Source: an uncultured Nitrososphaeraceae archaeon (GTDB lineage: Archaea > Thermoproteota > Nitrososphaeria > Nitrososphaerales > Nitrososphaeraceae). From it: 28,288 nucleotides of DNA. The DNA is taken from the NCBI GenBank assembly GCA_963837175.1, contig CAWIMJ010000006.1, positions 1 through 28,288 on the forward strand, written 5' to 3'. The notes under the pieces are model-generated. The model did not search any database, was not told the DNA's origin, and saw nothing but the letters and a program-made list of their open reading frames with translations. The translations under genes and the position numbers were made by a program. The first letter of the stretch is position 1, and every line of letters starts with the position of its first letter. Positions 1-28,288 of this stretch are shown here, one piece after another.

Positions 1-282
1 ATTATAATTATATATAATAGCAAACGATTTGCAGTGAAGAATAAGCAATATTTATTATTAGAATATGCCAATTTAAAGTAAAGGATGTAAAAAAAGAAAA
101 TATGTAGTGAAAAACCTATATTTCCATCACTACAAAAATATTCTTCCATCTTTTCGCTTGGTATAAGAATGACTTATTCTTATTCCTTCTGTACCGTAAT
201 TTAATTAACTTGTGGTAATTTGGTTTCCCAAAAAGGTGCTAAAGGATATAGAATAAATAACGTTAGTTTAAAAATGTATTAC

Positions 283-546
283 ATGGAATGCGCAGTTTAT
301 GATACCTATGTAAAAAGGAAAGATGGAAAGACTATGCATTTTGATGTGGTTGTAGAAGCAAGTACTCCTCATGAAAAGGCAATCGAATACGGTAAACAGT
401 ATCTAGAAGATGCAGGTCAAGCAGATCAAAAAATGACACAAGAAGAATGTCAATTTTGTCACATTCAAGAGGCACCCTCTATGGTTGAAAAGGATATCTT
501 ATCAAAAGGGTATTATATACAGAAGATGGAGGGATGCCCTACATAA
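283..546 (+). CDS. DUF2024-family small protein
   Basis: MECAVYDTYVKRKDGKTMHFDVVV...CQFCH matches the DUF2024 pattern as I recall it (VYDTYV, MHFDV, CxFCH). ATG at 283 (or 274) is preferred over the TTG at 220. Confidence 0.8.
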   Translation: MECAVYDTYVKRKDGKTMHFDVVVEASTPHEKAIEYGKQYLEDAGQADQKMTQEECQFCHIQEAPSMVEKDILSKGYYIQKMEGCPT

Positions 547-700
547 CATTTTAATTTATATGCTCAAGATGTTGGGCTGGCAATTTCAAACTATTAATAA
601 AATATTTACAAATATGTTAATAATTGCTGAAGGTTTTTATAAAAATTCTGTTTTCCCATAAAGTAATACAGAATACGCAATCTAGTTTAGAAGTACCTAA

Positions 701-2062
701 TTGTTAATAGAAGAAAAAATGGATATAGATGGATATAAAGGAAGAAGCTTGAAATTGATCTCCGAGTCGGAGGTTTCCGTAGGAGATACTATCAATGTAA
801 AGACAAATGATGGTGAATTTACGGGTATTATAATGCCTAGATATGAGTTGGCTGACAAAAATCACATAGTTATAAAATTGAAAAGTGGATATAATATTGG
901 GATCAATATAGCCAATATTCAGTCAGTAACTAAAATAATACAGAAACCAGATCAAAATGTTTCTGTTGAGACATTTAAAAAAGAGCACCTGAAAGAGGTT
1001 GAAGGACTCCCAAAAATTGCGCTTGTCAGTACTGGCGGAACAATTGCAAGTAAAATAGATTACAGAACAGGAGGAGTCAGCTCAGCTCTTTCAGCATCTG
1101 AGTTGTATGCTTCTGTTCCTGAACTTGAAAAGTATGCTTCAATAGATACCGACATAATATTAAATGAATATAGTGAAAATTTAAAACCAGAACACTGGAC
1201 TATGATTGCGAACAAAATAGCCGAAAAGGTAAAGTCAAATATCTATCGTGGAATAATTGTTTCACATGGAACTGATACAATGCACTATACAGCATCAGCA
1301 CTCAGTTTCGCATTACAAAATCTTCCTATACCTGTTGTAATAGTTGGAGCGCAACGATCTTCTGACAGGCCTTCATCTGATGCTGCTCTTAATCTTATTA
1401 GCGCTACAATATTTGTGACTAAATCTGAATTTTCTGGAGTTTTTGTTGCTATGCATGCTAACTCTTCAGATGAGACAATTGCGTGCCATGTAGGTACTCG
1501 CGTAAGAAAGAATCATACAAGTAGACGCGATGCATTTGAATCGATAGATATTACACCTGTGGCCATGATAAAGGGGGACAAGGTAGAAATACATACAGAA
1601 CAGTCTGAAATAAAATTACAGAAGAGAAATGTGGATAGCAGTAGTTTTTTAGTCAAACCAGATTTTAATAGTAAAGTTATTTTGTTAAAATACTATCCCG
1701 GATTTGATCCTTACTTAATAACCTATGCCATGCTGTCTGGTTACAAAGCAATCATAGTTGAAGGAACAGGACTTGGTCATATAAGTAGAGAATGTTTTCC
1801 TCAAATACAAAAGGCAGTCGAATCTGGAGTAATGATCTTTATGACTTCTCAATGTATCTGGGGGAGAATTAGAATGACTGTCTATGATACAGGCAGAGAT
1901 TTACTTGATATGGGTGTGATTCCCTTATCCAATATAACATCAGAGACTGCCATGGTAAAAGCAATGTGGGTGCTCGCAAATCACAAAGACATCGAATTCG
2001 CCAGGAAAATGATGCAAGAGAATATTGCTAATGAGATATGTAGAGTTATTCCTATTTCATAA
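701..2062 (+). CDS. gatD: Glu-tRNA(Gln) amidotransferase subunit D
   Basis: N-terminal GatD domain (KLKSGYNIG) plus asparaginase motifs STGGTIAS, HGTDT and SQC; directly upstream of gatE. Start may be ATG 719. Confidence 0.96.
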   Translation: MLIEEKMDIDGYKGRSLKLISESEVSVGDTINVKTNDGEFTGIIMPRYELADKNHIVIKLKSGYNIGINIANIQSVTKIIQKPDQNVSVETFKKEHLKEVEGLPKIALVSTGGTIASKIDYRTGGVSSALSASELYASVPELEKYASIDTDIILNEYSENLKPEHWTMIANKIAEKVKSNIYRGIIVSHGTDTMHYTASALSFALQNLPIPVVIVGAQRSSDRPSSDAALNLISATIFVTKSEFSGVFVAMHANSSDETIACHVGTRVRKNHTSRRDAFESIDITPVAMIKGDKVEIHTEQSEIKLQKRNVDSSSFLVKPDFNSKVILLKYYPGFDPYLITYAMLSGYKAIIVEGTGLGHISRECFPQIQKAVESGVMIFMTSQCIWGRIRMTVYDTGRDLLDMGVIPLSNITSETAMVKAMWVLANHKDIEFARKMMQENIANEICRVIPIS

Positions 2063-2096
2063 GCAAGGCTTAAAAGATATCCAAATATTAATGTAA

Positions 2097-4034
2097 ATGG
2101 GTGGCAGTACAATCAATCCAGCAGCTATTAATTTAAAAGTTGGTTTTGAAATCCACCAGCAATTATCCACTAAGAGCAAGCTATTTTGTGATTGTCACTG
2201 CGAAGAGACTGAAAAATATGGTTTTAACTTTATTCGCAAGTTGCGGCCAACTCAAAGCGAACTTGGCATTTATGATCCTGCAGCGCTTTTTGAATTCATG
2301 AAAATGCGTACCATAAAATATCATGCCACCACAGGTTCTAGTTGCCTTGTAGAGGCAGATGAGGAACCACCACATGAAGTTAATAAAGAAGCAATTGAAA
2401 CTGCATTGATATTTTCCCTTGCGCTCCAGTCTAAGATCATAGATGAGATTCATGTCATGCGTAAAATCGTAATTGATGGATCGAATACCAGTGGTTTTCA
2501 GCGTACTATGTTGGTTGCCGCTGGAGGATATCTGAATATAAACAATAAAAAGGTTGGTATACAAAGTATTTGTCTCGAAGAAGACGCAGCCAAGCTTATT
2601 TCAGATGATGGAACAATTAAAGAATATGGATTAGATAGATTAGGTGTGCCGCTAGTTGAGATTGCGCTTGAGCCAGTAACTGGGAAACCCGAAGAAATTG
2701 CAGAAATTGCACTCACTCTGGGCAGGCTATTACGAGCAAGTAAAAGAGTTGCCAGAGGACTTGGTAGCATCAGGCAGGACATTAATATTTCACTAGATAA
2801 CGGCGCAATTGTAGAGGTAAAAGGTGTGCAGCGTCTTGATCAGCTGGTTAAAGTAATTGAATATGAAATGCTCAGGCAACATGGTTTGATTCTAATTGCT
2901 CAAAAACTAAAAAGAGATAGAAAACCCGAAGAAATTGTAATTGGAGACAGAATTGAAGATATAACAGATATTCTAATAAAGTCACACTCCGACATAGTAA
3001 AAAGGTCACTTGCTGATAAGAATGGCGGTATTTTCAAGGCCATCAGAGTAAAAGGTTTTGGTGGCATAATAGGCTTTGAGCCATACCCTGATATTAGAAT
3101 AGGAAAACATCTAGGCGAATTAGTTAGATTTTACAGTCTAGGAGGAGTATTACATTCTGACGAGTTGCCAAACCATGACATCACAGCGGAGATGGTTGAA
3201 GCAGTTAGAAAGAAATTAGACATAGTCGTAGGCACGGATGCTTTCGTAATTGTAGGCGGACCAAAAGATAAGGTAGAATTTGCAGTGGAAGCTATAACTG
3301 AAAGATTGAAAATGACGATAATAGGCGTACCTGCAGAAACACGCGCAGCAACATTGGAAGGTAAAACTTTTTTCAGCAGACCAAGGCCTGGAGCAGCGAG
3401 GATGTATCCTGAGACAGATATACCGCCCATTCCAATAGACAATTCATTACTTAACTCGTTATCAAGCAAAATACCGAAATCTTGGGATGATAGCATTAAA
3501 ATTCTTGCTGAGAAATATAGTTTGAATAAAAAGATTGCAGAGCAGATTTTTGATTCTAATTATTTTACTGCCTTTGAGAAAATTGTAGCCTCAGTAAAAA
3601 TAGAGCCAACTTTTGTGGCATCAAAACTTACTGAAGATCTTGTTAATTTTGAGCGACAAGGATTTGATACAATGCTATTGACCGAAGACATTCTTATGGA
3701 TGTCTTCAGGAAGCTTGATACGAGTATCATAGCAAAGGAGTCAATAGTTTTAATTTTTGAAAAGATCTTGAGAAAAGAGGTTAAAACAGTTGAGGAAGCA
3801 ATCACAGCGCTTGGAATAACATCTATTACCGATCAAGAATTGAACATGGCAATTGATAGAATTTTGGAACAAAATATATCAATTATTAGAGAGAAAGGAA
3901 TTGGATCAAGCGGAATGTTGATGGGTCGAATTATGGCCATTCTTAGGGGCAAGGTAGATGGTCAAAAAATTAATTCAGTGTTAAGAGAAAGGTTAGAGCA
4001 GAAGATTAAAGCTAACAGAACAATGGAACAATAA
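2097..4034 (+). CDS. gatE: Glu-tRNA(Gln) amidotransferase subunit E
   Basis: GFEIHQQL, MRKIVIDGSNTSGFQRT, LEEDAA, LDRLGVPLVEI, RPRPGAARMYPETDIPP, and the HSDELP insertion domain; paired with gatD. Confidence 0.97.
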   Translation: MGGSTINPAAINLKVGFEIHQQLSTKSKLFCDCHCEETEKYGFNFIRKLRPTQSELGIYDPAALFEFMKMRTIKYHATTGSSCLVEADEEPPHEVNKEAIETALIFSLALQSKIIDEIHVMRKIVIDGSNTSGFQRTMLVAAGGYLNINNKKVGIQSICLEEDAAKLISDDGTIKEYGLDRLGVPLVEIALEPVTGKPEEIAEIALTLGRLLRASKRVARGLGSIRQDINISLDNGAIVEVKGVQRLDQLVKVIEYEMLRQHGLILIAQKLKRDRKPEEIVIGDRIEDITDILIKSHSDIVKRSLADKNGGIFKAIRVKGFGGIIGFEPYPDIRIGKHLGELVRFYSLGGVLHSDELPNHDITAEMVEAVRKKLDIVVGTDAFVIVGGPKDKVEFAVEAITERLKMTIIGVPAETRAATLEGKTFFSRPRPGAARMYPETDIPPIPIDNSLLNSLSSKIPKSWDDSIKILAEKYSLNKKIAEQIFDSNYFTAFEKIVASVKIEPTFVASKLTEDLVNFERQGFDTMLLTEDILMDVFRKLDTSIIAKESIVLIFEKILRKEVKTVEEAITALGITSITDQELNMAIDRILEQNISIIREKGIGSSGMLMGRIMAILRGKVDGQKINSVLRERLEQKIKANRTMEQ

Positions 4035-4304
4035 TTATGTATTGCATAAGACGGCCTATAGAAATATTTAGTTTTGATACTTAAAGGAAAAATAAGTCAG
4101 TTTGGGAATATTAAAATAAAATCTGAGAAATATAAAAGAATTACCAAAAAGGCAACGAACATACTTATTAGGGAATTTCCTTTTGATTCTTCACGTTCCT
4201 CCCTCTCATTTACCTAGGAGTAAATTTCTTTATATTAAAAGTCAGTTAGATTATTGACAAAAAGTCATTTTAGTACTGTAGAGTGGATATTGCCTTAAGT
4301 ATTA

Positions 4305-5175
4305 GAGCCTATCCCAAAAATAGATAGGCATTTAGCTTGAAGATATCTGATTATACATGTGAGTTGTCTTAGTAGGAGAGGGAGACATCTTCCCACTATT
4401 AAAAAGATTCCAGATAATCATAGTATGAGATCAAACTGATACTTCCATAAGAAAAACGGAATAATACCATAGGAAGTCCTGTAGTTCAGTTTAGAAAAGC
4501 ACTAAATGGTATTCTATATGTTAAGAACCGGATGCCAAAGGAAGATATTGCCAAAAGAGTATGTTCTGGTTCCACATATCATAAAAGATTTCAGGACATG
4601 ACGATGGCTTGGAGTATTTCAGAAACTGTGGATCAGATTATTGGAAATATATGACTATGTCAGGAGCATCGAATAGAAATGGCAGTCATTAGACAGCATA
4701 TCTATAAAGGCACCTTTAGGGGGACATGACTGGTCCAAATCCTACAGATAGAGGTAATCTTGAACAAAGCGTCATGTAATTAAAGACAAGAGAGGTGTTC
4801 CATTATCTGTGTCTCCACAGCTGCCAATACTCATGACATGAAGGCTGCAACAGATACGCTGGATAATGTGATAGTTGATAGACCGTTAAAGAAACTGAAT
4901 CTGTGTTGTGACAAAGGATACGACTTTCCACAAATAGGAAGAGAATCTAGCAAAAGAAGATACATCCCCGCATATTCGTCACAGAGGTGAAGAAAAAGAA
5001 ATGATAAAGTAGGATATCCATCAAGGAGATGGGTTGTAGGAAGAACCAATTCATTAGCATAACAGGTTCAGAAAGTTATTAGTAAGGTACGAAAAGAAAT
5101 CAGCGAACTATCTTGCACTGGTTTGTTTAGCTTGCTGTATTATTGTCTATAGGAGGATAATTTTGGGATAGGCTC
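4305..5175 (+). mobile_element. IS5-family (IS1031-like) insertion sequence, 871 bp, with an inactivated transposase
   Basis: Perfect 15-bp terminal inverted repeats GAGCCTATCCCAAAA (4305-4319 and 5161-5175) flanked by a TTA target duplication (4302-4304 and 5176-5178). Transposase fragments in shifting frames (FRKALNGILYV, RWVVGRTNS, NRFRKLLVRYEKKSANYLALVCLACCIIVYRRIILG*) with several frameshifts and stops. Confidence 0.92.
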
Positions 5176-5381
5176 TTAGTTATAGTTGGAACTCGAATTC
5201 TGTCAAGATTCTATTTTTGTTTATAACTGATTCATATATCTTGAGTATTCGTACTGTTATGCCAGCCAGCTGAGAAGTTTTAGTGGAATTTTTAACTTAT
5301 TTTTGAAATAAATACATACATGTATCAACTATATTTTATATATAGATAATTAGAAAGTTGAATAGGATAAGTATATTGAGC

Positions 5382-5516
5382 ATGGCCAAAAATTCAAAAT
5401 TGAAAATATGTCCTATCTGTGGTTGTACTGAACACAGATTGATAGGATGCATCACTCACTGGAATAACCATAAAAAGAATATCGAAGGAAAATGTGAAAC
5501 GCGGGATGAAAGATAG
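5382..5516 (+). CDS. Putative 44-aa zinc-finger microprotein
   Basis: Absent from the ORF track. MAKNSKLKICPICGCTEHRLIGCITHWNNHKKNIEGKCETRDER* has C-x2-C-x12-H-x3-H spacing; TATA-like TTTTATATATA about 40 bp upstream. Confidence 0.6.
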   Translation: MAKNSKLKICPICGCTEHRLIGCITHWNNHKKNIEGKCETRDER

Positions 5517-5530
5517 ACACTATTCTTCTA

Positions 5531-6133
5531 CTATTTGAGTTCATAGAGAGCAATTGATAGTTTAAATGCGAGCTTTTCGTCTGTCTTCTCTGCTATTGGA
5601 ACAATATACTTCTGAGTTTCCAGTTTGTATCGTAGCATTTTATCCTTATGAATTAGATTCTTCATACCTCTAATGTTATCTAGTCGATCCGCTAGCTTTA
5701 TGTACCTAATAGATTCAGAACCATTTGCGATATTTTGAAAATACTCATTTAACATTTTTAACTTCTTTTCATTTATTATTTTCGGCTTTGTAAGTGCATG
5801 GACTATACTATATATATTGTCCCCAAATTCTTTTCTTAATTGCTCTCCTGATATACAACTATTATCATTTTTTTCTAAGACATCATGTAAAAGAGCAGCA
5901 CAAATGAGATCTACATCATGTATATTCAACTCTTCTATTAGAATGAGAGCAACCCTAAGAGGATGATTAATATATGGTTCTACCTTGTTGCCATTTCTAA
6001 ATTGTCCTGTATGTGCCTTTGTCGCTAAACTAAATGCTCTAGTTATCTTTACAATATCATCTATTGAATCCTCATATGGTTTTAATAGTTTAGCAAATCC
6101 GAACTTTGTAAAATCATTAAAGCTCCATTTCAT
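5531..6133 (-). CDS. HD-domain hydrolase, Mesh1/small alarmone hydrolase-like
   Basis: AHTGQFR, EPYINHPLRVA, AALLHDVLE and IKLADRLDN match the RelA/SpoT hydrolase domain; no synthetase domain. Confidence 0.85.
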   Translation of the reverse strand: MKWSFNDFTKFGFAKLLKPYEDSIDDIVKITRAFSLATKAHTGQFRNGNKVEPYINHPLRVALILIEELNIHDVDLICAALLHDVLEKNDNSCISGEQLRKEFGDNIYSIVHALTKPKIINEKKLKMLNEYFQNIANGSESIRYIKLADRLDNIRGMKNLIHKDKMLRYKLETQKYIVPIAEKTDEKLAFKLSIALYELK

Positions 6134-6594
6134 ATAACATGTACATCAGTAACACTGTAGATAATATTAGTTAATGTATATATCTACGTAGATCTTGAAT
6201 AACTATATGTAATTAGAAAAAGTGTACCTTTTAAAGTAGCATATAACTCTGATTTATTATATATAATCAGTTATCATTGGTCGCAATCTAAAGCAGAGAG
6301 GCAATAGTGGAATGATTATCTTTCACAAGTGTGGCATTTGTAGACAATAATAATAATATTCATATAGCACATAGCGATGGGCAATATCAAGTAGATAATA
6401 GTACAAATATCTATATTATCCAAGCCAGTAGATTATTTTGAGCTTTATACAAATCATTCTAAGAATACAACTATCGTTCTGATATATTTATTCATTCAGA
6501 AATTTATTACTCCACTCCTCAGTATGAATAATCTGAGAATCACCCATCTCGGACTATAATTCTTCTTGATCTTCAGTAGTCTTTGTAATATCTT

Positions 6595-6870
6595 CTAATA
6601 ATGAATTATTTTGGACAGCCAAAAGGTCATTCTCTGCAGTATTTGGGCTAGGGGTGTTGGCTGTTGGTGTTGGTGTTTTGTTCTTGTTCTTGTTCTTGTT
6701 CTTGTTCTTGTTCTTGTTCTTGTTCCTCTGGAAACTTTCTTTTGACGTGCTGTTGGGCCTGTCTTCTTTGTATTTGTCTTCTTTTTCAGATTAGCCTTAG
6801 ATTTCTTAGAGGTCTTAGTCTGTCTTCCATTTTTTCTTTTCTTCGATTTGATTTTACTTACCATATACAT
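6595..6870 (-). CDS. Lys/Arg-rich low-complexity basic protein, possibly frameshifted at 6676-6679 and really ending at 6554
   Basis: MVSKIKSKKRKNGRQTKTSKKSK... followed by an (RT)n tract. One extra A on the coding strand would continue into TPTPTANTPSPNTAENDLL...EDQEEL*. Confidence 0.5.
   Translation of the reverse strand: MYMVSKIKSKKRKNGRQTKTSKKSKANLKKKTNTKKTGPTARQKKVSRGTRTRTRTRTRTRTRTKHQHQQPTPLAQILQRMTFWLSKIIHY
6678..6725. repeat. Hexanucleotide microsatellite (TTGTTC)x8
   Basis: Eight perfect tandem copies read directly; they encode the RT repeat on the minus strand. Confidence 0.95.
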
Positions 6871-7133
6871 TAGTAGTTAACTACTCATTCTTATATTAAT
6901 CGAAAAAAATATTAAAAAATTGTACATTTAATCATAGTAAATGTGGATGTGAATACATTAACTAATTCTATGTCATCAAAGATATAATATTGTTAAAATA
7001 AAATTACTAGAAATTTAATGTTTAAAGATGGATGAAGACCTATGCAGAATTAGGTTCTATCTAGATATCTGTTGTATTGACATAACAGCGAAATTCTAAG
7101 GGAAGATTCTAATCTTGCTGTTTAAATATCTTA

Positions 7134-7520
7134 TTAAATACTTTCTATTACTTTTGATATTATTTCCTGATATGATGTTGATAAAGATTCCAGGTAAACA
7201 CAAAGATATCTATCATTTCTGTTTGTTAATGACGTAATAGCGAGCTTTACATTATCAAACTCTGTTAATTTAAAATGAACTTTACCTGGCTCTGAGTCAA
7301 AATTTCTTCCTTTTATTGCAGGAGCCAAATATGATAAAAAGAAAGAATTACTTTTTTGTATATTTATAGAATTTGACTTAACCAAAGGACTTTGTATATT
7401 TTTTCTAAATTCTCCTACAAGTAATTTTCCGTCGCTATCTACTACGCCTGCATATTTCACAGCTTTACTTACACATAATACAATCAAACATATTTCATGG
7501 AGGAAATCGTGTTCTTCCAT
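7134..7520 (-). CDS. Thaumarchaeal hypothetical protein, DUF6659/roadblock-like
   Basis: VKYAGVVDSDGKLLVG and GKVHFKLTEFDNVKLAITSL...YLCVYLE resemble a roughly 130-aa family expanded in ammonia-oxidising archaea; the family name is from recall. Confidence 0.6.
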   Translation of the reverse strand: MEEHDFLHEICLIVLCVSKAVKYAGVVDSDGKLLVGEFRKNIQSPLVKSNSINIQKSNSFFLSYLAPAIKGRNFDSEPGKVHFKLTEFDNVKLAITSLTNRNDRYLCVYLESLSTSYQEIISKVIESI

Positions 7521-8128
7521 TGATTAAGCCTATTTTTAATTTCAATAATACCAAATAATAACTATTCGATTACATAAAAGGTGTAAACAATAAAATTTTA
7601 CACGTTGTTGTTTAAAAAGATGATGGAAACCAAAAAAAAGTTACATTAATCGTATTGTAGATATCAGTAGTTGTAATGTCATAATGCTAGAAAGAAAAGA
7701 TGATGGTATTCGTATTAATAACAACAATTTAACTGCTGATCCATCTATCCTACATTTTTTGCTTCAAACTGTTTAATCTCAAATAATGAGATTTAATTTA
7801 TATATGTTTTAAGGAATATGTACTAACTTATTTGCAGTCTATTTCTAAGATATTATCTGCCATAATGCATATCTGCATATAAATATAGAGAATATACAAG
7901 GAGATAGTCATTGTTAAGATGATTATAAATTATGAAATATGGTATAAGAAATGCATAATGAGTTAATTAGTGTACATTTTGTAAGTTATAATCAGTATTC
8001 ATACTACTGTATGCTAATTGATATATGTGAATACTCTGTTATTCATTATTATATATAAAATACTGCATTATGATATTTACATATAGATGAATTCTTATAG
8101 TTATATTATTGTATTGACAATTTTATTT

Positions 8129-8143
8129 GAAAACCTTATATTA
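8129..8143 (+). promoter_or_regulatory. Putative BRE-TATA promoter of the P-II gene
   Basis: GAAAAC-CTTATATTA 30-44 bp upstream of ATG 8173. The same AACCTTATA core occurs upstream of valS. Confidence 0.45.
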
Positions 8144-8172
8144 TGATATTATTATAACATTATAGCACAATC

Positions 8173-8520
8173 ATGAAACGCGTAGAAGCTATTATCGGTA
8201 GTGAGAAGGTTTTGGATGTTAATGAGGCATTGAAGAAAGTAGGAGTGAGTGGATGCACTATTCTTGATGCAAAGGGTAGAGGCAAGGGAGAAAAACCGAT
8301 GATAGAAAGTGGTAGAGGAACTGGAAAATTTGCGTCAGAATTCTCAGTTAGATCTAATATTGTTACAATAGTTGAAGAATCACAGGTAGACAAAGTCATT
8401 AACACAATACTTGATACCGTAAGCACTGGTTCTACAGGCGACGGCAAGATTTTCATTTCACCGATCAGTGATGCAATTGATATAGGCACTAAGAAACGCG
8501 GTGAAGTTGCTGTCCTATGA
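8173..8520 (+). CDS. P-II family signal transduction protein (GlnB/GlnK-like)
   Basis: MKRVEAII, KGRG, and the B-loop STGSTGDGKIFISPI; 115 aa. Confidence 0.93.
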   Translation: MKRVEAIIGSEKVLDVNEALKKVGVSGCTILDAKGRGKGEKPMIESGRGTGKFASEFSVRSNIVTIVEESQVDKVINTILDTVSTGSTGDGKIFISPISDAIDIGTKKRGEVAVL

Positions 8521-8560
8521 TAATTATAATATAAAAATAGACATATATCTATCTTTTATT

Positions 8561-10018
8561 CTAGTTTGTAAAGAATTTTTTTGTTTCTCCTAGCATTAGC
8601 ACCTCTGCTGCTGCGATCTTGACAACTATGGGCAAATCGCACACAATCTTTCCAATAGATAAACAATGGCGTTGGGGCAACGTTCTTACTATCGACCTAA
8701 CAGTATCATTATCTGCTAAAGACACTTTAGATATCTTGTCCAAGTCTGTATCGTTTGTAAAATTGAAGAGGAATATATTATCTACTTGTCGATAAATTCC
8801 ATCGCCGATAGCATCTGGCTGGTTTGTAATAAATGTTGTATAGATTCCAAAGTGTCTCATCCTAGTAACAATGTCTTCCCAATACGTATCCCTGACATAA
8901 AGATGAGCTTCTTCGGCAAATAGAAATATAGGTGGAATTGCTGTTTTCTCTAATAAGTCTACCAGTTTAGTCAATATTAGTTCTACAATCATTCTTCTTA
9001 CAATAGGCGCTGCTTTTCCCATGTTGACTATTAGTGCCGAACCTTTACGGTTTCTTGCAATCACGTTTTCAAACCTCAGATCATCGCCATCGCCATTATT
9101 AGAAAATAATTTAGAGCTATGAATTACATGATATCTTGAAATAAGTGCATCCCTTATCAATTCATTGATATTCCAAGTATTTATTGCATTGCCTAAAGCT
9201 TCAATTCTTAATGACTGTTTACTTTCAAGCGAATCCCATATTCTAAAAAATTCACGTAAGGATGCAGTGGGGGTATCAAGTGCATTTCTAAGCATACTAG
9301 ATACAGCTGTCTTGCCACAGTAATCAAGTGAGAATTTGAGTCCATTTCCAGGTTCCAGTACCATTATTCGATCCTTAATTGATGAAGGGGTTCCATCATG
9401 ATTCCAAGCTAGGCCACTATATTCATTGTTAAGATCAAATACAATTACAAATGCTCCATGTTGGACTAGTGTTTTAACTAGCATTTTGGAAAGATGAGAT
9501 TTGCCTGATTCTTTTTTCCCAGTAATAATATTTAGTCTGCCATCTAGGTCCTCTGCATAGATCTCGAATTCTTCATTTTCTGCCCCAGCGTCGCCAATTG
9601 GAATAGGAAAAATTCCTGTCCTTCCAAGAAAAGAGCATAGTTCAGAAATCTTTAACCGTCTTATTTTAGAATATACCCTTGATGGAAGCCATGTGACATC
9701 GCTTGATAATTTGCTTGATGAATCTATGGCAGCCCTTATTTTAGTGTGAAACAGTCTTGCATCTCTGATCATTCTTGAGAGACTACCAATATTGAGAGGA
9801 TCATGCAAATTTTCCATACTTGAAGCATTTACTACTTCATCCTTAACAATGTCCTCTATCAGAGATTGGGAGGAAAGATATTCCTCATCATAGATCTGAA
9901 CAATCATCTTTCTCTTTGAATTTTCATCTTCAATCAACAAATAATCACCCTTACTAGCTGTATCTGTTTGCATCGCTATCATAATTAGTTCGTTACCATT
10001 TTTTGATAAAATTTTCAT
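8561..10018 (-). CDS. herA: HerA/FtsK-family ATPase (HerA-like helicase)
   Basis: N-terminal HAS-barrel-like region (KGDYLLIED), Walker A GKKESGKS, VFDLNNEY, Walker B FAEEAH, RMRHFG arginine finger and TNQP. Start overlaps the nurA stop (ATGA). Confidence 0.85.
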   Translation of the reverse strand: MKILSKNGNELIMIAMQTDTASKGDYLLIEDENSKRKMIVQIYDEEYLSSQSLIEDIVKDEVVNASSMENLHDPLNIGSLSRMIRDARLFHTKIRAAIDSSSKLSSDVTWLPSRVYSKIRRLKISELCSFLGRTGIFPIPIGDAGAENEEFEIYAEDLDGRLNIITGKKESGKSHLSKMLVKTLVQHGAFVIVFDLNNEYSGLAWNHDGTPSSIKDRIMVLEPGNGLKFSLDYCGKTAVSSMLRNALDTPTASLREFFRIWDSLESKQSLRIEALGNAINTWNINELIRDALISRYHVIHSSKLFSNNGDGDDLRFENVIARNRKGSALIVNMGKAAPIVRRMIVELILTKLVDLLEKTAIPPIFLFAEEAHLYVRDTYWEDIVTRMRHFGIYTTFITNQPDAIGDGIYRQVDNIFLFNFTNDTDLDKISKVSLADNDTVRSIVRTLPQRHCLSIGKIVCDLPIVVKIAAAEVLMLGETKKFFTN

Positions 10019-11046
10019 ATTGGTATCGATCCAAGCAGAGTTCTGCGAATATCTTCCGATGCAAGCTCTATTACATCATAGTTATTCAATACATGACTTC
10101 TAAGACATGATATCTCGGTACTAGTAAAGGTCGAAATGTGATGTGCAAGTCGCAATGTCTCAGGATATCCTCCTGCAATTGAATCATTTCCAAGTAACTT
10201 TCCGAGGGTTTCGTTTATGTTACCATTATTTGTAACAATATCTGCACGCAGTACATGACTATTATTGTTTCCAAACTTTATAAGAAGGTTAGTACCTATA
10301 GTATTTCGAATTAAGCTTTTGACAATCATTTCCACATTCATATAGGCTGGACTGCGGATCTTTGTGAGAGGACTAGATACTCTATCCAGAATTTTAATAT
10401 TAGTACTTTTGCTGATCCCCACTACCGAATTCTTATAAAGTAAGCAATTTTCTGCTACGTTGATGATACCCTGAGTCTTATTCTCAAACAAAGATGATTT
10501 CAATGAACCATCTACAAGAATTATGGCTTTTGTAAAATGACTTGAAAGTTCCATCTGGATTGCTCTCTCTACTCGTATTCTAATTAATCGTTTGGCAGAC
10601 TCACTATCGAATAAGACAAGCTTTGCTAATCTATGATCAAGTTCTGATTGCTTTATAGATTCCTCGCTCAAATAGAACAATAGTGGACCAATTTTAAAAT
10701 GCATTAATGCATGTTCAGCCACTGATATTGTTATTCCACTTTTTACCGCATAAAGAACACCATCCTCGGTTTCTGCAATTTGGATGCTGCTAGAATCAAT
10801 TGCAGCAACGATCGTATTCTCCTTAATTGGTTGAATAGTCATTATTGTTTCTGCACAATAAGGGTTGGGCCTTTTACCCCAACCTTCTATCGGAACAAGA
10901 TTTTTCTCATCAACACTGAAAATAATTTTTTTTCCTCTCAGTACTCGATGAAGTTCACTTGGCAAACAATGTCCAAGCGTTCGGTCAAACATATAGCCAA
11001 TTTTGGTCAAATTTATGTCATTTGGAATTTTTAACTGTGTTGCCAT
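10015..11046 (-). CDS. nurA: NurA-family nuclease
   Basis: AAIDSS, ILVDGSL, VGISKST and GYPETLRLAH are NurA motifs; translationally coupled to herA. Start uncertain: ATG 11046 preferred, with 11073 or the track's 11139 as alternatives. Confidence 0.85.
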   Translation of the reverse strand: MATQLKIPNDINLTKIGYMFDRTLGHCLPSELHRVLRGKKIIFSVDEKNLVPIEGWGKRPNPYCAETIMTIQPIKENTIVAAIDSSSIQIAETEDGVLYAVKSGITISVAEHALMHFKIGPLLFYLSEESIKQSELDHRLAKLVLFDSESAKRLIRIRVERAIQMELSSHFTKAIILVDGSLKSSLFENKTQGIINVAENCLLYKNSVVGISKSTNIKILDRVSSPLTKIRSPAYMNVEMIVKSLIRNTIGTNLLIKFGNNNSHVLRADIVTNNGNINETLGKLLGNDSIAGGYPETLRLAHHISTFTSTEISCLRSHVLNNYDVIELASEDIRRTLLGSIPI

Positions 11047-11135
11047 GTTGTTCAACAATAGAATAACGTCCATATTTATTAATGTTGTGCAACATGGACA
11101 ATATGAATAGGCAACAAGTTTATGTTGATCAACTG
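11045..11135. promoter_or_regulatory. Three palindromic operator-like sites, consensus ATGTTG-N2-CAACAT
   Basis: ATGTTGttCAACAA 11045-11058, ATGTTGtgCAACAT 11082-11095 and ATGTTGatCAACTG 11122-11135, between divergent gene starts. Confidence 0.6.
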
Positions 11136-11157
11136 TCAACTGTCAACGATTGTATAA

Positions 11158-11682
11158 TTGCATGATGAACAATCTCAACCTTCCCCCGATGAAGTCAAAA
11201 TAAGATTAAAACACCGGGACTGGGATGTTGAAATAACTTGTCTTGAAAGTAAGGTCAAACAAGTAGTAGAGAATGTTCTTTCTGGTATCGATAAATCATA
11301 TACCAATATCGATCCTACTCTGAATAATCGGCTTAATGAAGTAAGAAAAGAGATTGACTCCCTAAAATTGCAGATCAGTTCAAACAACAATAATCAAAGA
11401 CATACAATAAATACGATAGAGTTACAACGCCAGAATATACCAAAGGGAGGAACAACATGTAGAGGATTACTTGAAATACTACTACAAGAAGGGTATTTCA
11501 AAACAGAAAAGCATTTAGGTGAAGTTCATGAAGAACTATCCAGACGTGGATACAATTATGACAGAACTGCCGTGTCACATTCACTTACAGATATGGTAAG
11601 AGAAAGTATCCTAACCAGACTTGGAACAATGAGAAATTATCAATACATTCAGAAGAGACCACCTTATGAATCGTCACTCTGA
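11158..11682 (+). CDS. Hypothetical protein with a C-terminal winged helix-turn-helix
   Basis: LLQEGYFKTEKHLGEVHEELSRRGYNYDRTAVSHSLTDMVRESILTR...YQY is wHTH-like; short coiled-coil-like middle; TTG start. Confidence 0.75.
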   Translation: MHDEQSQPSPDEVKIRLKHRDWDVEITCLESKVKQVVENVLSGIDKSYTNIDPTLNNRLNEVRKEIDSLKLQISSNNNNQRHTINTIELQRQNIPKGGTTCRGLLEILLQEGYFKTEKHLGEVHEELSRRGYNYDRTAVSHSLTDMVRESILTRLGTMRNYQYIQKRPPYESSL

Positions 11683-12261
11683 TTAGGAGGATAAAGAGGA
11701 TTTTGTCTTTCTGGAGATTGTAGATCCCAACCAGTGAATACCTGAGGTAGTGATTCTATAAACTACAGATTCGTTTTCATCCCTTGTATTCTCCCTTATC
11801 ACATATCCTGCTTTTACCAATTCAGATAGCCGTGAGCTAACAGATTTTGGATTGAGTGAAGTTGCAGATTGAATTTCGGATACCTGCATTCCATCATCTG
11901 AATATTTGCCAAGGTCTTTTGCAATTTTTGAGGCTACCAATTGTAAGCCAACCATCTCTTTATCAGATATTTTTTTTGTACTATATTCTACTGTATCCGG
12001 GATTACTCTTGGGCCTTCTGGAGTAATTTTAATTAAATTTGAATATGTATCTATGAGATCAGTAACTGCATAATTTAGTGAAATTTTCTTTGCCAAATCG
12101 ATTGCTGGAACTTGTTTTGTTAGAAAGGTGATTACAGAAGTAAGGACCGATTCAGCAGAACCATTGAACTGTACCTTTATATCACCTACGATTACTGATA
12201 CGTTAACACTTGAGTCAAGATTGTTCTTAGCGTTATTATTATTTTGAGCCATCTTTACCAC
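11683..12261 (-). CDS. Winged-helix (MarR/ArsR-like) DNA-binding protein
   Basis: MQVSEIQSATSLNPKSVSSRLSELVKAGYV...YRITTSG is a typical wHTH. Start is GTG 12261 or ATG 12252. Confidence 0.8.
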   Translation of the reverse strand: MVKMAQNNNNAKNNLDSSVNVSVIVGDIKVQFNGSAESVLTSVITFLTKQVPAIDLAKKISLNYAVTDLIDTYSNLIKITPEGPRVIPDTVEYSTKKISDKEMVGLQLVASKIAKDLGKYSDDGMQVSEIQSATSLNPKSVSSRLSELVKAGYVIRENTRDENESVVYRITTSGIHWLGSTISRKTKSSLSS

Positions 12262-12729
12262 ATCTTAAGATGAAATCTTTTTTCATCTATCTCCTTGTCC
12301 GTCACACACAAATGCAGTCCTAGAAGTATATACATATTCTTATTTTGATAAAAAAGTATATATACAATGCCTAAGAGAAAATCCTGTTGTGGCTTACCAT
12401 GGTATTTAATTTATAATAGTTTTGATTCCTCAAAATATAGGCATAATGATCCTCATCAACTATACAAAGTATATCCTCTGTATGATTTTATATCACATAT
12501 ACAATAGTGTGTCAAAAAAATGTTTATGTAATTTTGATTTCTGTTTATCTTTTTCTAGATACTGCTACAAGTGTAAAGCAATTTTAAAATTAATAAGTCT
12601 AACGTAGATTAATTGCTATATACTTTTCATTTCTAAGAAGCTATTATTTAAAATTAAGAAATAAGAAGGATGTTATCATAATAATAGGCAATAAGAAGGT
12701 TGAATAAAGATTGAAAGAATCATGTATTC

Positions 12730-13730
12730 TTACGATACTCCAATCCATCCTAGCCTACGGAAATACCAAATCATCAATAATGCAGAGAATGTGGAGATTA
12801 TCAATATAACTATCAAAGTTGTATACGTACCAAAGAAGGTCCAAGAGCCTGTTTCAATGCCGCCAGGTAAATTGACATTCATTCCATAAAAAGCGCCTAT
12901 CACTGTAGCAGGAATTGACAAAGTAAATAGAATTGTAAGAACTGCAAGTATTTTGTTAGTTTTTTCGGTGCTAAGCATAAAATCTGTATCTTTATAAATT
13001 TCTATAGTCTCTTTAGATTCTTCTAGAGCTTCTAAAACCTTATCTATATGATCTTTTACGTCATCAAAGTAAAGTGTAAGGTCTTCTTCTGAGAATTTCT
13101 GTATATCCTTAGTTATCTCCAATACAATTCTTTTTAGTGGAATGACAACGCGTCTGAGTGTTGTTATTTCTCTTCTTAAAAGCGAAATCTCCTTTGCAAC
13201 TGCTATTTTATCATCAAATACAGCATCCTCTATATCATCCAGATTTCCTACTACTTTCATCAATATATGTAAAAGATCATCCACTAATACATCGATTATA
13301 CTATGAAGCAGATAGCCAGATGACCTTCCCATTAAGGCTTGCCTCTGCTCATAACTTTTCTTGCAAATTTGAAACATCTCTGTTAGTGGCTTAAGGTCAC
13401 CCTGATGCACAGTAACCAAATAATTCATTCCTGCAAAGATTGATAATTGGCTAAATCGAGGTATTCCTTTTTCTTTGTGCGAAGTCGGAAAATGTAATAT
13501 AATAAATATATGATCTTCATATCTGTCTATCTTTGTAATATTAATTTTAGAAAGGCAATCTTCAAGATTTAGCTCATTGAAAGGAAATTTTCGTCAAGTA
13601 TATCTATTTTATTGCGAGTAGGTTTTTCAATGTCTATCCACAAATTCCCGTTATTGTTTATTTTTTCTACATGTTCTTGGATAGAACCTTCTTCCATTTT
13701 AATACATTTTCCGATAGACTTTTCTACCAT
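12730..13730 (-). CDS. corA: CorA-family Mg2+/Co2+ transporter, frameshifted near 13594
   Basis: YGMN signature and two C-terminal TM helices. The N-terminus (LWIDIEKPT) lies in another frame and joins FPFNELNLEDCLSK...KIDRYED if one base is restored near 13590-13596. Confidence 0.9.
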
Positions 13731-13766
13731 TAGAAGCTTGCCCTTATTTTTGACAATATGTAGACC

Positions 13767-14250
13767 GGCTCTGTTAACTTAACAAAAAAAATAGCTATAG
13801 ATATCCTTTTCTTTATATTGATATATGCAAAAAAGAAATAGAACATATACCAAAGATATTGGTTATGGGTTTATACTTATAATTTCTTGGTCTTATAGAA
13901 ATATCACAAAAGCATTATCAAAGAGATTTATAAAAAGAAGTCATGTTTCTATATGGAAGTGGGTTCAAAACTACAAACCAGAAAGAATATCTTTCAAAAG
14001 AAAAAAATATCAGAATTTATAATTGATGAAACACACACAGATTAAAGTTGGACAAGATTACTTTAGAGATTTGGGTTATTATTGACTCTGCAAATAAGAC
14101 TGTCCTTGGAATCCACATTCTTTAGAAAGGAATATGCTTATTACAGAAGAATTTCTGCATTCTATATGATAAACAAATACGGAAAACATCCAGTCTCAGA
14201 CGGTGGTACGTGGTATCCTCAAACTGTTAAATTTATTATAAGGTTAAACA
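13767..14250 (+). mobile_element. Truncated, degenerate IS6-family element
   Basis: Left end GGCTCTGTTAACTT at 13767. Transposase fragments RNRT, RSHVSIWKWVQ, ISEFIIDET, IKVG, ERNMLI and KYGKHPVSDGGTWYPQ in shifting frames. The C-terminal part and right end were not found. Confidence 0.82.
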
Positions 14251-14257
14251 GATAAGA

Positions 14258-14557
14258 CTATGTCCTATTAGCTGTGGTATTTGTACTATTTTCTTTAAAA
14301 TTTCTTAGCGATGGAGGAGTTTGTAGTTCGGCTGGATCTTTCACGACTTCTTCAGCTGGAAGACCATACTTTTCTCTCAGAATTCTTTGCTGCTCTGCTA
14401 AAACATCTTCTGAAAAAGTTGGCCCTATATGACCAAACCACATCCATAATATTATAACTGCGGCTAAAGATAGCCCCATGACCAATATTGCCCAACCGAT
14501 AGTAGTAAGATTATGATGTTCATGCAAGCCTTGGTCTTTATCGTGATTCGCACACAT
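14258..14557 (-). CDS. Small single-pass membrane protein of unknown function
   Basis: His-rich N-terminus, one TM helix (IGWAILVMGLSLAAVIILWMWF), then LREKYGLP...PPSLR. Confidence 0.7.
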   Translation of the reverse strand: MCANHDKDQGLHEHHNLTTIGWAILVMGLSLAAVIILWMWFGHIGPTFSEDVLAEQQRILREKYGLPAEEVVKDPAELQTPPSLRNFKENSTNTTANRT

Positions 14558-15059
14558 AATACAACAATGTTAAATAATGATTGCTTTTAAAAATATTCGC
14601 TTTTGATATATGTCTATATATATTATCAGCTAATCAAACTAAATAAACTTTTGATATAAGAGAGACAGTACATCCATTAATATACTATAATTCAGAATTT
14701 TTTTTAAAATTTTATTGATTATTTTCATTAACTATATTTTTTTAAATTTTGTTCACTTAAACTGAGTTTGATTATTCTATAACGATAATTGCATGATTTA
14801 TCATTGATTGCGATTGTTGTTGTTGACTCACAAGTGATAGTTATAATCGAAATGACATCAGATATGGCAGATAAGCTAAAAGTATTGGTGAATATTACAC
14901 AAATGATATGATTTGTCTATTTATATTTTAATTATTCTCTTATTCTATGTCAATAAAATGTCGCTTTTATTACCCAAAATTAGATTAGGAAACCCTCCTT
15001 ATGCTTTTAGATGTCAACTGAAGTGTTTCATAAAAAGATACTGCTCTTTATGTGTATAT

Positions 15060-17415
15060 TTACATTCTCAAATTATGCATAATGCAAAGATCTTTTTTAA
15101 ACGCATCTAATTCTATAGGAAGGGCAACATCAATCGGATCTTTTAGTGAAAGTGGCTTTCCAGTTTTCCTTGAAATGGATTGTTTTTTCTTATTCCATAC
15201 TCGCGAATTGAAATCGATAATATGTTGAGTATACTTCCTCATCTCTAGTTGATATTTTTGCTTTTGGGGCATACCTAGTAGATGAATGCTTTGCGTACTG
15301 TACATCTTTGTCCAGAGCTCTTCTGTGATAAATGGACATAGAGGCGCGAGCAATTTTAAAATTGTCGATAGACACTTGTGCAAAGTAAATATAGCAGATT
15401 TCTGACCGAGAGAATCATTTATATCATATACGCGACCTTTTACCATTTCTACATAATGGGCAGCAAATAGATTCCAGGTAAATTCTCTAATTGCATTGGC
15501 CGGAATAAAGAAGTTAAAATCCTCATAACCTTTTTCGCATTCTTCAACCAGATTTGACAATTCTGCAAGAATCCATTTATCTGAGGCAGCAAGCTCGTGT
15601 GTAGGAGCTTCTAAAATAAAATCAAACGATGAGAGAAATCTACCTAAATTCCATAGTTTGGAAAGAAACTTTTGTGCGCTTAGAATTCTCTGTTCTGAAC
15701 ATCGAAAATCATGACCCAAATTAGCCTCAATTGCAGACCAAAACCTGAAAGTATCTGCGCCATAGCGATGAACGATAGGAAATGGATCAATTACATTACC
15801 TTTACTCTTGCTCATTTTTTCGCCTTTTTCATCAACTCCATATCCCATAATCCAAGCATCTGACCATGCAAGTTGACCTGTCAATTGGTAACAGCGCAGC
15901 ATCGTGTAATAAAGCCATGTTCTTATAATATCTTTTGCTTGGGGCCTTATTTCTGTCGGATAGGTGTGTTTATAAAATTCTTGATCACTTTTATATTTTG
16001 TAATGAATAATGGAGTAATGCTAGAGTCCATCCAAGTATCAAATGTTCTATCTTCACCAATAAATTCAGTATTAGCACACTTATTACATCGTTCAAATGG
16101 CGGCTTTTCTTTCCATGGCCTATAATATTTACCCGGTTTAGGAAGATTCGGAGTTTTGCAATTGTTGCAATACCATATTGGAATTTCTGTGCCATAGAAC
16201 CGTCTTCTTGAAACAGGCCAATCTATTGCTACTGAATCTAGCCAATTGAGCAGGATTTGTTTATGTGTCTCAGGATGGAACTTAATTTTCGTTGTAAGCT
16301 CTTTTAACTGCGGGATGAAATCTAGCTGCTTTACAAAATAATCTTGTAATGGTATTATTTCAATTGGTGTTTTGCTTCTCTCACACAACGGTGTCCTATG
16401 CATTATGTTTTCTTCCTTTGATAAAAGTCCTGCATTTTTCAAATCTTCAATAATTCTTGTTCTTGCCTGGTTTACCCGAAGGTTACTATATGGTCCGGCA
16501 GCACTAGTAGTCATTCCATTTGAATTTAAAGCCACTATTTCTTTCAATCCTAACTCTCGGAATAATTGTACGTCATTCTGATCACCATAACTACATACCA
16601 TTACAGCACCAGAACCAAAGTCAGGTTTTGCTGAAGGATGTGGAAGAATTTTAACTTCTCTATCAAATAGAGGCAATACCGCATGTTTACTTTGCAGTCC
16701 TAAATAACGCTCATCTTCTGGATTTACAATAATAGACTGACATGCAAAAAGTAATTCTGGCCTAGTAGAAGCAATTATAATACTCTCGTTAGTTTCTCTA
16801 ATTTTGAAATTCATATAAATAAGTCTAGTTGGGATATCTTCGTAGGTAATCTCTGCATCAGCTATAGTTGTCCCACAATCGGGACAATAATTATTCGGTC
16901 TATTTGCTAGATAAACAAGTTCACGATTCCAAAGCTCAATAAAAGTGCTCTGAGTTAAAGCTCTGAATTCATCGGAATCAGTACGGTAATATTCTTTAAA
17001 ATTGCCACTTAAACCCATATTTTTCATTATCTGAATCATTTCAGCTTCTAGATCGTCAAGAGAAACCCTGCAAAGATCAAGAAATTTTTCCCTGTCCATC
17101 TGACGCATTCTCACTTTATGCTTCTTCTCGGTGTAGATTTCAACTGGTAGACCATTTCGGTCAATACCAATAGGAAACATTACATTATAGCCCATCATTC
17201 TAGCAGTCCTAGCAATCATATCTATTTGCGCATAGTGTGCTGCCAGCACCTATGTGCCATGGCCTTCCAGACGGATAGGGTGGTGGAGTATCAATTACAA
17301 AAGTCTCCTTTTCTTTTTTTATTGAAAATTTGTAAATATCATTCTCTTCCCATCTTTTTAGAATAATCTGCTCCACCGCAGGATTCCAAGATTTGTCTTT
17401 GATTTTAGGCTCCAT
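15060..17415 (-). CDS. valS: Valine--tRNA ligase, with a +1 frameshift at 17243-17244
   Basis: IDTPPPYPSGRPWHIGA, STRPELL, GSGAVMVCSYGD, DWPVSRRR, FDTWMDSS and KMSKS. Removing one G from GGT GCT G GCA GCA CAC joins the two track ORFs into WHIGAAAHYAQIDMIAR. Confidence 0.95.
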
Positions 17416-17438
17416 TTCGTTGTTTCATTTAATGCATA

Positions 17439-17452
17439 GCTATAAGGTTATT
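17439..17452 (-). promoter_or_regulatory. Putative BRE-TATA promoter of valS
   Basis: Minus strand AATAACCTTATAGC, with the TATA core about 26-31 bp before ATG 17415, as expected for a leaderless or short-leader mRNA. Confidence 0.45.
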
Positions 17453-17482
17453 AACGTTAGTATATTTTTCATATCATAGAAT

Positions 17483-17746
17483 ATGTCTAATCGATTATTA
17501 CTTTTGCATATTTTGATAATGGGAATAATCTCATTATTCTTTCTATTTACAATGGCTAGTTCCATTCTCTTGATGATGATATTCCTTGCTTCAGAAATGT
17601 CTGGAGAATTTGCTGCAAATTCTATGTGGTTAGCGATGATACCGGCATCAATAATTACAGTTATATTTTTACAAAAGGTAATAATAGGTAGACTATACGA
17701 TAGATTATACTGTATAATAGTCCATTTTCCAAATAATAATCAATAA
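17483..17746 (+). CDS. Possible small hydrophobic membrane protein
   Basis: 87-aa ORF with two or three hydrophobic segments; no family recognised. Confidence 0.35.
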   Translation: MSNRLLLLHILIMGIISLFFLFTMASSILLMMIFLASEMSGEFAANSMWLAMIPASIITVIFLQKVIIGRLYDRLYCIIVHFPNNNQ

Positions 17747-17899
17747 CAAAATTAGAAGATTATTTTTAACTTAACTAATGATATAAAAGTGCACAATAGA
17801 TAATTTAATTTTTATCAAAATATATCTCTAATAAAAGAGACAAAGGAAATTGTTGTTGTTATTGTTGTTTTATATTATGCATCCATAATATATTTATCT

Positions 17900-18562
17900 C
17901 TACTCTAGTCCTGTGTTACCACCGTCATTATTATTATTATCTTTAGTAACTAGATCACCATTCTCTCCATCTAATGGAAGATTGAAACTATTTGGCACAA
18001 AATCCTCTGCTGAAGGTATGAGAGTATTTATAGCAGTACTATCTGAAGTAGAAGAATGGCTTATATTTTCGCAGGCGGTCGAATTAGTCAAAATATCTCC
18101 TCCTTCAGTAGCGTTAAAATCTGTAACTGTATCAATTCCTACACCACAGTTAAAAGTATCTTTGCCAGGTCCTCCTGTCAGTGTATCATTACCACGATTT
18201 CCAATTAATATGTCATTATCATCATCGCCAAATATCACATCCTTTCCAGTACCACCTCTAATTCTGTCATTTCCTTTGTCACCATGGACGGTATCATCCC
18301 CTTCGCCACCTCGGATTTGATCACCCGCCTCTAGACCAGATATCACATCATCTCCTCCATAGCCATATATGTAATCTTTATCCGCAGTACCAGTTAGTGT
18401 ATCAGGTCCTGGAGTTCCTGTTACATTAAGTGCCCATACAGTTGTTAGAGAAGGTACTGGTAATATTTGGCCAATTGGGGATATTGTACCACTTAGTAAT
18501 ATTGCTGTAGTTGTCGTAGTTCCAATGATAATTAATGCCAACGTTAAAACTTCTTTTGACAT
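17900..18562 (-). CDS. Secreted or anchored protein with RTX-type (hemolysin-type) Ca2+-binding repeats
   Basis: Hydrophobic N-terminus followed by consecutive GGxGxD nonapeptides (GYGGDDVIS, GGEGDDTVH, GGTGKDVIF, GGPGKDTFNCGVGIDTVTDFN). ATG 18562 is preferred over 18622. Confidence 0.88.
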   Translation of the reverse strand: MSKEVLTLALIIIGTTTTTAILLSGTISPIGQILPVPSLTTVWALNVTGTPGPDTLTGTADKDYIYGYGGDDVISGLEAGDQIRGGEGDDTVHGDKGNDRIRGGTGKDVIFGDDDNDILIGNRGNDTLTGGPGKDTFNCGVGIDTVTDFNATEGGDILTNSTACENISHSSTSDSTAINTLIPSAEDFVPNSFNLPLDGENGDLVTKDNNNNDGGNTGLE

Positions 18563-19285
18563 ATTAACGCCTTTTATAATATTACAACAATTTATACCTA
18601 TCAATGGCAACAAACTTGTCATAGTTTGTGTATATATTTTGACCTTGTTAATACAAGAAGACGGCAGGTTTGGTTAACGTGATCTAGAAAGTGGTAATAA
18701 GGAAGAAGAGAAGGGAATTAAAAACATCAAATTATTTAAAATATTCTTAGAGATATTCTAAAACATTTATTATAGATTTTATCCAATCAGGACTAAATTT
18801 AGAACTATATAACAATAAAGCTGGCTATCAGTAAATATTTGCATATCAACAAAGCATGATGATTTAGAAGTAGCTCGTTTTCGAAAATTTTTATTTCAGG
18901 TATCCCGGTATCCATAAGTATAACAACAACAAATCAAATAATAATAATAATAACCATAATCATAATCATCTTCTTCTTCGTTATCATCATCAAAAGCCTC
19001 ACCTATGGATTCATCGCTCCTACTTTATCTCTGATCATCATCAGCATATATTTTGGATAATCTTTTTTTACCTATCCTATCATTCTATATCAAATCGTAG
19101 AAATTTGTTATTTTAATGAGCGAGGATGGAAAAAGTGTAGTATAGTAATAAGAAATATTTATTTATCCTATTTTTAAAAAGAGTCGTCGAAAAACATATG
19201 TTTAAAATGACAATATTTTTTAGCTAACACATCTTCATCTTACTAACAACATATTTGTTAAACTATGGAGAATTAGGATAATAGA

Positions 19286-21216
19286 TTGAAATATTATGTT
19301 GGTTGTTCTGACTGGAAGAATCAAACATGGGCTAAAGATTTTTTTCCAACTACTCTAGAACCCGAAAATTACCTTGCTTACTACTCGAATATTTATGATT
19401 TTGCAGAAGTTGACTTAAGCAGTTATAGAAGTTGTACTAATACTAGTATCGATGGCAGACTCCCCACTAAATTCGCTTTTAGAAAATGGGCAAAAAATAG
19501 TAATGATAATTTTCGTTTTACTTTAAAATTACCAGCAGAAATTATAAATAACAATAACAACGAGAGTAGCATTGGAAATTTTTTAGAAGAACTTGCCCCG
19601 CTTGAAGAGAAGATTATTGCCATAGTAATAGAGCAGCCAGAATCATTGACTTTAAAAGATGGCAGAGAATGGCTTGATGAGATTTTGGATATTTGTAACT
19701 ATCATGGACTATTCTGTTGCTTTTGAATTTAATCACTTTTCCTGGTTTCAGGATTTAACCTATCATATTTTAAAAAAACATAATGCTCGCTCTAATATGG
19801 TCAGATAATCAATATCCTTATCATCATCCTGTCGTTACTGCTGATTTTCTATATCTTAGAATTACTGAAAATGAAAAGAAATGGATTGAAAAAATAAAGG
19901 AAAAAGAAAGAGAAGAAGCAGGTAATCTTGACTCTGTGATCTTTGTTGTTAATGCACCCACAAAAGTAAACTCTGTATTAAAGATACTAAATTTGCCTGT
20001 GAGAAAATGCGATTATAATCAATGGACAGGTAAGGGGATAATGTGTGTTGACTTGGATGCATTTTTTCCTTCTTGTGAAGAACTACGCGATCCAATGATA
20101 GTAGGAAAACCACACGCTGTAATTATGACGGAGCAGAAAGAGAATATAACTAAAGGTGTAGTTGCCTCCTGTTCATATGAAGCAAGAAATTTCGGTGTCA
20201 GGTCGGCTATGTCTCTTTTAAAGGCAAAAGAATTATGTCCTGATCTTGTCCTAAGACCAGTAGATATATCATATTATCGTCAGGTTTCAGAAAAAGTTAT
20301 GAACATATTAGAAGAATATGCAGATGTTTTAGAACAATCTAGTATAGATGAGGCATATTTAGATTGTACAAACAAGATGATGAGAATAATGATAACTGAA
20401 ACAACTGATACTGCTACTGCTACTATTACTACTGTTGAACAATATGCAGCGGTAATTAAAAAGGCAATTAAAGAACGATCTGGACTTTTAGCTTCTGTAG
20501 GAGTAGCATCTACAAAATCTGCTGCAAAAATTGCATCTGATTTTCAAAAACCTGATGGACTCACCGTTATCTATCCTGATCAACTACAAAAGTTCTTTGA
20601 GCATCTAGGAGTTGAAAGAATATCAGGAATAGGTCCTAAAACTCAACAAGTTCTGAAGGAGATGGGAATTGAAACTATAGGGCAGCTTGCAAAATATGAT
20701 GTTCAGAAATTAATAGAAAAATTTGGCAAAAAGAATGGAATTTGGATGTGGCATGTGGCTAATGGTCGTGACTATGAGCCTGTTATGCCAAGAGAGGATC
20801 ATGTATCCTTAAGTACTGAACAAACACTTGAGTCATTTACAGGAAATAGAGAAACGATACTCAAATCTCTGAATCAATTAGTTGATGAAATTTATGAAAG
20901 AATAAGACGGCAGAGATATGAGTTTAAAACAGTAGGTGTGAAGCTTGTTAGATCTGATTTTTCAATTGAAACTAGGGAAACATCATTTTCTAACTTTCAG
21001 AATAAACGAGAAAGTATTGCATCTGTTATTGAAGGTTTATTGGATAGATTTTCTTTTGTTGGTTCAACATCATCACCATCATCATCAACAACAACAATAA
21101 CAAAAACATTACCAACTGTTAGAAAAGTCGGAATAAAAGTATCAAATTTAATTCGAATAGAAAAGAAGAAGCCACCGACCCAAAAAACATTGTTAGATTA
21201 TTTTGATCCAATATAA
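19286..21216 (+). CDS. dinB: DUF72 domain - Y-family DNA polymerase IV (DinB) fusion, interrupted by two +1 indels
   Basis: DUF72 motifs YVGCSDW, LAYYS, AEVD, FRFTLKLP, (shifted frame) AFEFNHFSWF and VVTADFLYLR. DinB motifs VDLDAFF, SYEARNFGV, SIDEAYLD and AKIASDFQKPDG, with C-terminal PIP box QKTLLDYF. Extra bases near 19709 and 19788; the repaired protein is 642 aa. Confidence 0.88.
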
Positions 21217-21480
21217 GGAATTAAAAAAATATTTTTTACTTGAGTTAGGACGGCTGTTAAAGAATTAGGTTAACAATGACAGAGCACCTAATGTTTGTTG
21301 CTACTACTTCTGTTGATGCCTATGCCACAACACAACTGTAGTGAGTAAGTGTATATATAGAGTGCATACAAATAGGCAGAGAAACAAAAACTTTACTAAA
21401 GAGGATAAGAAACTAAAGGAATTTACTCTGTTAAATAATTAATTCAAGAATAATATTTTGTTAAGCAAGCATATACTTTT

Positions 21481-21678
21481 TCAAGAATAATCAGTAAATA
21501 TACTACTGATATAAGCAGCTAATTCGTCTCTTAACTGGATGACCTTTGCTCGTTTATCTCCATCAAGATTAGTATATAGCAAAGCATCTAATCCTTCTAC
21601 AAGATACTGGATATTTGGTAATGTTAGAAGAGTGTTATTATTAGTGGCTTCTTCTTTTTCTTCTCCTTTACTGCTCAT
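21481..21678 (-). CDS. Small hypothetical helical protein
   Basis: MSSKGEEKEE...IQYLVEGLDALLYTNLDGDKRAKVIQLRDELAAYI; ATG overlaps the end of the upstream gene by 11 bp. Confidence 0.45.
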   Translation of the reverse strand: MSSKGEEKEEATNNNTLLTLPNIQYLVEGLDALLYTNLDGDKRAKVIQLRDELAAYISSIFTDYS

Positions 21679-22267
21679 CGGCATTACCTTCTTCCTGAAG
21701 AGATCCAGGATTTTTAGCTTCGATATTTGCATCTTTTACTAAGATTTCTACTGTGTCTATCGCTGATCCTGTTTGATTATTATTATTAATAACAGCTTGA
21801 TTGTCAGATACTTCCAATGCGAATGTATATTTTGTATCATTAGGATAATTTGGAGCAACAAAGGTAGGATGGGCTGTATTATTATCATTTAATATGACAG
21901 CAGGACCATCCGTTTGTCTCCATAAATAACTGGCAGTACTTGCAACATTATTGCTTTTGTTGTTGTTACTACTGCCGTTCAATGTAATTATTGTTCCTTC
22001 TAACACTGTTTTGTCTGGACCAGCATTAGCAATATATCCATTGGAAGGGCAGCATGATGGCGATGGTGATGGTGGTAATGGTGTTGCATTGTCCATATCA
22101 GTCGGATTAGCTGTTGCATTAGTCCTTGATTGATTGGCCATATTTTGTGCTCGTACTTCCTGTATCAATTGACTACTAGCTGATAATAACGATGACGCTA
22201 TAAGTATGCCTGAAATAAGAGTGCCAAAAAGAATTGCCCCTTGTTTTTTCTTTTTCTTCTTATTCAT
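21668..22267 (-). CDS. Secreted protein with one PKD/K319-like Ig domain
   Basis: Basic plus hydrophobic signal peptide, then IANAGPDKTV, ITLNGS, SYLWRQTDGP, PTFVAP and YTFALEVSD. Confidence 0.85.
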   Translation of the reverse strand: MNKKKKKKQGAILFGTLISGILIASSLLSASSQLIQEVRAQNMANQSRTNATANPTDMDNATPLPPSPSPSCCPSNGYIANAGPDKTVLEGTIITLNGSSNNNKSNNVASTASYLWRQTDGPAVILNDNNTAHPTFVAPNYPNDTKYTFALEVSDNQAVINNNNQTGSAIDTVEILVKDANIEAKNPGSLQEEGNADEQ

Positions 22268-22472
22268 AAGATATCATTTGGTTATTTACAGAAGAATAAG
22301 TTTTGTAGTTTCATTATAAATATATCAGTTTTACCTATAGAATATAAAATTGATTGGTTTACAAATTCAGTTGGGGCAAAATGTTTGTATGCTCTATGCA
22401 CAATTAATTTGTAAGAAGTCATTTTCTATGCTAGTAATTAATACATATATAGTTTCTCATAAAGATTTATGA

Positions 22473-22751
22473 TCATTTAACATATTTGTCCAAAAATGCT
22501 ATCGTCTTTTGCCAAGCATCAGCTGTCTCTTTTGGAGCATAATTATTGTTAGAAGGATTTGCAAATGCACGTCCTACTCAAGGGATAGATGTAAATTTCA
22601 TTTATTACACAACTTCTTTTAGAGCCTGTTCAAATTGTTTTACTGTGTCAACAGGTATTGATTGGTCTTGAGCACCAAATATTCATAACACCGGCCAACT
22701 GATTTTAGAGAGTTTTTCTTTATCGTTTACTAAATTATCATAATAAATTAT
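22473..22751 (-). pseudogene. C-terminal relic of a dienelactone hydrolase-family gene
   Basis: Manual translation gives IIYYDNLVNDKEKLSKISWPVL*IFGAQDQSIPVDTVKQFEQAL / NEIYIYP / VGRAFANPSNNNYAPKETADAWQKTIAFLDKYVK*. There is an in-frame stop and frameshifts, the catalytic His position reads Arg, and the N-terminal half is missing. Confidence 0.8.
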
Positions 22752-22976
22752 ACAAATCGAGCCAATTGTATTCTCATCCCACCGGCTTAGAATATACCGA
22801 ATGCATTGAGTGTTTATAGTCATATGAGATTTCAGAAAACTCGATACCTACGTTATATCGATGTTATCTTTAAGCTTTGGAATAATCTCAAAATTAATAT
22901 TATCCACATCCATTAATCCTTTGTATTCTAGTTCTAATGCTATCTAAATGTATACTCGTAGATACAATTGAAATTT

Positions 22977-23960
22977 CTATTCTACTAATTTATAATCTAC
23001 AAGTTTGTTATCCTGCATAATAGGTATTATAATCATATTTTCATCAGGTATGAACTCTAGGTCAGCAGTTCCTTGTCTTTGCAAATCTATCAAACTTCCA
23101 TACCCTGTTCCATCAGCATTAACAGTATATACCGTTCCCACAGGATTATCAGTAACATAGTAATGTGTTCCAGTAGCATCGGATTCTATTCCATCAAGAC
23201 CACCTACAGGAGTAGTTGTTCCCTCTTTTCCTAAACTGCTTATTGTCTTATTTTCTAAATCAACAACCTTCATGCCGCCTCCAGGTTTACTGAGATCTGA
23301 TCCAACAGAAACAACAATTAGTTTATTTTTATTATTGTCAACGTACAAACCATTAGGCCCATTTAACTCTGGGCTTTGTAACCACACTTGTAAAGATGTA
23401 TTGTTCTTAAGGTTCGTATCCAACTTGTAGATAGTATTGGTGCCTGTATCAGATACATAGATATTTCCATGATTATCAGATGCAACATCATTAAGAAAAG
23501 CACTTCCTGGTGCGTTATAGTGCTTGATTATCCTTCCATTTGCAATATCTATCTCGACAAGATCTGTGATATCTGAAACATATAATTTACTATCATTATA
23601 AATAACCATACCTTTTGGCGCATTTAGTCCAGTTATCCAGTTTAATTCAGTTATAGTCCCATTAGAAAGAGAGACCTTAGAGATGAATCCTTTCTGATCT
23701 TTTTCATCTGGTTTTCCATCTATATTAGAAACAAATAAGGTATCCTGTTTTGGGCCATAAACTACTGATTCTGGATTCTTCAGTGTATCTAGTGTTTCCC
23801 ATACTTTGCTAATCTTTATCTGCTCTTGTTGTGCTTGTACTACTTGGTTATTATTCAACATAGTGTTAAGCACAGTAGATAATGCCGTTCCTGATGTTGC
23901 TAATATAAGTAAAGCATAGACTAATGATTTCTCTGAAAGTCTTCTATTATTTGCAATCAA
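22977..23960 (-). CDS. Secreted SMP-30/gluconolactonase/LRE-like beta-propeller protein
   Basis: Signal peptide, then NPESVVY, LFVSNIDG, LNAPKGM, LYVSDI, FLNDVA, IYVSDTG, NGPNGL and LDGI blade motifs; TTG start. Confidence 0.85.
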   Translation of the reverse strand: MIANNRRLSEKSLVYALLILATSGTALSTVLNTMLNNNQVVQAQQEQIKISKVWETLDTLKNPESVVYGPKQDTLFVSNIDGKPDEKDQKGFISKVSLSNGTITELNWITGLNAPKGMVIYNDSKLYVSDITDLVEIDIANGRIIKHYNAPGSAFLNDVASDNHGNIYVSDTGTNTIYKLDTNLKNNTSLQVWLQSPELNGPNGLYVDNNKNKLIVVSVGSDLSKPGGGMKVVDLENKTISSLGKEGTTTPVGGLDGIESDATGTHYYVTDNPVGTVYTVNADGTGYGSLIDLQRQGTADLEFIPDENMIIIPIMQDNKLVDYKLVE

Positions 23961-23967
23961 TATCTAA

Positions 23968-23981
23968 ATGTTGTGCAACAT
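23968..23981. promoter_or_regulatory. Palindromic operator-like site ATGTTGTGCAACAT
   Basis: Identical to 11082-11095; lies between an AT-only TATA-like tract (23981-23995) and the start at 23960. Confidence 0.45.
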
Positions 23982-24028
23982 AATTAATTAATTAAGCAGA
24001 TCCTGTTAAATTGAATTGGAATTCTTTT

Positions 24029-25349
24029 TTAGTAATATATCAAAACCATCCTGCACTTGGAACAGAACTTACTATCATGAATATTAGATTCAGAACAGTT
24101 AGGACACATCCTGGGTTTCATAACATCCAGCAGTAGTCTATTGCCTTTGTTAGTTTCAGTAACAATTCCGTATTCTGCTAAAAGACTTTCATTAGATTCA
24201 TTTCCAAAGTAATGTATATATTTTGATGCACGTTACTTTTAACCGTCCACCTGGCATGCTGTCTCAGCGTATGATCTTTAAGAACGCTGATTTTATTGTT
24301 AGCGCTAAATGTCTATATAGGGGTTCCAGGGCTTTTTAATTAGCTCCCTAATTTTTCTGCTTGTCTTCAGGTAAAACTTTAGGATCCTCTAATAATGCAG
24401 GAAAGAATTTATGTTTATAGCTTCTGTATAAAATATTCAAAGATAACGCTTTCATTCAATTACCAAACCTTCTATGTTTTCAGTCCATGCTAGGAATCAC
24501 AAATACATTAGGGTTTCTTCCCTGAGGGTGATCGTCAATCCAGTCCTTTACATAGGGAACCGCTGCAAACAGGGAATAGAACGATTACCAGTCTTACCGT
24601 TAACAACTATCTCTGCATATTGGCTAGCGTTGCCACTTGTCTTGAAGATTACGTCACGTATCCTTAATCCTAGTATTTCACTTGGTCTACATGAGGAGTC
24701 TCTAGCAATTGCATGATATGCCTTGTCCCGTTTAGAAGGACAGTATTTTAGGAATAGTGTATCGTCTGTCTCGGCAATCCATAAATCAGAAGGTTTGATT
24801 GTTGATTGTTCTTTTCTTTTTAATGCAGGGATATTGGACATTACATTTTCGGGAGGATTAGGTCTTTGCTTTGGTTCAAAGATCAGGGGAATATAGCCAC
24901 TTAAAGAACCTTAGCAGATATATCCTTCTAAGAGTATAGGTTCCTTTCCATTTATGATAAGGGTCTACTTCTTCGGGTCTGCAAAGGGTGTTCAGATATG
25001 ATAGAATATCATCCCGTGTCATCTCAGAATAGCTTTTTTTGATTGTTATAGAATTCAGCCAGGAAACATAATACAGTTATCTTAATACAGTTATCTGGTT
25101 GGCTTTATGCATTAAAGAGGGGTTTATTTCTGCATTCATTGCAATGATGTAGTCGCAAATTGTTTCAGTATTCTTTGTCGTATCTCGATGTTTTAGTTTT
25201 CTAATAAACTGTGGTTGCAATCCATCTGTTGCAATTGCTATCTTTCTTTCTAGTTTATTATTATTATCACGATCGTCATCACGTACCGCTGTTACTTTTA
25301 CTTTTGTGTTTGTCATTGTTGTCGTGGTGAGGTGAGTAGTAGTAGTCAT
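24029..25349 (-). pseudogene. Decayed tyrosine recombinase/integrase with a C-terminal zinc ribbon
   Basis: Fragments across frames: ICDYIIAMNAEINPS, DPYHKWKGTY, RFFKWLY, DSSCRPSEILGLRIRD (catalytic R), NGKTG (K), KPWNPY/RH, LRQHARW, KYIHYFGNES (Y) and CPNC...FCSKC. Many frameshifts and stops. Confidence 0.88.
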
Positions 25350-25481
25350 CTTTTAGTTGCTAAATATTCAGAGGTTAGAACTAATTGTATAAACATCTCA
25401 TTAACACGGTTTATATCTATATATATATTATTGAATTAATTAAGAGTATATAATATATCTAAAATAATAACATAAACAACT

Positions 25482-25763
25482 TTAAAGAGTAACTTTCAGT
25501 AAAGCACCTATTCCTGCAAGTTCTGCTATGTGTACTGCTAAAAAGTATGGTAGTAATCCTTCTGCATATAATGGAGCCATCGCAAAATAAGCGTATACTG
25601 CAATTAAATTGTGTAACATTAGCATGCTTGCAAAGAACATGAGACCAATAGTGAATATTGCTTTAGTACTCTTATAGATTTTTGCATATACCGTTAATAA
25701 CGCTAACAATATAGATACATTTGCCAGACTTATTACTGCACTAATATCCATCAAGATAGCCAT
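25482..25763 (-). CDS. Small three-TM membrane protein, last gene of the ccdA-thioredoxin operon
   Basis: 93 aa with three hydrophobic helices; 11-bp gap after the thioredoxin gene. Confidence 0.78.
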   Translation of the reverse strand: MAILMDISAVISLANVSILLALLTVYAKIYKSTKAIFTIGLMFFASMLMLHNLIAVYAYFAMAPLYAEGLLPYFLAVHIAELAGIGALLKVTL

Positions 25764-25774
25764 GGCAGATTCAA

Positions 25775-26991
25775 TTAACCAAAAGTAAATGTGTACATCT
25801 GGAACCCTTTTCCCTTTACGTCTATTATAAGTGAGTGCCAGCCATACCCTTCATGCATAGATATGTTGTATAGTCTTTGTCCATCTACTACTAATTTACC
25901 TTGATCCGAAAGATCAATTCCTCTTCCTGATTTATTTGTTAGCGCCGATCCATCTTCAGAGATTGATAGTTCTGCTGCTGCTACTCCTCCTTTCTCTCCT
26001 GCTACTATGTTTGCAGACTTTGCAGAGTAGACTAACGCAATACGACCAGTATCACTTTGCAATTCCATATTATCAGCGTTATTTTTCCAATCACCAATAA
26101 GATAAAGGGCGTTGGGTTTAATATTAGATCGCTGGGGAACAGAGTATGTTACAATTTGATTTGGTTTGAATCCTTCAGGATTTCCAAGTGGTGCTCTAGC
26201 TAACTGATATCCAAAGTAGAGTTCAGGCGTATTTACTTTTGCGAAATCTACAGTCTGGACATTTTTAGGTGTAGTTGTGTTTTTATTCATGTTTAGATTT
26301 ATCTTAGATATACCTGTTTGAGCAGCACGTTCAGTAAGTAATGACTGGATTACCTTTTCAACTTCAGCATAACCACCTTCACCTATGTGATCATATCTTA
26401 TGTATCCTTCATTATCAATTAGATACTTTCTTGGCCAGTAATTATTTTGATAGGCATCCCAGGTTCCTTTGTCATTATCCTGTAGAACTGGATACTTTAT
26501 TCCATATTTTTGGACAGCTGCCTTTACATTGTCAATATTTTTCTCAAATTCAAATTCAGGAGAATGAATGCCAACTATTACCAATCCCTTGTCAGCATAT
26601 TTCTCATTCCAATCTACTAGATATGGAATAGTCCTTATGCAGTTAATACAACTGTATGTCCAAAAGTCAACTAGCACAACCTTTCCCTTTAGATTTTTAA
26701 GGTTTATTGGTTCTGTATTTATATAACCTGTAATTTTGGCAAACTCAGGTGCCTTTTTGAATTGGGACTTGTCCATTTGGAATTGAGCCTTCTCAATCTG
26801 ACTACTGCTCTGCTTGCATTACCATTTTTATTTATTGTTGCTGGAATGAATTCTGTTGTACTACTACCTGAACTTGATAAGGAAGATACAGCTTTATTGA
26901 GATCAGGACTATTAAAGTATACTGCAAAACCTACAATAAGAGAGACAACTGCAATTGCCATGAGAAGTGCACTGATATTATCTTTATTCAT
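25775..26991 (-). CDS. Membrane-anchored DipZ-type thioredoxin (TlpA/ResA-like) with a DipZ C-terminal domain, frameshifted near 26809
   Basis: GKVVLVDFWTYSCINC, GIHSPEF, NNYWP, HIGEGGY, TPELYFGY and YTFTFG. The TM anchor of ORF 26719..26991 joins in frame (NASSSSSQIEKAQFQMDKSQFKK) if one base is restored. Confidence 0.9.
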
Positions 26992-26997
26992 TATAAT

Positions 26998-27840
26998 TCA
27001 AAATCCTCTCTCTAAACTAATAACTTGGTTAGCTAGAGGAAAATTGCCTAGTAAAGCTAGTTGATTAGTAAATACTAGTATACCCAATACTATCAGCACA
27101 GCACCCATTATAGGATTGAAATATTTTAGATATTTTACCATTCTCCGGATTAAACCTGTAGCTTGTGAAAAGAAAGCACCAGTAATTAGGAATGGTACGC
27201 CCAAGCCTAAAGAGTAAGCTAATAGCGAATTGTATGCAGCCCCAGGTGCAGTAGCTGCTAATGTAAATGTGCTACCTAGAATTGGACCTACACAAGGAGT
27301 CCAACCAGCTGCAAATGCAGCTCCGAAAACAAATGATGTGATATAACTTGTTTTAAATCTTGGTAACCTGGTCATTTTTTTCTCAAAGTTTAGTCTCCTT
27401 AATTTTGTAGATAAAATCAGATATGCGCCAAATAATACAATTACCACTCCTCCAATTGATTGGAGCGCACTTTGGAATGCAATTCCAACATTGGCAAGAA
27501 CACTATTTAAAATAACTCCTAATACTGCAAATACAAGTGAAAAACCAAGAACAAAGTAAACAGTATTTAAGAAAATATTAAGTCTAGTTGACTTCTTGAC
27601 AGTTAGCGACTGTTTTGCTGATGTTGTTGCTGCTGTTGCTGCCGATCCTCCGCCGGTGGTGGTATTGGTAGTAGTAGTAGCAATTGTATCATTACTATTA
27701 TAACTGCTGCTGTTATGAAGTTCATGGAGAGTTGTTCCTGACAAATACGATATAAATGCAGGAAGTATTGGAAGAATACAAGGCGAAAAGAAAGAACCCG
27801 CTCCGGCTAATGCAGAGACAACAACGTTTATTTCTACCAT
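26998..27840 (-). CDS. ccdA: CcdA/DsbD-beta family transmembrane thiol-disulfide reductase
   Basis: SFFSPCILPILPAFISYL and GWTPCVGPILG redox-Cys motifs, six or more TM helices, AYSLGLGVPF. Confidence 0.92.
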   Translation of the reverse strand: MVEINVVVSALAGAGSFFSPCILPILPAFISYLSGTTLHELHNSSSYNSNDTIATTTTNTTTGGGSAATAATTSAKQSLTVKKSTRLNIFLNTVYFVLGFSLVFAVLGVILNSVLANVGIAFQSALQSIGGVVIVLFGAYLILSTKLRRLNFEKKMTRLPRFKTSYITSFVFGAAFAAGWTPCVGPILGSTFTLAATAPGAAYNSLLAYSLGLGVPFLITGAFFSQATGLIRRMVKYLKYFNPIMGAVLIVLGILVFTNQLALLGNFPLANQVISLERGF

Positions 27841-28288
27841 ATAGAAATTTTTGCCAAATAGGCATTAATACTTTGTTCCATATTAAACCCAAATCGTGTC
27901 CAAATTACTTTTTGTATTTTTATATATAGAAACAAGACTGCTTTGTTATCGTTGTTATATGTACTCGGGATCCAGAGTTCACTGCTAGAAAGATGATGGA
28001 GTTTATTTTCATGACATCTGCAATCATTATATTGCAACGAAGGGTTCATCAGTTGTCGTGTGGCAATGATGATGCTTTCTTCATAACTATATTTGATAGG
28101 AGATAAAAAGATTGTATTCCTACTATAGAGTTTTCGAGATAAACTATCCTATCAGGTATAGAATCTATTATAATTCTAACGAGTGCTCAATTGCAAGGCA
28201 ACGTTAATGATTGAAGAACTATCTTTTATAATGAAACTAAATAGTTATGTTTTGATTTTACTAATCATCTTTTTTGGGAAAATTATAG

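Follow-up and report, generated by a model that had tools for sequence, protein, structure and literature searches.

Positions 19286–21216 of the window, the 28,288-nucleotide stretch of DNA from an uncultured Nitrososphaeraceae archaeon analyzed here, hold a gene in which a DUF72 domain is fused to a Y-family DNA polymerase of the DinB type. The locus represents the form that the archaeal DinB gene takes in Nitrososphaeraceae, with a product of ~640 residues, and the fusion is genuine and common among soil ammonia-oxidising archaea. The polypeptide would be arranged as a divergent DUF72 TIM barrel, a 17-residue linker, the Y-family polymerase, and a PCNA-box-like tail, and we regard this architecture, together with an origin from a gene pair in which DUF72 precedes DinB, as very likely. 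Our reading of the literature found no paper that describes a DUF72–DinB fusion.

In this copy of the gene, the reading frame is interrupted twice. Comparison of the window by tblastn with P0001, an intact protein of 642 residues, recovers three frame pieces, placed where the original prediction had put them: the N-terminal and middle parts of DUF72 given in Table 1, and a third piece in frame 1 that runs from 19789 to 21213 (472/475 identities). Identity to P0001 over 19286–21213 is 95–100% per frame piece, and the sole gaps between the aligned pieces are the two single C bases at the frame breaks. Deleting one base near each break restores a contiguous domain through the exact join that had been foreseen, YSVAFEFNHFSWFQDLTYHILKKHNA, and both the predicted length of 642 residues and the predicted tail, QKTLLDYF(DPI), are found in P0001. 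The start codon is TTG, as in P0001, and the stop codon occupies 21214–21216. The second extra C also brings an ATG at 19783 into frame, and a further internal ATG lies at 20041, inside the linker.

Table 1. Features of the DUF72–DinB gene (positions in the window)
Feature	Position	Strand	Basis
DUF72, N-terminal part	19286..19708	+	P0001 residues 1–141; frame 2, 139/146 identical
GA versus AG in public contigs	19640..19641	+	Contigs covering the site in X1, X2, and X4 read A then G
Extra C, first frame break (frame 2 to frame 3)	19709..19709	+	tblastn gap; public contigs
DUF72, middle part	19710..19787	+	P0001 residues 142–167; frame 3, 26/26 identical
Extra C, second frame break (frame 3 to frame 1)	19788..19788	+	tblastn gap; public contigs
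DUF72, C-terminal part	19789..19995	+	P0001 residues 168–236; coordinates derived from the tblastn alignment
Linker, ~17 residues, conserved QW(T/I)GK motif	19996..20046	+	Conserved W246 and G248
IMS, Y-family polymerase palm and fingers	20047..20541	+	Pfam IMS, E 3e-43; VDLDAFF and SIDE catalytic motifs
Helix-hairpin-helix thumb	20611..20772	+	PF21704 and PF21999 on P0001 residues 442–495
Little finger (IMS_C)	20806..21165	+	E 3.3e-15 (window piece), 5.5e-15 (P0001 residues 507–626)
PCNA-interacting-peptide-like motif QKTLLDYF	21181..21204	+	Read from the translation

Both single-C insertions are most likely indel errors of the source assembly (G000), because public contigs lack the extra bases and other genes of the window are broken as well. 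Contigs assembled from the DNA runs X1, X2, and X4, which come from three studies, have neither extra base: one base is omitted at 19706/19708 in the contigs spanning the first break, and base 19788 is omitted both there and in an RNA-library contig of X15, which spans the second site only. Except for one contig in X1 that is 90–95% alike, the X1, X2, and X4 contigs are at least 99% alike. At the transposed GA of Table 1, the window encodes Glu (EQPES) and P0001 has Arg (EQPRS), and all three differences between the window and the public contigs fall within 150 bases. Three other genes of the window are frame-broken only or mainly in G000. These are an essential 786-residue class I tRNA synthetase, which is split near 17240 in G000 and is intact as a 786-residue protein of the same type in G002, G003, G006, and G005 (the source of the query); a 395-residue AhpC/thioredoxin-like protein, which is split in G000 and intact in G002 and G006; and a CorA gene that is split in G000.

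The breaks could instead be real, with the DUF72 part inactivated in this strain and the polymerase made alone from the ATG at 19783 or 20041, as a step towards the DinB-only genes of related genera. DinB-only derivatives do occur naturally (19 of 76 scored species loci, and the genomes G008, G013, G014, and G018), a remnant of the last DUF72 helix persists in G013, and both breaks lie within DUF72, with the polymerase frame left uninterrupted. However, the absence of both extra bases from three DNA runs whose identity over the kilobase is otherwise 99% or more, the clustering of the differences, and the disruption of an essential tRNA synthetase among other window genes all speak against a natural inactivation, which we judge to be quite unlikely. 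Programmed ribosomal frameshifting, to which two +1 shifts in the same direction and 79 bases apart might have pointed, was rejected and has a negligible probability: the shift is not conserved, all relatives examined and the near-identical natural contigs read through in a single frame, position 19709 lacks a slippery run, and other window genes are broken likewise. With assembly errors as the preferred reading, the frame breaks serve as a warning to genome annotation about indel errors in the source assembly.

The existence of the fusion does not depend on repairing these indels, as the original prediction had argued. In intact P0001, the DUF72 match covers residues 20–236 (profile positions 1–214 of 217, E 1.1e-30, 107.8 bits, above the Pfam cut-off) and IMS begins at residue 254, and since the DUF72 match spans residues 20–236, the end of DUF72 and the polymerase share one uninterrupted frame. 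The Pfam scan proposed earlier finds DUF72, IMS, and IMS_C. On the pieces of the window, piece 1 matches DUF72 profile positions 1–107 of 217 (E 3.3e-15, 57.2 bits, cut-off 25.3), piece 2 matches positions 106–136 (E 0.0019, alone under the family cut-off), and piece 3 matches IMS, IMS_C, and helix-hairpin-helix families; piece 3, or the open reading frame 19783–21213, gives no Pfam match to DUF72 on its own at E ≤ 0.1. As profile matches, the DUF72 and IMS E-values are far beyond chance.

In terms of sequence, the Y-family polymerase is complete and apparently active. The IMS core (PF00817) scores 147.7 bits against a cut-off of 23.2 and is matched over profile positions 1–148 of 148, the little finger and thumb are recognized by PF11799 (56.9 bits), PF21704 (38.2 bits), and PF21999 (35.2 bits), and the catalytic carboxylates of the DinB branch can be read in the open reading frame in VDLDAFF and SSIDEAY. 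The corresponding patterns, D-x-[DN]-[AS]-F-[FY] and S[IVL]DE, are both present in 116 of 120 homologues. The palm carries a low-complexity insert at about residues 365–380 of P0001. At the C terminus, a Qxx[LIMV]xx[FYW] motif falls within the last 16 residues in 119/120 homologues; in P0001 it is QKTLLDYF, on a tail that is disordered in the full-length model apart from a short helix at residues 635–638. PCNA binding by the fused protein is predicted from this motif. The same model has low confidence in the linker at residues 242–244, and the QW(T/I)GK motif of the linker is retained in DinB-only relatives.

A search for intact homologues of 600–650 residues had been suggested as a check on the fusion, and proteins of 600–760 residues with DUF72, IMS, and IMS_C proved abundant in Nitrososphaeraceae. 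The best 120 database matches include 108 of at least 560 residues, and nearly all of the 120 combine PF01904 with PF00817; named records with the fusion include Ca. Nitrosopolaris, Ca. Nitrosocosmicus, and Nitrososphaera sp. The fused frame occurs in 18 of 24 genomes of the same family, and four same-family genomes (the DinB-only ones named above) have DinB without DUF72, which makes the domain dispensable in certain lineages. By species locus, 57 of the 76 scored are fused and the remaining 19 have an orthologous DinB without DUF72, so the possibility raised at the outset that intact fused homologues do not exist can be set aside. Among the best 150 matches from 1.84 billion representatives, full-length DUF72–DinB proteins are limited to P0009, P0087, P0121, P0122, and P0123, plus fragments; none of five other long matches among these 150 has DUF72 when scanned, and the 150 include no fusion from another lineage.

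The fusion would have arisen from a pair of genes, DUF72 followed by DinB, that other families of the order still carry unfused. Of 16 genomes from these families, five (G026, G030, G033, G038, and G040) have DUF72 as its own gene immediately upstream of DinB and on the same strand, and each time the paired DinB is the best match in its genome to the fused DinB. The fused and the DinB-adjacent DUF72 share a two-residue insert that other DUF72 paralogues lack. In a DUF72 tree, from which two database proteins truncated at the N terminus and a short, divergent paralogue were excluded, the other paralogues fall together on one side of a branch with support of 100/99; as the three groups join at a single node with no outgroup, the tree alone cannot show the fused and adjacent groups to be sisters. 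In a phylum-wide sample of 121 genomes, two DUF72 profiles found no DUF72 within 1.5 kb of DinB at any of 30 loci, and no DUF72–DinB pairing was found outside the order in the phylum-wide sample searched.

The fused DUF72 domain retains the TIM barrel of its family, as judged from a predicted structure. The model was made for the DUF72 of L002, which shares 90% identity with P0001 across 235 columns, and it shows eight strands with a pLDDT of 86.3 and a pTM of 0.85. Its best structural match is 1vpy (Z 21.7, rmsd 2.4, 204 residues aligned), followed by 1vpq (Z 21.3, rmsd 2.7, 218 aligned), and Foldseek gives a TM of about 0.73 to DUF72 structures. The sequence has nevertheless diverged: its Pfam score of about 110 bits is about half of the roughly 200 bits of free-standing DUF72, and the fused form does not keep several of the residues that are invariant in free-standing DUF72 proteins (..TH, EFRH, YxRxHG, FNNH, and SxFY), whereas the free-standing DUF72 of the gene-pair type, as in G038, retains every one of them. 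In all 15 of 15 fused rows the ..ITH His and the EFRH Arg are missing, RxHG is not kept (its invariant Gly column is G in just 2/15, and FRFHGRN of Tm1631 aligns to LRITENE in the query), the His after NN is deleted in 14/15, and SxFY is lost. Other positions are retained in the fused rows, namely E41 (13/15), E147 (13/15), H150 (12/15), S152 and W153 (both 15/15), and R191 (13/15), and across 60 fused proteins E41, K81, E147, H150, S152, W153, Q155, R191, and others are invariant or at least 90% conserved.

These changes bear on whether the DUF72 half does anything at all. The fusion could be mechanistically meaningless, the product of a stop codon lost between neighbours, with DUF72 as a slowly decaying passenger. 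Such a history would fit the loss of several family-invariant residues, the repeated loss of the domain, a dN/dS about twice that of the polymerase half, and the lack of any confident contact between the halves; the full-length model, with a pTM of 0.55, defines no contact or arrangement of the two. On the other hand, the dN/dS of DUF72 (0.26–0.56, against 0.05–0.20 for DinB, in 10 pairs of 5 genes from the same genus) still indicates purifying selection at the codon level, a set of residues is conserved across the 60 fused proteins, the barrel is confidently predicted, and DUF72 and DinB were already neighbours in the same order across five families, an adjacency that points to shared function. 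We therefore consider the passenger scenario unlikely and favour a DUF72 half maintained for a function.

The free-standing relatives suggest what this function may be. In homologues of the DinB-adjacent DUF72, the tail is a PCNA-box-like QxSLxDF: Qxx[LIMV]xx[FYW] occurs in the last 14 residues of 110/120 and 106 end on it, against a background of 56/2217 windows. The fused DUF72 domain, unlike these relatives, has no clamp motif of its own. A complex of PCNA with the free-standing DUF72, both from G038, is a weak pass in structure prediction, with a score of 0.59 against 0.35 for the best control, at a mark that is reached by 58/80 solved complexes and 2/110 mismatched pairs; passing scores of 0.60 or below are found for only 7 of the 80 solved complexes, yet for both mismatches that passed. 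At least 81% of contacts agree across three runs, with a partner pLDDT of at least 87. PIP–PCNA complexes are well represented among solved structures, which qualifies how this score is to be read. A zinc-finger domain considered for the 393–395-residue DUF72 proteins of L014 and L021 found no Pfam support and was dropped.

The clamp-type tail of the DinB-adjacent DUF72 suggests that the protein acts on DNA at the clamp. A different substrate has been considered: DUF72 might act on free nucleotides or a small phosphate compound, for example in cleaning or supplying the polymerase pool. The nearest folds outside DUF72 are sugar-phosphate isomerases, epimerases, and glycerophosphodiesterases, and the conserved pocket of Tm1631 is said, in the available portion of PMC3828134, to resemble nucleotide and phosphate binding sites. 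The tail on 110 of the 120 homologues and the link of DUF72 to polB2 neighbourhoods described in the accessible part of PMC11791011 are at odds with such an activity, which we regard as improbable, and a substrate of DNA remains the preferred assignment.

Under this assignment, DUF72 would be a clamp-associated DNA-damage factor that acts on the same substrates as DinB and that, after fusion, would ride on the clamp tether of DinB. A DNA-damage role alongside DinB is slightly favoured on balance. Given that role, the fused domain would probably be non-catalytic, a DNA- or lesion-binding or regulatory module rather than a nuclease. The original prediction had interpreted the N-terminal half as a lesion-sensing or processing module; the fusion itself stands, but it is doubtful that the fused form has nuclease activity, because invariant residues are lost and the domain is absent from 19/76 loci. 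The literature found shows no nuclease activity for any DUF72 and holds no experiment on any DUF72 protein. The idea that the fusion links DUF72 to damage tolerance has been strengthened by the finding of the DUF72-then-DinB pairs in other families and of the PCNA-box-like DUF72 tail. A broader generalization can be offered tentatively, namely that the DUF72 family comprises sliding-clamp-bound DNA-damage processing factors that partner translesion polymerases; in ammonia-oxidising archaea the partner would be DinB, with DUF72 starting out as a PIP-tailed enzyme encoded next to it and becoming, once fused, a non-catalytic module for lesion or DNA recognition. Taken as a whole, the account of anatomy, artefactual breaks, pair origin, and clamp-associated role is the probable explanation of this locus.

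If correct, the fusion would tie an unexplained family to DNA damage tolerance. As far as the available portions of the cited work go, earlier links of DUF72 to DNA repair consist of in silico docking and enrichment near polB2, and three independent genomic lines are now added: the fusion with DinB, the two-gene arrangement in sister families, and the clamp-type tail. "Function unknown" thereby becomes a concrete question, whether DUF72 binds PCNA and whether it binds or cuts damaged DNA alongside DinB. The findings also indicate that in a major group of soil nitrifiers the bypass polymerase has an unusual form of ~640 residues.

Among known systems, the polymerase half resembles Dpo4, Dbh, and Pol IV in its IMS core, helix-hairpin-helix thumb, IMS_C, D-x-D and SIDE motifs, and C-terminal motif of the clamp-binding type. 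DinB/Dpo4 enzymes are normally stand-alone translesion polymerases of about 350 residues, and Dpo4 binds PCNA through a C-terminal clamp-type tail. Unlike these enzymes, the fused protein carries at its N terminus a DUF72 barrel of about 240 residues, joined by a linker, and it also has the low-complexity insert in the palm. In place of the D-x-D of the Dpo4 type, most relatives read VDLN (N in 92/116), whereas the copy in the window has D.

The DUF72/YecE family is widespread in bacteria and archaea; to our knowledge, it is a large family with three crystal structures whose function has never been tested. The fused domain has the same eight-stranded barrel as its members (PF01904; 1VPQ Tm1631, 1VPY, and 1ZTV EF0366) and retains the Glu that follows strand 2, the FxFxxK Lys, E-F-x-H-x-S-W, and the Y-x-R Arg. 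It differs in having lost the His of ..TH, the Arg of EFRH, and the His-Gly of RxHG, along with NNH and SxFY, in its variable low-complexity loops, and in the attached polymerase.

With endonuclease IV and UV-damage endonuclease (UVDE), the domain shares a xylose-isomerase-like TIM barrel but no sequence similarity. 5zhz ranks 40th among the structural matches (Z 11.2, rmsd 3.6, 197 residues), at a level where many xylose-isomerase-like barrels match (Z 11–13) and many unrelated ones score equal to or above it; UV-damage endonuclease is not among the 50 matches listed by Foldseek or by VIA. The accessible text of PMC3828134 predicts an endonuclease IV-like DNA site in Tm1631, and a DNA-repair role for DUF72 has been proposed in silico in what is available of that paper and of PMC4939058.

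The closest parallel in genome context is with the PolB2 translesion operons. In the available part of PMC11791011, DUF72 genes are reported to be enriched near polB2, and the DUF72 fold is called related to UV-damage endonuclease, so that there, as here, DUF72 is tied to a translesion polymerase by its genomic surroundings. As far as that part of the paper describes the PolB2 operons, the present system differs in its polymerase partner, which belongs to the Y family and not to the B family, and in the form of the association, with DUF72 either encoded immediately upstream of the polymerase or covalently fused to it, and with a clamp motif on DUF72.

The DUF72-DinB gene occupies three open pieces in three frames on the plus strand of the window, between 19286 and 21216. 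In Pfam, piece 1 matches DUF72 (PF01904) profile positions 1-107 (E 3.3e-15), piece 2 matches positions 106-136 (E 0.0019), and piece 3 encodes a complete Y-family polymerase, with IMS (E 3e-43), IMS_C (E 3.3e-15), and helix-hairpin-helix families. A database search with piece 3 retrieved an intact relative of 642 aa, P0001, in which DUF72 spans residues 20-236 (profile positions 1-214 of 217, E 1.1e-30) and IMS begins at residue 254. Alignment of P0001 to the window by tblastn leaves exactly one C at 19709 and one C at 19788 unaligned, and it bears out the coordinates, join peptide, 642-aa length, and QKTLLDYF tail of the original prediction; the fusion itself is confirmed by the Pfam scan, which gives DUF72, IMS, and IMS_C. 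Relatives such as P0004 use an upstream ATG as start (MEDKDNRLKYY). That frame (region 19265-19285) is ended by a TAG at 19274-19276 both in the window and in P0001, which leaves the TTG at 19286 as the start. The locus is a Y-family polymerase with a hitherto undescribed N-terminal module, a single frame encoding barrel, linker, polymerase, and clamp-type tail. No description of a DUF72-DinB fusion or of a DUF72 clamp motif was found in published papers (supplements aside), and the available portions of papers on ammonia oxidisers merely note a Y-family polymerase (PMC5797428; PMC10811736).

The two frame breaks were examined in contigs from four public runs, compared with window 19300-20300. 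Contigs from three soil DNA runs of different studies (X1, X2, and X4) span both sites, are at least 99% alike, bar one X1 contig at 90-95%, and have one base fewer at 19706/19708 and one at 19788; they also read AG at 19640-19641, where the window reads GA, which restores the Arg found in P0001. An RNA-library contig (X15; 19761-19997) is likewise without the base at 19788, which shows presence in the library, not transcription. The window's version of the break sites occurs in none of the four runs, and the three differences fall inside 150 bases, the remaining kilobase being identical.

Comparison with the syntenic region of the same-genus genome G005 revealed three further genes that take up one frame there and two in the window, encoding a class I aminoacyl-tRNA synthetase, an AhpC/thioredoxin-like protein, and a CorA transporter. 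The first ~60 residues of the synthetase are out of frame with the remainder, and G002, G003, G006, and G005 (the source of the query) have the unbroken 786-aa gene. Paralogues of the AhpC/thioredoxin-like and CorA genes elsewhere in the window's genome, G000, are split as well (C16:5293-6337 and C57:235440-236376). As a free-living archaeon would hardly do without an essential tRNA synthetase, we regard the breaks as probable assembly indel errors; the synthetase split is likely of this kind, and the two breaks in the DUF72-DinB gene most likely are. A real pseudogene arising from a strain-private mutation is an unlikely reading, since the three soil DNA runs, otherwise near-identical, lack both extra bases and three other genes of the window are also split; programmed ribosomal frameshifting has next to no credence. 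The original prediction stands as to the fusion, its interpretation is supported in part, and the frame breaks that it described are probably artefacts of the assembly.

Coordinates of features in the window (P0001, intact relative; G numbers, compared genomes)
Feature	Position	Strand	Length	Remarks
GatB/GatE-type amidotransferase subunit	2097-4034	+	645 aa	GAD insert
HerA-like (DUF87) gene	8561-10018	-
NurA gene	10015-11139	-
CorA transporter	12730-13781	-		split near 13590; intact in G001, stops also in G003
Class I aminoacyl-tRNA synthetase	15060-17424	-	786 aa	split near 17240
RTX-repeat protein	17900-18622	-		four RTX calcium-binding repeats, signal-like N-terminus
Open piece 1	19286-19726	+	146 aa
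Open piece 2	19659-19808	+	49 aa
Open piece 3	19783-21216	+	477 aa
P0001 residues 1-141	19286-19708	+		tblastn, 139/146 identities
P0001 residues 142-167	19710-19787	+		tblastn, 26/26 identities
P0001 residues 168-642	19789-21213	+		tblastn, 472/475 identities
PKD-domain protein	21668-22267	-		hydrophobic N-terminus
AhpC/thioredoxin-like protein	25778-26994	-	395 aa	split near 26800; intact in G002, G006

The polymerase gene is flanked by the RTX-repeat protein on one side and the PKD-domain protein on the other. About 8 kb away, the HerA-like and NurA genes, a DNA-end-resection pair, overlap by four bases.

Intact fused homologues are present in the same family: DUF72 and DinB share one open frame of 490-770 aa (the 490-aa frame being cut by a contig end) in 18 of 24 Nitrososphaeraceae genomes, not counting G000. 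In four others (G008, G013, G014, and G018), the frame of the orthologous DinB (49-70% identical) measures 385-454 aa and is not preceded by DUF72; G010 has a distant DinB only, and G016, 72% complete, gave no DinB match. Among the best 120 matches to the polymerase piece, nearly all combine PF01904, PF00817, and PF11799, 108 are at least 560 aa long, and those with a name in their source are annotated as 'DNA polymerase IV'. In a survey of 80 loci, one genome per species, both catalytic motifs are in frame at 76 and not at four; 57 of these 76 have DUF72 and 19 are DinB-only, as scored with a profile built partly from fused sequences. Among the record titles are Ca. Nitrosopolaris, Ca. Nitrosocosmicus, and Nitrososphaera sp., besides numerous MAGs of Nitrososphaeraceae. 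When 1.84 billion representatives were searched, the only full-length fused proteins among the best 150 were P0009, P0087, P0121, P0122, and P0123; five other long matches of this set, scanned with Pfam, have no DUF72 fusion and show other architectures instead. Two IMS domains follow one another in P0145 (1124 aa) and P0226 (1112 aa), each of which looks like a double Y-family polymerase. In P0219 (633 aa), possibly a further fusion or else two genes called as one, the C-terminal half of Peptidase_M54 (archaemetzincin) directly precedes a complete DinB.

The polymerase half of the window gene has the catalytic motifs VDLDAFF and SSIDEAY, and both motifs are found in 116 of 120 homologues. The second acidic position is Asp in the window copy and Asn in 92 of these 116, as it also is in some eukaryotic Y-family enzymes. 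The sequence Qxx[LIMV]xx[FYW] lies within the last 16 residues in 119/120. A model of the full-length fusion (mean pLDDT 81.5, pTM 0.55) is of low confidence in the linker (residues 242-244), a palm insert (371-377), and the tail, which forms a short helix at 635-638; at this pTM, it gives no defined packing of barrel against polymerase.

The fusion came from a two-gene DUF72-DinB precursor. In five of 16 other-family genomes of the same order (G026, G030, G033, G038, and G040), DUF72 and DinB are separate genes next to each other, with DUF72 immediately upstream, on the same strand and 8 to 30 bases apart, and the gene order is the domain order of the fusion. The paired DinB genes (357-406 aa; paired DUF72 stop-to-stop frames, 273-334 aa) are their genomes' best matches to the fused DinB in all five cases (39-40% identity). 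A two-residue insert (L.P.DYL) is common to fused and DinB-adjacent DUF72 and absent from other paralogues. In an unrooted DUF72 tree of 28 rows (13 fused, 5 DinB-adjacent, and 10 other paralogues), fused rows form one group (100/99), adjacent rows another (91/95), and the longest inner branch (100/99) divides the other paralogues from these two groups; because the tree is unrooted, this is consistent with, not proof of, a sister relationship of fused and adjacent DUF72. No DUF72 was found within 1.5 kb of DinB at any of 30 DinB loci in a phylum-wide sample, which confines the pairing to this order as far as the searched data go. Repeated losses of the barrel have occurred: DinB-only genes retain the QW(I/T)GKVI linker, and G013 also retains a vestige of the final DUF72 helix, which indicates secondary loss of DUF72. 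G000 itself has a second, free-standing DinB in a frame of 404 aa (C57:24228-25262; 31% identical), as well as two complete stand-alone DUF72 genes with high Pfam scores (C57:61510-62217 and C55:11687-12388), mutually non-adjacent. Two free-standing DUF72 proteins of 393-395 aa (L014:1402-2580 and L021:303-1487) bear a Cys/His-rich C-terminal extension of ~130 residues, for which Pfam gave no match.

The free-standing DUF72 partner bears a clamp-type tail. The five DinB-adjacent proteins end in QASLGDF, QTSLTDF, QKGLGEF, QRSLDAFS, and QQTLFGS, and among the best 120 homologues of one of them Qxx[LIMV]xx[FYW] falls in the last 14 residues in 110, at the exact C-terminal end in 106, the remaining 10 having a shortened Q..TL.G ending; the background is 56 of 2217 other 14-residue windows in the same proteins. 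Similar tails occur in three of ten non-adjacent paralogues (L019, SQSSLTEY; L018, KLLTDFL; L015, KITDF). Prediction of a complex between PCNA and DUF72 of G038, each entered as an alignment, lends weak support to clamp binding (partner pLDDT at least 87; at least 81% contact agreement between runs): the score was 0.59 (median of three runs; best control, 0.35), in a scheme whose mark is reached by 58/80 solved complexes and 2/110 mismatches, with passes at or below 0.60 comprising only 7 of the 80 and both passing mismatches. Likeness may feed this score, as PIP-PCNA complexes are well known.

In terms of conserved residues, 15 fused rows were compared with 15 free-standing DUF72 sequences of the same order. 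The fused rows retain the Ser and Trp of E-F-x-H-x-S-W and a conserved Thr (15/15), the Glu of that motif, the Glu after strand 2, and the Arg of Y-x-R (13/15 each), and the motif His (12/15). Lost are the His of ..ITH and the Arg of EFRH (0/15 each), the Gly of RxHG (present in only 2/15), and SxFY, and the His after NN is deleted in 14/15. Conservation over 60 fused proteins is complete at E41, W153, and Q155 and reaches at least 90% at K81, E147, H150, S152, and R191. Among five same-genus genes, compared in 10 pairs, dN/dS ranges from 0.26 to 0.56 in DUF72 and from 0.05 to 0.20 in DinB. The fused barrel is thus under purifying selection yet lacks several invariant residues, being altered at what is presumably the active site; that the fusion is a neutral read-through product appears rather improbable. 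We propose that DUF72 would act on DNA at the clamp jointly with DinB, the single tail tethering both after fusion, and that the fused barrel most likely traded catalysis for binding or regulation; a role for DUF72 in nucleotide metabolism is a considerably less probable alternative. The main value of this fused polymerase is that DUF72 function becomes testable.

DUF72 genes have been described as enriched near polB2 and their fold as closely related to UV-damage endonuclease, in the portion of that study available (PMC11791011); likewise in the accessible parts of their sources, an endonuclease IV-like DNA site was predicted in Tm1631 (PMC3828134) and a two-Mg mechanism was modelled with Lys73 as base (PMC4939058). 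Our DUF72 domain model, built from the locus L002 (90% identity with P0001 in 235 columns), has eight strands (pLDDT 86.3, pTM 0.85). Its best Foldseek matches are the DUF72 entries 1vpq, 1ztv, and 1vpy (TM ~0.73), and VIA-align ranks 1vpy (Z 21.7; rmsd 2.4 with 204 aligned) and 1vpq (Z 21.3; rmsd 2.7 with 218 aligned) ahead of a level stretch of xylose-isomerase-like barrels (Z 11-13). Endonuclease IV (5zhz; Z 11.2, rank 40) is one among these barrels. Alignment with Tm1631, a DUF72 protein, reveals the same replacements in the fused DUF72 as does comparison with the free-standing set.
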